Source of the DNA: a virus
Taxonomy: Duplodnaviria; Caudoviricetes
DNA length: 64,000 nucleotides
Direction: 5' to 3' (one strand)
Virus record (IMG/VR): IMGVR_UViG_3300028601_000020
Shown here: one piece after another, positions 1 to 64,000 of the stretch
Layout of the letters: each line of letters begins with the position of its first letter
Position numbering within the stretch: position 1 is the stretch's first letter
Translations under genes and position numbers: made by a program
The notes under the pieces: model-generated
Databases searched by the model: none
What the model was told of the DNA's origin: nothing
Seen by the model: the letters and a program-made list of their open reading frames with translations, nothing else

Positions 1-68
1 GCGAGGTAAGAATTCAATAACAGAACGATTTTATTAATTTCATCCATAATATTACTCCGTAATCAGTT

Positions 69-332
69 TTATTTTTTCGTCAATTCAATAATTTTGTCGG
101 CGATTTCTTTCATGGAACCAGTCATTGCGTCAATTGAATGAACCTCTTCTCCTTTGAACTTGACACATAAAGTGTCTTTATGATTCCAAATATGATGATA
201 TTCAATTGAAAAATTAGGATATTTTGGGCTCTTCCAAATTTCAGTGAAATAATCATTAGGAAATTCAACATTCACGGAATTTTTTTCATAATCAGTGAAA
301 GATTCAAAAATGCTCTGGTCATTATTAGACAT
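69..332 (-). CDS. hypothetical phage protein
   Basis: 87-aa ORF with GGAGA RBS, overlapping the stop of the upstream gene. Confidence 0.6.
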   Translation of the reverse strand: MSNNDQSIFESFTDYEKNSVNVEFPNDYFTEIWKSPKYPNFSIEYHHIWNHKDTLCVKFKGEEVHSIDAMTGSMKEIADKIIELTKK

Positions 333-561
333 GTTTCTCTCCCAAAAGTTTAATCTTACAAAGAATCTTGTCTATTATATTACTTTCAAAAATTTTTCTG
401 TCAACGAAAAAGAAGATACATCCACCAATAAAATTTGCGATAACGGTTTGCCAAAATCCATCTCCAAGTGAATAGATGACGAACCATAACAGCGGAGTAG
501 AAAGTTGCCAACGGAACAAATAAATCAAAAACCTTGGTGAGAGTTTAGCCGACTTTAACAA
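325..561 (-). CDS. small two-TM membrane protein
   Basis: Hydrophobic segments YLFRWQLSTPLLWFVIY and VIANFIGGCIFFFVD; AGGAG RBS upstream. Confidence 0.6.
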   Translation of the reverse strand: MLKSAKLSPRFLIYLFRWQLSTPLLWFVIYSLGDGFWQTVIANFIGGCIFFFVDRKIFESNIIDKILCKIKLLGEKHV

Positions 562-599
562 TGTTAGAATCTCCTTAAAATGATAGGCAAGCCTAAAAC

Positions 600-2030
600 G
601 CGGAACATTTTAATTTATTGGTGCTGAAAACGTCTTAAATTCGTCTGTAATGAAATATTGCTTCAATGCATAGTCTGACATGAGTGAATGGTTAAATCTT
701 GCTTAGAATCAATCCTGCTTATTCCTAGATGATATAATTATATATTCCTCATAAACTCCGTTCAATATCCTATAAACCTCTTCAATGAAGTATAAAATAA
801 AGACCAATCGGAGCGCAGCGGAGATTGTGTCTTATTCGGCGACAGCCGAATTATAATACAACCCGTTGAACGAGATTTATGCTTTTCTGCAATGAAGTCT
901 TCAATGAAGATCAACTAGGAAAAGTTGATATAGGTATCCAAATTAATTTTTAAATGGTTTGTATAAAGTTAATCAAAATTTTTCATCCTTATTAGCTCTA
1001 TACAAACCATTCAACGATTTAGTGTTTCAACCTGTTCATATATCGTCAAGATAAATTCGGCTACGCCTCATTGATACATTCAAGCTCCGCTCCGCTACGC
1101 TTGAAGTATCATATTCAATAATTTATATGGTTTTGATTATTTGGAATTTTTTATTTGAAGATTAAAACTTGAAAACTACTTGATAGGATCAAAAGACACA
1201 GGTTACCCCTGTCAAGAATTTTAAGGTGACAAAAGAGGCTTATTTTATAAAACAACGATATTATTAAGACATAAAATTCTCACAAAATTGTATCAGATAA
1301 ACAACAGCAAAATAATTTTCAAAAAATGTTGTTTTTTAAAATAAACCTCCCCATCGTCTTAAAATTCCCGACAGAGCATTTTGGTTAATTTTTTTGTATA
1401 AGCGGAATTCTCTCAGCCACGGACATTTTGAGATTTTTTCTTTGTCTCAAATATGGAGAGTTTTTATTTTGATTTTCTATACTATTAGAAAATCCCCCTA
1501 AAACTCTCGGCTTACCTATTGTCGTCTGTCGGTCAGGGTCATCTTTCCAGACCCACCAAAAACCAACTCTTGTTAAGAGCTAGACCGATCATCAGACACG
1601 CGCCGGGGAGGTCTACTGAACCTGCTTAATCAAAAGTCTGCAATCCTCAAACTGCAACCCTTTGATTTCATGCTCAACGCGCCCTTGCTTATACTGTCTT
1701 TTCCCTTTTCCGGTTTTATGACAATTAATGTCTATAGGTAAAACCGTCGCGTTGGTTAAAAAGGTGCCAACTAAGCGATAGGTGCCATGAAGCGATACAA
1801 AAAGAGCATTATACCTTATTGGCTCTTCATGTTTCTTCAGCGGGCATGAAACTGATCAATGAAATCAAGCAACACGGATAAATGTTGTAGTACCTTGAAA
1901 GCATTGAGGTTTCTTTACTTTATACATAACTAAGTTGAATTTTACTCTGTCCGGGTTCCTAAGTGAGTCTTGAATATAAAAACATTTCTTCGCCGGTCAT
2001 TTTTCAAGATTCACAAATATTATTTTATAC
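600..2030. other. 1.4-kb non-coding region rich in inverted repeats (origin or large ncRNA candidate)
   Basis: No ORF of 60 aa or more; long imperfect hairpins near 953-1011, 1208-1375, 1455-1510, 1525-1598 and 1963-2014. Confidence 0.6.
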
Positions 2031-2031
2031 A

Positions 2032-2397
2032 TTAAAGCATTGGCAAACTTTTGTCAACACTTTTATTTAGTATTTCTGGATTTTGTAAATAAGATTTTTG
2101 GCATTCAATGCATAAACATACTTCAGTTGAAACCAGTTTTCTTTTCACTTTTTCTGTGAATGTCAATGATCTACCGTGAAATTCTGCTCCGCACTTTTCA
2201 CAAATCAAGTCAGATTTTGGGATTTTGGAGTATTCTTCCCTTTTTAACCTCGTTAAATCTTCTATACGATTTGGTTTTCTTGGCTTTCCGGATTTAAGTG
2301 GTTTGGTTTTATCTTTGCAGTTGCTACAAAGATACATCAAAGTATAATTTCTTTTGCTTACGCCTGTGCCGGGACCATAAACAAAGGGGGGTTCCAA
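2032..2397 (-). CDS. Cys-rich (zinc-ribbon) hypothetical protein; start uncertain
   Basis: CSNC, CEKC and CIEC pairs. Confidence 0.4.
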   Translation of the reverse strand: MEPPFVYGPGTGVSKRNYTLMYLCSNCKDKTKPLKSGKPRKPNRIEDLTRLKREEYSKIPKSDLICEKCGAEFHGRSLTFTEKVKRKLVSTEVCLCIECQKSYLQNPEILNKSVDKSLPML

Positions 2398-2432
2398 AAA
2401 ACATCAAACTACAATGTTCACACCTATAAGTT

Positions 2433-2651
2433 TTAGGGGTTCTCCCTTTTTTCATTGATTTTCTCCTTGTATTCTGCAACATTTATAATTTCATCTGGCT
2501 GCTCCCAATCAATATTTAGTTCACGGTAATCGGCTACTTTTTTTGTGGGTTTCCAGATTTTGACTGTTGCAGAAGGAGCCACTGCTTTATTGTCATAAAA
2601 AGCAAGATACGGAAGAGATTCGGACAGGGAAGAGTTATCAATAATGTTCAT
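2433..2651 (-). CDS. hypothetical protein
   Basis: 72-aa ORF with GGAG RBS. Confidence 0.5.
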   Translation of the reverse strand: MNIIDNSSLSESLPYLAFYDNKAVAPSATVKIWKPTKKVADYRELNIDWEQPDEIINVAEYKEKINEKRENP

Positions 2652-2726
2652 TTCATAATCTCCAAAGTATTGTTTAATGTATGGAAGAACTATACCCTTT
2701 TTATGGTCTGAACTGTAACAATTAAT

Positions 2727-3422
2727 TTAATTTTTATTCCTATTTTTTAATGTTATAGCCAATCCAAACAATCCAACACCAAACAAAAACATAGTGGATG
2801 GTTCAGGAACAGGATTATGTGGCTTATCAGGAATATCACACGAGACGCAACATGTTTTGCATTCAGTATAATTTTCTTCAAAATATCGTATTCCTTCATT
2901 TACAGTTGACATATCAGTTTTTATTAGGTACGGTTTTAATACCGTCTCCCAATAACCATTATTAAATGAAGGTGGATTTCTATGATTTGATGGTTTACTC
3001 TGTTTGTTCGGTTTACTTACAATATCGTTTGGATCGCCGCATCGTAACCAAGATTTTCCAAATCCATACAATTTTGAACTGATCCTTGTGTAGTCTGTTT
3101 TTTCTCCAAGTTCAATTGATTGTGCGATTATATCCCATTCCTTATAATCCATGCAATCATATTTTATTTCCTTTGGATGTTTGGATGGATTAGGATGATT
3201 AGAAGGTGGTAGGACCGGTTTATATGGTTTCCAGACGTATTCAGGATGATATCCTGTTGTCACTATCGTTTGTGTTGAAACCTCATAAAACGCTTCCGTA
3301 TTGGTCTTTGTGTATGAACTGCATTCGTTAGAGCAACAATCAATGGACAATGCTCCAGCAGTCTCCACAGTTCCAAGAATAATTCCTAAAGATATTAGTG
3401 CAACTGAGAGACGTTTATACAT
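2727..3422 (-). CDS. PEP-CTERM sorting-signal protein with N-terminal signal peptide
   Basis: Start MYKRLSVALISLGIILG after GGAG RBS (ATG at 3422); C-terminus PVPEPSTMFLFGVGLFGLAITLKNRNKN is VPEP + TM + basic tail. Confidence 0.85.
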   Translation of the reverse strand: MYKRLSVALISLGIILGTVETAGALSIDCCSNECSSYTKTNTEAFYEVSTQTIVTTGYHPEYVWKPYKPVLPPSNHPNPSKHPKEIKYDCMDYKEWDIIAQSIELGEKTDYTRISSKLYGFGKSWLRCGDPNDIVSKPNKQSKPSNHRNPPSFNNGYWETVLKPYLIKTDMSTVNEGIRYFEENYTECKTCCVSCDIPDKPHNPVPEPSTMFLFGVGLFGLAITLKNRNKN

Positions 3423-3435
3423 GTTTATTCTCCTT

Positions 3436-4212
3436 TTAGCGGCTGATTTTGATACGGGCAACGATGTTGTTTTTCTTGCCCTTGTATTCGGAATGTTCTT
3501 TGATCGTGAAAGTGAAAGACGCTTTTTCGCCTTTCGTTCCCTTCGGAGCGGAACCCTTGTAAACAAACGTGTTTCCTTCATCATCGTTGTAAATTGCGAT
3601 GTAAAAGGGGCCGAAATTTCCTTCGTAAACATTCACGACTTTCAATGTCAATTCGCGGGTTACCCGTTCACCTACCTTACCGAAATAATCAACGGCGGCT
3701 TTCTTTTCTTCGGTGTTGATCCATTTCTGGGTAGTGGCGAACGCCTTGATCAAAGCAGATTCCTGCTTTTCAGACATTTCCTGCTTACCAATCACTGTTT
3801 CAAGAACAGAAGCAACGAACGAGTTCCGCGAGGCGTAGTGTTTCGCGGCTTCAATGATTTCGCCGTATTCAGAGAAGAAAGTTTCTTCTTTTTCGGCAAT
3901 TGCGGCCGCTTTCTTCGCTTCTTTCTTTGCTTTTGCTTCGTTCAGTTTGTTGAGTTTTTCTTCAGTGTAAACAGAAACTTTCTTCGGGCTTGTCGGGTCA
4001 GCGAAACCGCGCCCCGGAAGAATTCGAGTTTTACCACCGCAGCGATAACAAGTGTAACCGGTGTGATTCCAAACATGGTTACCGCCTTCGCCTCCGCAGC
4101 GAGTGCAAGCAAAATGCTCAAGGACAGTACCGGTTACGGACGTTTCTTTTTTAAGGGAGATTTTGGTATCTGCGGAAACTGGGGCACCGTTGCGATAGAA
4201 AAACTGAGTCAT
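3436..4212 (-). CDS. early protein with CxxC zinc knuckle and putative C-terminal OB-fold
   Basis: CTRCGG...CYRCGG; beta-rich C-terminus; sigma70 promoter upstream. Confidence 0.6.
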   Translation of the reverse strand: MTQFFYRNGAPVSADTKISLKKETSVTGTVLEHFACTRCGGEGGNHVWNHTGYTCYRCGGKTRILPGRGFADPTSPKKVSVYTEEKLNKLNEAKAKKEAKKAAAIAEKEETFFSEYGEIIEAAKHYASRNSFVASVLETVIGKQEMSEKQESALIKAFATTQKWINTEEKKAAVDYFGKVGERVTRELTLKVVNVYEGNFGPFYIAIYNDDEGNTFVYKGSAPKGTKGEKASFTFTIKEHSEYKGKKNNIVARIKISR

Positions 4213-4239
4213 TTTGTAACCTCATGATTTGTGTTGTTC

Positions 4240-4291
4240 TCATTCACTCAACTTTCAAAAATAGATTAAACTATTCTGTGTTCATCGTCAA
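4240..4291 (-). promoter_or_regulatory. sigma70-type early promoter with TGAAAGTT leader motif
   Basis: TTGACG-N17-TAATCT followed by TTGAAAGTTGAG on the minus strand. Confidence 0.7.
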
Positions 4292-4325
4292 CAAAAAAGA
4301 TCATTTATCTCGAAAATAATTTTTG

Positions 4326-4333
4326 TATAAATA
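4326..4333 (+). promoter_or_regulatory. T4-type late promoter
   Basis: TATAAATA upstream of the terminase genes. Confidence 0.75.
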
Positions 4334-4376
4334 ATAGTGAGATATAAACGATTTACCAGAATTATGAGGGAATAAT

Positions 4377-4748
4377 ATGGAAAAAGATATCACTCTTTAT
4401 GAACAGACAACGGAAATTTCAAATTCTGAATCAGAAATGATCCAAGATTTAGAAGAAGCAAGAGAAACGTATAAAAATTTGATTGAACAGGGGAAAAACG
4501 GACTTCAATTATCTTATGACTTGATAACTGCCACGGAACATCCAAGGGCGATTGAAGTTTTTGCGAATTTAATTAATTCTGTTGCGAATATTAATGGAAA
4601 ACTTGTTGATCTTCAGTCAACCAAAAATGAAATCATAAAAAAGAAAGTTGAAAAACAAGAAAGTGTTGGTGGAAATAATGTAACAAATAATTTATTTGTG
4701 GGTTCTCCTGCGGAACTCCAGGAAATGATTGCTTCAATGAGGATTTAA
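4377..4748 (+). CDS. gp16: terminase small subunit
   Basis: EHPRAIEVF and NNLFVGSPAEL motifs; directly before the large terminase. Confidence 0.9.
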   Translation: MEKDITLYEQTTEISNSESEMIQDLEEARETYKNLIEQGKNGLQLSYDLITATEHPRAIEVFANLINSVANINGKLVDLQSTKNEIIKKKVEKQESVGGNNVTNNLFVGSPAELQEMIASMRI

Positions 4749-4749
4749 A

Positions 4750-6378
4750 ATGGAGTTTGACGAGAAAGGATACCGTGGTAATACTAACATTCGCCCTAAA
4801 GGGCTGAAACAAGAGTGGACCAAAGAACAAGTATTTGAATTTGTAAAGTGTTCAAAGGATCCTGTATATTTCATTAAGAAATATGTAAAGATTGTCCATG
4901 TTGATAAAGGCATCATTCCTTTTGAACTATGGGATTTCCAAGAAGAATTCGTTGACATTCTTCATAACAATAGAAGAGTTATAGGGCTTTGGGCTCGCCA
5001 GCAAGGAAAGTCAACATCAATTGCTGCATATATGCTGCATTTTGTTCTTTTTAACTCTAATAAATTTTGTGCAATACTCGCAAACAAAGCCGATTCAGCA
5101 AGAGAAATTTTAGGAAGAATTCAACTTGCGTATGAATTGCTTCCTTTTTGGCTTAAACAAGGAGTTATTGACTGGAACAAAGGCTCATTTTCATTAGAAA
5201 ATGGATCAAAAATTATCGCAGCGGCTACAAGTTCAAGCGCCATTCGTGGCCGTTCAATTTCTATGTTACTATTGGATGAATTTGCATTCGTTCCCAAAAA
5301 CATGGCAGATGAATTTTTTCGTTCTGTTTATCCTACAATTTCTTCGGGTAAAGAGTCAAAGATTGCGATTATTAGCACTCCTTATGGAATGAATCATTAT
5401 TATAAATTGTGGAATGAAGCAGTGACAAACAAAAACGATTATGTTGCTCATCATGCTGATTGGACTTGTGTTCCTGATAGAGATGAAGCATGGAAAATTG
5501 AAACAATACGGAATATTGGTGAAGAAGCGTTTAATCAAGAATTCGCTTGTGAATTCCATGGAAGCGCGGGAACGCTTATATCTGCAAACAAACTTAAATC
5601 AATGACATATCGTGATCCTATTTTCCAAGATAGTGATGGGTTGAAAATTTATTACACTCCAGAAAAGGATCATTCTTATATAATGACAGTTGATGTTTCA
5701 GAAGGAACTGGATTAGATTATCATGCAATAAATGTTATTGATATTACCGACTATCCTTATCAACAGGTAGCGGTTTTCAGAAATCAATTTCTTGATACTG
5801 TTTTGCTTCCCGATGCAATACTTTCTCTTGGAGAAAAATATAATGACGCTTTCGTAATGATTGAAATCAATTCAATTGGTCAGACTGTTGCGGAAATATT
5901 GTTTACTGATCTTGAATATGAACATTTGATGTTTACAACAATGTCAGGAAGAAAAGGACAAGTTCTTGGTGGAGGTTTTTCTGGCAAGACACAATATGGT
6001 CTTAAAATGACGAAACAATCAAAAAGAATTGGCTGTTCATTATTGAAAACTCTTATTGAAAACGACCAGCTTATTATAAATGATTATGATACTTATTCTG
6101 AATTGACAACTTTTGTTAGAAACAAAGGAAGTTATGAAGCGGAAGTTGGATGTAACGATGATTCTGTTATGTCTCTTGTTTCTTTTGCTTGGATAACTGG
6201 ACAACAGTATTTTAAAGAAGATATGGAGCAAGACCTAAGACAAAATATTAACAGAAAAGTAGTTGATCATTTGGAAGAAATGCTGGTACCATTCGGAGTG
6301 ATTGATGATGGAACTGAGTATATGTCTAATGAAGATTTAATTAGAAAATCAATGGAAATCAATTATGATGATTTTTAA
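4750..6378 (+). CDS. gp17: terminase large subunit
   Basis: ARQQGKST Walker A, LLDEFAF Walker B, STPYG, RNase H-like DVSEG...DDSVM. Confidence 0.97.
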   Translation: MEFDEKGYRGNTNIRPKGLKQEWTKEQVFEFVKCSKDPVYFIKKYVKIVHVDKGIIPFELWDFQEEFVDILHNNRRVIGLWARQQGKSTSIAAYMLHFVLFNSNKFCAILANKADSAREILGRIQLAYELLPFWLKQGVIDWNKGSFSLENGSKIIAAATSSSAIRGRSISMLLLDEFAFVPKNMADEFFRSVYPTISSGKESKIAIISTPYGMNHYYKLWNEAVTNKNDYVAHHADWTCVPDRDEAWKIETIRNIGEEAFNQEFACEFHGSAGTLISANKLKSMTYRDPIFQDSDGLKIYYTPEKDHSYIMTVDVSEGTGLDYHAINVIDITDYPYQQVAVFRNQFLDTVLLPDAILSLGEKYNDAFVMIEINSIGQTVAEILFTDLEYEHLMFTTMSGRKGQVLGGGFSGKTQYGLKMTKQSKRIGCSLLKTLIENDQLIINDYDTYSELTTFVRNKGSYEAEVGCNDDSVMSLVSFAWITGQQYFKEDMEQDLRQNINRKVVDHLEEMLVPFGVIDDGTEYMSNEDLIRKSMEINYDDF

Positions 6379-6400
6379 AAATTCTCTGTTTTCTCTATAG

Positions 6401-6408
6401 TATAAATA
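6401..6408 (+). promoter_or_regulatory. T4-type late promoter
   Basis: TATAAATA before the sheath gene. Confidence 0.75.
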
Positions 6409-6500
6409 AATATACAATAAACTTTGCTGGAATAATGCAATCTGAATTTGCATTATGCTGAATTTAAGATTACCACAAACAAAGAATAAGAGGTACAAAT

Positions 6501-8426
6501 ATGTCAATGGCAACACAACTTTCTCCGGGTATCGTCGCCCGAGAATGGGATTTGACCCAAATCGTTCCACAAATTGCTACTGCTGGCGCGGCTTATGTTG
6601 GTGCATTTCAGTGGGGACCGGTAAACAAAGTCAAACTTGTTTCTTCTGAAGAGAACCTTGTAAATATTTTTGGTACTCCAGACTCGGACACTTTTCTTCA
6701 CTGGTTCTCTGCAAAAAACTTTCTTGATTATTCTCGAAATTTGAAGCTGGTTCGTGTGGTTGAAGCAACTGCATTGAATGCGACTTCAAACGGAACCGGC
6801 GTCCAGATTATTAATGAAGCAGAATGGATTGATCAGCACTCGGCAGGAACAAACACTGTCGGTGAATTTGCTGGTCGTTATCCGGGTGAGATGGGCAATT
6901 CAATTAAAATTGAGATGGCTGACGGCAAGTCATTCGGTGCTGTTACTTCTGTGACGCTTACTAATGTTGGTTCTGGATATACAACTGTTGATGATGGTGC
7001 AACTGTAACCTTTTCTGCTCCCGGTGGAACCGGTGTAACTGCAATAGGAACCCTTACTGTTGTGGCTGATGTTGTAACTGGAATTGAAATTACAGAAAAT
7101 GGTTCTGGTTATCGGGTCGCCCCGACTGTAACAATTCCGCCCCCTTCTGGTGGTGGCACTGCTGCAACAGCAAAAGCAAATCTTTGGGCTTATCGTAATC
7201 AGTTCTTGACTAATCCGGGAACTTCTGACGAAGCCGCTTCAATGGGTGGCGCGAATGATGAAATGCATATTGTTGTCCTTGATGCAGATGGAAAAATTAC
7301 TGGTGAGGCCGGTAATGTTCTTGAACGTTTCTCGTTTGTTTCTAAGGCAAGTGATATCAAGTATTCTGATGGAACAACTGCATATTATGTCAGTGTTCTC
7401 CGTGACCGTTCAAAATATGTTTTTTGGATGGACCATCTTGAATCAGATTGGGGACAGACTGCATCTAATATCACTTTTACACAAATGGATACTCCGCATT
7501 CAGTAACTCTTTCTGGAGGAACTGATGGTAATGATGTAACAAATGATGAACTTATGCCTGGTTGGGATATGTTCAAAAATGTTGAAACAATTGATATCGG
7601 TATCCTCATTTCTGGTGCTGCTGACAATGTTCTGAAAGAATATCTTATCCAGAATATTGCAGAACACAGAAAGGACTGTGTTGCTTGTATTTCTCCTAAT
7701 CTGGATGATGTTGTTCATAACAACACAAATGAAGTTTCAGACGTTCTTGCTCTGAGAAACGTTCTTACTTCATCTTCATATGGTTTCTTTGATTGTAACT
7801 GGAAATACATGTTTGACCGTTACAATAACACCTTCAGGTGGATTCCTTGTAACCCTGACACTGCTGGTCTTATTGCATACACTGATGAAATTCGGGATGC
7901 ATGGTGGTCTCCTGCTGGTTACAATCGTGGCCATCTTAAAAACGTTGTTAAACTTGCATGGAATCCTGATAAGACTGATCGTGATGAACTGTATCAGAAT
8001 GGCGTGAATCCGATTGTTACTGTTGCTGGTGAAGGAACGATTCTTTTAGGCGACAAGACAATGTTGACCAAACCCTCTGCTTTTGATCGTATCAATGTCC
8101 GTAGACTGTTTATTACTCTTCGGAAGGCGATCACGAAAGCAAGCCGTTATGCACTCTTTGAATTCAATGATGCATTCACCCGTCTTCGCTTTATTCAGAT
8201 TGTTGAACCGTATCTCCGTGATGTTGAGGGCAGACGTGGTATTATTGGTTCCAGGGTGGTGTGTGATGAAACAAATAACACTGGTTATGTAATTGACAGT
8301 AATGGATTTGTCGGTGATATTTACGTGAAACCGGCAAGGTCAATCAATTGGATAACTCTTAACTTTGTCGCAACTCCGACAGGAATTGACTTTGACGAAA
8401 TTATTGGAACATTTGGTGATTTCTAA
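6501..8426 (+). CDS. gp18: tail sheath protein
   Basis: LSPGIVARE, FQWGP, WWSPAGYNRG, FDRINVRRLF, FEFND, KPARSINWI. Confidence 0.97.
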   Translation: MSMATQLSPGIVAREWDLTQIVPQIATAGAAYVGAFQWGPVNKVKLVSSEENLVNIFGTPDSDTFLHWFSAKNFLDYSRNLKLVRVVEATALNATSNGTGVQIINEAEWIDQHSAGTNTVGEFAGRYPGEMGNSIKIEMADGKSFGAVTSVTLTNVGSGYTTVDDGATVTFSAPGGTGVTAIGTLTVVADVVTGIEITENGSGYRVAPTVTIPPPSGGGTAATAKANLWAYRNQFLTNPGTSDEAASMGGANDEMHIVVLDADGKITGEAGNVLERFSFVSKASDIKYSDGTTAYYVSVLRDRSKYVFWMDHLESDWGQTASNITFTQMDTPHSVTLSGGTDGNDVTNDELMPGWDMFKNVETIDIGILISGAADNVLKEYLIQNIAEHRKDCVACISPNLDDVVHNNTNEVSDVLALRNVLTSSSYGFFDCNWKYMFDRYNNTFRWIPCNPDTAGLIAYTDEIRDAWWSPAGYNRGHLKNVVKLAWNPDKTDRDELYQNGVNPIVTVAGEGTILLGDKTMLTKPSAFDRINVRRLFITLRKAITKASRYALFEFNDAFTRLRFIQIVEPYLRDVEGRRGIIGSRVVCDETNNTGYVIDSNGFVGDIYVKPARSINWITLNFVATPTGIDFDEIIGTFGDF

Positions 8427-8437
8427 TTGAAATAAAC

Positions 8438-8520
8438 GATAAATAATGATATAAGAGGGATAGGCTGATCACCGAAAAGAAGAATAGTCCATCTTCCTTC
8501 CCTCTTTATTTTTTGGACTT
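8438..8520 (+). promoter_or_regulatory. late-promoter variant followed by a structured leader (three-way junction with possible pseudoknot)
   Basis: GATAAATA; AGAGGGA/TCCCTCT and GAAGA/TCTTC stems; loop AGTCCA complementary to TGGACT at 8514-8519. Confidence 0.5.
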
Positions 8521-8533
8521 TCTAAGGACATGA

Positions 8534-10015
8534 ATGAATAAATTACGACCATGGGTTTTGAAAAATTGTTTTTCAAAATCAGGAAAGCAAATTCTTTCTG
8601 ATAATTTTTTAAAAAAGAAGTTTCCGCTAAAAATAGAAGAAATTTTTAAAGAAACCTCTTTTTTAAAAGAAGATCAATCATTGAAAATTCGTTTATGGTA
8701 TATTTTAAACGGAGAGAACGAAAAAAGGAAATGTCCATTATGTGGTTCTATTATTAATGATGATTCAAAATATGATTTTTCAGTTTTTTGTTCTGTGAAT
8801 TGTAGGGCGAAATTTATTTCAAATAATGAAATTATTAAAAATAAAAGGAAGCAAACTTGCAAAAAAAGATATGGAGGTGAATCTCCATTTCATTCTTCTA
8901 CTGTTCAACAAAAAGTGAAAGATTCTGTGTTTGAAAAATATGGAGTTAATAACATTTCACAAGTTGAAGAAATTAAGGAAAAATCTGCTGTTTCTTATTC
9001 CTTGACATATCAAAACAACAAAAAAGAAACGCTCGAAAATTATAAACAAAAACACAACGAATTGTTTGAATTTTGGAATAAAACTAAAAGCATTGATGCA
9101 GTAAGCAAGAAATTTAATATATCATTTCATCATATTTATAAAATTCTTGGAAAATTTGATGTTGAATTTAATGTTAATAATGTTTCTTCTTATGAAATAG
9201 AATTACAAGAAATTCTTAAAAGTTGGAATGTTGATTTTGTTGCAAACGATAGACGAATCATTAAACCAAAAGAACTAGATATTTTTATTCCTTCAATAAA
9301 TCTTGCTATAGAAATAAACGGGATATATCATCATAGTATAAAAACGGTTGACCGTTTGATTGCAAAGAAAAATCATTTTAATAAAACGGAACAATGTGAA
9401 TCTCAAGGCATACAATTGTTTCATATTTTTGACAATGAATGGATTGAAAAGAAGGATATATGGATTTCAATGATAAGAAACAAACTTAATCTTGGAGAAA
9501 GAATTTTTTCAAGAAAGTGCAAAATTGTTAAACCAGAAAAATCTGAAGTTTTTCCTTTTTTAGAGAAAAATCATATACAAGGAAAACTTGGATATTTTGA
9601 TTGTATAGGTTTAGAATATAAAGGGGAATTGGTGTCTATAATGACGTTCATTAAAAGACAAAATAGAATTGAACTTGGTAGGTTTTGTTCTAAACTTAAT
9701 ACCAATGTTATTGGATCATTTTCAAAATTATTAAAAAATTCTGGTTATACAGAAGTTTATTCTTTTGGAAATAGACGATGGACAAATTCTTTGAACAATG
9801 TTTATGAGCATAACGGTTTTGATTTTCTGAGAAAAACTCAACCTAATTATTTTTATACAAAAAATGGAAATATATTTTCAAGAATAAATTTTCAGAAACA
9901 TAAATTAAAGGATAAGTTAGAAACATTCAATTCGGAATTGTCGGAATTTGAAAATATGTTTAATAACGGATATTCTATCATTTTTGATTCTGGCAACTTG
10001 CTTTACAAGAAATGA
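8534..10015 (+). CDS. putative homing endonuclease (Hef/Vsr-like PD-(D/E)XK)
   Basis: CPLC...FCSVNC, KKRYG/EKYG repeats, ELDIFIPSINLAIEINGIYHHS; very AT-rich insert after gp18. Confidence 0.75.
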   Translation: MNKLRPWVLKNCFSKSGKQILSDNFLKKKFPLKIEEIFKETSFLKEDQSLKIRLWYILNGENEKRKCPLCGSIINDDSKYDFSVFCSVNCRAKFISNNEIIKNKRKQTCKKRYGGESPFHSSTVQQKVKDSVFEKYGVNNISQVEEIKEKSAVSYSLTYQNNKKETLENYKQKHNELFEFWNKTKSIDAVSKKFNISFHHIYKILGKFDVEFNVNNVSSYEIELQEILKSWNVDFVANDRRIIKPKELDIFIPSINLAIEINGIYHHSIKTVDRLIAKKNHFNKTEQCESQGIQLFHIFDNEWIEKKDIWISMIRNKLNLGERIFSRKCKIVKPEKSEVFPFLEKNHIQGKLGYFDCIGLEYKGELVSIMTFIKRQNRIELGRFCSKLNTNVIGSFSKLLKNSGYTEVYSFGNRRWTNSLNNVYEHNGFDFLRKTQPNYFYTKNGNIFSRINFQKHKLKDKLETFNSELSEFENMFNNGYSIIFDSGNLLYKK

Positions 10016-10500
10016 ATATATTTTTAAAAATCATTAACTTTTTCAAATCAAAAAACAAAATGGAATCCATTCCTTCAAAAATTATTGAAATAAACGATAA
10101 GTGGAATAAGTCAAAAACAGTTCGTTATTGGAGCGATGAACTTATTTTTGGTAAAGTAGATTATTGGCAAACACCAAAAGAATTCATCAAAAATGGATTA
10201 GGTGATTGTGAAGATTTTGCAATAGCAAAGTTTTTTGACTTAAAGAAAGAAGGTTATGATCCTTGGATTGTTTATTGTATGGATAAGACTTCTGGTCATG
10301 CTGTCTGTGTGGTTGACGATTATATTCTTGATTTGGATCGTATATATGATTTACGAAAAGATAAATATTGGAAATATGCTTCTGTGTATGGTTTCAATCT
10401 TGATGAATTTAAAATTTTCAAAGAATTCAAGCCAACAGGAAGAAATCTTGGTGTACATAATTTGAAATCATGGACAAATCTTTTAGAAAGGATGAAATGA
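10012..10500 (+). CDS. transglutaminase-like cysteine peptidase (BTLCP/LapG-like)
   Basis: DYWQTPKEF, GDCEDFAIAKF, HAVC and ILD give a Cys-His-Asp triad. Confidence 0.8.
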   Translation: MNIFLKIINFFKSKNKMESIPSKIIEINDKWNKSKTVRYWSDELIFGKVDYWQTPKEFIKNGLGDCEDFAIAKFFDLKKEGYDPWIVYCMDKTSGHAVCVVDDYILDLDRIYDLRKDKYWKYASVYGFNLDEFKIFKEFKPTGRNLGVHNLKSWTNLLERMK

Positions 10501-10787
10501 CGTTGACAGAAAAAGTTAAAACATTTAAAAAAATGATGGAAGAACTGGAAAAATATCGGAGAAAGCCAAATATTGTTCATTCTGCTCAATATACAGGAGA
10601 TGTTGATAAACTTCCTGATGAAATAAAAAATCATAAAATGTTTAAGACAGACAAAGATGGTCCGTATATTGAAACCCTTGAAGGTAATATGCGGATCTCA
10701 AAAGGCGATTTCATTGTTATTGGTATAAAAGACGATATGTTTCCAGTTAAGCCATCTATTTTTAAACAAAATTACACAAAAGAATGA
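10497..10787 (+). CDS. conserved small phage protein
   Basis: IETLEGNMRISKGDFIV...PVKPSIFKQNY pattern. Confidence 0.65.
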   Translation: MTLTEKVKTFKKMMEELEKYRRKPNIVHSAQYTGDVDKLPDEIKNHKMFKTDKDGPYIETLEGNMRISKGDFIVIGIKDDMFPVKPSIFKQNYTKE

Positions 10788-12361
10788 AAGACTTTAAAAC
10801 ATTTATTTTTGAAGCTCCAAGAGGCCGTCCTCCAAAACCCAAACAATCGTTTGACGAAAAAACCCACGGCCAAAAACTAGAATCATTTAAATCTGGTCTT
10901 CGCAGATTGAACAAGATTTATCGTGACGTTAATCCAGAAAGAATTGATACTGGAAACAGATGGGAAGTCAAGTATTCAGCCAAATCATATAGCCAATATG
11001 AAGAGGCGAGAAAAATATTTTTGAATTTCGCAGATAATTTTGAACATTGGGTTTATAAAGAACTTATTGACCCAACATTAGGTAGATCCAGCGAGTCAAA
11101 AAACAAAGAACCAGAATTACAAAAAAGAGTTAGAAGCACTGCATGGACTGCTTTTATAGGATTGTCTGGCGGTAGTGCTTTTCCTACAAGTGGTATGGAA
11201 GATTCTCCTGATTTTCATAGATTCATCAAAGAGAAAGACACAAACGTTAGAAGGTGGAACGAGAACTTTAAACAAGCCTTCCGTGCAATACAAGATTATA
11301 TTGATGATATGGGAAAGGCAGACATAATTCCCAAGAAAGACGAAATCCTTTCAGTAAAGGGCGTCCGTGTTATTATTCCTGCTGCTGAACGAACATCCTT
11401 CCATGAAAAATATATCAAGAACTATATTCAATATGAAATTCCGTTTGTTGTGGATTTATTGAATAAAAATGGTTTCAAGACATTAACCAGACAATTAGAA
11501 ATTGAATTTAATTTTGACAATAGAAGTATGCTTGGTGGAGAATTTCACCACACAGAAAAAGGCAAAGTGATGATTTATGTTCTTGGAATGAGTGAGGGAA
11601 ATATTGCAAAGCAAGTTTTGCTTCATGAACTAGCGCACAGATTTTATTATAATAATTTGAAAAAAAGCGTGCGGGATTTATGGGATGATGTTATTATTAG
11701 TCGTAAGTTCGTTGTTACTCGTGATCATGTTAAAACGATGGCAAAAATAACCGATGAAAATGGTCAACTTCCCAAAAACATCAACAAAGTCCTTGACTCA
11801 ATTCATGATCCGTTAGAATATGTTTCTATGTATTTTATAGCTCAAGAATTAAGCGGCGGAAAAATACGGAACAAAGATCAGTTGTGGCGGCGTCTTTGGG
11901 AATTAGAAGGAAAGCAAACATATAAAGAATACATTTCTGCCTATGCCGGAAAAAATGCGGCAGAGGCTTTTGCAGAAGCATTATCATTGTATTTGCTTGA
12001 AGGGCCAAGAAGACTTCAGCCTTTCACCCGAAAATTTTTGAAAATGGTTGTTGGGACAACAGGAATTTATTTAAAAGAAAATAATCAAACACAGGAAAAA
12101 ATGAAAACATTCAAAGAATACACCGAGAGTATCAACGAAACGTCCTCTAATATTTCGTCTTATACAAAATCTCCACTAAAAGTAATTGTGAAAGGAGTAG
12201 ATTTTGATTTGTCTTTTAAGAAAGGAAAAATGGGATTTGATGCCATTCTTTCTAACCAACATGGAAAGAAGGTTATTTCAAAACTAAACAAAGATCAGGA
12301 CATTGATGCTTTTATTACACGAATGAAAGAAGTTTATAAAATTGATATCAAAAAGAAATAA
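10784..12361 (+). CDS. putative internal virion protein with zincin metallopeptidase motif
   Basis: N-terminal MKDFKTFIFE; LLHELAH and SAYAGKNAAEAFAE; second CTS-like start at 12101. Confidence 0.65.
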   Translation: MKDFKTFIFEAPRGRPPKPKQSFDEKTHGQKLESFKSGLRRLNKIYRDVNPERIDTGNRWEVKYSAKSYSQYEEARKIFLNFADNFEHWVYKELIDPTLGRSSESKNKEPELQKRVRSTAWTAFIGLSGGSAFPTSGMEDSPDFHRFIKEKDTNVRRWNENFKQAFRAIQDYIDDMGKADIIPKKDEILSVKGVRVIIPAAERTSFHEKYIKNYIQYEIPFVVDLLNKNGFKTLTRQLEIEFNFDNRSMLGGEFHHTEKGKVMIYVLGMSEGNIAKQVLLHELAHRFYYNNLKKSVRDLWDDVIISRKFVVTRDHVKTMAKITDENGQLPKNINKVLDSIHDPLEYVSMYFIAQELSGGKIRNKDQLWRRLWELEGKQTYKEYISAYAGKNAAEAFAEALSLYLLEGPRRLQPFTRKFLKMVVGTTGIYLKENNQTQEKMKTFKEYTESINETSSNISSYTKSPLKVIVKGVDFDLSFKKGKMGFDAILSNQHGKKVISKLNKDQDIDAFITRMKEVYKIDIKKK

Positions 12362-12490
12362 ATGCCAGCTTCAATTGTAAAATCATTTGCTCAAAAGACG
12401 GGAAATCAAGCAATGAATTAGTGATGCTGTTAAGATCGCAAAGAAATGGGCCGCAGAGAAGAAATTATTTCGGGTTTATGTGGCATCATA
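12362..12490 (+). pseudogene. remnant of small phage gene(s), probable deletion scar
   Basis: MPASIVKSFAQKTG stops after 19 codons; a different frame reads SDAVKIAKKWAAEKKLFRVYVAS*. Confidence 0.35.
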
Positions 12491-12546
12491 AATACTAATG
12501 AAGAATTTTCATTTTAAAGAAACACTTACAACATTAAGAGGATAAC

Positions 12547-13407
12547 ATTTACTCTATTCAAAATAAATTGGGGTCTGAATATATCTATATAGTATATAAA
12601 ACGACTAATATAATTAACAATAAATATTATGTTGGGGTTCACAGACAAAATAAAAATGACCTTGAATTTGACGGATATTATGGTTCTGGTATGTTATTGC
12701 GTTCTGCTATAAATAAATATGGAAAAGAAAATTTTATTCGTGAAACTCTTTTTGTTTTTGATAAAGAAAATGATGCTTATGATAAAGAAGCCGAAATCGT
12801 GAACGAAACGTTTATCCAAAAAAACATGGTTTATAATCTTTGTGTTGGTGGAGGACACCCGCCAACTTTGTCAGGATCTGAAAATTATATGTATGGTAAG
12901 ACTCACACAGAAGAAGCTAGAAAAAAGATAAGCGAAAAAAGAAAAGGAAAATCGGTTTCAAACGAAACGAAGAAAAAAATAAGTGATTCAATGAAAGGTG
13001 AGAATCATCCTCTTTTTGGAAAATACGGAAAAAATCATCCGAATTATGGAAAACGCCATTCTGAAGAAACTAAACTAATATTGAGAGAAAAGAATAAAGG
13101 TAAAATTATGAGTGACGAATCAAAAGCGAAAATGAGCATGAAAGCAAAAGAAAGATTGAAGAATAAAGAAAATCATTGGAATTACGGAAAACACCATTCT
13201 GAAGAAACCAAACAAAAAATAAGCGAATCACAACGTGGCGAGAAGGGAAATTTTTATGGAAAACAACACTCTGAAGAATCAAAACAAAAAATGAAGAAAC
13301 CAAAAATAAAAGTTGTTTGCCCTTATTGTGGAAAAATCGGTGGGTTGCCCGTAATGAAAAGGTTTCATTTTGATAAATGTAAACATAAAATAAACACTAC
13401 AATATAA
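12547..13407 (+). CDS. GIY-YIG (Seg-like) homing endonuclease with NUMOD3 repeats; start ATT 12547 or TTG 12568
   Basis: YIVYKTTN...YYVGVH...GYYGSG; HSEETK repeats; C-terminal CPYCGK. Confidence 0.85.
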   Translation: MYSIQNKLGSEYIYIVYKTTNIINNKYYVGVHRQNKNDLEFDGYYGSGMLLRSAINKYGKENFIRETLFVFDKENDAYDKEAEIVNETFIQKNMVYNLCVGGGHPPTLSGSENYMYGKTHTEEARKKISEKRKGKSVSNETKKKISDSMKGENHPLFGKYGKNHPNYGKRHSEETKLILREKNKGKIMSDESKAKMSMKAKERLKNKENHWNYGKHHSEETKQKISESQRGEKGNFYGKQHSEESKQKMKKPKIKVVCPYCGKIGGLPVMKRFHFDKCKHKINTTI

Positions 13408-13421
13408 AAATAGGAGACAAA

Positions 13422-13928
13422 ATGGATTTGTCAATTAACGCTTTCAAAGGCGCATTTATTTCAGGCGCAAGACCAAACCTGTATGCTGTTACAATTGCAG
13501 AACTCGGCAGTACGCTTGAATTCGTTTGTCGCGGTTCTCAACTTCCATCAAGCTCAATGGGTATGATTGACGTTCCTTATATGGGTCGTCAACTCAAGGT
13601 TGCTGGTAACCGTATTTTTGCAGACTGGACTATTACTGTACTCAATGACACGAATTTTGCTGTTCGTCAAGCAGTTGAAGCGTGGTCTTCTCTGATCAAC
13701 GGACACGAATCAAACGTTGGTCCTGTTGATATTAATGCTTATTACAGAAACGCAACCGTTCAGCAACTTGATCAGGCCGGCGGCATTCTGTACACTTACG
13801 AATTCAAAGACATTTGGCCGACAGAAATTTCTGAAATTGAATTGGCTTTTGACTCGAATGATCAAATTGAAGAATTTACAATAACCTTCGCCGTGGGTTC
13901 TTATTGGCTTTCTAACGGCGCAGCATAA
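13422..13928 (+). CDS. gp19: tail tube protein
   Basis: GARPNLY, GRQLKVAGNRIFADWTITVLND, IEEFTITF. Confidence 0.95.
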   Translation: MDLSINAFKGAFISGARPNLYAVTIAELGSTLEFVCRGSQLPSSSMGMIDVPYMGRQLKVAGNRIFADWTITVLNDTNFAVRQAVEAWSSLINGHESNVGPVDINAYYRNATVQQLDQAGGILYTYEFKDIWPTEISEIELAFDSNDQIEEFTITFAVGSYWLSNGAA

Positions 13929-13933
13929 TAATT

Positions 13934-15538
13934 ATGTTTGAAAGACTTTTTGAGGCCTTCGGGCTTGATCTAAAAAAGAATAAACTTGACTCTCCACAGA
14001 TCGTCAAAGATACATACGATGACGGTGCTGTGGAGGTCATTGATTATGGTGGTGTGTACTATGACGGATATACTGATGTTCTAAAAGCAATTTCCAACGA
14101 ACGTGAACTAATTCTTTTGTATCGGGAAATCTCGTTTATTCCGGAAGTGGATCAAGCAATAAATGAAATTGTCAATGATGCCATTGTTTATTCAAAATCT
14201 GAACATTTCCCAGTCAAAATAAATCTTGATGGAGTTGAACTATCTGACAATATCAAGAAAAAGATTTTTGAAGAATTTGAAAATATTCTTGGTCTTCTAA
14301 AATTTGACAACAAAGCAGATGACACTTTCCGTCAATGGTATATTGACGGAAGAATGCCTTTTTATTTGTACGTTGACGAAAATAAGAAGAGTAACGGCAT
14401 TACAAAAATTATAGCAATTGACCCAACGAAAATCAAGAAAATTCGTGAAATAAAAAAGAAAATGATTGATGGGGTAGAAAAAATTTATGAAATAGATGAA
14501 AAATATATTTATTTTCCTGATAATAACACCCCTGTTGAATTTGTCAATAAACCGTTACAGTCTTATAATATTTCTGGTGAAATGCACAGGGGTATTGAAT
14601 TAACTGCTGATTCGGTTGTTTTTTCTACGTCTGGTCTTATGGACGAAATGAGAATTTCGGTTTTGTCGTATCTCCATAAAGCGATTAAACCAGCTAATCA
14701 GTTGAATCAAATGGAAGATGCTATGCTTATCTATAGAATTTCTCGTGCTCCTGAGAGACGGGTTTTCTATGTTGATGTGGGCAATCTTCCTAAAAATAAA
14801 GCAGAATCTTACCTTCAGTCATTAATGGCGAGGTTCAGAAATAAGTTGTCTTATAATGCGTCTACTGGAAAAGTGAGGAATGAAAGCCACATTAAGTCAA
14901 TTCTTGAAGACTTTTGGCTTCCTAGGCGTGAAGGTGGTAAAGGAACGGAAATATCAACAATTGGTGGGAACACTACTTTTGCTGGGATTACTGAAGAGAC
15001 AAATTATTTTAAACAAAGACTGTATAGATCGTTGAACGTTCCTATCGGTCGTGTTGATCCTGAAGCAACCTTTGTTTTTGGTAAATCAGGTGAAATTACC
15101 CGCGATGAAATAAAATTTTCAAAGTTCATCAATAATCTACGGAATCAGTTCGGTCAAACGATTTTTGATGATATTTTGAAAACTCAACTCGTTCTGAAGA
15201 AAATTATTAAGTTCAATGAATGGGAAACGATTCAGAAAGGAATTTTTTATCAGTGGGAAGACGATTCTCATTTTTCAGAAATGAAAGAACTTGAGACGTT
15301 GAATCTTAGAATGGAAACTCTTGATCTTGTCAACAATCATCGGGATAATTATTTCTCGAAAGGATGGATCAGGCGGCATGTTTTATTCCAAACTGAGGAA
15401 GAAATCAAAGAACTCGAAAGAGAGCGTGATAAAGAGCAAGAGACAGAACCAGAGGAAGAACCTCAAGAAAAAGAACCACGTCCCGTCCCTGTTGTCTTAC
15501 AACAGCCCGATGAAGAGGACGAAGAGGATCAAAAATGA
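13934..15538 (+). CDS. gp20: portal vertex protein
   Basis: YRISRAPERRVFYVDVGNLP, EDFWLPRREG, ITRDEIKF. Confidence 0.97.
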   Translation: MFERLFEAFGLDLKKNKLDSPQIVKDTYDDGAVEVIDYGGVYYDGYTDVLKAISNERELILLYREISFIPEVDQAINEIVNDAIVYSKSEHFPVKINLDGVELSDNIKKKIFEEFENILGLLKFDNKADDTFRQWYIDGRMPFYLYVDENKKSNGITKIIAIDPTKIKKIREIKKKMIDGVEKIYEIDEKYIYFPDNNTPVEFVNKPLQSYNISGEMHRGIELTADSVVFSTSGLMDEMRISVLSYLHKAIKPANQLNQMEDAMLIYRISRAPERRVFYVDVGNLPKNKAESYLQSLMARFRNKLSYNASTGKVRNESHIKSILEDFWLPRREGGKGTEISTIGGNTTFAGITEETNYFKQRLYRSLNVPIGRVDPEATFVFGKSGEITRDEIKFSKFINNLRNQFGQTIFDDILKTQLVLKKIIKFNEWETIQKGIFYQWEDDSHFSEMKELETLNLRMETLDLVNNHRDNYFSKGWIRRHVLFQTEEEIKELERERDKEQETEPEEEPQEKEPRPVPVVLQQPDEEDEEDQK

Positions 15539-15702
15539 AATATAGAGAAATTGTAATAGGCGCAATTGACGGCAGTCCGTCTGAAGTTGAAAAATCTTTT
15601 GACTCTGCCATTAAGAGGGAGGTTATGGATCGCATTGAAGCAAAACGGGCAGAAGTCGGGTCAAATCTTTTAAAACAAATTAGAAAATCTGCGGACGATT
15701 GA
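15535..15702 (+). CDS. gp67: prohead core protein, 55 aa (not in ORF track)
   Basis: MKYREIVIGAIDGSPSEVEKSFDSAIKREVMDRIEAKRAEVGSNLL; directly after the portal gene as in T4. Confidence 0.65.
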   Translation: MKYREIVIGAIDGSPSEVEKSFDSAIKREVMDRIEAKRAEVGSNLLKQIRKSADD

Positions 15703-15986
15703 TGAAAACAAAAGTAGTTCCGCTTAATAACGGCTCAAAAGTAATTTTGTATAAAAATGAAATGACCGGTGAATGGCTTAGAGACAAATCTAAAGCATCG
15801 GATAACTTCCAAAAATACATCATTGAATCAAATGAGAAGAAAGCAAGAACCATTCGCCAATATTATAGCGGAATTACAATTTCATATACAAGAAATAAAA
15901 TTCGTGAAATGATAAATAATGATATCAAAAATATTGATTTACTTTATGACACTATTGTAAATGAGATAATTTTAAAGAGGAAATAA
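15702..15986 (+). CDS. hypothetical protein at the gp68 position
   Basis: ORF between the gp67-like gene and gp21. Confidence 0.5.
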   Translation: MKTKVVPLNNGSKVILYKNEMTGEWLRDKSKASDNFQKYIIESNEKKARTIRQYYSGITISYTRNKIREMINNDIKNIDLLYDTIVNEIILKRK

Positions 15987-16664
15987 ATGGCAAAGTTAAT
16001 TATGGATATCATTTTTGATAATTCAACAATGGTATCCGAGTCAAGAGACGGAACAAAAGAACTTTTCATTGAAGGAATATTTCTTCAAGCAGAAAAGAAA
16101 AATAGGAACGGAAGGATTTATCCTATTGACGTTCTTAAACCAGTTGTAGAAAAATATATTGATAATTATGTTACTCCAAACAGAGCAATGGGAGAACTTA
16201 ATCATCCAACCTCTCCTTCTGTTGATCCAAAAAATGCAAGTCACCTTATTACTTCATTGAAACTTGAAGGACATGATTATATTGGAAAGGCAAAGATTTT
16301 GAATACTCCTGTTGGTAATATTGTAAGAGGTCTCATTGAAGGTGGAGTAAATCTTGGAGTTTCTAGTAGGGGTCTTGGATCCCTCAAAGAAGGAACCGGT
16401 CCTTATAGAGGATCAAAAGTCGTTAATCGTGATTATCATATGGTCACTGTTGATATTGTTTCCGATCCTTCTGCTCCTGATGCTTTTGTTAATGGTGTTT
16501 ATGAATCCGTTGATTATGTCATTGAAGCTGGTGTTATAAAGCCGGTAAACGTTGCTGAAATCAAAAAAGCAAGAAATTTGCTTTATAAGAAAAAACTTTC
16601 TGAAGCAGAAAAAATTGCTAATGCTCAGTCATTGATGGCAACAATTCTTAAATTTTCAGAATAA
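15987..16664 (+). CDS. gp21: prohead protease
   Basis: IEGIFLQAE, NRNGRIY, GELNHP, GVSSRGLGSL, DIVSDPSAPDA. Confidence 0.96.
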   Translation: MAKLIMDIIFDNSTMVSESRDGTKELFIEGIFLQAEKKNRNGRIYPIDVLKPVVEKYIDNYVTPNRAMGELNHPTSPSVDPKNASHLITSLKLEGHDYIGKAKILNTPVGNIVRGLIEGGVNLGVSSRGLGSLKEGTGPYRGSKVVNRDYHMVTVDIVSDPSAPDAFVNGVYESVDYVIEAGVIKPVNVAEIKKARNLLYKKKLSEAEKIANAQSLMATILKFSE

Positions 16665-16771
16665 TTGATTACAATTTCTGTGAAGTATAAATAATAGTAG
16701 AAAAATAAGACTGTTAGTAATTTGCAATTTGCTAATAAAAAATAAAATTTTGAACACAATAGGAGTACCAT

Positions 16772-17650
16772 ATGTCAGTTCTGGAAACAATCAAAAAAAA
16801 GTTGCAGGAATCGCTGGACGAAGAAAAACTTGCTATTCTTGAAGCAGTAGAGGTTGAACTTACTGAAGAAGAAATGGAAGGACTGTCAGAGGAAGAGATT
16901 GCTGCTCTGATTGAAGCAAAGAAAAAGGAAATGAAGGAAGAAGATGACGAAGAGGATGATGATGACGATGATGAAGAAATTGATGTAAAAGAGTCCTTAG
17001 CAAAAATCTTTGAAGGCGCAAAAATTGATGAAAAGGTAAAATCTGACCTTGAAACTCTTTTTAATGCCGTTGTAGCCGAAAAGGTTATTCGTAAGTGTGA
17101 TGAACTTTCGGACAAATACGAAAGTGAACTTGAAGAGGCTCTTGAGAAAATTGAAGAATCCATTGACAAATATATTTCTTATGTTGCTGATGAATGGATG
17201 AACGAGAATGAGCTTGCAGTAGAAAAAGGCATTCGTCAAGAAATTTCTGAAAACGTTCTTGCTGGTATTCGGAATCTGTTCGTTGAGAATTACATTGATG
17301 TTCCAGAGGAAAAAATTGATCTGGTTGCAGAGGCAGAAGATACTATTGAAGAACTTACCAGCAAACTTGACGAAACCACAAACACAATTCTTTCTCTCAA
17401 GAAAGAAATTGATGAAATGAAAACGGAAAAAATCGTCAATGAACTTGCTACAGAGTTGACTGAAACAGAAAAAGAAAAACTTTCTGACCTTATTTCTGAA
17501 TTCAAATATGAAGACGATTCAAGCTATAAAGAAAAGGTTTCTCTTGTCATTGAAAAATATTTTGGTAAGCCCGAGGATAAAGAAAAGATTGATGAAAGCA
17601 AGATTGATGACCGTATGAAACTGTACATTAATCATTTCAAAAAGAAGTAA
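16772..17650 (+). CDS. gp22: prohead scaffold protein
   Basis: Acidic coiled coil, YVADEWMNENELAVE, LFVENYIDVPEEK; TATAAATA at 16687. Confidence 0.92.
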   Translation: MSVLETIKKKLQESLDEEKLAILEAVEVELTEEEMEGLSEEEIAALIEAKKKEMKEEDDEEDDDDDDEEIDVKESLAKIFEGAKIDEKVKSDLETLFNAVVAEKVIRKCDELSDKYESELEEALEKIEESIDKYISYVADEWMNENELAVEKGIRQEISENVLAGIRNLFVENYIDVPEEKIDLVAEAEDTIEELTSKLDETTNTILSLKKEIDEMKTEKIVNELATELTETEKEKLSDLISEFKYEDDSSYKEKVSLVIEKYFGKPEDKEKIDESKIDDRMKLYINHFKKK

Positions 17651-17763
17651 AAAACCACAATTTGACGCAATTTCTTGAAATTATAAATAATAATACAAAA
17701 GATTTATTTTCAAGAAATTGCCAAGAAATTTAACAAACACTAAATGATCTAAGAGGTAAAAAT

Positions 17764-19062
17764 ATGTCTGTTTACACAAACAATGTTGGTTTTGAAGAAC
17801 TTTCGGAAAAGTGGAATCCTATTCTTGAAGCAGAGTCAGAGACTCCGATTAAGGATGATTGGAAGAAGAAAGTAACTCTTCGTATGCTTGAGAATCAGGA
17901 AAAAGCAATGATCACTGAGGCTCCTACTAACGTCACTGGTGGCGTTGACAAATGGGATCCAGTTCTCATTTCAATGATTCGTAGAAATGCTCCGAAAATG
18001 ATCGCTTTTGACATTTTTGGTGTTCAGCCAATGTCCGGTCCTACTGGACTTATCTTTGCGATTCGTTCGCGTTATGTAGACGGGGACAAAGATCAGGCGG
18101 GTCCTGAAGCATTCTTTGATGAAGCAAATTCTGGCTTCGCTGGTGTTCGTTCTGACATGACCACTGCTGCATCTACTCCTACATGGACTGGTAATAGTGG
18201 CGGTACTCCTGACGGTACTTTGACTGATCCGACTTCTGTTGATTACGGTTATGGTACTGGTATGACAACTGCTGCTGCTGAATTGCTTGGTTCTACTAAT
18301 GCATGGAACGAGATGGCATTCAGCATTGAGAAAAGTTCTGTAACTGCTACTTCACGCGCATTGAAGGCAACTTGGACCCATGAACTGTCACAAGACCTTA
18401 AAGCGATTCATGGACTGGATGCTGATGCTGAACTTACCAATATTCTGTCTACTGAACTTCTGTCAGAAATCAACCGTGAACTTGTTCGTCGGTGCTACGT
18501 TCTTGCAAAACAGGGTGCATTGATCACTTCTGGTACAACCACAAACGGTGTATACGATCTTGACACTGACTCAAACGGTCGTTGGTCGGTTGAACGTTTC
18601 AAGGGTCTTATGTTCCAGATTGAAAAAGAAGCAAACCTTATTGCTATTCAGACTCGGCGCGGTAAAGGTAACTTCCTTATCGTTTCTGCTGATATCGCTT
18701 CCGCTCTTGCAATGACTGGTCTGCTTGACACTGGTAAGGGTTCTGATTATATGTCTCCGAACATCGTTGATCCTACTGGTATGACTTATATCGGTATGCT
18801 GAATGGTCGCACTAAGGTATTCATTGATCCTTATACTTCAATCAATTCTGTACTGGTTGGGTTCAAAGGATCAAATCAGTATGATGCTGGTGCTTTCTAT
18901 TGTCCTTACGTTCCATTCACTCTTTACAAGTCTCAGGGTCAGGATGACTTCCAGCCACGAATCGGCTTCAAGACTCGTTTTGGTTTTGCTGCTAACCCAT
19001 TCGGTGGCGGTATTGGAGCGAATCCTTACTTCCGTCTGTTCAAGGTTACAAACCTCGGTTAA
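17764..19062 (+). CDS. gp23: major capsid protein
   Basis: GVQPMSGPTGLIFA, SRALKA, QDLKAIHGLDA, EINRE, YCPYVP, FQPRIGFKTR; TATAAATA at 17682. Confidence 0.98.
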   Translation: MSVYTNNVGFEELSEKWNPILEAESETPIKDDWKKKVTLRMLENQEKAMITEAPTNVTGGVDKWDPVLISMIRRNAPKMIAFDIFGVQPMSGPTGLIFAIRSRYVDGDKDQAGPEAFFDEANSGFAGVRSDMTTAASTPTWTGNSGGTPDGTLTDPTSVDYGYGTGMTTAAAELLGSTNAWNEMAFSIEKSSVTATSRALKATWTHELSQDLKAIHGLDADAELTNILSTELLSEINRELVRRCYVLAKQGALITSGTTTNGVYDLDTDSNGRWSVERFKGLMFQIEKEANLIAIQTRRGKGNFLIVSADIASALAMTGLLDTGKGSDYMSPNIVDPTGMTYIGMLNGRTKVFIDPYTSINSVLVGFKGSNQYDAGAFYCPYVPFTLYKSQGQDDFQPRIGFKTRFGFAANPFGGGIGANPYFRLFKVTNLG

Positions 19063-19097
19063 TTTTATTGACAAAAATTAACCTTTGAAGTATGCTA

Positions 19098-19130
19098 AGA
19101 GGGTTGGGTAAAACCAACCCTCTTTTTTGT
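19098..19130 (+). terminator. intrinsic terminator after gp23
   Basis: AGAGGGTTGG...CCAACCCTCT followed by a T tract. Confidence 0.85.
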
Positions 19131-19181
19131 TGTAAAATTTTGCATGGATATCCAACATGATTTTTTGTAATTTTTCAAAAG

Positions 19182-19267
19182 TATAAATAATAGTATAATA
19201 ATGATCATTATGCAGTTTCTCCTTTCTCCTTGCGGGACCGGTCCTCCTTCCGGTCCCGCATTTTTTG
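19182..19267 (+). ncRNA. candidate late small RNA with anti-Shine-Dalgarno repeats
   Basis: TATAAATA (19182-19189), TTTCTCCTTTCTCCT, 11-bp GC stem with TCCTCCTT loop, T tract; no ORF of note. Confidence 0.5.
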
Positions 19268-19314
19268 TTTGACTTCCAAGATAAATACATATATATTGTG
19301 CGAATAGTTTAACA

Positions 19315-19620
19315 ATGTACCCCATAAGGAGTCCCATGAAAGAAATCATAACAACCTTGGATATTTTCGGAAAATTTGAAGAATACGAAGAGGATAGATC
19401 CATAGAATCGGGTATGTTTCAACTAAGTGAATATTCTCTTTATAACGAAGATGACGGTAAAGTTTATATCACCGATGATCTTGGAAGAACTCTTGCGCTT
19501 TCATTTACAAATGGAGGGTATGTGATTAATGATCTCATGAAACACAAACAATATGACACGGTAACCGATGTGCTTGATATGCTTATTTCTGCTGACTTGG
19601 TTGCCCCAGGAGAAAATTAA
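19315..19620 (+). CDS. hypothetical protein (likely start MKEII at 19336)
   Basis: AGGAG RBS before the internal ATG. Confidence 0.6.
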   Translation: MYPIRSPMKEIITTLDIFGKFEEYEEDRSIESGMFQLSEYSLYNEDDGKVYITDDLGRTLALSFTNGGYVINDLMKHKQYDTVTDVLDMLISADLVAPGEN

Positions 19621-20141
19621 TGCCAGATTTAGATTTAGGTAAAAAATTAAATATCACAAAAGACGCAAATTTTCATTTCGGTATTCCAGAATTACCGTTA
19701 TTCTCTCTGTTCTGTCAAACTCTTGATCTTCCAAGTGTAACTCTAGGGGTTGCAGAACAGCCAACTCCTTTGGTTGAAGTGAAGCATCCCGGAGATAAAA
19801 TTGTCTTTGAGGATCTTATGGTTTCGTTTCTTGTAGACGAAGAATTAACAAATTATCTTGAAGTTTTCAAGTGGATAATGCACTTAGGATATCCAAGAAG
19901 CACTGCACAGTATAGAAAACTTGTTCAACAAGATACTGTTTACACGCGAAAGCATGAATTACAATGTTCATTATTGACAAATAAAATGAATTTTAGACAG
20001 AGGGTTGTTTTTGTTGGTGCTTTTCCAACAAATCTTTCAACTTTGCCATTTATGACAAACAATGAAGGAGTTGGGCATTTAACTGCAACAGTAACTTTTG
20101 CCTACGATTATTTTTATTTTGAAAAAGACACGACGATTTAG
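19620..20141 (+). CDS. gp3: tail completion / tube terminator protein
   Basis: FCQTLDLPSVTLG, PGDKIVFEDL, FLVDEELTNY, AFPTNLS; before uvsY as in T4 relatives. Confidence 0.85.
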   Translation: MPDLDLGKKLNITKDANFHFGIPELPLFSLFCQTLDLPSVTLGVAEQPTPLVEVKHPGDKIVFEDLMVSFLVDEELTNYLEVFKWIMHLGYPRSTAQYRKLVQQDTVYTRKHELQCSLLTNKMNFRQRVVFVGAFPTNLSTLPFMTNNEGVGHLTATVTFAYDYFYFEKDTTI

Positions 20142-20149
20142 GAGGATGA

Positions 20150-20584
20150 ATGAGTCTTTATGAACTTACAAGCGAAGCAGAAAAAGACCTTGAAATTGAC
20201 AGGTCGCAACTTGATGTTGAGGCATTGCGAACCCCAAAAATCCATAATAGATGGCTCAAAAAGTTATATCAACGAAAAGACAAAATATTTGCGCTTGAAC
20301 TGAAGAAAAAAATTCTCATGAAAGAGAAGTGGCTTTATTATACTGGTAAAGCCAGCAATGAAACGTATGTTAAAGATGGCTCTTTTCATCTTAAATTGAT
20401 GAAGCAGGAAGTTCCCATGTTTGTTGAAGCTGATGAACAGATACAGGAAATTGATGTAAAAATTCATGTTGTTAAACAGGAAGTTGAATTTATTCAAAAG
20501 ACGATTGAAGAAGTGAACCGGCGACAATGGACTATTGGAAATGCGATTAAAGCATTAAAATTCATGAATGGTGAGTTTTCTTAA
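20150..20584 (+). CDS. uvsY: recombination mediator
   Basis: DLEID, PKIHNRWL, WLYYTGKA, WTIGNAI. Confidence 0.9.
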   Translation: MSLYELTSEAEKDLEIDRSQLDVEALRTPKIHNRWLKKLYQRKDKIFALELKKKILMKEKWLYYTGKASNETYVKDGSFHLKLMKQEVPMFVEADEQIQEIDVKIHVVKQEVEFIQKTIEEVNRRQWTIGNAIKALKFMNGEFS

Positions 20585-21356
20585 ATTTACAGTTATTAAA
20601 ATGCCACCTTTGCATGATGCCGCTTCCACCAATCTTACCACAATGAGGGCATATTAGTTTGGGTTTGGGTTTTCCTTTAGAAGCAATGCTCATTCTTTGT
20701 TTTGTTTCTTCTGATTTTTGTTTACCTTTATTAGCATTACTTATTTTTAGTTTTGTTTCTTCAGAAGGTTTTCTTCCCACACAAAGCATTCTCATCTTGT
20801 TTCTATATTCTTCATCTTTCCATTTTAACTTAGATTGTTCACTTATTTTTTGTTTTGTTTCATCGTTATGATGTTTTCCAAACAAAGGATGGCTTTCTTT
20901 ATTAGAAAGCCTTTCTTTTGCTTTAATGCTTAAAACGATTTTTTCATCTTCTGTTTTAGAAATTCCCTTATTCCATGCTTTTTTCCCTTTCATTCCAGAA
21001 GGTTTACCTTTATGATATTCTCCTATTTTTCTTTTTGATTCTTCAGTGTGAAATGTTATTCCCAAACCACCAATCATAAGATTATAAGTGTCTTTGCTAT
21101 TTACAAATTTCTCATTGACTATTTCTTTCTCTTTGGCGAATGCTTCTTCTGGTGTGTAGAAGACATGAAGTGTTTCACGAATGAAATTCTTTTTACCGTA
21201 CTTCTTTATTGCATTGATGAGAAGAATGCCTGAACCGAAATATCCATCAAATAAAATGGGGAAATGAAATTTCTGTTTATGTTTGCCAATATAAAATTTT
21301 CCGTTGACAAGATTGGTAGTTTTGTATACAATATAAATATGTTTAGATTCTGACAT
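20562..21356 (-). CDS. GIY-YIG (Seg-like) homing endonuclease
   Basis: YIVYKTTNLVNGKFYIGKH...YFGSG; NUMOD3 repeats; C-terminal CPHCGK...WHFNNC. Confidence 0.9.
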   Translation of the reverse strand: MSESKHIYIVYKTTNLVNGKFYIGKHKQKFHFPILFDGYFGSGILLINAIKKYGKKNFIRETLHVFYTPEEAFAKEKEIVNEKFVNSKDTYNLMIGGLGITFHTEESKRKIGEYHKGKPSGMKGKKAWNKGISKTEDEKIVLSIKAKERLSNKESHPLFGKHHNDETKQKISEQSKLKWKDEEYRNKMRMLCVGRKPSEETKLKISNANKGKQKSEETKQRMSIASKGKPKPKLICPHCGKIGGSGIMQRWHFNNCKFKKTHHS

Positions 21357-21388
21357 GCTATACCTCGAATATAGATGTTGGGGTTTAG
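21229..21388. repeat. about 160-bp identical block shared with 58178-58337 (GIY-YIG N-terminus and leader)
   Basis: Direct comparison of the two loci. Confidence 0.85.
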
Positions 21389-21472
21389 GTTCGCAAGAGA
21401 ATTGGCGTTCTCTTGCGAACTGCTTTTTGTATAAGTATTTATACTTTTAACAATTTTAAACGGGATGAATGT

Positions 21473-21715
21473 ATGAAAACATACAAGGAAATAACGGAAG
21501 AAACTTGCCCTAACATTAAAGCAATGGATATCGGTATTGTTGAAGAGGAAAAAGCAGTCAAATTGTATTCAAAATTAATGTTAGAAGCGACAAATCCTCA
21601 TGTTAAAAAACTCTTAAAGCATATTATTGAAGAGGAAGAACACCACATTGAAGAATTCAAAAAGATGAAAAATGAACTTCAAGGAGAAGTGGTAATTCCA
21701 AGCGTTGAGCATTAA
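21473..21715 (+). CDS. ferritin-like / rubrerythrin half-domain protein
   Basis: EEKAVKLY...IIEEEEHH diiron-type motifs; N-terminal MKTYKEITEE. Confidence 0.7.
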   Translation: MKTYKEITEETCPNIKAMDIGIVEEEKAVKLYSKLMLEATNPHVKKLLKHIIEEEEHHIEEFKKMKNELQGEVVIPSVEH

Positions 21716-21735
21716 ACAAACTGAAAGGAGAAAGA

Positions 21736-23313
21736 GTGAATTCTGATGAAATTCATGTGGCATTATTAAATGCCACATACATGCAAATTGCGGCCGATGA
21801 AGGGATACTTCGGGAACTTCATGAATATTTTACTTTTGATGTTCCCGGAGCAAAGTTCATGCCGCTTTATAAACACAAGGTTTGGGACGGGAAAAAACGT
21901 CTTTTTAACCTTGCCAATCAAACTTTGTACACAGGGTTGTTTTTTAAGCTGGAGGAATTCGCAGGATCGCGCCAGTTAAAGATTATTTCTTATGACGAGT
22001 CTCTAGTTGCGCTTGATAAGAAATGCAATACAAGCGATTTTAAGGCGTTTCTAGGGGATTTGTCTCCTCAGTCAAAAAATGAAGACATTAAACCTCATTT
22101 GTATCAAGAGGAAGCAATCCTTTATTGCATAAACAATCCTCGTTCAACTGTTGTATCCCCAACATCTTCCGGAAAGTCTCTTATCATCTATTCATTGATT
22201 CGCTGGTATCTTAATCAGAACCCGTCAATGAATATCCTTCTGGTCGTTCCTACTGTTTCTTTGGTTCTTCAGATGTATTCTGATTTTCAAGATTATTCAA
22301 CAAAAAATGGTTTCAATACAGAAAAACATTGCCATAAAATCTATAGCGGACAAGAAAAGAACACCAACAAGCCTGTTATTATTTCAACGTGGCAGTCCAT
22401 GCAAAATATGAAAAAGCAATATTTTCAGCGTTTTGATATGGTAATTGTTGATGAAGTTCATGGAGCAGCATCAAAAGAGTTGTCCAGCATCATGGAATCC
22501 TCTTCTAATGCTTATATTCGCTATGGGTTTACTGGGACCCTTCAAGACACAAAATGTCATAAACTTGTTATCCTCGGTCATTTTGGTGCAGAAAAGAAAG
22601 TAATTGAAACAAAGGAATTGATGGATAAAGGATTTATCTCTCAATTAATGATAAACTGCATCGTTTTTGAGTATACAGAAGAAAGTGCAATTGAATTAAG
22701 GAAAAAAATTACTGCCGCGAAGAAAGGCAAAAATAAAAAATCTGTCGCTGCAATAGGATATGCAACGGAAATTGACCATATTGTTTCTCATGAAGACAGG
22801 ATGAATAATCTTGTAGCCTTGTCTTTGTCTTTGAAAAATAATTCTCTTATATTGTTCAATTTAGTTGACAAACATGGAAAAGTGATTTACAATAGAATAA
22901 AATATGAAATAGAAAATCGCAAAATTGATAAAAAGGTGTATTTTATTGATGGAAGTGTGAAAGCAGAGACAAGAGAAGATTACAGAGCCTTGATGGAAAA
23001 GAATGATAACATTATTTTAGTGGCATCATACGGAACAACGTCAACTGGCGTTTCAATAAAAAATATCCACAACGTTATTTTTGCAAGTCCGTCAAAGTCA
23101 AAAATCAAAGTTTTACAGTCAATTGGCCGTGGGCTAAGAAAAAACGAAAATAAAGACAGAGTGGTACTTTATGACATAGTTGATAAGATTTCATATACGA
23201 CTAGACAAGGGAACGAAAAAACAAATTATGTGTTTCATCATTTTTTAGAAAGGTGGAAAATATATAAACATGAAGGGTTTAACTATAAAATTCATTCACG
23301 AAAGATTAAATGA
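21736..23313 (+). CDS. uvsW: SF2 helicase
   Basis: WDGKKRLF, SPTSSGKS, DEVH, GFTGT, QSIGRGLR. Confidence 0.95.
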   Translation: MNSDEIHVALLNATYMQIAADEGILRELHEYFTFDVPGAKFMPLYKHKVWDGKKRLFNLANQTLYTGLFFKLEEFAGSRQLKIISYDESLVALDKKCNTSDFKAFLGDLSPQSKNEDIKPHLYQEEAILYCINNPRSTVVSPTSSGKSLIIYSLIRWYLNQNPSMNILLVVPTVSLVLQMYSDFQDYSTKNGFNTEKHCHKIYSGQEKNTNKPVIISTWQSMQNMKKQYFQRFDMVIVDEVHGAASKELSSIMESSSNAYIRYGFTGTLQDTKCHKLVILGHFGAEKKVIETKELMDKGFISQLMINCIVFEYTEESAIELRKKITAAKKGKNKKSVAAIGYATEIDHIVSHEDRMNNLVALSLSLKNNSLILFNLVDKHGKVIYNRIKYEIENRKIDKKVYFIDGSVKAETREDYRALMEKNDNIILVASYGTTSTGVSIKNIHNVIFASPSKSKIKVLQSIGRGLRKNENKDRVVLYDIVDKISYTTRQGNEKTNYVFHHFLERWKIYKHEGFNYKIHSRKIK

Positions 23314-23879
23314 AAAAATCATCCAAGAAAAATCATTATGTTGACAACAAACTATTTACGGAGACTCTTTCCGCGTATATCAAAGAAAAAGAAACAAATC
23401 AAAATCTTTCTTTGAATAAATTTAAGGGCGGGGAATATATTGGTCAGTGTATTCTTGATATTTGTTATAATTTAGCGAATAAAACCAATTTTATAGGATA
23501 CACGTTCAAAGAAGAAATGATTGAAGACGCTGTTGAGAACTGTGTCAAAGCGGCGATTAATTTTAAACCAGAGATTTCAACGAATGCATTTGGGTACTTC
23601 ACCCAAGTTGCTTTTCATGCTTTTGTGCGAAGAATCAAGACAGAAGCCCGCCATCAAGAAAAATTTCTTCGCGTCCTTTCTGATGATGATCAAATCAGTG
23701 AATTGATGGATCAACATTTTGACGGTAATACAGATATCCCTGTTGATTCTAGGCAGTTTATTGAATCAATACACGCTTTGCTTGCAGAAAATAACCAATT
23801 GATTGAATTTGTGCAACCAACAATTAAGCAAAAAGAAAAGCAGAGAATTATTTCTGTTTTTGATGATTTCATGGGTTAA
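23310..23879 (+). CDS. gp55: late transcription sigma factor
   Basis: HYVDN, NFIGYTFKEEMIEDA, NAFGYFTQ. Confidence 0.95.
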   Translation: MKKSSKKNHYVDNKLFTETLSAYIKEKETNQNLSLNKFKGGEYIGQCILDICYNLANKTNFIGYTFKEEMIEDAVENCVKAAINFKPEISTNAFGYFTQVAFHAFVRRIKTEARHQEKFLRVLSDDDQISELMDQHFDGNTDIPVDSRQFIESIHALLAENNQLIEFVQPTIKQKEKQRIISVFDDFMG

Positions 23880-23881
23880 AA

Positions 23882-24919
23882 ATGGCCATCGTTGCGATAA
23901 TCGGAGATACCCATTTTGGTGCGTCAAATTCAAATGATTTCTTTCTTCAGTATCAGGAAGGTTTTTTCAGAGAACTTATTCCAGTTCTCAAAGAAAACAA
24001 TGTTACTGATTTTATTCATTTGGGTGACGTTTACGATATTAGAAAAGCAATAAATTACAAAACTCTCAAAAAGACCCATAAATTTTTTACTGAAATTTTA
24101 CAAGAATCCGGCTTCAATATTCATCTTATTGTTGGCAATCATGATTCGTATTATAAAAGCTCTCTTGAAATAAATGCAGTTAGAGAACTTTTAGGATGGA
24201 CTGGATTTAATATTTATGACGCTCCGGAAGAAATTTCAATTGATTCATCTAAATTTTTGATGGTTCCTTGGATTTGTCCTGATAATCAAGAAAAATGTCT
24301 TTCAATGATTGATAATTCTTTGGCTGATGTGTGTTGTGGTCATTTTGATATATCCGGCTTTTATATGATGAAAAATGTTATTAATCAGACAGGTCTTGCA
24401 TCCTCTTTATTTGATAAATTCAAACGTACTTTTTCAGGTCATTTCCACATACCAAGTAATCATAGCAAAATAATTTACGTCGGAAGTCCTTATGAATTGT
24501 CGTGGAATGATTATAATGATCTAAAGCGGACTGTCCTTTATGATACAGAGACAGACAAGATAACCTTTCTTGAAAACCATGAAACAATTTTTGAAAAGGT
24601 GTTTTATGGCGAAAAAAGTTCTATCAAAATACTGGAAGAGACTGATTTTTCTAATAAAATCCTGAAAGTTTATGTTGATCAGAAAAATAATGGATACGAA
24701 TTTGATATTTTCTTGAAAAAAATCAAAGACTCGAATCCTCACTTGCTTACTGTGGTTGAAAATGTTAATATCGTGGAAGATGAACAAATTCACGAATTCA
24801 TAAAAAAAGACACTCTTGAATTTTTGACCGAATACATTGATGAATCTGAATTAGAAAATGGGTATGAACTAAAAATGCTTATGGGCGAACTTTACAACCA
24901 AGCTCAAGAAATTAAATGA
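23882..24919 (+). CDS. gp47: recombination nuclease (Mre11/SbcD-like)
   Basis: GDTHFG, HLGDVYD, GNHD, SGHFH. Confidence 0.95.
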   Translation: MAIVAIIGDTHFGASNSNDFFLQYQEGFFRELIPVLKENNVTDFIHLGDVYDIRKAINYKTLKKTHKFFTEILQESGFNIHLIVGNHDSYYKSSLEINAVRELLGWTGFNIYDAPEEISIDSSKFLMVPWICPDNQEKCLSMIDNSLADVCCGHFDISGFYMMKNVINQTGLASSLFDKFKRTFSGHFHIPSNHSKIIYVGSPYELSWNDYNDLKRTVLYDTETDKITFLENHETIFEKVFYGEKSSIKILEETDFSNKILKVYVDQKNNGYEFDIFLKKIKDSNPHLLTVVENVNIVEDEQIHEFIKKDTLEFLTEYIDESELENGYELKMLMGELYNQAQEIK

Positions 24920-26622
24920 TTAAAATACAGAAAGTAAAATTCAAAAATTTATTCTCGTTTGGTAACGTGCCAACTGTAATTGACATTGAAAAAGCACAAA
25001 AAACCATTATTACTGGAATAAACGGGCATGGTAAGTCAACCCTCATTACTGCTATTTGTTTTGGTCTTTTCGGAAAAGCATTTAGAGATATCAAGAAAGG
25101 CGGATTGATAAACAATATCAACAAATCTGATCTTTTGGTTGAAATTGATTTTTCAATCAAAACAAATCAATATAAAGTCATTCGTGGTATTTCTCCTAAT
25201 ATTTTTGAAATCTATACTAATGGAGTTCTCCTTCAGCAAGAGGCTTCCACAAAAGACTATCAACGGATTCTTGAAACCGAAATTCTTAATCTGAATTACA
25301 AGACGTTTACCCAAATTGTTGTTCTTGGATCGTCTAATTATATTCCGTTTATGAAGTTGCCTTCTGCTCATAGAAGGGAAATCATTGAAGACATTTTGAA
25401 CATTTCAATATTTTCAAAGATGAATGAATTGTTGAAACAACGTTTGAAAGATAATGAAATTGAAATGAATTTACAGGAGAATAAAAAGGAGTTCACGAAA
25501 AAACAATATAAAATTCTTTTTGAAAAATATAAATGTTCAGCTAGGTCAAAAGAAGAAAGAATAAGAATAAGAAAAAATGGTATTGAAGAAACAGAGCAAA
25601 AAATTTTTGATATATCTGAACAAATAAGTTTCAATAAACTTTCTTTGAAAGAAGTCCAAGACTATAAATCTCTTTCTCGTTCAAAGAAAGAACTTGAAGG
25701 ATTCCTTCATAAAATAGAAAGCAATCTTTCAAGAGCAAAAAAAGAAATTGAATTTTATGAAAATAATGATAAATGCCCAAAGTGCAACAAAGACTTGGAT
25801 GAAAACCACAAAGACAAACACCTAAAAATTCTTATTGCAGCAAGAGAAAAATATCTTGCTGCTTTGGAAGAGTTAAATTCTCGAATTTTGAATATTGACA
25901 ATCAAATAAAAGCAGAAAAGAACAAAGAAAAAGAGAATACACGGATTGAACAAGAGATTACAAAATTGAAGTACCAGTTATCCTCTCAAAAAGATCATTT
26001 GGTTATCCTAAAAAGAGATGTGAAAGACATAAAAGAGGAAACAAATGAAATTATTAGTTACGATGAACTTGAAGCACTGAAAAATGACGTAAAAAGTATT
26101 GACGCGGAAGTTAAATCTCTGTACACTAAACAAAACATTATGAAACAGGGATTGTTTATTCTGAAAGATTCTGGGGCAAAAACAAGGATCATTAATTTTT
26201 ATCTTCCGTTGATTAACAAGACAATCAACGAATATTTGGAGAAATTCAACTTTAATATTTTGTTCAATTTTGACGAAAATTTTGATGAATCTTGTAAGGC
26301 ACGGAATTATGATTCGTTTCAATACGGTAATTTTTCTGAAGGAGAACGTTTGCGAATTGATCTTTCTCTTATGTTTACATGGAGAGAAATTGCTAAAAGA
26401 AAAAATTCTGCATCGGTAAATCTGTTATTTTTTGACGAAATTCTTGATTCTGCGATGGATGTAAACGGCATTGAAAATTTCTTGGAGATTATTTCTGAAT
26501 ATGAAAAGGACGTTTCGTTTTTTGTCATATCTCATAGAGAAGGAGTTGATTCGTTTTTTGATCGTCATATAGTAGCAGAAAAAACTAACGGATTTTCAAA
26601 ATATATTGAAAAGGACAGATAG
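24916..26622 (+). CDS. gp46: recombination ATPase (Rad50/SbcC-like)
   Basis: GINGHGKST, CPKC hook, FSEGE, FFDEILD, ISH. Confidence 0.95.
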   Translation: MIKIQKVKFKNLFSFGNVPTVIDIEKAQKTIITGINGHGKSTLITAICFGLFGKAFRDIKKGGLINNINKSDLLVEIDFSIKTNQYKVIRGISPNIFEIYTNGVLLQQEASTKDYQRILETEILNLNYKTFTQIVVLGSSNYIPFMKLPSAHRREIIEDILNISIFSKMNELLKQRLKDNEIEMNLQENKKEFTKKQYKILFEKYKCSARSKEERIRIRKNGIEETEQKIFDISEQISFNKLSLKEVQDYKSLSRSKKELEGFLHKIESNLSRAKKEIEFYENNDKCPKCNKDLDENHKDKHLKILIAAREKYLAALEELNSRILNIDNQIKAEKNKEKENTRIEQEITKLKYQLSSQKDHLVILKRDVKDIKEETNEIISYDELEALKNDVKSIDAEVKSLYTKQNIMKQGLFILKDSGAKTRIINFYLPLINKTINEYLEKFNFNILFNFDENFDESCKARNYDSFQYGNFSEGERLRIDLSLMFTWREIAKRKNSASVNLLFFDEILDSAMDVNGIENFLEIISEYEKDVSFFVISHREGVDSFFDRHIVAEKTNGFSKYIEKDR

Positions 26623-26623
26623 T

Positions 26624-27352
26624 ATGAAGTTGATAAGTAAATTCCATGATTATTATGATTCTGTTGCGTATTCAGACGAACCAATTTTTATCAGAAAAAT
26701 GGAAATTGTTGGCCATGCCAATGTTTCTGGTGATTTAGTTGATAAATCACTTATATTGATGGATGATTTTCATTCAATGTCATATTTTAGAAATGAAGGC
26801 ATAGGAACAATAAGTGAAAGAATTGTTTCTGATATATTGTGTTTTTGTGGAAAAATGTATCCAATTATGAAAATAGGAGATCAATATATTTGCGATCCTT
26901 ACAAACTTCAAAAATATTGTGATGAAAAGGGATATAAAATAAGTAAATATTTCTGGCCGATTAACAAACGAAATAAAAGTGATGCAATAGAACAACTAAT
27001 TACTGATATTGTAAAAACAAACAATGGAGATAATCTTGCATATAATTTGAACGTTGTCTTGAATTCTCCTATTGTTATTATTTCAAAATGCAAAAATTTG
27101 AAATATCCGACAGATCGGAGACAATATATTCAATATGAAATAAATTCTAAACTTGAATTATTGAATTTTCAGACAATCAAGACGCCTTGGCAGACATATC
27201 AAGAAATAGAAATGTTTTTGGGTACGATTTTAGTTGAAAATCAGGATAAACCTGCTATAATGAACGATGAATTAAAACGGGACTCGAAAGGGTTTAATGA
27301 ATGGTCATTCAAACAAGTTGGGCCTAAGAAAAGGAAAAGGAGAAAAAAATGA
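26624..27352 (+). CDS. hypothetical phage protein
   Basis: MKLISKFHDYYD...YQEIEMFL...KGFNEWSFK. Confidence 0.65.
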   Translation: MKLISKFHDYYDSVAYSDEPIFIRKMEIVGHANVSGDLVDKSLILMDDFHSMSYFRNEGIGTISERIVSDILCFCGKMYPIMKIGDQYICDPYKLQKYCDEKGYKISKYFWPINKRNKSDAIEQLITDIVKTNNGDNLAYNLNVVLNSPIVIISKCKNLKYPTDRRQYIQYEINSKLELLNFQTIKTPWQTYQEIEMFLGTILVENQDKPAIMNDELKRDSKGFNEWSFKQVGPKKRKRRKK

Positions 27353-28014
27353 GACTGACAAAGAACACCATGCAAATTTTGCAGAATTACACGATGATCA
27401 ATCCGAGTATTTTGATTGAACCCGGAAATGTTATCAGGACTGTTGATGCTGGAAAGACTGTTATTGGTCGGGCAGAAGTTGAAGAGAATTTTCCTCAGGA
27501 ATTTGCAATTTATGATCTTCCTAATTTTCTGCAAGTTATCAAGATGTTTGACGGAGCAGATATCCAGTTTGAAGATAATCACTGTTTAATCAAGTATGAT
27601 GATTCAAACACAATTGTCCGTTATATGTTCGCTGTTCCTGAAGCGGTTGAGACAGTAAAAAAAGATATTGTTATGCCGCAGACAGAAATCAATTTTCAAT
27701 TGACCGAATCACAGTTAGCCAGTATCATTAAAGCAGCAACCACAATGTCTTTGAATCAGTTGGTTATTTCTCCGGACGAAAATGCGGTTATTCTGACTGT
27801 AACGGATATTGATAATTCGCACTCGAATAACTTCCGTATCAAGGTTCAAGCTGAACTTGAAATCACTGATTTTGATGTGGTAATTGAAATGTCCAAACTT
27901 GTGAATCTCTTTCCTGGATCGTATAACGTAGGAATTTCGTCTAAAAAACTTTCCCACTTTCTTGGTGATAATCTTCAGTATTGGGTTGCTTTGAATACAA
28001 ACAGCAAATTTTGA
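27349..28014 (+). CDS. gp45: sliding clamp
   Basis: INPSILI, FAIYDLPNFL, LFPGSY, YWVAL. Confidence 0.93.
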   Translation: MRLTKNTMQILQNYTMINPSILIEPGNVIRTVDAGKTVIGRAEVEENFPQEFAIYDLPNFLQVIKMFDGADIQFEDNHCLIKYDDSNTIVRYMFAVPEAVETVKKDIVMPQTEINFQLTESQLASIIKAATTMSLNQLVISPDENAVILTVTDIDNSHSNNFRIKVQAELEITDFDVVIEMSKLVNLFPGSYNVGISSKKLSHFLGDNLQYWVALNTNSKF

Positions 28015-28027
28015 TTAAGGAATAAAT

Positions 28028-28984
28028 ATGGCTGAATTGAACGAAGACCTTAAAAATATGCTATGGGAGGAAAAATACAGACCACAGACGGTGGACGACT
28101 GTATTCTTCCTAAAAAAACAAAGGCGTATTTCATTAAACAGCGTGATACTGGATCAGTTAATAACATGTTGCTTGCTGGCTCTCATGGAGTCGGCAAGAC
28201 GACAGTTGCACGGGCACTATGTAACGAACTGAAAGCCGATGTTCTGTTCATGAACTGTTCTAAGGATAACTCAGTTGAAGACGTTCGGACAAAGATCAAT
28301 TCATTTGCCTCTTCAATGTCTTTGACTGGAAACGCAAGAGTGTTTATTGGAGACGAGTTTGATTATGTAAGCCCGAACGGACAAGCAGCATTGCGTGGGC
28401 TTATTGAGCAGACAAGCAATTCTTGTCGGTTTATCTTCACTTGTAACTATCTTCACAAGATTATTGATCCGCTTAAATCGTCAAGGCTTGACGTTGTAGA
28501 TTTCAAAATTGCACCGAAAGACAAACCGGATTTGGCTATGCAGTTCATGAATCGTTGTATGATGATTCTTGATTCTGAAAAAATCAAATACGACAAGAAA
28601 ACTCTTGCGTTGCTTATTCAAAAAAACTATCCTGATTATAGAAAGACACTGAAGCAACTTCAGAAGTCGGCAATGATAATCGGTGAAATTAACGAAGAGA
28701 TTTTTTACCAAGAAAACGTTGAAATTACTGATTACATTAAAGCACTAAAGGCAAAAGATTACAAAACAGCCAGAAAGTGGATTGGAGAAACGTTTATTTC
28801 TCCCGAGGATTTCTTTTCTATTCTGTTTAAGAATATTACGCTAATTGTCAAAGACGATTCTCTTGCACAAGCAATTTTGACGCTTAATGATTATCAATAC
28901 AAACATGCCTTCGCAATTGATCCTGAACTCAATTTGTCTGCATTGACTGTACAGTTAATGGCTCAATGTAACATGAGGGACTGA
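28028..28984 (+). CDS. gp44: clamp loader large subunit
   Basis: WEEKYRP, GSHGVGKTT, DEFDY, QAALRG, FIFTCN. Confidence 0.95.
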   Translation: MAELNEDLKNMLWEEKYRPQTVDDCILPKKTKAYFIKQRDTGSVNNMLLAGSHGVGKTTVARALCNELKADVLFMNCSKDNSVEDVRTKINSFASSMSLTGNARVFIGDEFDYVSPNGQAALRGLIEQTSNSCRFIFTCNYLHKIIDPLKSSRLDVVDFKIAPKDKPDLAMQFMNRCMMILDSEKIKYDKKTLALLIQKNYPDYRKTLKQLQKSAMIIGEINEEIFYQENVEITDYIKALKAKDYKTARKWIGETFISPEDFFSILFKNITLIVKDDSLAQAILTLNDYQYKHAFAIDPELNLSALTVQLMAQCNMRD

Positions 28985-28985
28985 T

Positions 28986-29246
28986 ATGGAAAAAGCGAAA
29001 AGATTTTGCGCTGTTCTTTCGGCTCTCATGGAAGGGAAAACCCTTAAAAAAAGAAATGGACAGTTATATTATATCAAATGGCAATATGGGGTTCCAATAA
29101 TATATGCGTTTATGCGTAAATCTGACCATGGTAGTATTCTTTCGTATATGGTCAGTTCATCATTAGATGAATTGTATCCTTTTCTTTCTGAGGAGAATTC
29201 TGTTATAATTGATTCTTCTATTGAAGATATAGTAAAAGATGAATAA
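28986..29246 (+). CDS. hypothetical protein between gp44 and gp62
   Basis: 86-aa ORF with GAGG RBS. Confidence 0.55.
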   Translation: MEKAKRFCAVLSALMEGKTLKKRNGQLYYIKWQYGVPIIYAFMRKSDHGSILSYMVSSSLDELYPFLSEENSVIIDSSIEDIVKDE

Positions 29247-29670
29247 ACAAAAGAACGATAGCAAGACGATATGGGACTATATAAATATGATTTCTTCATC
29301 AAAAGAATTTCCTGATTTTAATGAAGAATTTAATAAAGTGTACTCTCCATTTGTTGTGAATAGATTTTTTTCATTGACAGGTGAAGCGAATATCATTATA
29401 ATTAATGAAATCAACAAAATGCCTCAAATTGGCAAAAAAGAACATTTTTTATTTCTTCATTCTGTGGTACCTAAATCAAGACGGAGAAATTCTTGGCCTA
29501 AACGAAAAAAAGACGAAAAAATTGAATTGTTGATGGAGGTGTTCCAATGTAAATATGAAAACGCAAAATCGTTTGTTGACTTAATCAAAGAAGAGGATTA
29601 TACGAAAATTGTAGCCTTGACCGACAAAGGCGGGGCTGATGTTATCAAAAAAAGAAAGAGGAAAAGTTAA
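29239..29670 (+). CDS. gp62: clamp loader small subunit
   Basis: YSPFVVNRFFS, NEIN, DKGG; position in the operon. Confidence 0.88.
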   Translation: MNKQKNDSKTIWDYINMISSSKEFPDFNEEFNKVYSPFVVNRFFSLTGEANIIIINEINKMPQIGKKEHFLFLHSVVPKSRRRNSWPKRKKDEKIELLMEVFQCKYENAKSFVDLIKEEDYTKIVALTDKGGADVIKKRKRKS

Positions 29671-29673
29671 AAC

Positions 29674-30099
29674 ATGAAGAAAATTAAAATGAGTACCGAA
29701 CAGTGGTTTGATCAGGCAATTGAAATTCTTCTTCCTGAAGACGATTCGTTTCTGATTGTCAAGGAAACGCTCACCCGAATTGGTATTGCGTCAATGAAGG
29801 AAGGTCAGAAACGCCTTGCACAGACATGCCATATTCTCCAGAAGCGTGGAAAGTTTTATATCGTTCATTTCAAGGAACTGTTGCTGCTTGACGGAAAAGA
29901 GGCGAACTTTTCTGAAGAGGATGCTATGCGCCGCAACACCATTGCTCAGATGCTTGAAGATTGGGGACTTGTAGAAGTGGTTGATATTGACAAGATTCAG
30001 GATCAGTTGAAACATTCCTCTGTCAAGGTCGTTCCGTTTAAAGAAAAAGATAAGTGGGAACTTGTTCCCAAGTACAATATTGGCGGACGCAAGAATTAA
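29674..30099 (+). CDS. regA: translational repressor
   Basis: FLIVKETLTRIGIAS, QTCHILQKRGKFYIVHFKEL, RRNTIA, WELVPKY. Confidence 0.95.
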   Translation: MKKIKMSTEQWFDQAIEILLPEDDSFLIVKETLTRIGIASMKEGQKRLAQTCHILQKRGKFYIVHFKELLLLDGKEANFSEEDAMRRNTIAQMLEDWGLVEVVDIDKIQDQLKHSSVKVVPFKEKDKWELVPKYNIGGRKN

Positions 30100-30124
30100 T
30101 TTTTGATTTTTGAAAGGAGAAGCA

Positions 30125-30673
30125 ATGCATATTAATATAAAAATTGTTCCTGTCGGTAATGCTGAATTCGTTGTTCCAGAAGTTCAAACCGCCGAATCCG
30201 CTTGTGCTGATGTTGCTGTTTGTCTAAATCATGTTGATAAAGTGAAAATGTACGATTCTGATAACAATGAATATTTTCAGCCAGTAGAAAATCGTGATGG
30301 GGTGATGATGTTTGTTATTCTTCGCCCTAATCATCGGGCATTGATTCCTACAGGAATGCGATTTATTATCAAGCATGGTTTTCAGTTCAAAATGATTCCT
30401 CGGAGCGGTCTTTCTCTGAAGCACGGGGTGACTCTTATTAATTCTCCAGGCACTATTGATTCTGATTACACGAATGAAACCATGATCCTTCTTCATAATA
30501 CATCAAATGTTCCGTTTATATGCTCCCATCATGAGCGTGTTGCACAACTGGAACTTCGGGAAAATACAATGCGAAATATGTTTTTCAGTAGCGGAACGGA
30601 AGAAGAAATTGAGAAACACAAAGCATCGTCAAACAGGAAAGGTGGGTTTGGTTCTACAGGACGAAAAGCCTAA
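30125..30673 (+). CDS. dut: trimeric dUTPase
   Basis: PRSGLS, NSPGTIDSDY, ERVAQ, RKGGFGSTG. Confidence 0.95.
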   Translation: MHINIKIVPVGNAEFVVPEVQTAESACADVAVCLNHVDKVKMYDSDNNEYFQPVENRDGVMMFVILRPNHRALIPTGMRFIIKHGFQFKMIPRSGLSLKHGVTLINSPGTIDSDYTNETMILLHNTSNVPFICSHHERVAQLELRENTMRNMFFSSGTEEEIEKHKASSNRKGGFGSTGRKA

Positions 30674-30699
30674 ATCGTAAAACTTTTTTGTGATTTTTG

Positions 30700-30737
30700 A
30701 AAAGAGGACAGAGATTCGTTTCTGCCCTCTTTTTTTA
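30700..30737 (+). terminator. intrinsic terminator
   Basis: AAAGAGGACAGAGA...TTTCTGCCCTCTTT followed by a T tract. Confidence 0.75.
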
Positions 30738-30813
30738 TTTACAAGTACGATAATTTATAGTATTGTATTCTTGAAAGTGAGCGTAAACATAAAATTTTGA
30801 TGAAGGAGAAAAA

Positions 30814-31011
30814 ATGAAGCCCAAATATGACATTTCTGTGCAGTTGATTGGTGAGAACGGTAATGCATTTTATATTATCGGAAAGGTTCGCAAAGAAATG
30901 AAGCGAAACGGTGTTCCTAATAATGAAATTGATTTGTTCATAAACGAAGCAATGTCAGGAGATTACAATAACCTTCTCCGTACTTGCATGAAATATGTCA
31001 ACGTTGAATAA
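30814..31011 (+). CDS. conserved small early protein
   Basis: LIGENGNAF...EAMSGDYNNLL; early promoter at 30738. Confidence 0.75.
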   Translation: MKPKYDISVQLIGENGNAFYIIGKVRKEMKRNGVPNNEIDLFINEAMSGDYNNLLRTCMKYVNVE

Positions 31012-31021
31012 GGAGAAAAAT

Positions 31022-32149
31022 ATGGTTCATATAGTTCAAGGTATCCATGATTGTAATTTTGTCATGACAGATGGGGATCCTACAAACGCAAAATGTATTG
31101 TTTGTGGGAAATCCATTCTTGCTGATGTTGTTCTTCCGCCTCCGAAGGAAGAAAAAGAACTTCAGTTCATGAAGTATCCAAGCATTGAAAACACTTATCG
31201 TGTAAAGACAATTCAAGAGATTGAAAAGCAAGGTCTTAACAGTGGGGTTTGGGTTGCGACAAACAAACTTCATGGATCTAATTTTCAAGTATGTGCCGAT
31301 GCCGAAAAGGTGAAGTTTGCAAAGCGAACTTCATTTATTGAAGAGAATGAGAATTTTTATGGGCTGCATTCAAATCTTTCTAATATGAAAGCATTTCTCG
31401 TTGATCGTATCAAGAGAATGCAGAACTATTTTGGAGAAACCCTGAATGTTTTCTTTGAAATTTATGGTGGTAGTTATCCACATCCTGATGTAAAGAAATT
31501 TCCTGTATCAAGAATTCAAAAAGGCGTATGGTATACTCCATCTGTTGATATCAGGGTGATTGATGTTGCTGTGGATTTTGAGTTTTTGCCGTTTGATGAA
31601 ATGTCAGCAATAGTAAAACACTATAACCTCAAACCGGCAATGGAACTTCATCGTGGATCGTTCAAAGAAATGATTGATCTTGATCCTGTTTTTGAAGATC
31701 CTACTTATAAAGAATATAATCTTCCGCCACTCGAAAATAACTATTCTGAAGGGCTGGTTATTCGTCCTGTTGAAGAAAAAATGTTTGGCAACGGAAGTCG
31801 GGTTATGATCAAAAAGAAAAACCCTAAATTCTCAGAAAAACAACGATCGCCAAAAGTTCACAAACAACCATTGGTGCTTGCTGAAAACGTCAAAGAAATT
31901 TATGAAGAACTTTCACAATCAATTACTGAAAATCGGTTGAGGAATATTCTTTCACACGGAGAAGAAATCACAAACAAAGACTTTGGTAAACTTCAAGGAA
32001 TGCTTGTTCAAGACGTTTTAAAGGAGGAAGGTGATTGTCTTGAAACGCTTGAAAAAGACGAACGGAAGCAGGTAAATAAACTTCTCAGTCAAGACGCCGC
32101 TGAACTAATCAGAGAAAATTTTCTGAATATTCTTGACAAAACCTTTTAA
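31022..32149 (+). CDS. rnl2: RNA ligase, Rnl2 family
   Basis: KYPSIEN, NKLHGSNF (motif I), EIYGG, EGLVIRP, KKKNPKFSE. Confidence 0.85.
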   Translation: MVHIVQGIHDCNFVMTDGDPTNAKCIVCGKSILADVVLPPPKEEKELQFMKYPSIENTYRVKTIQEIEKQGLNSGVWVATNKLHGSNFQVCADAEKVKFAKRTSFIEENENFYGLHSNLSNMKAFLVDRIKRMQNYFGETLNVFFEIYGGSYPHPDVKKFPVSRIQKGVWYTPSVDIRVIDVAVDFEFLPFDEMSAIVKHYNLKPAMELHRGSFKEMIDLDPVFEDPTYKEYNLPPLENNYSEGLVIRPVEEKMFGNGSRVMIKKKNPKFSEKQRSPKVHKQPLVLAENVKEIYEELSQSITENRLRNILSHGEEITNKDFGKLQGMLVQDVLKEEGDCLETLEKDERKQVNKLLSQDAAELIRENFLNILDKTF

Positions 32150-32159
32150 GGAGAGTAAA

Positions 32160-32393
32160 ATGGAAATCATAAAGAAAGGCATTTCTGAAGATAGGTTTGT
32201 GGGAAAATGCGGAGCGTGTTTTTGTGAGGCTCAAACAACTCGGCAAGAATTGTCTGAAATTCGTCCGTATGATTCACTATTTCCTCTTTACGCCGGAGAT
32301 AAAATAACAGAAAAAATTACAATAAATTGTCCTGTTTGTGGTCAATACAGAATGTTAATGGAGTGTGTTGAGGAGGAGGATAATGAAATTTAG
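32160..32393 (+). CDS. small zinc-ribbon protein
   Basis: CGAC...CPVC. Confidence 0.55.
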   Translation: MEIIKKGISEDRFVGKCGACFCEAQTTRQELSEIRPYDSLFPLYAGDKITEKITINCPVCGQYRMLMECVEEEDNEI

Positions 32394-32910
32394 TGAAATT
32401 CCCAAATTGACCCGATCTGCTTCTTATCGTGTTCACCAATCTTGGAAATACTTGGACGAAACTCTTGAACGGTATCAGTCAAAGGAATATTCTGCTAAAC
32501 TTGATATTGATCCTGAATTTCAGCGGGGTCATGTATGGACCGAAAAACAACAGATTGCGTATGTTGAATTTAAGTTGAAAGGAGGTGAAGGAGCAGAGTT
32601 GTTATTTTTCAATTGTATTGGGTGGATGGTTGATTTTAAAGGGCCGTTTGTTCTGGTAGACGGGAAACAAAGACTTCAAGCAGTAACCAAGTTTATGAAT
32701 AATGAACTTGCTATTTTTGGCGGGCATTATTATAAAGATTTTGAAGACAAAATGAGCGGCATGGAACCAAGTTTTGTGTTTTGCGTCAATAATCTTCCTA
32801 ATATGCAGATGGTTTTGCAGTGGTATCTTGAACTGAATTCTGGCGGGACTCCCCACACAAAAGAAGAATTGAACAAAGTAAAGAAAATGCTTTCTCACTA
32901 CGAAAAATAA
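32383..32910 (+). CDS. DUF262 / ParB-like domain protein
   Basis: PEFQRGHVW, LVDGKQRL, LNSGGTP. Confidence 0.8.
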   Translation: MKFSEIPKLTRSASYRVHQSWKYLDETLERYQSKEYSAKLDIDPEFQRGHVWTEKQQIAYVEFKLKGGEGAELLFFNCIGWMVDFKGPFVLVDGKQRLQAVTKFMNNELAIFGGHYYKDFEDKMSGMEPSFVFCVNNLPNMQMVLQWYLELNSGGTPHTKEELNKVKKMLSHYEK

Positions 32911-32920
32911 GGAGACACAA

Positions 32921-33211
32921 ATGGTTCTTGAACCGGATACTATGAAGTATTATTATTGGAGTGATGTTGAAAAATTTTTCATTGAACAAACAGATTGTGA
33001 CGGGTCAGACATTTGGGACATGTGGCTTGGCTTGTTTGAAGACGTGGTAAAGAACGATAGTTATTGTACCCATTGGTTTGATATCACAAATATGAATGAA
33101 TCTGAATTTTGTGGTGAATACGGATACAATGGGTCAAAATTCCTCACTGCGCTTGGTGTATTGAAAGAATATATAAACGAAGATAATATTATCATTTACT
33201 ACAGTTGGTGA
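32921..33211 (+). CDS. hypothetical protein
   Basis: ORF with AGGAG RBS. Confidence 0.6.
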
Positions 33212-33215
33212 GAAA

Positions 33216-33464
33216 ATGACAACAAACGCAAAATGTGTTTTGTGTGCCGGAGAATTGTTGTCAGGCGACGTGAATGATATTTGTCGTAAATGCAGCGAAA
33301 AAGTTGCTGAACTTTTCCCTGTTATAAAATATAATACCCTGCAGCAGAAAGAAATGTATCTTATGGGATGGATTTGTCCGAAATGTGGGGCGATTCATTC
33401 TCCTAATACGCTAGAATGTTGGCTGTGTTCTGGTCATTATAAAGTTACTTGCAAAGGAGCATAA
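33216..33464 (+). CDS. Cys-rich hypothetical protein
   Basis: GWICPKCG...CWLC. Confidence 0.6.
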
Positions 33465-33466
33465 AC

Positions 33467-33847
33467 GTGAAAGAAGCCAATACACTGCGTTTTGTTTGCT
33501 TCATTGAAAAACGTTTTTATCATCGTCGGGTAGTGACCGAAAACGAAGATCATTGTGGAGTTAAAGAAATAGACGGTAAATTGAATTTGTGTGGTGCGTA
33601 CTTGAACGAATTAGGAGAGTATGTTTTCCTTCCAATTTCTGTAGACGTTTCCGACCCTGTAAATTTGATTACTGATAATTGTTTTACTGATAACGGAAAG
33701 ATTGAAAATGATGAATTTATTGGAGGCATCGTTTCTATGAAATATTATGAAAATGAAGCTGTTGAGGGATCCAAAATGTTGCCCACAGATATTAAAATTG
33801 ATTTTTACACTAAAAGGAATCAAAAAGCATGTGAAGGAGAATTTTAA
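33467..33847 (+). CDS. hypothetical protein (GTG start likely)
   Basis: AGGAG RBS before GTG; C-terminus duplicated in the next gene. Confidence 0.5.
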   Translation: MKEANTLRFVCFIEKRFYHRRVVTENEDHCGVKEIDGKLNLCGAYLNELGEYVFLPISVDVSDPVNLITDNCFTDNGKIENDEFIGGIVSMKYYENEAVEGSKMLPTDIKIDFYTKRNQKACEGEF

Positions 33848-34083
33848 TGAAATTTACTTTTTTTGTTTTGTTTTTCCTTGCTTTTGTGTGTTCTGGTATG
33901 AATCTTGGGTGTCTTATTATCGGATGGTTTTTGTATGATAAAATTTTTTATGATTTGGCAATCATGGTTATTTTGTGTTTTATTGGAGGCATCGTTTCTA
34001 TGAAATATTATGAAAATGAAGCTGTTATGGAATCCAAAAGGTTGCTCACAGATATTAAAATTGATTTTTACACTAAAAGGAAT
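33716..34083 (+). repeat. 105-bp imperfect direct repeat (33716-33820 / 33979-34083)
   Basis: Both copies encode FIGGIVSMKYYENEAV..SK.L.TDIKIDFYTKRN. Confidence 0.9.
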
Positions 34084-34086
34084 TGA
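33847..34086 (+). CDS. membrane protein with duplicated C-terminal tail
   Basis: Two hydrophobic helices plus the repeat-derived tail. Confidence 0.55.
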   Translation: MKFTFFVLFFLAFVCSGMNLGCLIIGWFLYDKIFYDLAIMVILCFIGGIVSMKYYENEAVMESKRLLTDIKIDFYTKRN

Positions 34087-34089
34087 AAA

Positions 34090-34479
34090 ATGTATAAAGG
34101 AATCATTAATTGGGCGTTTGTTTGCTTTTTTGTTGCATTGGCTATTTTGGGGTCATTTTATCTTGCATTTGACAAGATGGATTCATCCTCAACAGATGAA
34201 ATTGACGCTTCACAGATAAAATTGTATGGGATTACTGATTCCCGAGAATGGGTATATAATTATCTTCGGGTTATAAAAGAACTTGAAAGCATTGAGTCGG
34301 GCCTCGGCAAAAAGTTTGCTGATAATGCATTGAAAGACCTTCAGAATGATGGGGCAGAATACAAACCTGACTTGGTTCTTTTGAGTGCGTTTTCATGGAA
34401 AGAAAGCCCAGAGGGTTCTGAATATTGGGCCGAAGTCTCTTCAAAAATATTGGAGAAAAATGATGGCAAAGTTAATTGA
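34090..34479 (+). CDS. membrane-anchored hypothetical protein
   Basis: N-terminal TM; AFSWKESPEGSEYW. Confidence 0.6.
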   Translation: MYKGIINWAFVCFFVALAILGSFYLAFDKMDSSSTDEIDASQIKLYGITDSREWVYNYLRVIKELESIESGLGKKFADNALKDLQNDGAEYKPDLVLLSAFSWKESPEGSEYWAEVSSKILEKNDGKVN

Positions 34480-35062
34480 CAAACTTGTTTCAAAGAAACT
34501 ATGCACTCCGCCACATTGGTTATCGTCAAATACAATGTACTTGTGTATAATGGGATCCGCTGCATATGGTGTGCAAACAGATAAATCAGACAATGACGTT
34601 TATGGATTCTGCATCCCTCCTAAACGTATGCTTGTTCAACCATTCAATGATTGCGTTCCGGGATTTGATAAGATGGAAACGTTTGAACAGTGGCAGGAGC
34701 ACGGGATAAATGATCGTTCAGAAGGAAAAGAATACGATTTCTCTGTGTATAATATAACTAAGTATTTTCGTCTGGTGATGGAAAATAATCCGAATATGAT
34801 TGACTCTTTGTTTGTTCCAAGGAATTGTGTTATTCATTCTACTCCTATTTCTGAAAAGATCCGCGAAAACAGAAAAATGTTTCTTCATCGTGGAGCATGG
34901 CATAAGTTCAAGGGATACGCCTATTCATCTATACACAAAATGAATTTTAAATACAAAGATGTTTTGGAACCAATAAGAGAATGGGAAAAACAAAAAGGAA
35001 TATCTAAGAATTCATTTCATGACGTTGAAAAAGAAATGAAAAGAAGGGGAATTAATATATAA
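34460..35062 (+). CDS. pol-beta family nucleotidyltransferase (RlaP/YcgL-like), N-terminal half
   Basis: GSAAYG...SDNDVYG, NNPNMIDSLF, KFKGYAY. Confidence 0.8.
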   Translation: MMAKLIDKLVSKKLCTPPHWLSSNTMYLCIMGSAAYGVQTDKSDNDVYGFCIPPKRMLVQPFNDCVPGFDKMETFEQWQEHGINDRSEGKEYDFSVYNITKYFRLVMENNPNMIDSLFVPRNCVIHSTPISEKIRENRKMFLHRGAWHKFKGYAYSSIHKMNFKYKDVLEPIREWEKQKGISKNSFHDVEKEMKRRGINI

Positions 35063-35129
35063 ATTTAAAGGGTATGGCATTTCTTCATTTATATAAATAA
35101 TATTATATAAATTTAAAAGAGGAAATGTC

Positions 35130-36077
35130 ATGATAGAAGAAAGGAAAGAATTTTTATTAAAACATAAACTCATTTCATTTAGAAAGGGCTTTATAGTTTT
35201 AAGTCCACATTTCACTAATTGCCATTGGAAAAAATTTGATCAAAAAGAACTTATAGAAAGAATTAAAGGAGATTCTATAACTGAAAAAATCTATAGGTAT
35301 TTATATGATTATAATGAGGACGTTTATTGTATTTGGTGCGGAAAGAAAAAAGTAAAATTCAAAACAATAACCGATGGTTTTGCTGATTTCTGTTCTAAGA
35401 GATGTGTTGAAGAATATGTGAAAGCAAGAGGAAATTTTACGACCCTTGGATGGAAACACACCAAGGAATCAAAACAGAAGATGAAAGATGGTCATGCGGA
35501 TTTCACTGGTGATAATAATCCTTTTAAAAAAGCAATTGAAAGAGACCCAACCATAAGAAAACGGTGCAGTCAAAATAAAAAGAATTGGTGGAAGTCTTTA
35601 TCGGATGAGAGAAGAAAGGAAATCAGTAAAATTTTTTCAATTGCTCAAGCAAACAATGTAAATTTTTCTACAATACATAGAAATCATAGGTGTGGATGTT
35701 TTATATCTAAAAAGATGAAAAGAAAATTTTTCTTTAGAAGTTCTTGGGAATTGTTTGTTTGTGAATTCTTGGAAGATTGTGATGGTGTTATTGAATATTG
35801 TTTGGAAAAATTTTGTATTCCTTATATTAAAGATAAAAAACAAAGACACACAAGAATTGATTTTTGGATAAAAACAAACAACAATGAAATGATAGTTGAA
35901 GTGAAACCAGAGGGATTTATTCCATCAGCAATAAATCGTATCCAAGCAATGCAACAATATTGTATTGATAATTCAATGAATTTTTTTGTGGTTAGTAAGA
36001 ATAGACTGAATGAGGAATCATTGTGTGGAATTATTAAAGGAGAAATTCAGAATGAAAATTTTAAAAGATTTGAGTGA
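35130..36077 (+). CDS. putative homing endonuclease (TnsA-like PD-(D/E)XK) splitting the nucleotidyltransferase
   Basis: FRSSWE, IPY, IDFWI, VEVKP; TATAAATA inside an RBS-sequestering hairpin upstream. Confidence 0.75.
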   Translation: MIEERKEFLLKHKLISFRKGFIVLSPHFTNCHWKKFDQKELIERIKGDSITEKIYRYLYDYNEDVYCIWCGKKKVKFKTITDGFADFCSKRCVEEYVKARGNFTTLGWKHTKESKQKMKDGHADFTGDNNPFKKAIERDPTIRKRCSQNKKNWWKSLSDERRKEISKIFSIAQANNVNFSTIHRNHRCGCFISKKMKRKFFFRSSWELFVCEFLEDCDGVIEYCLEKFCIPYIKDKKQRHTRIDFWIKTNNNEMIVEVKPEGFIPSAINRIQAMQQYCIDNSMNFFVVSKNRLNEESLCGIIKGEIQNENFKRFE

Positions 36078-36489
36078 TGACGAATTAAAGGAATATTATC
36101 AATTATTCTTGAACTTAAACAAAAGACACCATTTTACGAATGAATTTGGTTATGATTTAAAATTTGCATATCACACCATAAGGCTTTTAAATGAAGTTGA
36201 ACAGATTTTGACAGAAGGCGATCTTGATCTTTTGCGAAACAAAGAGCAGTTGAAAAGCATTCGCCGAGGTGAATGGTCAAAAGAAAAAGTAATCCAGTAT
36301 TTTGAAGATAAAGAAAAATCTCTTGAAGAACTTTATTTGAAGTCAGAACTTCCTTATGGTCCGGACAAAGATGCCATTCGGAAATTGCTTGTAGAATGTA
36401 TAGAAATGCACTATGATCTTTCTGAATTTAAAGATTCACGAAGCGAGTCAGAAGTTAAATTGGATCAAATCAAAAAAATTCTTTGGTGA
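36052..36489 (+). CDS. nucleotidyltransferase, C-terminal half
   Basis: GYDLKFAYHTIRLL, LKSIRRGEW, SELPYGPD; own AAGGAG RBS and ATG at 36052. Confidence 0.75.
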   Translation: MKILKDLSDDELKEYYQLFLNLNKRHHFTNEFGYDLKFAYHTIRLLNEVEQILTEGDLDLLRNKEQLKSIRRGEWSKEKVIQYFEDKEKSLEELYLKSELPYGPDKDAIRKLLVECIEMHYDLSEFKDSRSESEVKLDQIKKILW

Positions 36490-36732
36490 ATAGGAAATCA
36501 ATGGAAGAAAAAATGAACGTTAAGACTTATGTTGAACTTGCAAAGAAAGAACTTGATAAATTTGAATCTATGTGGAATGAAGAAATGGTAAAAAAACCAA
36601 AAAATTGGCCAGAAAAACTAACTGAAATGGAATGGGCAGAACAAGAGGTGGCCACCCGTTTTGATCTTGAATTTTGAAAAAACCTGACACAAAAAGATAT
36701 TCGTTTTTGTGTCAGGAAAGTTTAAAAAAGTG

Positions 36733-36777
36733 TTGACTGTATCCACATAATAGTTTATTCTGTTTGTGAAAGTTAAG
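36733..36777 (+). promoter_or_regulatory. sigma70 early promoter with GTGAAAGTTAAG leader
   Basis: TTGACT-N17-TATTCT. Confidence 0.8.
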
Positions 36778-36817
36778 TGATGCTTTTGATTGAGACTAAT
36801 TCTGAAAGAGGTTGATC

Positions 36818-37009
36818 ATGAAAAATGCAAAAATTAGTGAAATGATTAACAAGAAAGTCATTGCAGGTATGTCCGTTTCTGCTGCGTATGACGCGGTACT
36901 GGGAGAAGGTGCGTATAATCGCATGGTAGGCGAATTGTACGATGCTTTGAAGACGAAGGAAAATATCAAGGCTTTTCGTGAAGGCTTTGAAGAAATTATG
37001 GAGGGTTAA
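36818..37009 (+). CDS. small early protein
   Basis: GAGG RBS; AYDAVLGEGAY. Confidence 0.6.
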   Translation: MKNAKISEMINKKVIAGMSVSAAYDAVLGEGAYNRMVGELYDALKTKENIKAFREGFEEIMEG

Positions 37010-37199
37010 TCATGCCTGATTTTGAAGTCGTTCTTGATAGAATTGTTGTCTATGAATCTGATTTTGACGAAGCATGTGCATTGGCAAGGGAAGCAGCGGA
37101 TGAATACTTTTCGCCAGAAGCGATTCTAAGTTGGCCGGCTGTAGGAGATTCTGGTATGTGTTACGTTTTTGAAGTTTCATTCCCATAAGGAGAATAATC

Positions 37200-37445
37200 A
37201 TGAAAGAAATTACAAAAGAAGACATTGGATGGATTTATCATTTGGCTGAAATCGGGCTCCCAATTGTAAAGGAAGCCGACAAACTAAAATTCATGCTTGA
37301 AGAAATTGAGGAAATGAAACGTCGGGTAGCTGAACGCTATGAAGTAGTTGAAGAAATGATTAGAGGAAGTTGGATTCCTCTTGAAATTGAGGACGCGAAA
37401 CGCCGTCATAAACTTTCTTCTGACATTGAGGAGTCAATGAAATGA
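37200..37445 (+). CDS. hypothetical protein
   Basis: AGGAG RBS. Confidence 0.6.
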   Translation: MKEITKEDIGWIYHLAEIGLPIVKEADKLKFMLEEIEEMKRRVAERYEVVEEMIRGSWIPLEIEDAKRRHKLSSDIEESMK

Positions 37446-37942
37446 AAGCCGGTGATATCATCAAAGCTAAGTACAATGGACACAAACAAAAATTTCAAAT
37501 TCTTGGAGTGAATGACGTTATTACTGATGGTTGCCTAAATCTTGCTGTTCTTGATTTCGCGCCGTATTGTTATGAAGAAACAATTAACGTTTTTGCCGAA
37601 CAGTGGAAACCATCTTATTCTCTAAATAAAATGGGATTTTCTCCTACTTTCTGTCGGGAAGAAACAGTTAATGACGATCACTCCCATCGTGTTTATCTGA
37701 AACCTATTCTTGGTGATAAAATGGTAATTCCGCTTAAAGTTCAAGAAATTGTGGCCGAAGCAGTAGAAGAACATAATGCTGATGTTCGTTTTACGGCAAC
37801 AGAAGATGGATATGCTTTTTTGATTTTGTATACAGGTTCTTATAAAGGATTAACAATCCTCTCGTTTTTGCCTGATACATCTGAATACAATATTTCCTAT
37901 CTTTCTGGAAAGGCGCTTGATGCACTGAAATCTTTGTTATAA
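37442..37942 (+). CDS. hypothetical protein
   Basis: ATGA overlap with the upstream gene. Confidence 0.6.
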   Translation: MKAGDIIKAKYNGHKQKFQILGVNDVITDGCLNLAVLDFAPYCYEETINVFAEQWKPSYSLNKMGFSPTFCREETVNDDHSHRVYLKPILGDKMVIPLKVQEIVAEAVEEHNADVRFTATEDGYAFLILYTGSYKGLTILSFLPDTSEYNISYLSGKALDALKSLL

Positions 37943-38035
37943 AATTCAAAAAGACTAAATAAAACAGTTGACGATTTAAACAAAACAGTTTATACTGTTC
38001 TTGAAGCTGAGAGAGAACAAAAGAAGAGGAGAAAA

Positions 38036-38275
38036 ATGAAAGTTAAGGAACTAATTGAATTGCTGTCCACTGAATTTCCCGAAGATGAAGTAGTTCTGTC
38101 AATTGACGAAGAAGGAAACGGTTTTTCAAGCATAAACGGGATTTCAAAGTCTGTTTTTGACGGTGAATATATTTATCTTCGTGAATTGACTCCTGAGCTT
38201 GAAACTCAGGGATTTACTGAAGAAGACATGTATACTGGAGAAGATGGAAAGAATTGTGTTGTTCTTTGGCCGTAA
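38036..38275 (+). CDS. small early protein
   Basis: MKVKELIE...DEEGNGF...VVLWP; promoter at 37968. Confidence 0.7.
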   Translation: MKVKELIELLSTEFPEDEVVLSIDEEGNGFSSINGISKSVFDGEYIYLRELTPELETQGFTEEDMYTGEDGKNCVVLWP

Positions 38276-38282
38276 ATAAATT

Positions 38283-38315
38283 GCCCGAGTAGCTCCAATG
38301 GTAGAGCAATGCTCT
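38283..38315 (+). pseudogene. 5' half of a tRNA (probably Thr) truncated at the anticodon loop
   Basis: GCCCGAG TA GCTC CAATGGTA GAGC A ATGCT CT, then endonuclease leader; no matching 3' half seen. Confidence 0.7.
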
Positions 38316-38371
38316 ACCAATTTTCTATTTGTATAAATACTAGAAAGACAATTTATACAAATAGAGGATAA

Positions 38372-39175
38372 ATGGAACGAAATAAAAAACAGTGTTCAAA
38401 ATGCGGCAAGGAAATATCCCTCTCCAACATTAAAAAGCATGAAAAATCATGTGGACAGAAGAAACATTCTTCTATTGATGAAAGTTGGAAACAACAGAGC
38501 GGAAAATACAAATGCCCGTTTTGTTCAAAAGAATACACGAAAGCAGGAATATCAACTCATATATGGAGAACACATGGAGAAGGGAAAGATTTTGATCCAA
38601 ACATAGGATATAAAAATGGAAGGGTTGTGTGGAATAAAGGATTAACGAAAGAAGATGAACGAATTTTGAAACGAATCAAAACAATCAAAGAAAGATTCAA
38701 AACAGGAATGTATGGAAACAGATTTTCATTTCCTCATTCCGAAAAAACAAAAATGCGTCTTTCTGAATTAGCGATAAAAAGAAAATTTGGTGGAGTGACA
38801 AGATCCAGAAGAATTAAATATAAAAATAAAATTCTCGGAAGTTCTTATGAACTTGAGGTTGCAGTTTCATTAGAAGAGAATGGTATCAAATGGGAAACTT
38901 GTGACAGATTTAATTATGTTGATGTGAATGGGAAAAAAAGAACTTACACCCCTGATTTTTATTTACCTGATTATGACGTGTATCTTGATCCAAAAAATGA
39001 TTTTTTGATAAATAATATAAATCCAGCATTGGGATACAAGGATTCTGAAAAAATAAAGTGGGCAGAGGAACAAAATGGTGTGATCATAATTATTCTAAAT
39101 AAGAAAGAATTGAATTGGAATTCAATAAAAGAAAAAATAGCCACAATTGTTCAAGGTGAACACGCCGTTTTGTAG
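38372..39175 (+). CDS. putative homing endonuclease (zinc fingers plus PD-(D/E)XK)
   Basis: CSKC, CPFC...H...H, SSYE, YTPDFYLPDYDVYLDPK; late promoter within a 15-bp hairpin. Confidence 0.8.
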   Translation: MERNKKQCSKCGKEISLSNIKKHEKSCGQKKHSSIDESWKQQSGKYKCPFCSKEYTKAGISTHIWRTHGEGKDFDPNIGYKNGRVVWNKGLTKEDERILKRIKTIKERFKTGMYGNRFSFPHSEKTKMRLSELAIKRKFGGVTRSRRIKYKNKILGSSYELEVAVSLEENGIKWETCDRFNYVDVNGKKRTYTPDFYLPDYDVYLDPKNDFLINNINPALGYKDSEKIKWAEEQNGVIIIILNKKELNWNSIKEKIATIVQGEHAVL

Positions 39176-39211
39176 TCGGCTAAGGGGGTTCAATTCCTCA
39201 TTGTGGCTCCA
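39140..39211 (+). tRNA. tRNA-Thr(TGT)
   Basis: GCCACAA/TTGTGGC acceptor, anticodon loop TTTGTAG, TTCAATT T-loop, encoded CCA. Confidence 0.75.
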
Positions 39212-39223
39212 TAAAAACAAAAC

Positions 39224-39311
39224 GGAAGATTGGCAGAACGGTAATGCATCGGTCTTGAAAACCGTAGTCTGGATAAAACCAGTGGGGGTTCAAATCCCTC
39301 ATCTTCCGCCA
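39224..39311 (+). tRNA. tRNA-Ser(TGA)
   Basis: GGAAGAT/ATCTTCC acceptor, CT-TGA-AA loop, long variable arm, G discriminator, CCA. Confidence 0.92.
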
Positions 39312-39315
39312 TTTT

Positions 39316-39406
39316 GGGAGACGCAAATAAGGATAGAGGGTTCTATCGGCTGGCTGTAAACCAGTTCCCTAAGGGCAAGGCGTTCAACTCGACCCGTCTC
39401 CCACCA
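39316..39406 (+). tRNA. non-canonical tRNA-Tyr(GTA)
   Basis: 8-bp acceptor GGGAGACG/CGTCTCCC, GCTGG-CTGTAAA-CCAGT anticodon arm, short bulged T-stem, ACCA end. Confidence 0.75.
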
Positions 39407-39498
39407 TTTTTTCTGTTGACAGTCAAAACAAAATCAGATAATATACTTGTGAAAGTTGATTGAATGAGTTTAAAAATCTCAAACTGTGGGGCACAAAA

Positions 39499-39746
39499 TG
39501 ATTACTTTCTCAAAAAACGAAATTTCTGAAATCGCTAGCCTTATCCGGTCATGTGCTGTGTGGAGCGAAATGGTAAAAAACGGAATAAGGAAGCACTCGA
39601 ATTTTGATGAAAAGACTGAAGAAGGACGTGAAGGTTTGCACAAAAATGTTGAAAAAGTTCGGGAGGCTATGAGGTGGCATGATGCTGATGCCAAAAAGCT
39701 GAATGAAATGTTAGGTGAGGATGCCGTAACTCTTTTTAGATTATAA
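39499..39746 (+). CDS. small early protein
   Basis: ORF after the promoter at 39416. Confidence 0.55.
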
Positions 39747-39956
39747 CTGAGGAAAAAAGATGATTAAAGCAAAATCAGGAAAGTACAAACATGTTTGCTG
39801 GATAATTATTTTTGCCTGTCTGGTGATGGTTGGAAGAGCATCTTTCGTGACGTTCTCTTCTCCATCTGAAACACCGCCGCTTTATTTGAACGGGAGGGTT
39901 GTCATGAAGTAAATTTGTTTGTTCTTCTCCGCAACAAAAGGAGATGAATATAGTAC

Positions 39957-40526
39957 ATGCAAAAATGGAATGAATTTATTGATCTAATTCATTCCCCGGA
40001 TTTCTTAATGACTTTTTCTAATTATGTTGAAGACCACAAAAGGATATATGATCATGTAAAAATCAAAGGGGAAATGTTTGAGGAGATTTTGTATAAATCA
40101 TTAAAAACGTATTCGTCGGGAATTGAATGGAACCCGGGTGGGCATCAAGTTGGGTATGACATAAAGTTTTTTGATATTGGGATTTCTTGTAAGTGTGGTT
40201 CTGTAAAAAGCAACAAACTAATAATTTCAGGTAGCAGAACCACACTACATAAAACAATAAAAGAAAAGATTGATTTTTTGAACAAAAACCATTATGATGT
40301 AATTGTTTCATTTGCAGAAAATAAGAAAAAATATGAATTATATTGCCTTCCTCTTTCTTTCATTGAAATTGGAAAGCCAGAAGATTGGACAGAAACAGAA
40401 AAAGCGTGGGTTTACGAAAATAAAAAAGGGCGTTACAGAATAGCAAAATCCACAAGTGACCAAATGTGGTACAGTTTTTTCATTGAAACGGTTGTTGACA
40501 AAAAAATTTTAATATTAGACATTTGA
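39957..40526 (+). CDS. restriction-endonuclease-like (PD-(D/E)XK) hypothetical protein
   Basis: EMFEE...GYDIKF...ISCK pattern. Confidence 0.45.
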   Translation: MQKWNEFIDLIHSPDFLMTFSNYVEDHKRIYDHVKIKGEMFEEILYKSLKTYSSGIEWNPGGHQVGYDIKFFDIGISCKCGSVKSNKLIISGSRTTLHKTIKEKIDFLNKNHYDVIVSFAENKKKYELYCLPLSFIEIGKPEDWTETEKAWVYENKKGRYRIAKSTSDQMWYSFFIETVVDKKILILDI

Positions 40527-40541
40527 ATAGGAGACTGAAAA

Positions 40542-41015
40542 ATGATACTTTTTACTTGCCTTCCTCATTCTTGGGTTGATGTTATCACGAACAGTTCATC
40601 GGAACTGTTTACTTGTCGTGGTGAGTCAAAAGAAAGAATTGAAGAGCTAATTAAGAATGTGTATCCTGATTATTGGAAAGAATACGAACCAGTCAAAAGC
40701 ATTGACGAATTGACAGCAGCCGATTTGTATACTTATATTTCTTATAGATATGAACGTTGGTCAAACTCTGCTCAAAAATTTATCCGTGACACTCCTTGTG
40801 GTATTTCAAAAGATGATTTTTGGGTTACAAAAAAGTCTGGTATTAATGAATATACCACTCTCAATGAAGATTATGTGATTGAGAATAAAGAAAAGATTAT
40901 TGATGCAATTGATCCTAATCGGGAAATGTTTTTCTTGTTTTCTCTTGATAGTAACCCTAATTATGAAAAACAAGAATTGCTCTGTATGTTTATGGATCGT
41001 TATCATTTGGGGTAA
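40542..41015 (+). CDS. DVITNSSS-motif protein
   Basis: HSWVDVITNSSSELF near the N-terminus. Confidence 0.7.
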   Translation: MILFTCLPHSWVDVITNSSSELFTCRGESKERIEELIKNVYPDYWKEYEPVKSIDELTAADLYTYISYRYERWSNSAQKFIRDTPCGISKDDFWVTKKSGINEYTTLNEDYVIENKEKIIDAIDPNREMFFLFSLDSNPNYEKQELLCMFMDRYHLG

Positions 41016-41024
41016 AAAGACAAA

Positions 41025-41100
41025 TCCCGTATAGCTCAACGGTTAGAGTCGCCCGCTCATGACGGGTCGGTTACAGGTTCGAGTCCTGTTGCGGGAACCA
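41025..41100 (+). tRNA. tRNA with CAT anticodon (Met or Ile2)
   Basis: Cloverleaf, GCCCG-CTCATGA-CGGGT, GGTTCGAGTCC, CCA. Confidence 0.9.
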
Positions 41101-41108
41101 TTAAATGT

Positions 41109-41185
41109 CTCTCATTAGTTCAGTCTGGTAGAACACCTGCTTTGGGAGCAGGGGGTCGGCGGTTCAAATCCGTCATGGGAGACCA
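41109..41185 (+). tRNA. tRNA-Pro(TGG)
   Basis: CCTGC-TTTGGGA-GCAGG, GGTTCAAATCC, CCA. Confidence 0.93.
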
Positions 41186-41360
41186 TTTATTTTGGTACTA
41201 AAATGAAAAGCACAAAGAAGAAACTAAAAGAACTTGATGATATGATTCATCGTTTAAAAAATGTTGCAGACAAATATCCAGAAATGGATTGGTTTCTTCT
41301 TAGACAACTAAAAAGAGATCGGGATTTAGTGGCATCTACAATAGGCAAAAAGGAGAAAAA

Positions 41361-42275
41361 ATGAGGGTCGTCAACCATGAAGTTCAAGAAATCGTTGAAG
41401 TTCCAGACGATTTTGAAGAAATGCTCCGACATATTGAAAAAGTTGGAAGAATTTGTTATCAGTCACAAGAGAGAATTACAGAAGATTCAGCAGAAAAATT
41501 TGTCAAAATGCTTTTTCGCCGGGGTCATTGGGCAATGCTTGAGCATTCTTGGCTTGTATTCACTTCGTATCCTCTTGATTGGGACCAATGGCACCAGCTT
41601 TATGAGTTGACTGATAGCCGATTTTTACAAGTTCTAGTTGATGACAGAGATGAAAGAATTCCTATTATATGTGGAAATTGGCGGGCTTGGTTTGAGCAAA
41701 TTATCGGACCGGCAAAAGACAACAAAAACAAATTTGAACTTTTCAAACAATTGCCAGATATTATTAAGGATCTTTTTTCAGTGTATGACATTACGCTTGA
41801 TCGGGTTCATTTGAACGAAGTTGAAGATCCGTACCTTTACCCGAAAGCATACACTGCAACGTTTTTGACTGATCGTGCTGTTACTCATGAAATGGTAAGG
41901 CATCGGCCATGTGCTTTTGCTCAAAAGTCGCAACGTTTTTGCGCTGATCGTGAATATCTTGAATTTGTTGCTCCTTATTATCTTGATTTGACTTCTGACT
42001 CTTCAACTGGTGTGTCCACGTGGACGTGCCTAATGAACAGGATTGAAGAGGATTATCATTTTGCATTGCGAAATGGGCAGACAGCGCAAGAGGCACGTTC
42101 TATGCTTCCTAATTGCACTGCAACACAGATTGCGATGACCGCAGATAGTGTAGAATGGGAACATGTGTTTGATATGAGATGTGCATCGGATGCATATCCA
42201 CCAATCAGAAAACTTATGAGAGAAGTCAAAGAAACATTCAAGCACCGTGGATACATAAAGGACGAACAAAAATGA
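41361..42275 (+). CDS. thyX: FAD-dependent thymidylate synthase
   Basis: GRICYQS, GHWAMLEH, THEMVRHR...QKSQRF, EARSMLPN. Confidence 0.92.
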   Translation: MRVVNHEVQEIVEVPDDFEEMLRHIEKVGRICYQSQERITEDSAEKFVKMLFRRGHWAMLEHSWLVFTSYPLDWDQWHQLYELTDSRFLQVLVDDRDERIPIICGNWRAWFEQIIGPAKDNKNKFELFKQLPDIIKDLFSVYDITLDRVHLNEVEDPYLYPKAYTATFLTDRAVTHEMVRHRPCAFAQKSQRFCADREYLEFVAPYYLDLTSDSSTGVSTWTCLMNRIEEDYHFALRNGQTAQEARSMLPNCTATQIAMTADSVEWEHVFDMRCASDAYPPIRKLMREVKETFKHRGYIKDEQK

Positions 42276-42640
42276 AAAAATATATCTTGCATCAAAACGG
42301 AGGATTTGTTTAAGTTATTCACCTTAAAAACAAAGGGAGGCTTAAACAAAATGAAGTCTGTTACATTGATGGCAACGACAATTGATTCTAAGATTTACAA
42401 CCGGGCAAGAAAATTTTATCTTGAAAGTATGGGAGAAATTTCTTGTGCTTTTTGTCCTTATCATGATGGAGAGAATTGGCGTCGGCATCGGAAATCAAAA
42501 TGCTGGAAGCGTTTTCGCAAGACTCAATACAAAACTAAATAAGGAAACTTCCCGGGCACCTCTCAAAGCATGAAGTGCAAACCCGACTTGAATTGACAAG
42601 TATCGCCGTTAGGACGCTAACGGAATGGGTATTTAAAAAA

Positions 42641-42728
42641 GCTCGGTATCCCCACCATGGTCTTCTAAACCATTCACGTTAAAAAAGTGGGAAGGAGTGG
42701 AGAGGTTCAATTCCTCTACCGAGTTCCA
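42641..42728 (+). tRNA. D-armless tRNA-Arg(TCT)-like RNA
   Basis: GCTCGGT/ACCGAGT acceptor, ATGGT-CTTCTAA-ACCAT, AGAGG-TTCAATT-CCTCT, CCA; D region CCCAC can pair with GTGGG. Confidence 0.7.
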
Positions 42729-43450
42729 ACGTCTTTCTTTTTCTTGGTGTTAATTATATTTTTTTCTGTTATCAGCCCAAATTTTTTGAAACGAGTGTGC
42801 AAATTAACAAAACTATACGGATATTTTATTTTTTTACAAAAATCAACATAAGAGAGGTTTGAATTTCTAAAATCAGTGTATAAAGAAATTATATGTTCTT
42901 TCTCTTTTTGAGTTTTCTTTTGCAGTTCTTTTTGTGTTTTGTGTTTTTCTGAATATAAACTTTTATTTTTTTGAATGAATTTTTGAATATCAACTATTCT
43001 TCCTTTTTCGCAACCATTGTCTAAATATGTCTGAAGATCGGATTTTTGAACTTTTCTTGAAATAAGAGTATAAGGACAGTAAATCCATGTTGTGCCGTAT
43101 TGAGAGTTGTTAGATCCTTGTTGGAGAACTGACATGGATTCGGCAAAAAGTTTTCTGTGTTTTTCGTAAAGGTGAGAATTCCAGTATCTTTCTTGATTGC
43201 CACTTGCTGAATTCATCATGTTAAATGCTTTAATGAGTTTCCAAAATTTGGGGGATTTTGTTGGAACCATTTTAATTAAAAGATAATGACAAAGAAAATG
43301 TTTTCGTGCTGTAAGAGAAACGATGTTGGTGGTATCGTCGGAACCGCCCATACATCTTGGAATGATATGATGGTTTTCAGTATAACCACTTGAATCGGAA
43401 GATGAAGTCAGTTTGAAATAAAGTTTTGTGTATTTGTTTTTTAGAAACAT
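42716..43450 (-). CDS. HNH homing endonuclease (Mob-like)
   Basis: ENHHIIPRCMGGSDDTTNIVSLTARKHFLCH; minus-strand TATAAATA upstream. Confidence 0.88.
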   Translation of the reverse strand: MFLKNKYTKLYFKLTSSSDSSGYTENHHIIPRCMGGSDDTTNIVSLTARKHFLCHYLLIKMVPTKSPKFWKLIKAFNMMNSASGNQERYWNSHLYEKHRKLFAESMSVLQQGSNNSQYGTTWIYCPYTLISRKVQKSDLQTYLDNGCEKGRIVDIQKFIQKNKSLYSEKHKTQKELQKKTQKEKEHIISLYTDFRNSNLSYVDFCKKIKYPYSFVNLHTRFKKFGLITEKNIINTKKKKDVGTR

Positions 43451-43502
43451 GATGGTGTTTTAACCGTTAAATTTTAGTTTATATTATTATTTATATTTTT
43501 AA

Positions 43503-43522
43503 AATTTCCGGCCGGAGCACCA
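43503..43522 (+). pseudogene. orphan 3' end of a tRNA
   Basis: AATTTCCGG-CCGGAGC-A-CCA followed by a T-rich tract, at the endonuclease boundary. Confidence 0.55.
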
Positions 43523-43618
43523 TTTTCTTTCTCTTTTTTGTTGACGCGGATTTAAAAAGAATGTATTGTGTTTGTGAAAGTTAAGCGAAGTTCAAAACAA
43601 TTTTTATGGAGGTTGATC

Positions 43619-43960
43619 ATGTCTTACATTTCTGAAGAAAGCAAAGCGAAAATTGTTGAAATCGTTACCAAGAAAGGCAAGGGTCTTCGGGCGACGAAAC
43701 CGAAGACTGTTGATAATGATACGGGCCGCGCTGCATACATTTGGCGATATGTTGCTTTCTGTGTTTCGCCAAAATCAATTCATCATTGTCTGCCAATGAT
43801 GGCATTTTGCTATCTGTCAAATGAAGATTTCAAGATTGCTCAGGACGACAAAAAGTTTTATGATGAACTTCATGCCATTGTAAATGAGATTGTTGATTCT
43901 TTCCCGAAAGAATCGTGGCATGGTGTTCGTCGTTGGGGCACTGTTCTTGGTCGGATTTAA
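43619..43960 (+). CDS. early hypothetical protein
   Basis: GGAGG RBS; promoter at 43541. Confidence 0.65.
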   Translation: MSYISEESKAKIVEIVTKKGKGLRATKPKTVDNDTGRAAYIWRYVAFCVSPKSIHHCLPMMAFCYLSNEDFKIAQDDKKFYDELHAIVNEIVDSFPKESWHGVRRWGTVLGRI

Positions 43961-43968
43961 TTAAAAGA

Positions 43969-44042
43969 GCGGGTATCGTATAATGGTAATACTTCTGACT
44001 TCCAATCAGATAATCTCGGTTCAATTCCGGGTACCCGCTCCA
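43969..44042 (+). tRNA. tRNA-Gly(TCC)
   Basis: GCGGGTA/TACCCGC acceptor, TCTGA-CTTCCAA-TCAGA, U discriminator, CCA. Confidence 0.95.
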
Positions 44043-44063
44043 AATTTTTAAGGAATCAAGACG

Positions 44064-44570
44064 ATGCAAACAGTTCTTGTCTTAAATGGTGATTATTCTT
44101 TCCTTAGTGTTGTTTCACTGAAAAAAGCAATGCAGTATATTATTAAAGGAAAGGTGCAAGTTGAAAAATATCTTGAATCCACTATCTGTTCAGCGACAGA
44201 AACTTTTCAGATTCCTTTAGTTGTTCGTTTTGTTAAATTCATCCGGCAAATGTATAAAAAGAAAGTTCCATGGAGCAAGAAAAATGTACTTCTTCGGGAT
44301 GATGGTGTTTGTCAGTATTGTGGACAGACCGAAGGAGTAATGACAGTTGATCACGTCATTCCGAAATCACGAGGAGGACGAAATTCTTTTGAAAATGCTG
44401 TCTGTTCTTGTTTTCATTGCAATAATAAAAAAGGTGATCGGCTTCCATCCGAGGCAAATATGTTCTTGACAAAGAAGCCCATCCATCCTACAATAGCGGA
44501 GTTCACTCAAAAAGTATTGAAGAAATCAAACATTGAAAATATTTTCAAAACATGGTTCGGTGAAAATTAA
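44064..44570 (+). CDS. HNH endonuclease (McrA-like)
   Basis: VLVLNGDY, RDDGVCQYCG, TVDHVIPKSRGG, CFHCNNKK. Confidence 0.9.
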   Translation: MQTVLVLNGDYSFLSVVSLKKAMQYIIKGKVQVEKYLESTICSATETFQIPLVVRFVKFIRQMYKKKVPWSKKNVLLRDDGVCQYCGQTEGVMTVDHVIPKSRGGRNSFENAVCSCFHCNNKKGDRLPSEANMFLTKKPIHPTIAEFTQKVLKKSNIENIFKTWFGEN

Positions 44571-44748
44571 ATGAAACCTTACTTGACACAATATTGGAAT
44601 AAGTGTACAGTGTGTGGAAGATTCATTCCGTTTGAAGACTTTAATGATAAGAAAGCATTTTCAAAATTGGTTTCGCCTGATTCTGCATTTAGTGTTGAAC
44701 GGATTGAGTATTTTTGTAAAAAATGTGCTATTAAGGAGAAAAACGAAA

Positions 44749-44991
44749 ATGAGTGTTGACCATTATACCACTGAAATGCGTTTACTGGTTCATAATGATA
44801 ATACCGGAGATTATGTCATTGTAAAAGAAGATCCTGATGGTCTTGACATGGTAGGTATATCTTATGTTGACGGAGAAGGAAGCAAAGCAGAACGATTTCC
44901 TTTTATGGACATTGAAATGGCAGAAATTGTTGCCAGAAATATTCTTCAGGTTTGCGCGTTTGTTAAAAATAGGAAGTTAAAGGATGCATAA
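44749..44991 (+). CDS. hypothetical protein
   Basis: MSVDHY...EDPDGLDMV; AGGAG upstream. Confidence 0.55.
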   Translation: MSVDHYTTEMRLLVHNDNTGDYVIVKEDPDGLDMVGISYVDGEGSKAERFPFMDIEMAEIVARNILQVCAFVKNRKLKDA

Positions 44992-45175
44992 ACTTTCAAA
45001 ACGACTAAGAGAAGGAGTTGAAGCCGCGCCATGGGTAATTGAAGAAATTAAAAAACTCGAACAAGAATTAAACGATGCTTATCTTGAAATGTATAAACTT
45101 CGTTTAAAGTTTCTTAGTGACAAAGAAATCCACATTGAAGCGAAAAGGAGACATGACGAATGGTGCAAACAATAA
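44984..45175 (+). CDS. small hypothetical protein
   Basis: LSKRLREGVEAAPWVIEEIKKLE. Confidence 0.6.
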   Translation: MHKLSKRLREGVEAAPWVIEEIKKLEQELNDAYLEMYKLRLKFLSDKEIHIEAKRRHDEWCKQ

Positions 45176-45636
45176 AGATTCATTCAGTTGTAGATGTTAT
45201 AACTAATAGTTCTTCAGTGATTTATACTTATTCTGACAATGCTGTTAAACCACTAAAAGAACTTTTCACCGAAATTTTTAAGCTGCTTGGCGATCCTCAA
45301 CACGTTGATGATGTTTTTGATATCGTAGCCATACCAGATGACGATGTTTTGTATGATCATTTTATTAATTTTGTTGAAGATTTGGATCCTGAATGGCCTT
45401 TTTATGAAAGATACAAAAAAATCAGTGAAATGTCTCCTTCTTCAAGACAAGATTCTGAATTGGTGAATCTTTTTGTTGAAAAATATAAACGAGGAATCAA
45501 AGAAGATTGGATGGATGTTGGCGAAGATAGTGGTACCAAGTTGAAAATTTTCGTCAAAGATGAAAAATATAATGAACTGGCGAATAAAGCAATTAAGTTT
45601 CTTTATTCAACCCAACACGAATCTATTTATAATTAA
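45160..45636 (+). CDS. DVITNSSS-motif protein
   Basis: HSVVDVITNSSSVIY near the N-terminus; directly upstream of the radical SAM gene. Confidence 0.7.
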   Translation: MVQTIKIHSVVDVITNSSSVIYTYSDNAVKPLKELFTEIFKLLGDPQHVDDVFDIVAIPDDDVLYDHFINFVEDLDPEWPFYERYKKISEMSPSSRQDSELVNLFVEKYKRGIKEDWMDVGEDSGTKLKIFVKDEKYNELANKAIKFLYSTQHESIYN

Positions 45637-45650
45637 TTTTGAGGAGTAAT

Positions 45651-46514
45651 ATGAAATCCCGTTCGTTTTCTGAAAGTAATTACAAAGCAATGTTTGTTGG
45701 TGGCAAAACTTTCCGTTTCGCAATCAATCCTGATAAACCGATTTCGCCGCTTGAATATCCTGAATTTTCTGATGTGAAAATCACTTCGTTCTGTATGGGT
45801 CAGTGTTCTTATTGTTATCAAGACAGTGACCTTGAATCTTCTCATTCTGATAAACTGCTTGAAAAGATCAAAGATTTTTATGGGCCTATGACACAGAACC
45901 AAAGACCTTTTCAGGTTGCAATTGGTGGAGGCGAGCCGACTTCTCATCCTGATTTTGTGAAAGTGCTTGAACTGTTTGCTTCTCTTGGAATTGTTCCTAA
46001 CTACACAACAAACGGAATGTTTGCTCTGAACATGCCTTATGATGAACGAGAAACCTTGTATAATATGACAAAGAAGGTTTCTGGTGGTGTTGCTGTTTCT
46101 TGTCATGATCATTTGGAGATGTATTGGAAATTCGCCGTTGAACGTTTCGTTGAACGAAATATTAAAACAAATCTTCATATCATTATTTCTGATGAAAAGA
46201 GCGTGATTCAATTCAGAGAAATTTATGATGAATACAAAGACTCTGTTGATCATTTTGTCTTGCTGCCTTATCAGGTTATGGGAAGAGCAACACAGAAAAC
46301 AATTGATTATGAAGCATTGAAACGTCATTCTCCAGAAAACACAGATAAGATTGCATTCGGAGCAGACTTTTATCCTTATCTTGTTTCTGATCCGGGTCCA
46401 TTTAATGTTTCTCTTTATGAGCCTGAGATTTTTTCGTCTTATATTGATTTCACGTTTGACGAACCTAAGGTGTTTTATTCATCTTTTGACTTACGGGAAA
46501 AGGTTTTTGCTTAA
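45651..46514 (+). CDS. radical SAM protein
   Basis: CMGQCSYC (CxxxCxxC), QVAIGGGEPTSHPDF, NYTTNG. Confidence 0.92.
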   Translation: MKSRSFSESNYKAMFVGGKTFRFAINPDKPISPLEYPEFSDVKITSFCMGQCSYCYQDSDLESSHSDKLLEKIKDFYGPMTQNQRPFQVAIGGGEPTSHPDFVKVLELFASLGIVPNYTTNGMFALNMPYDERETLYNMTKKVSGGVAVSCHDHLEMYWKFAVERFVERNIKTNLHIIISDEKSVIQFREIYDEYKDSVDHFVLLPYQVMGRATQKTIDYEALKRHSPENTDKIAFGADFYPYLVSDPGPFNVSLYEPEIFSSYIDFTFDEPKVFYSSFDLREKVFA

Positions 46515-46520
46515 TAAAAT

Positions 46521-46599
46521 CTCCGGGTAGCCCAACTGGCAGGAGGCAAGGGACTTAAAATCCCTTAAGTGATGGGTTCAAATCCCTCCCCGGAGACCA
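46521..46599 (+). tRNA. tRNA-Leu(TAA), short variable region
   Basis: CTCCGGG/CCCGGAG acceptor, AGGGA-CTTAAAA-TCCCT, CCA. Confidence 0.9.
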
Positions 46600-46686
46600 A
46601 CAAATAAAAAGAGAAGAAGGTCAAAATGTCTTGACTGACTTCTCTTTTTTCGTTATTATGAAAATAAAAAACAACCGGAGAATATA

Positions 46687-47538
46687 ATGGAAGAGAAAAA
46701 GATTATTAATGTTACGATCAAAGACCCGCGGAAAAACATGTTTGCAGCCAAGAATGGCCGTCAATCCGTTATGATTTTGCGATGTTCTCATTCTGATAAT
46801 TGCGATATCTTTAAGAAAAAACAGTGCATCCGTCTTGAAATATTCAAGCATTTTTGTCCTTATGGTGATTATGAAGTAATTGAGGGATTTACACCAAGAG
46901 CAAAAAATTATGTCAAGTTTTTGAATGACGCAAAAGAAAAGTATTCTGAATACGTCAATCAATTGACTTGTATTTCAAAGGTAGGGTTTGAAAATGTTGG
47001 TGATTATGTTTATGTTCCTTATTCGTTCGTTCATCTTATTCCTGGAATGGACAAATATTTTCTTTCTGTTGGCCACATGTTTATGTCTGAACGACCGTTT
47101 GTCAAAAAAGAAGACTTCACGGTTGAATTCGTTCGTATGCTGATTAAAGGCAAACCAATAGCATATTTGGGTGATTTGATTACTGCTTATCAAAAAGAAG
47201 AGGTTCCAAAAATTGTTTATGATCTAAAATTGTTTTCTCCTGATCTTTATGAACAGATCAAAGACGAAGTTCAGACAAATCAAATGTTCAATCCAATCGG
47301 CAAAAAAGCCTTGCTTAAAACCCTTTCTCCGTGTACAATTGTGAAAGGAGAAGGCAAAAGTTTTGAAAGTACATGGGAATGGGATGGAGAAAGAATGCAT
47401 TATCAAAGTGGATTTATTTCATTGCCAACTAATGCTTTTCCTGAAACGGTTTCTTGTTCTTATGTTCCTTCTGACAAAGAGGAAGAAATAGTTTCTTCTC
47501 TTGACCAAGTGAACGAGAATACAAAATATGTTTGGTAG
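46687..47538 (+). CDS. hypothetical phage protein
   Basis: 283-aa ORF with GGAG RBS. Confidence 0.7.
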   Translation: MEEKKIINVTIKDPRKNMFAAKNGRQSVMILRCSHSDNCDIFKKKQCIRLEIFKHFCPYGDYEVIEGFTPRAKNYVKFLNDAKEKYSEYVNQLTCISKVGFENVGDYVYVPYSFVHLIPGMDKYFLSVGHMFMSERPFVKKEDFTVEFVRMLIKGKPIAYLGDLITAYQKEEVPKIVYDLKLFSPDLYEQIKDEVQTNQMFNPIGKKALLKTLSPCTIVKGEGKSFESTWEWDGERMHYQSGFISLPTNAFPETVSCSYVPSDKEEEIVSSLDQVNENTKYVW

Positions 47539-47660
47539 TGCTTTTCTTTGCTCTAGGATTAACGAGGATTGTCTGTGTTCAAGATTTGAAAGATTTTGAT
47601 ATCAGTGTATGCATCCAATAGAAAATTGATTACAAGCGATTTTAACATGAAAGGAGAAAA

Positions 47661-47850
47661 AATGAAGATGCCGAAATTTTATACCATTGAAATAAAAAAG
47701 GCGAATGCGTATGATCACATTAGTTTTCGGTTCAGGAGTTTGTATAATGGTATGGTAGGAACTTCAAATGAAAATATTGATGATGCAATATTAGAAGGAG
47801 AGGCCCATGAAAAGATTGTTCGTTTCTTGCATGGAAAAACAAATTGCTGA
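47661..47850 (+). CDS. small hypothetical protein
   Basis: AAGGAGAAAAAATG start. Confidence 0.5.
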
Positions 47851-47984
47851 TTCATTTGTAAAAAAATGTTCTAATTGTGGTTCAAGAAATGCTTGCTGTG
47901 ATATTAACGATGATTTGAAACCTTGCGAATATTGGTATTACGGAAATGGATATGGAAGTTCAATTTCAATGAAGGAGATGTAAA

Positions 47985-48695
47985 GTGGCGAAAAAAACAC
48001 TGAAAGACATTGGTATTAACGGAGTGTTTGCATTGTCCAGCAAGAACAAAGGACGATTGCTTCACCAAATTCTTAAAAATAAACTTGAGGTTCAATCAGA
48101 GTGGCTTAAAGACAACACCGTTGAACTTGGTGTTGAATTGATGGAATATTATTTGCCAGCAGAAGACAGGCAAACAATCATTCGGTGTTTTAACAAATTC
48201 AAAGAAAAAACAAAGCGACAAAGCACGGATCGCCACGAACCAATGTATGATGTTTTTTCTTCTACGAACAAGTTTTATCTTTATGTTGATGATAATTTAA
48301 ACCAAAGTGTTGGTATTGGTAACCCCTGTCAAATTGGATTTGAAACAGAGGAAGATGCATGGGGACGACGGTGGGAATCCCCTTATGTTGAATATTTTAA
48401 ATGGATGTCACGGTCAAAAAACGTTCATGATTTGCCGGAAAAACTCAAAAGAGAGGTTTTGCGATTTTATGAACACGAAAAGCATTTTGAAAGACAGCGG
48501 AAAGAAATTACCGATAACTTCCGCAAAGCAACGAATAACGTCAAATCTGTTTTTGAACTATGCGACCGAATCCCGCAAATGGTAGAAATTATCAACCAAG
48601 TTCTAGGGAAACCAAAATATGAGCCGAAAGTAAAGGCAAACTGTTCTGATGTTCTTGATGTTGACGCAGCGAAAAGGCTTTCCGATTTGCTCTAA
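47985..48695 (+). CDS. hypothetical protein
   Basis: 236-aa ORF, AGGAG + GTG. Confidence 0.65.
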   Translation: MAKKTLKDIGINGVFALSSKNKGRLLHQILKNKLEVQSEWLKDNTVELGVELMEYYLPAEDRQTIIRCFNKFKEKTKRQSTDRHEPMYDVFSSTNKFYLYVDDNLNQSVGIGNPCQIGFETEEDAWGRRWESPYVEYFKWMSRSKNVHDLPEKLKREVLRFYEHEKHFERQRKEITDNFRKATNNVKSVFELCDRIPQMVEIINQVLGKPKYEPKVKANCSDVLDVDAAKRLSDLL

Positions 48696-48770
48696 GTAGA
48701 TCAAAAGCATTGACAACGAATGGGTATGATGATATGTTTCATCATGCCCATTTTATTTTAAGGAGAACGA

Positions 48771-50297
48771 ATGAACCAATACTTGACAGTTTCAAGACAC
48801 AAAAACTGTATTTATTCAAAAGAGGTTGATCAGGATTCAAAAACAATTTATCTGAAAAAAATAACCAAATATCCTTTTCGTTTTTTTGGTCCGTCTAAAG
48901 AAAAAACGGGATGGATTGACGTAAAAGGAAAGCCGCTCAAAGAAATCAATGCTGATTCTGTTGCAGACTTCAAGAACAAAACAAAATCAGTCCTTGAATA
49001 TGGATACACGCTTTATGGAACAGATAAACTCGAATATCAATACATTTATGAAGAATTTAAAGACGTAACCCCGAAAAATGATCTTATTATATCAGGGTTT
49101 TTTGATATTGAAACAGCAAGGGACGAGATTACTGGTTATTCTTCGCCAGCAGAAGCAAAAAATGAAATTATATCCATTTCATTGGTTGTCAAAGATAAAA
49201 TTTATTATTGGGGAATGAAAGACTTATCAAGTGAATTTTGCAAGAAACTGAATTTTGAATATTTTTGGTTCATGAATGAAGACGAAATGTTGGTTCATTT
49301 TGCAACTTTCATTCGTAATTCGGGAATCACTGTTCTATCAGGATGGAATATTGTTCAGTATGATATTCCATATTTCATGAATCGTATGAATAATTTGGAG
49401 ATTGACAGAACAAAAATATCTCCTTTTGGTAAAGTGTTTGAACGTATGTTTAAAGATTCGTTCGGAAATGATGTTCAAACATTCAATATTGTCGGTATTG
49501 AGCTTCTTGATTACTTGGATCTTTATAAGAAATTTACTTACGTTACCCGCGACAATTACAAACTCAATACAATTGCACGGGTTGAACTACACGAAGAAAA
49601 AGTTGACTATTCAGAAGAAAGGAATCTTCAAGAGTTATATGAAAATGATTTTTACAAGTTCACTGAATACAACATTAAAGACTCTTTGTTAGTAAAACGA
49701 CTTGATGAAAAACTGAAACTAATTGACCTTTGTGTAACTATTGCATACAAGGCAAACGTGAATTTTGCAGACGCTCTTGGAACTGTAAAAATGTGGCAGT
49801 TTTATTTGTACAAAGAAATGTTGAATCAATACATGGTTCCTCCGATGAAACCGCAGAACACGGATGATTCGTCAATTATCGGTGCTTTTGTAAAAGATCC
49901 TCTTGTAGGAATGCACGAATGGATTGTTTCGTTTGACTTGGCTTCTCTGTATCCTCATAATCAAATGGGCTGTAATATCAGTCCAGATACTTTGCTTGAT
50001 GACGATGAACTTCCTTCTGAGGTTCTTGATTTACGAAAGAAAATAATGTCAGAGTACCAAACGCTTGAAAATATTATTGAAGCGTTATCAAAGAAACAAA
50101 TTGACTTAACAATCTTAAAGAAATATGATATAGGCATGACACCGAATGTCCAGTTTTATAAACGCGACAAACAAGGATTCATTCCCGAAATTCTTCATAA
50201 AGTTTATGATGACCGATCAAAAGCGAAAAAGAAAATGCTCTTGAAAAAGCAGGAATTAGAAAACCTCAAAGCGGAGTATAAGCATTATGAAAATTAA
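48771..50297 (+). CDS. gp43A: family B DNA polymerase, N-terminal subunit (exonuclease, motif A, first finger helix)
   Basis: FDIET, GWNIVQYDIPY, YNIKD, GAFVKDP, SFDLASLYP, GFIP; ends after RSKAKKKM. Confidence 0.93.
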   Translation: MNQYLTVSRHKNCIYSKEVDQDSKTIYLKKITKYPFRFFGPSKEKTGWIDVKGKPLKEINADSVADFKNKTKSVLEYGYTLYGTDKLEYQYIYEEFKDVTPKNDLIISGFFDIETARDEITGYSSPAEAKNEIISISLVVKDKIYYWGMKDLSSEFCKKLNFEYFWFMNEDEMLVHFATFIRNSGITVLSGWNIVQYDIPYFMNRMNNLEIDRTKISPFGKVFERMFKDSFGNDVQTFNIVGIELLDYLDLYKKFTYVTRDNYKLNTIARVELHEEKVDYSEERNLQELYENDFYKFTEYNIKDSLLVKRLDEKLKLIDLCVTIAYKANVNFADALGTVKMWQFYLYKEMLNQYMVPPMKPQNTDDSSIIGAFVKDPLVGMHEWIVSFDLASLYPHNQMGCNISPDTLLDDDELPSEVLDLRKKIMSEYQTLENIIEALSKKQIDLTILKKYDIGMTPNVQFYKRDKQGFIPEILHKVYDDRSKAKKKMLLKKQELENLKAEYKHYEN

Positions 50298-50484
50298 AGT
50301 TATACAATGTCCATTGTGTTGCATGGAGTTGCCTGTTGAAATCTTTTTACATCATATGGCATCGGATCATGATATTGAAGCAAGTTCACTTCAGGAAGTA
50401 AACGACAGATTAAAAAATGTTGGGTTTCCAAATATTGAAATTTACGAAACTGACAATTCAGAAGAGAAACGGTTCTTTGTATGA
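50287..50484 (+). CDS. small C2H2-like protein between the polymerase halves
   Basis: CPLC...HMASDH; overlaps both neighbours. Confidence 0.55.
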   Translation: MKIKVIQCPLCCMELPVEIFLHHMASDHDIEASSLQEVNDRLKNVGFPNIEIYETDNSEEKRFFV

Positions 50485-51801
50485 AACTGACTAAAGAAGA
50501 ATACTTTAAAAAGAAAAATGAGCTTGAATCAGAAATTGCTCAATTAAATGCCTATCAAATGGCAGCTAAAATCATGATGAACAGTTGATAAAATTTGCTG
50601 TTCTAAAACTCCTCTAATTCAGGGAACCTCCTTAAAATCAAGGACAATCCTGAGCCAAGACCAGAATGGTACGGTGCAACGACTAGCCGAAAGGCGTAGG
50701 GTGTAAGCGAATGACACCCGAAACGGGGAGGGACAGAAAACGTCCAAGATATAGTCTGATCTATATGGCAACATATAGCTGGATTCGTTCCGGGGCAAGA
50801 TTTGCGCTCTTGTTTGAACATAGATGGAATATGGAGCAATGGCCAATGCAAATTTTATTTTTTACGATTCAAGAAATGCTGAGGCTATCACGTCAACAGG
50901 ACAGGTGGCAATTAAATTCATTGAAAGAAAGTTCAATGAATACTTCCACAAATTGCTTGGTACTGATACTGATGTTGTCTTGGCAGTGGATACCGACTCA
51001 AATTATCTTCGTTTCGGCCCTGTTGTCAGAAAGTTTTTTAAGAACAAATCAGAAGCCGAAATTGTTGATTTGCTTGATAAGATAGCAAATGAACAGATTC
51101 AGCCTTATATTGATAAGTCTTATCATGAATTGTCTGATTATTTGAATTCATTTGATATGCAATGGAAAATGAAACGGGAAGCAATTGCTTCAAAAGGTGT
51201 TTTTGTTGCAAAAAAGCGTTATTTCATGCATATTTTGGATGATGAAGGAGTCAGAATGAAATCTCCAAAATTGAAAGTGACAGGACTTGAAGCGGTTCGT
51301 TCAAGCACTCCTGAAATTTGTCGTGAAGCATTAAAGAAAGCAATGAAAATCATTCTTGATAAAAATGAGGAAGCAGTTCAGCGATTTATTCAAGAATTTA
51401 AAAAAGAATTCTTTGAGGCTCATGTCCTTGATATTTGTTTTCCTCGTTCTGTGTCAGATATTGAAAAGTGGATTGATTCGTCTGGCAATGCTTTGAAAGG
51501 AATGCCTATTGCGGTTCGTGGTGCTTATGTTTATAATAAAACAATTAGGGCGATTGACCAGAAAGAAGAAACCATTAAATCGGGTGATAAAGTTTCTTTT
51601 GTGTACATGAAGCAGCCGAACAGATTTAAATCAAACGTTTTGGCGTTTCCTAATTATATTCCGAAGTGTCTTGAAATAGAAGATACTGAAATTGACAAAA
51701 ACACCCAATTTGAAAAATCTTTCTTGACTTCATTGAGGATCATTCTTGGTGTTGTCGGATGGAAAGAGGAAGTCGTGAACGATTTGACCGCGTTTTTCTG
51801 A
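50481..51801 (+). CDS. gp43B: family B DNA polymerase, C-terminal subunit; spliced join(50481..50585,50827..51801)
   Basis: Exon 1 ends QMAAKIMMNS; exon 2 reads EYGAMAN...AITSTGQ, DTDS, KKRY, GLEAVRSSTP; the join restores KxxxNSxYG. Confidence 0.88.
50586..50826 (+). ncRNA. group I self-splicing intron, 241 nt, no ORF
   Basis: P1 exon AACAGU with IGS GCUGUU (U-G at the splice site); P7 GACTA/TAGTC with AAGATATAGTC; terminal G. Confidence 0.9.
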
Positions 51802-51954
51802 TAGAGATAATTTACGAAGAATAAATACATATAAGGCGAGGAATACGAATATGAAAACGAAAAAACTCAAAATCAGGATTCCTATTCCTCGCCCCGGTGT
51901 TCCGTTTAAACACAAAAAACGGTATTCGCGTAAATCAAAACACAAAAGAGAAAA

Positions 51955-52410
51955 ATGCTCAAATTACAACGATTGATTCAGGAAGCCAGAATTGTTGGCA
52001 AAATTGAACTGCAAGGTGGAAAGAAGGATGATCGTGGATCGTCTTCTGGAAAAGTTTCACAGTCTGATTTGAAAGAACTCGAAAAAGTTCTTGACAAATT
52101 GTTTGCGACTGTTAAAATTGATGTGGAATTTACCCGCCATTTCTTGGATCGCGTAAATGATCCAAGAAACAAAAAGCAAATCACAATTGAAGAACTTCGG
52201 TCACTCTTTCAGAAAACGTATCAGAAATATAAAGATCGTCTTGTGAAAATGGGGCCAGATACGGAAGCTGTCTTGAACGATTTGCAAACAGATATTAATA
52301 CCCCATTTGCCCTTGTATGGGACAAGAAAAACAATGAACTTGATCTTGTGGCAAAAACCACAATGAGAAAGAAAGATTTTAAGACTAGTAACGTTAAACT
52401 GAAAGTTTAA
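51955..52410 (+). CDS. hypothetical protein, possible virion protein
   Basis: DVEFTRHFLDRVNDPRN...KTTMRKKDF. Confidence 0.7.
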   Translation: MLKLQRLIQEARIVGKIELQGGKKDDRGSSSGKVSQSDLKELEKVLDKLFATVKIDVEFTRHFLDRVNDPRNKKQITIEELRSLFQKTYQKYKDRLVKMGPDTEAVLNDLQTDINTPFALVWDKKNNELDLVAKTTMRKKDFKTSNVKLKV

Positions 52411-52435
52411 TTATTAACATTAAATAGGTGATTTT

Positions 52436-52795
52436 ATGACTCTTTTAAGGGTTAAAGTGGCTGTTATTGGTTCAAGAAATTTCAATGATTATGAACTTGT
52501 CAAGAAAACTCTTGATGAAATGAACATTTCGTTAATCGTTTCTGGTGGCGCAAAAGGTGCTGATTCTTTTGGTGAAAAATACGCCAAAGAGAAAGACATT
52601 AATACGCTTATTTTCTATCCTGATTGGAAGAAATACGGAAAAGCCGCTGGGATGATAAGAAACACCGAAATCGTCAAAAATTCTGATATCATTGTTGCTT
52701 TTTGGGATGGTGTTTCAAAAGGAACAAAGGATTCAATTAATAAAGCAAAAAAATTAAACAAACAAGTCAAGGTGGTATTGTTTGAAAACGTTTAA
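52436..52795 (+). CDS. SLOG-superfamily (DUF2493/YspA-like) protein
   Basis: AVIGSRNF, IVSGGAKGAD, PDWKKYGKAAGMIRN, AFWDGVSKGT. Confidence 0.88.
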   Translation: MTLLRVKVAVIGSRNFNDYELVKKTLDEMNISLIVSGGAKGADSFGEKYAKEKDINTLIFYPDWKKYGKAAGMIRNTEIVKNSDIIVAFWDGVSKGTKDSINKAKKLNKQVKVVLFENV

Positions 52796-53561
52796 AGATT
52801 TCCAGAATGATCTTGATGAAGCCTTTAAGATGAAAGATGGAAAAGTTCAGTTTGATTATAAATCAGACGATCCTGAAGGTATTTCATCAAGATTAGGTAA
52901 AACTGTAGGCAAGTTGCGAAAATTTGAACCTTATGTTACGACAACACAAACGTCCACAAAACATAAAGTTTTTTCTGTTTACAGTTCTCAAGGTCCAAAC
53001 TCGACCACAATTCTTAAAGGGCTCAAAAAGCATACAGGCGAAGTTGACGCAAATGAATACGAACAGTTCCTCAAACGGACTGGTCTGTTCATTACTGCAA
53101 AAATAATGAAGAAAGAAAATATTGACATTGTTGTTTATCCTGCAAGCTCGTCCAATCTTATTAATGATGTAGTTGAAAACATAAAAGACAGAAGTTCCGG
53201 TATTAAGGTTTTTTCAAACTCATTTGTCAAGACAATTCCTTCAAAGATTGAAATTGATCGGGATGATCCAAAAATCACTCCTGAAATGATCAAATATCTT
53301 GAAAAAGAAATGGAGAAAGCAAAAAAAGCTGGTTACTTCGCAATGAAAGAAATCAAACAAGTCAGAGCAAGAAAATTCATTAAAAACTTTCTTGAACTTG
53401 CTCCTGATCCTCGTTTGAGAAAGTCTCTTGAAGGAAGAAATATTATGGTGATGGATGATGTTCTTGCGTCAGGAAATACTCTTGCTGAAATGTGTCGGCA
53501 AATTGAAATGTACTCTCCTAATAAAGTTATTATCGTAACTTTGTTCAAATCTGCAAAATAA
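52782..53561 (+). CDS. type I phosphoribosyltransferase-fold protein
   Basis: IMVMDDVLASGNTL PRPP-binding loop; PASSS; CTS-like start. Confidence 0.8.
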   Translation: MKTFKDFQNDLDEAFKMKDGKVQFDYKSDDPEGISSRLGKTVGKLRKFEPYVTTTQTSTKHKVFSVYSSQGPNSTTILKGLKKHTGEVDANEYEQFLKRTGLFITAKIMKKENIDIVVYPASSSNLINDVVENIKDRSSGIKVFSNSFVKTIPSKIEIDRDDPKITPEMIKYLEKEMEKAKKAGYFAMKEIKQVRARKFIKNFLELAPDPRLRKSLEGRNIMVMDDVLASGNTLAEMCRQIEMYSPNKVIIVTLFKSAK

Positions 53562-53571
53562 GAGGAATATC

Positions 53572-54135
53572 ATGAAAACAGCCATTGTTACATACGGAAG
53601 ATTCAATCCTGTAACGAAAGGCCATATGAAGATGTTTACGAAAATGCATTCTTTGAAAGTTAAAGAAGGCGGAGACTTATACGTTTTCCCTTCAAGACAA
53701 GAAAAGAATTCAACAAATCCTCTGTCTTTTCACGACAAGAAAGGATTGCTGAAACGGGTTCTTCCGGGATTTATTATTTTTGACAACATTAAAGTCCGTA
53801 CTCCTTATGATGCAATGAAATATTTGTCCAATAAAGGATATGGGAAAGTTATTTTTGTTGTTGGCGAAGATAGGATTCATATGGCAAAGAACATTGAAAA
53901 ATATATTAATCACCCTGATCCTGAAAAGTCTTTTTTCTTTACAGAATATATTGTTGTGAATGCAGGAAAACGGAAACCAGAATCAAATGGAATTATTGGA
54001 ATTTCCGGTTCTAAAGTTAGACAATTTGCATTTGATAATGAATATGAAAAATTCAGGAAAGATTTCGTTGATATGCCGGATGAATTTGTAAAACAATATT
54101 TCAAGAAAATCAAAACAGCAATGGCAAAAGAATGA
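53572..54135 (+). CDS. HIGH-family nucleotidyltransferase (cytidylyltransferase-like)
   Basis: GRFNPVTKGH, NPLSF, VVGEDR, GISGSKVR. Confidence 0.85.
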   Translation: MKTAIVTYGRFNPVTKGHMKMFTKMHSLKVKEGGDLYVFPSRQEKNSTNPLSFHDKKGLLKRVLPGFIIFDNIKVRTPYDAMKYLSNKGYGKVIFVVGEDRIHMAKNIEKYINHPDPEKSFFFTEYIVVNAGKRKPESNGIIGISGSKVRQFAFDNEYEKFRKDFVDMPDEFVKQYFKKIKTAMAKE

Positions 54136-55583
54136 AAGGTTTTTTAGAATACTTGACAGAGTTATCAATCCAAGCAGCGGCAAGTTTTGCTGCCACTTAT
54201 CATAAAGGACAGACAAGAAAACTTTCCGGGGATCCTTATGTGGTACACCCGGAAGCTGTTTTCAATTCAATTAAGAAACTTGGTATCAAAGATAGAAATA
54301 TATTGACCGCTATTTATATTTGCAATTATTTCCGTGCCATCTTTTATAATTTGCACGATCAAATGATTTACCACAAAATTCACAATTAATTTTATTTGAT
54401 GATCTATTCGGGTTTAATTTGCAATTATCATTATGGTGTATTTTTAAATTTGCAGTATCCATTTTCACTCCACAATAAATGCATATGTCATAATGAAGCT
54501 TTCGTTTTTCTCTAATGGTTCTATTGGGATTATATTTACAAAATTCACCATGAAATTGAAATCCGTTAGAGGGTATATATTTATTACAATGTTCACAAAA
54601 TATTAATTCCGGAGATTTTCTGTTTTTATAAGGACTTTCTTTTCTATTAGGATTATGTTTACAAAATTCGCCATGCCACATTTTAAAATTAGAAGTTAGA
54701 ATAAATTCTTCACAAAATTCACAAAAAGTAAACCTAGAAGATTTACGCAAATCTCTATTAGGATTATGTTTACAAAATTCGCCATGATGTTGAGAATAAT
54801 GTAAAATATCAGTTTCTATTTTACAAAATTCGCAAATATAAGGGATGTTGAAATTGTTCATTCCAACATAGGCAAATAACATTTTACATTTAAATTTATT
54901 TTTTGAAAATATCTTTGGTATTAATTTATGAATTTCTAAATGATTGGAAATAGAAACTCCAATTAAATTTCTGTTATCATTTTTTAATTCTGGAAAAATT
55001 GATTTGGGCAGAATGTGATGAATATGATTTCGTGTATCATTTGTTGATGATATCAATAAATTATAATATTCATCCATAAAAGTTTCATTTGAATTTTTAT
55101 CAACATTTTTGAAATAATTGTTGATTTCTTCTTTTGTATAAATATTTTTATATAATGACATTTTAATCTCCTTTTGTTTATAATATTATTTATACTTTTG
55201 GAAAATATGATACTGTTGAAGACACCCCAGCAACTTATAATAAAATCAAAAATGAGTTTAATAAAGAGGTTGCTGATCTTGTCAAAGAGTTAACCAGTTC
55301 AGACAAAGAAATCAAGACAATGGGCAAACCTGAGTATCTTGCAAAGAAAATGATTCAAATGTCAGATAATGCTCTGGTTATCAAGCTGGCAGACAGGTGG
55401 CATAATATTCAGGATGTTTTTCAAATGCCAGAGAACAAAGCCAAGAAAATGATCATGCAGACAAATTTTATTCTTGGCGAACTGAAAGCAAAGAGAAATT
55501 TGAACAAAAATCACAAAAAAATCATCCGAGAAATTGAAAAAACACTTGAAAGAAGCGGAGTCACTGTGTATAGTCTTAATTGA
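54132..55583 (+). pseudogene. RelA/SpoT-type HD hydrolase interrupted at its HD motif
   Basis: 5' part HKGQTRKLSGDPYVVHP...LTAIY; 3' part from about 55210 DTVEDT...EFNKEVADLVKELT...IKLADRWHN. Confidence 0.8.
54310..55161 (-). CDS. HNH endonuclease with repeated CxxC...H...C zinc modules
   Basis: HIHHILPKSIFP...NLI...H; CEFC...HGEFCKHNPNR repeats; minus-strand TATAAATA and AGGAG. Confidence 0.85.
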   Translation of the reverse strand: MSLYKNIYTKEEINNYFKNVDKNSNETFMDEYYNLLISSTNDTRNHIHHILPKSIFPELKNDNRNLIGVSISNHLEIHKLIPKIFSKNKFKCKMLFAYVGMNNFNIPYICEFCKIETDILHYSQHHGEFCKHNPNRDLRKSSRFTFCEFCEEFILTSNFKMWHGEFCKHNPNRKESPYKNRKSPELIFCEHCNKYIPSNGFQFHGEFCKYNPNRTIREKRKLHYDICIYCGVKMDTANLKIHHNDNCKLNPNRSSNKINCEFCGKSFDRANYKRWHGNNCKYK

Positions 55584-55773
55584 GAGTTGAGGGTTAGTTG
55601 ATTAAATGATTTTTTAATGATTTTTGTGAGGTTCAAAATGATTGCTTCCGCTCTTCGTATTGTTGAAATGCTTAAAAACGCAATTTTTTGGAACGCCGTT
55701 CTTGCCAGTGTTTTGATGCTGCAAGTCGGTTTTGTTAAAGTTATGTGTGAACTCTTCATTTAAGGAGATAGTT

Positions 55774-56028
55774 ATGAAAGACATGAAAGATATGAATGTT
55801 CAAGAAAGAATTGCCCGAATCAATGAACTTCGTGAAGAATTGGAAAACCATTGTATGTGCGCTGATTTCATGGATCGTGGTAATGTTTATGTTGTGATTT
55901 ATCCTCCCGGTTATACCAATTATCAGGGAATTCAGCACAACTTGGACAAAGGAAAAATTCATGCACTTGAACAGCTAATTAAACGCTGCGAAGATGATTG
56001 GCAAGAGTCCATGTTTTGGAAAAATTAA
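55774..56028 (+). CDS. hypothetical protein
   Basis: AAGGAG RBS, MKDMKD start. Confidence 0.55.
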   Translation: MKDMKDMNVQERIARINELREELENHCMCADFMDRGNVYVVIYPPGYTNYQGIQHNLDKGKIHALEQLIKRCEDDWQESMFWKN

Positions 56029-56052
56029 ATCCAAGAATCAAGAAACAAAAAA

Positions 56053-57072
56053 ATGAAAAATTATAAAAATTTTATAATGGAAATCAAAATGACAGTCCAA
56101 GATGCCTTGAAGGTGTTTGGGCTTACTTCTGTTCCTACTGACAAGGAACTTTCAATTCGTTATAAAGAACTTGCAAAAAAGTTTCATCCGGATCGTGGTG
56201 GTTCTGTCTCTGATATGCAACGGTTGAATGCCGCGAACGATTACTTGAAAAGTTATGCCGGAACCGATCACCAACAAGCGTTTACTTCTTATAAAGATTC
56301 AGCAAAAGAATACTGGGCACTGGCCGCAGGAGTAAAAGCGATTCTCAAGAAAAAATTTAAGCCCGAAGTGTACACGGCTTATTTTGAGAATATCTTTCAA
56401 AAACGCTTTACTGCAACTGTGAATTTTTATCCAGAAAAGACAAGCGGAACCCATCCGTATTATGCTGGTTTGAAAGCAAAGTTTTCATCGGACGATGGTG
56501 AGTCTTATTTTGATCTTGATATCTCCATTTATCTGACTGATATGCGCCGGAATACAAGTCTTTCTGGAGCAGATATTGACATTAACTTGCATGTTGTGGC
56601 TTATGGGTTCCACAATAATCGTAAGCAAAAAATGGCACAAAGAGATTGGAAATATACCAATACTCATTCAATTCTTGAAGATCCTAAATCGGTCTTTCCT
56701 GAAGCAAAATTGAAAAAAAGCATTTCAGCAAAAAACAAGAAATTCACACGAAAAGACGCCCAGCTTTTCTTGGAGAAGAAACTGAATGCTAATGTTACAA
56801 ATGATTGTGCGTGGATTCCGCTTGAGGATGGCATTCAAATTGTAATTTGTCGTCAAGTCTATATGCGGGTGCCTGTTTGGATTCCTAATGGAATTTATAA
56901 GAAAGGCAACATGATAAGCAAACGTGTCCGAATGTTGTCTGTGTGGACCATGCCAGAAACCGAAGCTGCCATGAAAGAACTTGAAAAACTGATAAATAAA
57001 GCAAAGAAGACAACAGATTTGGATGAAATTGACAAAATTCTCCATAACCTCAAAAACACAAAATTTGAATGA
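56053..57072 (+). CDS. J-domain (DnaJ-like) protein
   Basis: ALKVFGL...YKELAKKFHPDRGG...MQRLNAA; CTS-like MKNYKNFIME. Confidence 0.85.
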   Translation: MKNYKNFIMEIKMTVQDALKVFGLTSVPTDKELSIRYKELAKKFHPDRGGSVSDMQRLNAANDYLKSYAGTDHQQAFTSYKDSAKEYWALAAGVKAILKKKFKPEVYTAYFENIFQKRFTATVNFYPEKTSGTHPYYAGLKAKFSSDDGESYFDLDISIYLTDMRRNTSLSGADIDINLHVVAYGFHNNRKQKMAQRDWKYTNTHSILEDPKSVFPEAKLKKSISAKNKKFTRKDAQLFLEKKLNANVTNDCAWIPLEDGIQIVICRQVYMRVPVWIPNGIYKKGNMISKRVRMLSVWTMPETEAAMKELEKLINKAKKTTDLDEIDKILHNLKNTKFE

Positions 57073-57518
57073 TTCATAGAATAAAGGCTTTCAGAGATTA
57101 TCTGAAAGAACAAACCATTACGATTCAAGGCAAGAAACTTGATTTGACTGTTCCTAAAAGAGCGGTCAAATCAAGCAAAATTGTTTTTGTTGATGCCAAT
57201 AAATTTGATTCAATGTACAAGAAAGAAGAAATGTATGTTGGTTCAAAAGGGAAAGGCGGAAACAGAGATAAATACAACAGAATCAATCTTTTTGTTTTTG
57301 GTGGGTATGAAGATGTAGGTGGAGGAATAAAAATTCCTTATAAACCGTTTTCTGGTACATTTGAAGTTTCAGAAGTTTCAGTTAGCAATGAAGGCCGTAT
57401 TTCTTTTACTGATGGGAGACATAGGTTCGCATGGTTTAAAGATTCAGGATTGAAAAAAATACCAGTAGCAATGAGCAAAGAATCAATTCAAAACGCCAAA
57501 AAATTTAATTTACTCTAA
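57069..57518 (+). CDS. ParB/Srx-like domain protein
   Basis: FTDGRHRF...IPVAM. Confidence 0.65.
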   Translation: MIHRIKAFRDYLKEQTITIQGKKLDLTVPKRAVKSSKIVFVDANKFDSMYKKEEMYVGSKGKGGNRDKYNRINLFVFGGYEDVGGGIKIPYKPFSGTFEVSEVSVSNEGRISFTDGRHRFAWFKDSGLKKIPVAMSKESIQNAKKFNLL

Positions 57519-57540
57519 AAGATGAAACACTACAAAGAAT

Positions 57541-58305
57541 TTATTGTTGAGGACAATTGTTAAAATGCCATCTTCTCATTGCTGGTATTCCGCCTGATTT
57601 TCCGCAATGGGGGCAAACAATTTTAGGTTTTATTTTTCCTTTGTTTTTTGATTGTTTTCCTAATTTAGCAAGTCTCGTTTTATTCCTTGTTTCTTCTGAA
57701 ATATGTTTACCAAACATAGGATTATTTTCACCAGATTTTGCTTTGCTCATTTTTTGTTTTGTTTCTTCAGACATGACTTTTCCATTATGAGAATCGCTCA
57801 TTTTTTGTTTAGTTTCTGAAGAGTGATTTTTTCCAAACAGAGGATGATTTACCCCAGTTTTTGCGATTCTCATTTTTTGTTTTGCTTCTTCAGACATGAC
57901 TTTTCCTTTATGTGCTTTACTTAATCGCTGTCTTGTTTCTTCTGATTTTATTATGCCTTTATGAGAATTGCTCATTTTTTGTTTAGTTTCTGAAGAAATT
58001 TTTGAAGCACCATAACCGCCTCCAATAACATTATATGTGTCGGTACGATTAATAAAATTTTCATCAACAAGTTCTTTCTCTTTCTGGTATGCTTTCTCAG
58101 GAGTATAAAAGACATGAAGAGTTTCACGGATGAAATTCTCTTTGCCGTATTTCTTTATTGCTCTGTTGATTCCAACCCCTGAACCGAAATATCCATCAAA
58201 TAAAATGGGGAAATGAAATTTCTGTTTATGTTTGCCAATATAAAATTTTCCGTTGACAAGATTGGTAGTTTTGTATACAATATAAATATGTTTAGATTCT
58301 GACAT
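57541..58305 (-). CDS. GIY-YIG (Seg-like) homing endonuclease
   Basis: First 43 aa identical to 20562..21356; NUMOD3 repeats; CPHCGK...WHFNNC. Confidence 0.9.
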   Translation of the reverse strand: MSESKHIYIVYKTTNLVNGKFYIGKHKQKFHFPILFDGYFGSGVGINRAIKKYGKENFIRETLHVFYTPEKAYQKEKELVDENFINRTDTYNVIGGGYGASKISSETKQKMSNSHKGIIKSEETRQRLSKAHKGKVMSEEAKQKMRIAKTGVNHPLFGKNHSSETKQKMSDSHNGKVMSEETKQKMSKAKSGENNPMFGKHISEETRNKTRLAKLGKQSKNKGKIKPKIVCPHCGKSGGIPAMRRWHFNNCPQQ

Positions 58306-58427
58306 GCTATACCTCGAATATAGATGTTGGGGTTTAGTCTTTCACAAGAATTGGCGTTCTTGTGAAAGACGTTATACATAGTATTTATAACAATTAACAA
58401 TTAACAATTATTAAAAAGATGAAAAAG

Positions 58428-58766
58428 ATGAAACATTTTAGTTCGTTTATTGTTGAAATGTCCGAGGAAATTCTTGATGCCGAAGTAACTTTTACTCCGT
58501 ATGATGTAAAGACAGACAAAAACGGAAAAGTAACTTCATTTAAAATCAGAACCGCTTTTGAAGAAGGACGCAATTCCATTGTCATGAAAGACAAAGGACT
58601 CGAACGTGCATTTATTGCGTGGTACGGAGAAGCAAAAATTAAAAAAGCACTCGAAAAAGGTGGCGTTTCTTCTCTTCACAAAACCGAAGTTTATTCCAGT
58701 ATTTCAAATAAAGGACTTGATATGTATATTTACTTTGATAATAAGAAAATATCGCTTAAAGTATAA
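58428..58766 (+). CDS. hypothetical protein with CTS-like start
   Basis: MKHFSSFIVE. Confidence 0.65.
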   Translation: MKHFSSFIVEMSEEILDAEVTFTPYDVKTDKNGKVTSFKIRTAFEEGRNSIVMKDKGLERAFIAWYGEAKIKKALEKGGVSSLHKTEVYSSISNKGLDMYIYFDNKKISLKV

Positions 58767-58778
58767 GGATAAACAAAA

Positions 58779-59360
58779 ATGGCATGGCATATTATAGAAG
58801 AAAAACCCAATTGGGAATATTCTGATACTCCAAACACAGATAAAAAACCAATTGATCATTATGATTATGATAATAATGCGGTTCATGTAAATGGAACGAA
58901 GCATGTTTTTTCTGGTGAGAAATTTGTTTTAGCAAGACAGCGTTTTCATGAACATCCGGGACATGGAGAATTGTATGTGAAATATGCTCCAATTACGGCG
59001 ATTTATGATTCTGGAATTCTTTCTTGGGTGTATACTCTTCCTGATGATATAGAAATAAAAAATGCAACTGGGTGGGAAGCAGGAGAAGCAAATTTGTTTT
59101 ATGACGCAAGCGGAAATCCAATATCAGTAAGTGGGACCGATATACTGGACGATCAATTTATAAATACTTGGAACGTGTTTTTTGTTGAAGTTGATGAAGT
59201 ATTAGAAACAGGAAGATTGATAATCTATCCAGAAGATATTTCTTATACTGAAGCCGCTTCGTTAATGCGAAAACATGATTTGCCCGTGATGAAAACTTTA
59301 TATATAGATTATTCACCATTAACTATTAACGGTGATATTTTAACAATAAATCAAATTTAA
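58779..59360 (+). CDS. hypothetical protein upstream of the DGR target
   Basis: 193-aa ORF with AAGGA RBS. Confidence 0.65.
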   Translation: MAWHIIEEKPNWEYSDTPNTDKKPIDHYDYDNNAVHVNGTKHVFSGEKFVLARQRFHEHPGHGELYVKYAPITAIYDSGILSWVYTLPDDIEIKNATGWEAGEANLFYDASGNPISVSGTDILDDQFINTWNVFFVEVDEVLETGRLIIYPEDISYTEAASLMRKHDLPVMKTLYIDYSPLTINGDILTINQI

Positions 59361-59369
59361 GGAAAGAAT

Positions 59370-60725
59370 ATGCCTAACATTGATACAAATGCGAAACCTC
59401 TAACGGGGTTTAATTCAAAGGTTTTTGGTATGGATTCGTCTGGAACGCCGGGATGGATTCAAGCATCTTTTTTTGCTCCTGAAGTGTATTCAATAGGAAT
59501 TCCCGGAACGGCGGGGTTTGGGGTAGGGGTTGCTCCTGAATTGCCGGATGGTATGTCTCCTCTCCCCGGAACGAATTCTGTATTATCTCCAGAATTCGGG
59601 AATTATCAATATTCAGACGGGTCAATTTGTTGTTTCGTCCCAACGTACTTTTACAAGTACGGAACAGGATCAAACGGTCTCTCAGTAAACCAAGTTGACA
59701 TTAAGCCGTACTCGTTTTTCAATAGTGTAGCCGAAGCAAACGCAAATGGGTATACTGTTCACCGAGCGTTTTATAATGGCGGGGTGTTGCGAAGGGGCTA
59801 TTTTCTTGATAAATGGCATAACTCTGCAAATGGAACGGTTGCTAGTTCATTGAAAAATGGAATTCCTATTTCTTCGGCAACAAGAGGTACTTTGATTGGC
59901 CAAGATTTCGCTTCTTTGGGAGTCGCCGCAAATTATTCAGGAGCGATTGATCTTGCCAAAAAACGTGGACCGGGGTGGCATTGTGCAACATTGTTCCAGT
60001 TTACGGCCGTTGCATTAGCACAACTGGCACACGGGCAAGCGTCAACAAACAGTACTTATTGTGGTTGGTATGATCCTGCTGGAGTAACGAATTTCCCGAA
60101 AGGATACAACAACAACGCATATAAAGATCATCTGGACGCAACGGTTATTTATCAGCCAGACGGCAGCGGTACTACATGCGGATTGACTGGTTCAGCTAGT
60201 ATCCCTTCAAAGGTTTCCCATAATGGCCAAGAATGCGGCGTGATGGATTTGAACGGACTGGTATATAACATTGCACTTGGTTTGACTTCTGATGGAACAA
60301 ATTATTATATTTTGAAGCCAGATGTTAATATTAGCGCATTGACTTCTGGAGCATCGTTATCAACAGATGTGTGGGGAGCATCGTCGTATGCAGCGAATTA
60401 CACGAACGTTGGATCTTCTTATGGTGCAATGGACAACGCGGCCGTTAATAAAATAATGGGCAGTGCAAATCAAGTTTTAAGTGAAGATGTAAGTGGTTTA
60501 GGCTGGGAAATGACGGGGGCAGGAATTCCGTTGCTTAATGGCGTGGGAGGAAGTAATATGTTTGGCAATGATTATTTTTATCCTAAATTGGTTTCCGCAT
60601 TGTGTCCGGTTGTTGGTGGGCGTTGGAACTCCACTGCGTCTGCTGGTTGTTGGGCTTTGATTTTGGATACTTCGCGTGCTAATGCGAACTTCGGTGTTGG
60701 GCTTCGCTCTGCCTTGTATCTTTGA
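59370..60725 (+). CDS. DGR target protein, probable C-type-lectin (Mtd/FGE-like) fold adhesin
   Basis: SHNG...GVMDLNG; C-terminal VR GGRWN...AGCW...VGLRSA. Confidence 0.85.
   Translation: MPNIDTNAKPLTGFNSKVFGMDSSGTPGWIQASFFAPEVYSIGIPGTAGFGVGVAPELPDGMSPLPGTNSVLSPEFGNYQYSDGSICCFVPTYFYKYGTGSNGLSVNQVDIKPYSFFNSVAEANANGYTVHRAFYNGGVLRRGYFLDKWHNSANGTVASSLKNGIPISSATRGTLIGQDFASLGVAANYSGAIDLAKKRGPGWHCATLFQFTAVALAQLAHGQASTNSTYCGWYDPAGVTNFPKGYNNNAYKDHLDATVIYQPDGSGTTCGLTGSASIPSKVSHNGQECGVMDLNGLVYNIALGLTSDGTNYYILKPDVNISALTSGASLSTDVWGASSYAANYTNVGSSYGAMDNAAVNKIMGSANQVLSEDVSGLGWEMTGAGIPLLNGVGGSNMFGNDYFYPKLVSALCPVVGGRWNSTASAGCWALILDTSRANANFGVGLRSALYL
60603..60714 (+). repeat. DGR variable repeat (VR)
   Basis: 112-nt ungapped match to TR with 17 mismatches, all opposite TR adenines. 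Confidence 0.96.
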
Positions 60726-60750
60726 GTCGTCTCGCGGTAGCGAAGACGAC
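60726..60750 (+). promoter_or_regulatory. DGR target-recognition hairpin/cruciform
   Basis: GTCGTCTCGC-GGTA-GCGAAGACGAC directly after the target stop codon. Confidence 0.8.
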
Positions 60751-60777
60751 ATAACACGAATAGATTTGGAGATAAGA

Positions 60778-61170
60778 ATGAACGTAAATTATGAAGCAAC
60801 GTTAGATCATAAATACATAGAGTTTGCAAAGTTGCTTAATTGTTATCTTAATCATTTTCCTAAATTTGAAAAATATGCATTAACCCAAGAAATAAGAAAA
60901 ACATCGTATGAAATGTATTGTTTGATGATTGAAGCCCAAAAAAGATATCACAAGAAAACAACTTTGTCTAATCTCAACATCAAACACGAACAACTTAGAA
61001 TGTTGGTTCGCTTGGCTTATTCTCTTGAATATTTTAAATACAATGATGGTTCAAAAACGAACACAGAAGATAAAGCCACTCATAGATATTTCGCTTTGTC
61101 TCGGATGATAGATGAAATTGGAAGAATGATAGGAGGATGGATGAAGTCACTCAAATCTGAAAAGATATAA
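60778..61170 (+). CDS. avd: DGR accessory variability determinant
   Basis: HFPKFEKYALTQEIR, KKTTLSNL, IDEIGRMIGGW. Confidence 0.92.
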   Translation: MNVNYEATLDHKYIEFAKLLNCYLNHFPKFEKYALTQEIRKTSYEMYCLMIEAQKRYHKKTTLSNLNIKHEQLRMLVRLAYSLEYFKYNDGSKTNTEDKATHRYFALSRMIDEIGRMIGGWMKSLKSEKI

Positions 61171-61198
61171 TGATGTTTGAAAAGGAATCATCTTAACA

Positions 61199-61310
61199 TG
61201 TCCGATTGTTGGTAGGAATTGGAACAACAATGCGAATGCTGGTTGTTGGGCTTTGAATTTGAATAATTCGCGTGCTAATGCGAACAACAATGTTGGGCTT
61301 CGCTCTGACT
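61199..61310 (+). repeat. DGR template repeat (TR)
   Basis: 12 AAY codons in the VR frame; lies between avd and RT. Confidence 0.96.
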
Positions 61311-61431
61311 CGGAACTACCTCGTATTCTAAAAAGAAATGGTGGATCCAAGGGAGATGGTTTCTTGGGGTTTCCCGAAATCGGTTTGGTATTATTTTTCT
61401 AGTAGGATTAAATTCTCGAAAGTCAAATGAT

Positions 61432-62418
61432 ATGAAGCGCGTAGGATTTTTGTTTGAGAAAACATTTACAAAAGAATCTCTTTTTGATGCGTATTTAGTT
61501 GCTTCAAAAGGAAAACACAATAAAAGGCAATTCTTTGAATTTGAGAAAAATTTAGCACACAATATTGATTTATTATATGAATCAATTCATGACGGGTCAT
61601 ATAAACCGAAAAAATATTTTAAATTTGAAGTCTATGAACCAAAGAAAAGAACCATTTATGCTCCTGCTTTTAGAGACATTGTTGTTCAACATGCAATTTA
61701 TAAAGTGATATATCCTATTTTCAATAAAACCTTTATTGATCAATCATTCGCTTGTAGAGTGGGATATGGAACACACAAAGCGGCAGATTATGCTCAAGAA
61801 TCCATGAGAAAATCGGCTATTGATAGTTATACGATCAAACTTGATATACGAAAATTCTTTTATAGAATTGATAGAAGTGTTCTAAGAAAATTGATTGAAA
61901 AGAAAATTAAAGATAAACAATTTGTTGATATCATGATATTGTTTTGCGACTATCCAGATCCTATTGGAATTCCAATAGGAAATTTATTAAGTCAAATTTA
62001 TGCTCTTATATTTTTAAATCCTCTTGATCATTTCATAAAAAGAACACTTAAAATAAAATATTATTGCAGATACGTTGATGATTTTGTTTTATTTGATTTA
62101 ACCTCTGATCAATGCAAATGTTGTTTAAATAAAATTCGAGAATTCATCAATAAAGAGTTAAACTTACAGCTTTCACACTATACAATAGCGAAAACAATAA
62201 AAGGAATAAATTTTGTAGGATATAGAACATGGAGATCAAAAAGATTTATTCGTAAAAGAAGCCTTTATATTTTTAAAAAAGCACTCAAAAATAAATTATA
62301 TAAATCTTTGGCATCTTGTCTAGGACACGCAAAAAGAACTCATTCCTTAAAAAGAATGCTAACCATGATACAAGAGGAAATAAATGGCAATAATTTATCA
62401 GTACAAAAAACACATTGA
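61432..62418 (+). CDS. DGR reverse transcriptase
   Basis: PKKRTIYAPAFRDIVVQH, LDIRKFF, GIPIGNLLSQ, RYVDDF, NFVGY. Confidence 0.96.
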   Translation: MKRVGFLFEKTFTKESLFDAYLVASKGKHNKRQFFEFEKNLAHNIDLLYESIHDGSYKPKKYFKFEVYEPKKRTIYAPAFRDIVVQHAIYKVIYPIFNKTFIDQSFACRVGYGTHKAADYAQESMRKSAIDSYTIKLDIRKFFYRIDRSVLRKLIEKKIKDKQFVDIMILFCDYPDPIGIPIGNLLSQIYALIFLNPLDHFIKRTLKIKYYCRYVDDFVLFDLTSDQCKCCLNKIREFINKELNLQLSHYTIAKTIKGINFVGYRTWRSKRFIRKRSLYIFKKALKNKLYKSLASCLGHAKRTHSLKRMLTMIQEEINGNNLSVQKTH

Positions 62419-62818
62419 TTCCGTTACTACAATTTATATAAAACTTCCAGAAGATACTATTTATAATGAACTTGCTGTAATTGATGGCATAACTTATGTT
62501 TCTGTTCCGGATAATGTTGTTCTTCCTGAACAACCAACAGAAATTTCCGTAACTGTTGCAGAAATAACAGATGATTTGCGATCCCGTTTAAGGAAAGAAT
62601 CGGCTCATTTGCAATTGATTGATAATCAATTCACAGAAAAACTACGGAAAAAATATTCCGTTGAAGATGAACTTTATTTCAGTAGGATTGCAATTGGTTT
62701 CCTTCTTGGTAAATATGTTTTTGAAGATGATGAAATGGGGTTGCTTTCTGAATATCAACAATTCGTTGAAGATTTGCGCGAATGGGCAAGGAACGAGAGA
62801 AAAAATCTTGGTTTGTGA
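62384..62818 (+). CDS. hypothetical protein after the RT, possibly fibre-assembly related
   Basis: GAGG RBS; ELAVIDGITYVSVPD...LPEQP. Confidence 0.6.
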   Translation: MAIIYQYKKHIDSVTTIYIKLPEDTIYNELAVIDGITYVSVPDNVVLPEQPTEISVTVAEITDDLRSRLRKESAHLQLIDNQFTEKLRKKYSVEDELYFSRIAIGFLLGKYVFEDDEMGLLSEYQQFVEDLREWARNERKNLGL

Positions 62819-62832
62819 GACAATCATAAAAG

Positions 62833-63411
62833 ATGAATATTGAAACAAATTTGTGGATTACATCCGATCATCATTTTTTACATTCAAATATTGCAAAGTA
62901 TTGTAACAGACCAGAGAATTTCAATAAAATTCTTGTGAATAATTGGAATTCTCTGGTTCATGATGATGATATTGTCTTACACTTAGGCGATTTTTCTGCT
63001 GGTGTTGGTTCTTATCCGAACGGTTACAAGACACTAAAAATAATTTCTGCTTCTTTAAAAGGAACAAGATTTCTTATCAGAGGCAATCATGATCATAAAC
63101 CAGTGAATTATTTCACTGATGAATTGTGGTTCAATGAAGTTTATCAACATTTTATTATTGACGAATACTTTTTCTCCCATTATCCTTTGGTTGTCTTTCC
63201 TAGTGATTCACGACGAATCATGAACAAGAAAAAACATCTTCTTTCTGTTTTCAAGAAAGAAAAATGCCGGTATGTCATTCACGGACATACCCACGCTCCT
63301 CATCCTAACCTACCAAATCATTTTAACGTTTGTGTTGATTTGCATGGTTACTCACCCGTTTTATTCTCCGACATAAAAAAATATTTTCATCAAAACAAAG
63401 AAATTGCTTGA
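62833..63411 (+). CDS. calcineurin-like metallophosphoesterase
   Basis: TSDHHF, HLGDF, RGNHD, SHYP, HGHTH. Confidence 0.92.
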   Translation: MNIETNLWITSDHHFLHSNIAKYCNRPENFNKILVNNWNSLVHDDDIVLHLGDFSAGVGSYPNGYKTLKIISASLKGTRFLIRGNHDHKPVNYFTDELWFNEVYQHFIIDEYFFSHYPLVVFPSDSRRIMNKKKHLLSVFKKEKCRYVIHGHTHAPHPNLPNHFNVCVDLHGYSPVLFSDIKKYFHQNKEIA

Positions 63412-63452
63412 AAAGTTCTTCTGGATAGTTTATTCTGTTTGTGAAAGTTAAG
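63408..63452 (+). promoter_or_regulatory. sigma70 early promoter with GTGAAAGTTAAG leader
   Basis: TTGAAA-N17-TATTCT; ATAGTTTATTCTGTTTGTGAAAGTTAAGTGA is identical to the 36733 promoter. Confidence 0.75.
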
Positions 63453-63502
63453 TGAGACGTTTGATTGAGTTGATTGAGTTGATTCTGAAAGAGAGGTTAA
63501 TC

Positions 63503-63817
63503 ATGGGCGCAAAAGAAATGAAAGAGTCTTTAATCAAGTCGCGTGAAAATAATATTGCTCACCTTCGCGCTGCAAAACCTGACGGGCGTAAAAGTTATGG
63601 CAGTTACAAACCAGTGATTGTTTATCCGCCTGTTCCGGGTTCTGGATACGCAAAAAAGACAGAAGTTCTCTGTCGTGATTGGACCGAAAGCAAGTATGAA
63701 CGCGGAGAAACGTTCAACACAAAAAAAGAAGCAGCCGCGTTTGCTGCCGGCGTCATTGAAGATCGTGTTGCCGCTCTTAAAAAAGACATTGAAAAAATTG
63801 AAGCGAGGTACAAATAA
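63503..63817 (+). CDS. early hypothetical protein
   Basis: GAGG RBS + ATG at 63503. Confidence 0.6.
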   Translation: MGAKEMKESLIKSRENNIAHLRAAKPDGRKSYGSYKPVIVYPPVPGSGYAKKTEVLCRDWTESKYERGETFNTKKEAAAFAAGVIEDRVAALKKDIEKIEARYK

Positions 63818-64000
63818 TGAAAGCACTAAGCGGTTGTGACTTTGTTCGTAACTCTAAATGGGATCCGCAAGAACGAACCGAAAAAGGTTGGGCTTTGTGG
63901 GCGAAGCGTGAAGCCGCTCGGTTGAGCAAACGAGATGGTTTCAAGTGGAATGCTTCACTTTGTCATATTGAGCGTGACGGCGAAAAAATGCTACGAATCA

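Follow-up and report, generated by a model that had tools for sequence, protein, structure and literature searches.

A conserved anti-Shine-Dalgarno element downstream of the major capsid gene in uncultured T4-like phages is a candidate late small RNA

The locus downstream of gp23

The stretch of DNA analyzed here (64,000 nucleotides, referred to as the window; G+C content 34.7%) comes from an uncultured T4-like phage whose major capsid protein gp23 is about 53% identical to that of its best phage relatives in GenBank. All members of its clade, defined by a gp23 at least 75% identical to that of the window, are uncultured. The element under study, referred to as the unit, follows the terminase, sheath, tube, portal, protease, scaffold and gp23 genes, and the gene order continues 3' of gp23 with a 94-aa open reading frame (ORF), a gp3-like tail gene, uvsY, a homing endonuclease gene on the minus strand and a uvsW-like helicase gene. 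The features of the locus are as follows.

17764..19062, plus strand: gp23 major capsid gene, 432 aa (PHROG 138, E = 1e-137)
19068..19131, plus strand: PeSL-like cassette border, a sigma70-type promoter (TTGACA-17-TATGCT) leading straight into a terminator hairpin and T run
19097-19124, plus strand: hairpin of terminator 1, followed by the T run
19143..19160, plus strand: remnant of a DUF559 gene (last 16 nt and stop codon), recognized by comparison with the intact gene in relatives
19182..19196, plus strand: late promoter TATAAATA (19182-19189) with the extended consensus of the clade
19195..19266, plus strand: predicted RNA of ~72 nt (minimum free energy, MFE, -24.5 kcal/mol; 5' half unpaired)
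19199..19215, plus strand: 5' leader with palindrome and ATWATG motif
19199-19210, plus strand: palindrome TAATGATCATTA
19216..19231, plus strand: single-stranded CU tract TTTCTCCTTTCTCCTT, P(unpaired) 0.93
19231..19260, plus strand: terminator hairpin, 11 bp, loop TCCTCCTT
19242-19249, plus strand: 8-nt loop of this hairpin, UCCUCCUU
19261..19266, plus strand: terminator U tract (T6)
19269..19297, plus strand: promoter of the downstream genes, TTGACT-17-TATATT, with GATAAATA (19280-19287) in the spacer
19325..19620, plus strand: Shine-Dalgarno (SD) sequence TAAGGAG and 94-aa ORF of unknown function, a possible cis target of the CU tract in a readthrough RNA
19620..20141, plus strand: gp3-like tail gene (PHROG 45 / PF23849), the anchor for finding relatives

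The window carries two homing endonuclease genes, both on the minus strand (20562-21356 and 57541-58305), with near-identical start regions; their repeated leaders near 21332 and 58281 carry late promoters on both strands.

An initial annotation, made from the letters of the window, had proposed that a perfect late promoter directly after the gp23 terminator drives a small RNA built from anti-SD repeats. The arrangement itself was confirmed: the gp23 stop codon at 19062 is followed by terminator 1 and then by TATAAATA, and the palindrome, tract, 11-bp stem, loop and T tract are all in place, as are the three CUCCU motifs (CTCCT at 19219, 19226 and 19244). The extension TATAAATAATAGTA of the promoter is identical to that of the late promoters at 16686 (ahead of gp22) and 4326 (ahead of another structural gene). 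In T4 late promoters TATAAATA occupies positions -13 to -6, and by analogy with this spacing the RNA would start near 19195. In the CU tract UUUCUCCUU, which is exactly complementary to AAGGAGAAA, occurs twice in tandem. The cluster of three CTCCT motifs is the sole one on either strand of the window, and the unit hairpin has the only CU loop among the terminators of the window. With nine G-C pairs out of 11 followed by T6, the hairpin has the features that define an intrinsic (Rho-independent) terminator, and equivalent terminator hairpins are present in all lineages described below. The 83-nt stretch containing the unit folds at -28.2 kcal/mol (z = -6.4 relative to shuffled sequences).

The best Rfam scores were 26.1, 24.3 and 16.6 bits, against gathering thresholds of 50-65, for families including ncr982, NmsRb and CcsR1. 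The units of lineages B, C and E (L164, L187 and L193) gave no match in Rfam, and a search of GenBank phages with the DNA of the unit returned no match.

The palindrome to which the initial annotation had drawn attention is present but unremarkable. It occurs once in the window (0.62 copies expected), is broken in the close relative L085 and is absent from the lineages other than that of the window, and it was rejected as a functional site. By inspection, no upstream sequence is complementary to the 5' arm of the hairpin, and an antiterminator or riboswitch-like leader was discarded as well.

Conservation and history of the unit

The close relatives of the window (lineage A), whose flanking sequences are 92-98% identical to it, display three states of the locus. 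In the first (G001, IMG/VR 3300039184_000103) the gp23 stop codon is followed by 45 nt with an unrelated hairpin and then by a unit identical to that of the window from TAATGATCATTA onward. Neither the late promoter nor the first terminator is present in G001, so the unit serves there as the gp23 3' untranslated region (3'UTR) and terminator. In the second state (L084, L085 and L165-L167) a cassette has been inserted between gp23 and the unit, consisting in order of a sigma70-type promoter with terminator 1, a 212-aa ORF (DUF559, endonuclease-like) and the late promoter. The window represents the third state and is evidently, from its gene remnant, a deletion derivative of the second: a deletion of ~650 bp took the ORF and retained the flanking promoter and terminator and the late promoter (window 19143-19160 compared with L085 3206-3844). 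Within the unit, an A-U pair of the stem has become G-C in L167, a compensatory change, and the loop of L085 has changed from UCCUCCUU to UUCUCCUU (C to U) with CUCCU retained. Conservation of the unit within lineage A is 96%, compared with 93-96% for adjacent coding DNA.

Further lineages were located using gp3 as an anchor, and four were found beyond lineage A.

Lineage B (L164, IMG/VR 3300008255_000331): GATAAATAATAG upstream with a 24-nt spacer; tract UUCUCCCUCCU; hairpin with a 14-bp A/U-rich stem and loop CGCCUCC
Lineage B' (G003, 3300038536_000028): perfect TATAAATA upstream; tract UCUCUCCCUCCU; hairpin as in B with two compensatory swaps
Lineage C (L187, 3300040801_002488): gp23 stop codon 30 nt before the tract, no late promoter; tract UCUCUCCUCCUU; hairpin with a 12-bp stem and UUCG-type loop
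Lineage E (L193, 3300042874_000291): TATAAATAATAATG upstream; tract CCUCCUCUCCU; two-tier hairpin with apical loop UCCUCUCCU

The gp23 proteins of these four lineages are 75-77% identical to that of the window, and the unit, which the initial annotation had suggested looking for in related phages, is present in all five lineages found with a gp23 at least 75% identical to that of the window. Identity of gp3 between the lineages is only 43-58%, a distance at which neutral sequence is saturated. Of the lineages that lack the unit, the nearest (L194) has a gp23 identity of 58%. Protein matches gave three more lineages with the gp3 homologues P0002 (68%), P0003 (54%) and P0004 (52%), which are encoded on Logan contigs; the comparison of the unit covers the five lineages above.

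All five lineages share an unpaired pyrimidine tract of 10-16 nt with CUCC or CCUC that abuts a strong hairpin and U tract, and four of the five also have a CU-rich loop, which is missing in C. The stems of different lineages have no sequence in common, yet they pair perfectly. Between B and B' two compensatory swaps are seen in the stem while the tract and loop are unchanged, in flanks that are ~60% identical with indels. The tract is predicted to be unpaired in every lineage (P 0.75-0.95), as are the CU loops of A, B and E (P 0.6-0.9), and B' keeps the loop sequence of B. Unpaired C-rich motifs of the kind expected in SD-targeting small RNAs (sRNAs) with C-rich seeds (RsaE/RoxS type) are thus predicted.

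An ATWATG motif precedes the CU tract by 4-9 nt in all lineages (window 19207-19215, L164 1339-1347, L187 1031-1039, L193 668-676) and overlaps weak -10-like hexamers, which makes a shorter sigma70-driven RNA starting at the tract conceivable. A plus-strand mini-ORF from the conserved ATG was considered and dropped: the encoded peptides are unrelated, no SD is present, and L193 reads ATG AGT TAA (two codons). A small protein gene was likewise rejected, as the plus-strand frames vary from lineage to lineage and the one on the minus strand lacks conservation.

The initial annotation had also offered the opposite strand as an alternative, a CsrA sponge with GGA motifs in a loop. A functional minus strand, whether as a CsrA-type GGA sponge or as a small gene using the AAGGAG repeats as ribosome sites, could draw on AAGGAGGA in the loop and on AAGGAGAAAGGAGAAA ahead of an ATG at 19208 (minus). 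The frame starting at this ATG, however, has 37 aa in the window and, judged by eye, an unrelated 23 aa in G001 in spite of 98% flank identity, and was rejected as a candidate gene; there is no such ORF in L187, L164 or L193, and no minus-strand promoter or terminator was found. The late promoter (where present), the T tract and the conservation are all on the plus strand, and the sponge was therefore rejected; a function of the opposite strand in any form is highly improbable.

The specificity of the arrangement was assessed with a hand-written descriptor (a pyrimidine run of at least 9 nt with CTCC or CCTC, a hairpin within a few bases, and a T tract) instead of a covariance model, because MAFFT was unable to align the rewritten stems. 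On both strands of 1.15 Mb of fetched DNA the descriptor returned only the lineages that carry the unit and one spurious match. The background of such CU runs is 0.23-0.33 per kb, so that chance placement directly at a terminator is expected at ~1 in 1000 per terminator. A pattern scan of IMG/VR returned the same clade only, plus five chance matches, and a second one returned at least 109 further stretches with no new lineage after the hairpin filter among the matches listed. L084-L086 were the only additions from a metagenome scan, and a pattern scan of genome contigs gave no match. Among the gp23 terminators of 112 T4-like relatives with 50-58% gp23 identity, no true CU tract was found within 28 nt before the terminator; these terminators have a short stem and mostly a UUCG loop, and three show a weak CTCTC match.

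Other forms of the gp23 3' end were seen in the same material. Most marine T4-like relatives (loci L087-L163) have a two-hairpin 3' end at 25-55 nt after the gp23 stop codon, made up of a small GGGTTAACCC-type hairpin and a terminator with a purine arm, a pyrimidine arm and a UUCG tetraloop. In L190-L192, distant relatives whose gp3 shares 26-31% identity, CCUCCCC/GGGGAGG forms the stem of the gp23 terminator itself (about 1110-1135). An ATG follows there immediately on a late promoter (GATAAATAATAGT/GATAAATATTACT), about 70 nt ahead of the gp3 homology; should gp3 begin at this ATG, its late mRNA would be nearly leaderless.

Promoters around the unit

Where gp23 lies directly upstream of the unit (G001 and L187) there is no separate promoter, and the unit hairpin is the only gp23 terminator, so that parent gene and candidate RNA share a terminator as in 3'UTR-derived sRNAs. 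Where other genes intervene (window, L085 and L167 in A; L164 in B; G003 in B'; L193 in E), the tract is preceded by a late promoter at a distance of 19-26 nt, and the intervening genes differ in each case. The late promoter of lineage E matches the extended late consensus of that phage. Judging from these positions, late transcription reaches the unit in every lineage. The own late promoter assigned to the unit by the initial annotation accordingly exists in the window and in lineages B, B' and E, but not in G001 and L187, where the unit is the 3'UTR and terminator of gp23.

Directly after the unit lies a conserved, strong sigma70-type pair (TTGACA/TATAAT) with an embedded late-type NATAAATA. 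It matches in 12/12 positions in L164 and in 11/12 in both L187 and L193, and the same arrangement is found in G003. These dual promoters (L164 1429-1456, L187 1111-1139, L193 776-804; one was also seen on the minus strand of L391 at about 225-195) suggest that the 94-aa ORF gene, the gp3 gene or both are expressed early as well as late. Since the next gene has a strong promoter of its own, it does not need the late promoter upstream of the unit, which appears to serve the unit itself. In lineage A this late promoter belongs to an indel cassette that G001 lacks, and it may therefore have arrived by chance with mobile DNA.

The tract might instead act in cis. In RNAs that start at gp23 or at the late promoter and read through the terminator, it could fold onto the SD of the next gene and keep that gene untranslated, so that its output would depend on its own promoter alone. 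The promoter of the next gene always follows right after the unit, the SD of that gene is AAGGAG in A, B, B' and E, and folding of predicted readthrough RNAs pairs the tract with that SD region in every lineage tested (1.9-5.4 bp expected), with the pairing present in the MFE structure of the window, L085, L164, L187 and L193. A folding program, however, will pair any anti-SD with an SD on the same RNA, and readthrough of so strong a terminator should be rare. A late promoter just before a terminator and insulator would be pointless and yet is found in four lineages, the CU loop would have no role (0.00 expected pairs with the SD), and lineage C offers only 4 bp (GAGG/CCUC). We consider such translational insulation unlikely.

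A second alternative dispenses with an RNA-level function of the CU tract and regards the unit as the gp23 terminator within a terminator/promoter composite at an indel hotspot. Composites of this kind, terminator hairpins with sigma70-type promoters that flank accessory-gene indels, are described for T4-like phages as PeSLs (PMC2839356, PMC4122927). By the definition given in the latter, the element at 19068-19131 and the hairpin with promoter at 19231-19297 are both PeSL-like, with indels at their borders. The site is an indel hotspot with different genes inserted in each lineage, as the same sources report for PeSLs, and the 19068-19131 element is itself absent from G001. The hairpin and U tract are a terminator by any scan, and the sole gp23 terminator in G001 and L187. 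What a plain boundary leaves unexplained is the constancy of the tract and CU loop amid rewritten stems and flanks, the use of large loops of 7-9 nt where related phages use UUCG, the absence of the tract at the 112 other gp23 terminators and the late promoter directly before a terminator. It is a quite unlikely account of the unit. On this comparative evidence the unit appears to be more than a terminator, namely a conserved, oriented element with anti-SD sequence that is predicted to be unpaired.

Ribosome-binding sites, predicted pairing and candidate function

The initial annotation had observed that the complement of the tract serves as ribosome-binding site of early-region genes. This was borne out for AAGGAGAAA at the genes starting at 30814, 31022, 41361 and 47662 (given there as 47661), as was the use of AAGAGG by gp18 (6501), gp21 (15987) and gp23 (17764). 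TTTCTCCTT or its complement occurs 11 times in the window (1.75 expected), and eight of these occurrences are AAGGAGAAA on the plus strand just before start codons.

For a comparison of gene classes, the late class was defined as the structural genes at 4.3-19.1 kb together with genes that have TATAAATA within 120 nt upstream, and the early class as the genes at 26.3-53 kb without such a promoter, a block that includes gp45, the clamp-loader subunit gp62, RegA and dUTPase. Using the gene calls made here, with starts picked by an SD-strength heuristic, GGAG sites precede 4/20 late and 32/49 early genes of the window (Fisher p = 0.001), and GAGG-only sites precede 12/20 late and 3/49 early genes. 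The split between early GGAG and late GAGG sites in the window is statistically real. GGAG is also found at some late genes (gp22, gp19 and gp3).

The median duplex energy with the tract is -6.9 kcal/mol for late and -9.3 kcal/mol for early genes (p = 0.0095). The weak predicted partners include gp23 (-4.8 kcal/mol) and gp18 (-4.6), the strongest are gp45 (start at 27349; -17.7) and UvsW (start at 21736; -16.0), and about a dozen start regions have perfect complementarity of 9-11 nt to the tract. An anti-SD tract pairs with any SD by construction, however, and these target predictions are therefore weak evidence and near circular. The tracts of B, C and E contain CCUC and could also pair with GAGG, so that discrimination between early and late genes is supported for the window only.

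The reading that accounts best for these observations, to which we assign a probability of roughly 45%, is that the unit gives rise to an anti-SD RNA, late or derived from the gp23 3'UTR, that represses GGAG-type sites in trans. A small noncoding RNA of about 50-80 nt would be made late in infection, either from its own late promoter (window, B, B' and E) or as the stable 3' end of the gp23 mRNA (G001 and C), a very abundant parent. The tract (10-16 nt) and, in four of the five lineages, the CU loop would expose unpaired the anti-SD sequence of 16S rRNA (CUCC/CCUC), which would pair with GGAG-type sites, in the window the AAGGAGAAA sites found mainly at early and replication genes. By competing with the 30S subunit, this pairing would shut down early messages late in infection, while the main late messages (gp18 and gp23) with their GAGG sites would pair poorly. 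The accumulation of the RNA, its action in trans and the choice of repressed messages are the parts of this model that we infer. Part of what the initial annotation had proposed, a late RNA that blocks AGGAG-type sites, may hence stand: the conserved and oriented anti-SD sequence, its predicted unpaired state, the feed by late transcription and the division of ribosome sites are all consistent with it, but for discrimination between early and late genes the support comes from the window only. A point against anti-SD repression in trans is that the phage already encodes a RegA translational repressor; the homologue lies at 29674-30099 of the window (PF01818, E = 2e-41) and adjoins the gp45 and clamp-loader genes.

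A stronger form of this model, in which an abundant late mimic of the 16S tail acts as a global translation switch that masks the GGAG sites of early (and residual host) messages and lets late GAGG messages escape, is somewhat unlikely. Such a switch would amount to an RNA counterpart of the logic of the T4 nuclease RegB and, as the 3'UTR of the capsid gene, would be hard-wired to the expression of that gene.

The anti-SD sequence could also act on a protein instead of on messages. The tract contains CUCCUUUCU, which resembles the usual 16S 3' tail (a generic tail, which may not be that of the host), and an abundant RNA that mimics this tail or offers a pyrimidine-rich single strand might titrate ribosomal protein S1, Hfq or some host nuclease or toxin with recognition of CUCCU-like sequence. 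The motifs are predicted to be unpaired or are presented in a loop, and in T4 the S1 protein is already linked to the control of cleavage in SD regions (PMC1702504, PMC3014915). The tracts nevertheless differ between lineages more than is usual for a protein site, and a decoy is improbable.

Should anti-SD repression in trans be correct, it would provide a simple mechanism for the switch from early to late expression at the level of translation, it would explain the different SD variants of early and late genes in these phages, and the 3'UTR of the capsid mRNA would double as a regulator.

To our knowledge, nearly all known phage small RNAs belong to temperate phages, and they have one target each. 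In phages P1 and P7 the c4 antisense RNA blocks translation by pairing of its loops around a ribosome-binding site (PMC12197685); it has one target (ant) and belongs to temperate phages, whereas the unit carries a generic anti-SD and belongs to lytic-type T4-like phages. The 2025 review that describes c4 contains neither "phage T4" nor "lytic phage" in its text, and no published generic anti-ribosome-site RNA of a T4-like phage was found in the literature.

Among bacterial RNAs the unit bears comparison with the sRNAs with C-rich or CU-rich seeds, RsaE/RoxS of Firmicutes (PMC6158497, PMC8216469) and CcsR1, the "CCUCCUCCC" RNA (Rfam RF02791). Common to all are a short RNA ending in an intrinsic terminator and two to three unpaired or looped C-rich motifs complementary to many G-rich sites. 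There is no similarity of sequence or model (best Rfam scores of 16-26 bits), and in contrast to RsaE/RoxS and CcsR1 the unit is phage-encoded, is associated with a T4-type late promoter or a capsid mRNA 3'UTR, and has the full anti-SD (CUCCU) as its motif instead of UCCC or CCC. Bacterial sRNAs derived from 3'UTRs have an internal promoter of their own or are processed from the parent mRNA. As in these sRNAs, the seed lies directly 5' of the terminator of the parent gene, and loci without a promoter (G001, L187) occur alongside loci with a dedicated one (window, L085, L167, L164, G003, L193); unlike in bacteria, the parent is a phage capsid mRNA.

T4 itself separates early from late messages by the endoribonuclease RegB, which cuts the GGAG of early ribosome sites and so inactivates these messages; every late transcript is resistant (PMC3014915, PMC1702504). 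The consensus of strong RegB sites is GGAGRAYARAA with an A-rich 3' side (PMC3014915); the early sites of the window (AAGGAGAAAAA) resemble it, and the late genes of the window mostly have GAGG. RegB is, however, a protein nuclease that acts early, whereas the unit would give a late-made RNA. Tests of 20 early proteins from the 64-kb window gave no RegB homologue.

With respect to PeSLs, the unit differs in its pyrimidine tract, anti-SD loop and associated late promoter, which the available text of PMC4122927 does not mention. PeSL-like borders at the 5' edge of an inserted cassette are also present at L085 3108-3175 and at about 1165-1230 in L194, the relative with 58% gp23 identity. In lineage B, small accessory genes inserted after gp23 are flanked by repeated early-promoter cassettes (TTGACA, spacer, TATACT and a shared leader; L086 4520-4600 and 4905-4985).

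Follow-up and report, generated by a model that had tools for sequence, protein, structure and literature searches.

Group I introns occur in the anticodon loops of tRNA genes in bacteria and phages. I-Ssp6803I, a PD-(D/E)XK homing endonuclease, is encoded in such an intron in tRNA-fMet. Islands and prophages that carry an integrase also enter tRNA genes, often at the anticodon loop, and bring with them a copy of the displaced tRNA end.

Some homing endonucleases are free-standing. SegB of phage T4 is a free-standing GIY-YIG homing endonuclease encoded in the T4 tRNA gene cluster. It cuts tRNA genes of phages lacking it, and its own tRNA region is inherited through repair with co-conversion of the flanks (PMC2330249). 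In fungal mitochondria, mobile endonuclease ORFs carry a foreign gene end, as seen in atp6 of Allomyces macrogynus and in atp6, atp9, cox2, and nad3 of Glomus. These ORFs are inserted without an intron in an essential gene and supply a diverged copy of the displaced part, and the native part is left nearby as an unused remnant (PMC3630166). Phages also contain fractured genes, in which a free-standing endonuclease of the I-Bth0305I type splits an essential gene without an intron and split inteins rejoin the protein (PMC2677866).

Here, a locus in the tRNA array of an uncultured T4-type phage is described. The window is the whole stretch of phage DNA that was analyzed, 64,000 nucleotides in length. 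Its positions 38316-39211 are, with good probability, a free-standing homing-endonuclease cassette inserted in a tRNA gene that the phage already had, within its anticodon. Upstream of the cassette stands an orphan 5′ part of a tRNA gene, and at its right end stands a complete tRNA gene, hereafter the spare tRNA.

The closest phage case is SegB, which is likewise encoded by a free-standing nuclease gene in a tRNA array of a T4-type phage. SegB belongs to the GIY-YIG enzymes, recognizes a motif of the T-psi-C stem-loop and sits between tRNA genes, whereas the nuclease of the window is of the PD-(D/E)XK type. No broken tRNA, spare tRNA or overlap between ORF and tRNA has been reported for SegB, whereas the window cassette has all three. 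The mobile ORFs of fungal mitochondria are closest in logic: the window contains a native remnant (the orphan) and a divergent tRNA, and the related locus L123 contains both native halves. The fungal ORFs target protein-coding mitochondrial genes, replace the C-terminal part in frame and encode LAGLIDADG or GIY-YIG enzymes. In the window, by contrast, a tRNA gene of a phage is the target, and the replacement is an entire tRNA.

Homing of group I introns shares with the cassette the anticodon-loop site, a PD-(D/E)XK nuclease and, based on L123, the tRNA halves as homology arms. Function is restored there by splicing, whereas the window cassette would restore it by a second gene, without a ribozyme. 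Integrase-borne islands resemble the cassette in their tRNA-gene target and in keeping tRNA function by imported tRNA sequence. They rely on a tyrosine integrase and carry a short, identical copy of the tRNA 3′ end, while the cassette has a nuclease only and a complete divergent tRNA. The endonucleases of the I-Bth0305I type have a related fold and, like the cassette, split a phage gene without an intron; their catalytic motif is unlike the E...PD...DxK of the window nuclease, and the protein pieces are rejoined there by split inteins. A full-text literature search, which is not proof of absence, returned no paper on this layout for phage tRNA genes, and the combination of nuclease and spare tRNA appears to be unpublished for such genes.

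Layout of the Locus

The window codes for T4-like terminase, sheath, portal, and replication proteins, and a search of INPHARED found no close phage. The initial annotation, made from the sequence before the present analysis, had listed five features at this locus: an orphan tRNA 5′ part, an inverted repeat, a late promoter, a nuclease ORF, and a complete tRNA-Thr. All five are in the sequence (Table 1).

Table 1. Features of the cassette and its left flank. Positions are those of the window.
Feature	Position	Strand	Evidence
Orphan tRNA 5′ part, from an older gene	38283-38315	+	sequence; edit distance; no nearby matching 3′ strand
Hairpin and T-rich tail	38299-38331	+	terminator scan; fold energy
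Putative left end of the inserted cassette (leader, late promoter, ribosome-binding site)	38316-38371	+	motif enrichment; likeness to L123/L039
Late promoter TATAAATA, T4-type	38332-38339	+	motif enrichment
Ribosome-binding site GAGGA	38364-38368	+	4 nt before ATG
Homing-endonuclease-like gene, 267 aa	38372-39175	+	ORF call; Pfam/PHROG; PDB match; predicted fold
Complete divergent tRNA-Thr(UGU), encoded CCA	39140-39211	+	ARAGORN; cloverleaf fold; covariation in relatives

The window contains 22 copies of the promoter motif, where 3.9 would be expected. The nuclease ORF follows it, as had been annotated, and is free-standing, with its own promoter and ribosome-binding site, outside any intron or intein. 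It is the sole ORF between the orphan and the tRNA; neither a tyrosine nor a serine recombinase gene is located there. A tRNA-Ser gene lies to the right of the cassette, at 39224-39311. The overlap of the ORF end with a complete tRNA-Thr(TGT), also part of the initial annotation, agrees with the ARAGORN call and amounts to 36 nt. The first 36 nt of the tRNA gene double as nuclease coding sequence, namely its final 11 codons and the stop codon. This stop codon, TAG, corresponds to the anticodon-loop positions 36-38 of the tRNA.

The stretch before the promoter resembles its counterpart in L123 and L039, two loci from the relatives described below. Based on the likeness to L123, the break in the window is placed after loop nucleotide 33, one base from the break in L123.

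Orphan tRNA 5′ Part and Hairpin

The orphan contains, in order, the 7-nt 5′ strand of the acceptor stem, positions 8-9, a D arm with a 4-bp stem and an 8-nt loop, position 26, the 5-nt 5′ strand of the anticodon stem, and the loop nucleotides 32-33. It is broken off where the anticodon should begin. Its likeness to tRNAs was measured by edit distance, as a general HMM built on 5′ halves lacked the power to recognize even true tRNAs. The first 26 nt of the orphan are at an edit distance of 4 from the 5′ end of a real phage tRNA. All of the 2974 random 26-mers from the window were at 6 or more edits. In a 7-mer search of the window, no acceptor 3′ strand complementary to the orphan was seen nearby: the complementary 7-mer occurs only at 6537 and 17569, both inside ORFs, and as the orphan's own complement.

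The D arm of the orphan is found letter-for-letter in many bacterial tRNAs, and 67 of the 75 matches are tRNA-Trp, while 2 are tRNA-Thr. The first letters of the orphan are GCC, which is also how the Thr orphans of related loci, and tRNA-Thr in general, begin. The anticodon of the orphan is lost. It had been described as a Thr-like tRNA 5′ half. The 5′ part ending at the anticodon loop and the GCC start are both present, and the Thr-like label was based on the GCC start alone; the origin of the orphan from a tRNA-Thr is only probable.

The inverted repeat noticed at the junction is perfect over 9 bp (38299-38307 and 38311-38319) and encloses a 3-nt loop. Its right arm is partly junction sequence, not tRNA. 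The hairpin is composed of the 3′ strand of the orphan D arm and the junction, and 5 bp are inherent to the old tRNA, while 4 come from the junction. It passes the terminator scan with its T-rich tail, and its fold energy is -16.1 kcal/mol (z = -4.6). It is a probable intrinsic terminator for the gene at 38036-38275 and a probable insulator before the nuclease gene. With transcription of the upstream gene ended at this hairpin, the nuclease would probably be made only from the late promoter.

The Nuclease

The nuclease contains two N-terminal zinc fingers and a C-terminal domain of ~130 residues (about 142-267). In 32 homologues, the catalytic pattern E...PD...DxK is conserved: E160, D195, and K208 are invariant, and D206 is nearly so. 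The best PDB sequence match is T7 endonuclease I (E = 0.016). Weak matches are seen to Pfam Phage_endo_I and to resolvase/endonuclease families of PHROG, and neither Pfam nor PHROG gave a match to a GIY-YIG domain.

The AlphaFold model has a mean pLDDT of 85, with values >90 over the core. Foldseek alone returned no match to the model at E below 0.001. PD-(D/E)XK folds were found by a wide search of the model with VIA-align. Residues 142-267 match Bax1, TnsA, Vsr, VRR-NUC, and I-Bth0305I (3r3p, Z 6.8), with Z of 6.8-8.2, and Hjc is also among the folds matched. I-Ssp6803I (structure 2ost) is matched at Z 4.6. By its conserved motif and predicted fold, the nuclease is a member of the PD-(D/E)XK superfamily.

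The family is large, with 383 matches. One nuclease, P0001, is 99% identical, and the closest relatives, among them P0002 and P0005, are at 58-60%. N-terminal modules, namely zinc fingers and NUMOD3, are swapped across the family. Swapping of N-terminal modules, including NUMOD3, is typical of homing endonucleases. The zinc-finger PD-(D/E)XK family probably recognizes tRNA genes at the anticodon, and it is open to study as a source of sequence-specific nucleases.

The Spare tRNA

The tRNA gene at the end of the cassette scores 26.9 bits with Rfam, under the gathering score of 29, and is accepted by ARAGORN as tRNA-Thr(TGT). Its minimum-energy fold is the cloverleaf (z = -3.3). Two pairs are non-standard, and the acceptor stem, which is its own, is perfectly paired. 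Its body differs from that of the tRNA from which the orphan comes. It is in these respects the complete and divergent tRNA-Thr that had been annotated. In the set of cassette-linked tRNA-Thr, 13 of the 16 pairs hold their pairing through double changes, which indicates that the helices are under selection as tRNAs. Judged by these features, the spare tRNAs look functional.

Recurrence of the Layout in Related Phages

Loci with a relative of the nuclease in IMG/VR (31 + 57) are nearly all phage tRNA arrays. After the removal of duplicates, about 44 distinct loci were available for counting overlaps between ORF and tRNA. In 21 of them, the ORF ends inside a tRNA gene on the same strand, 6-39 nt inside and most often 15. 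The overlapped tRNAs are Thr (15 loci), long-armed UAU tRNAs (4 loci), Val(UAC), and Ile(GAU) (one locus each). Some relatives of the nuclease have no linked tRNA.

Of 41 loci examined with the edit-distance test described above (null rate 0/2974), at least 10 have an orphan tRNA 5′ part immediately before the ORF, and a few more are recognizable by eye. The orphans usually stand right before a motif similar to TATAAATA. Where their ends are readable, they stop at the anticodon nucleotides 34-35, and the remaining anticodon letters fit the isotype of the downstream tRNA: Thr at several loci, Val at L051, and Ile at L080.

In a quick tree of the nuclease domain, the clades do not match the body types of the tRNAs; strict co-inheritance of nuclease and tRNA is for this reason not claimed. 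The type of tRNA-Thr fused to the PD-(D/E)XK nuclease in L007 is fused in L017 to a nuclease of another, unrelated family (HNH). The mismatch of the tree and this fusion indicate that the pairing of nuclease and tRNA has been reshuffled over time and is not fixed. The HNH gene of L017 (L017:6640-7469; phrog_655) lies behind a late promoter and ends 15 nt inside a tRNA-Thr with a long variable arm, in the same frame. At the equivalent place, an ordinary tRNA-Thr is present in L022:7840-7998, with the same neighbours, and in L014:6978-7052.

Several loci show other arrangements, and broken tRNAs are frequent in the tRNA arrays of these phages. In L008:4818-4939, an orphan 5′ part abuts a long-armed tRNA(UAU), and of the nuclease ORF no more than a few bases from its end are left. 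It looks like a cassette after the loss of its endonuclease following invasion. The orphan at L036:1427-1460 is ~93% identical to the cassette-type tRNA-Thr at L048:1917-1990. The likeness suggests serial overwriting, a later cassette having replaced the spare tRNA that came with an earlier one. The nuclease-linked "tRNA-Ile(UAU)" at L054:2179-2274 and L074:1066-1160 measure 95-96 nt and have a long variable arm, an uncommon form for a tRNA with the UAU anticodon. In L107 (minus strand, from 10292 downwards), the common tRNA-Thr is broken after the 3′ strand of the anticodon stem. In L118 (minus strand, about 4380-4330), an orphan 5′ part of tRNA-Asn follows an intact tRNA-Thr.

Insertion into an Intact tRNA Gene

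L123 retains both parts of the old tRNA. Nucleotides 1-34 are followed by the promoter, the nuclease gene, and a complete divergent tRNA-Thr, and then by nucleotides 36-76. In L039, L119, and L123, the 33-nt orphan matches the first part of a tRNA-Thr(UGU) gene with 100% identity. This gene is found unbroken in 28 further viral contigs, which are not close relatives of the L123 phage; one intact allele lies at L126:7568-7642. The old 3′ part in L123 starts two bases after the cassette tRNA and is ~93% identical to the intact tRNA-Thr. As read from its sequence, L123 is a clean insertion in the anticodon, with the spare tRNA within the inserted segment. In L080, too, the old 3′ end is retained behind the cassette tRNA.

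It was also considered whether only a replacement 5′ half is supplied and joined to the resident 3′ half. This model is refuted by the complete tRNA between the old halves of L123. It is also ruled out by the comparison of L014 and L017, in which the whole tRNA differs.

The initial annotation had named empty alleles in relatives as a check. The tRNA-Thr split in L123 is uninterrupted in the 28 contigs above, none of them from a close relative of that phage. For the window phage, no cassette-free allele was found with exact sequence patterns of the orphan and the spare tRNA or in flanking-protein and metagenome searches. The flanking proteins (166 aa and 189 aa) have no relatives in IMG/VR. 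No old tRNA 3′ half is located in the window, so the argument for insertion at this locus proceeds by analogy. The metagenome contigs L089 and L090 match the window at 37442-37670 with 99-100% identity and end inside the upstream gene, ~600 nt before the cassette. These ends may reflect strain variation that broke the assembly.

Six GC-rich contigs matching the 35-nt orphan of L044 were considered as an empty site and rejected, as the tRNA 5′ part is followed there by unrelated, att-like DNA. In these contigs (L091-L093 and L095-L097; e.g., L092:357-400), the 5′ part of tRNA-Thr extends through the anticodon loop before the unrelated DNA begins. They may represent the attachment-site remnant of another kind of element.

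Proposed Mechanism and Alternative Explanations

The recurrent layout and the insertion in L123 support intron-less homing with a tRNA carried along, as had been proposed from the window itself. Three parts make up the proposed cassette: a late promoter of the T4 type, the gene for the zinc-finger/PD-(D/E)XK nuclease, and a tRNA-Thr(UGU) that is complete and differs in its body from the old one. When cassette-bearing and cassette-less phages infect one cell, the nuclease would cut the ordinary tRNA gene of the latter close to its anticodon. The break would be repaired from the cassette-bearing genome, with the old tRNA halves and the flanks as homology, and the repair would copy the cassette into the recipient. 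The insertion would kill the old tRNA, there being no ribozyme to splice it, and the spare tRNA would restore the decoding function. The different stems of the spare could make it uncuttable and a poor recombination partner for the old halves. At the window locus, the old 5′ part seems to have survived and the old 3′ part to have been lost, and the old D arm seems to have been recruited as a terminator hairpin ahead of the late promoter. Due to the overlap of the ORF and the tRNA, a cut by RNase P at the 5′ end of the tRNA would separate the nuclease message from its stop codon. As a speculation, RNase P processing could limit the production of the nuclease.

The nuclease gene could instead have landed beside a resident tRNA-Thr, the orphan being derived from another tRNA, such as tRNA-Trp, or having come with the element. 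There would then be neither like-for-like replacement nor carriage of a tRNA. The D arm of the orphan is indeed typical of bacterial tRNA-Trp and its anticodon is lost; on the other hand, its GCC start is that of the Thr orphans of the relatives, and tRNA-Thr with an identical D arm exist. The long-armed UAU tRNA of L022 stands without the upstream nuclease or orphan present in L014, two unrelated nuclease families are fused to the same tRNA-Thr type, and the nuclease tree disagrees with the tRNA types, all of which would fit a resident tRNA. Such a tRNA does not fit L123, where the complete tRNA is inside the inserted segment, between the old halves, nor the agreement of orphan and downstream isotypes wherever both are readable. 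A resident tRNA with a nuclease gene beside it is an unlikely explanation.

A chance arrangement is very unlikely. In that case the tRNA-like stretch would be a decayed pseudogene or a mere terminator hairpin, unrelated to a nuclease gene in an ordinary intergenic gap of the array. Other fragments do occur in phage tRNA arrays, and the hairpin suffices as a terminator motif by itself. Yet at least 10 independent loci show the order orphan, promoter, nuclease, tRNA, with the break at the anticodon, and no random 26-mer comes nearly as close as this stretch to the 5′ ends of real tRNAs. Hardly credible is a split or intron-containing tRNA, in which the 5′ part would be joined to a 3′ half through a group I intron, a bulge-helix-bulge intron, or in trans. 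Group I introns do occur in the anticodon loops of bacterial and phage tRNA genes, and the intron-encoded PD-(D/E)XK enzyme I-Ssp6803I matches the nuclease model (Z 4.6). The initial annotation had reported no intron core, and an Rfam scan of 37500-47500 at E up to 1 found no intron family, including Intron_gpI. A matching and spliced 3′ half, which the same annotation had named as evidence against intron-less homing, was looked for in the window and is not present, nor is a 3′ strand complementary to the orphan acceptor. Without an intron family in the scanned region and a matching 3′ half in the window, there is nothing to splice. Besides, the downstream tRNA is a whole tRNA, in which both acceptor strands are present and pair perfectly, and the hairpin with its T-tail would end the transcription of the orphan.

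Homing with a spare tRNA would be a third way for a homing endonuclease to occupy an essential gene, beside self-splicing introns and inteins. The gene is destroyed and a diverged working copy is brought along, and no self-splicing intron is needed. It would account for tRNA fragments and pseudo-tRNAs in phage tRNA clusters as well as for unusual tRNA bodies. It would also explain nuclease ORFs that run into tRNA genes, an annotation trap.

Tentatively, these cassettes could be regarded as a distinct, widespread, and undescribed class of mobile elements, "overwrite" homing elements, which invade essential RNA genes with a nuclease-proof spare; for the present this is a possibility rather than an expectation. 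If there is such a class, the cassettes would be a driving force behind tRNA turnover in phages and behind the odd shapes seen among their tRNAs, such as long variable arms and rewired D arms. They would overwrite each other serially, as the likeness of the L036 orphan to the L048 cassette tRNA suggests, and tRNA processing may be coupled to nuclease dosage. The altered tRNA bodies might escape host defences that cut tRNAs.

Other Features in the Window

Two further tRNA-like genes are found in the window. One, at 39314-39408, was missed by ARAGORN and Rfam. It has an anticodon-hairpin loop with GUA (Tyr) and an encoded CCA, and shows a long acceptor helix, a short variable hairpin, and a weak T arm. 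The other, at 42640-42725, has UCU in its anticodon loop. Its acceptor and T arms are good, a normal D arm is lacking, and the anticodon arm is followed by a long insert; with the tRNA-Sec model of Rfam it scores 28.8 bits, below the threshold. An HNH-like ORF on the minus strand (42716-43450), with a TATAAATA of its own, adjoins it with its 3′ end.

In the region 57523-58470, the minus strand encodes a GIY-YIG/NUMOD3 endonuclease (57541-58305), whose late promoter is at 58382-58389. The gene is flanked by a 13-codon remnant, MKHYKEFIVE..., and by the intact start, MKHFSSFIVE, of the gene at 58428-58766. Judging from the two starts, this is the same logic of break and replacement applied to the N-terminus of a protein gene.

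More endonuclease-like genes are located at 8534-10015, 35130-36077, and 44064-44570 (phrog_3339 homing endonuclease, TnsA-like N-terminal domain, HNH). This phage is rich in endonuclease-like elements.
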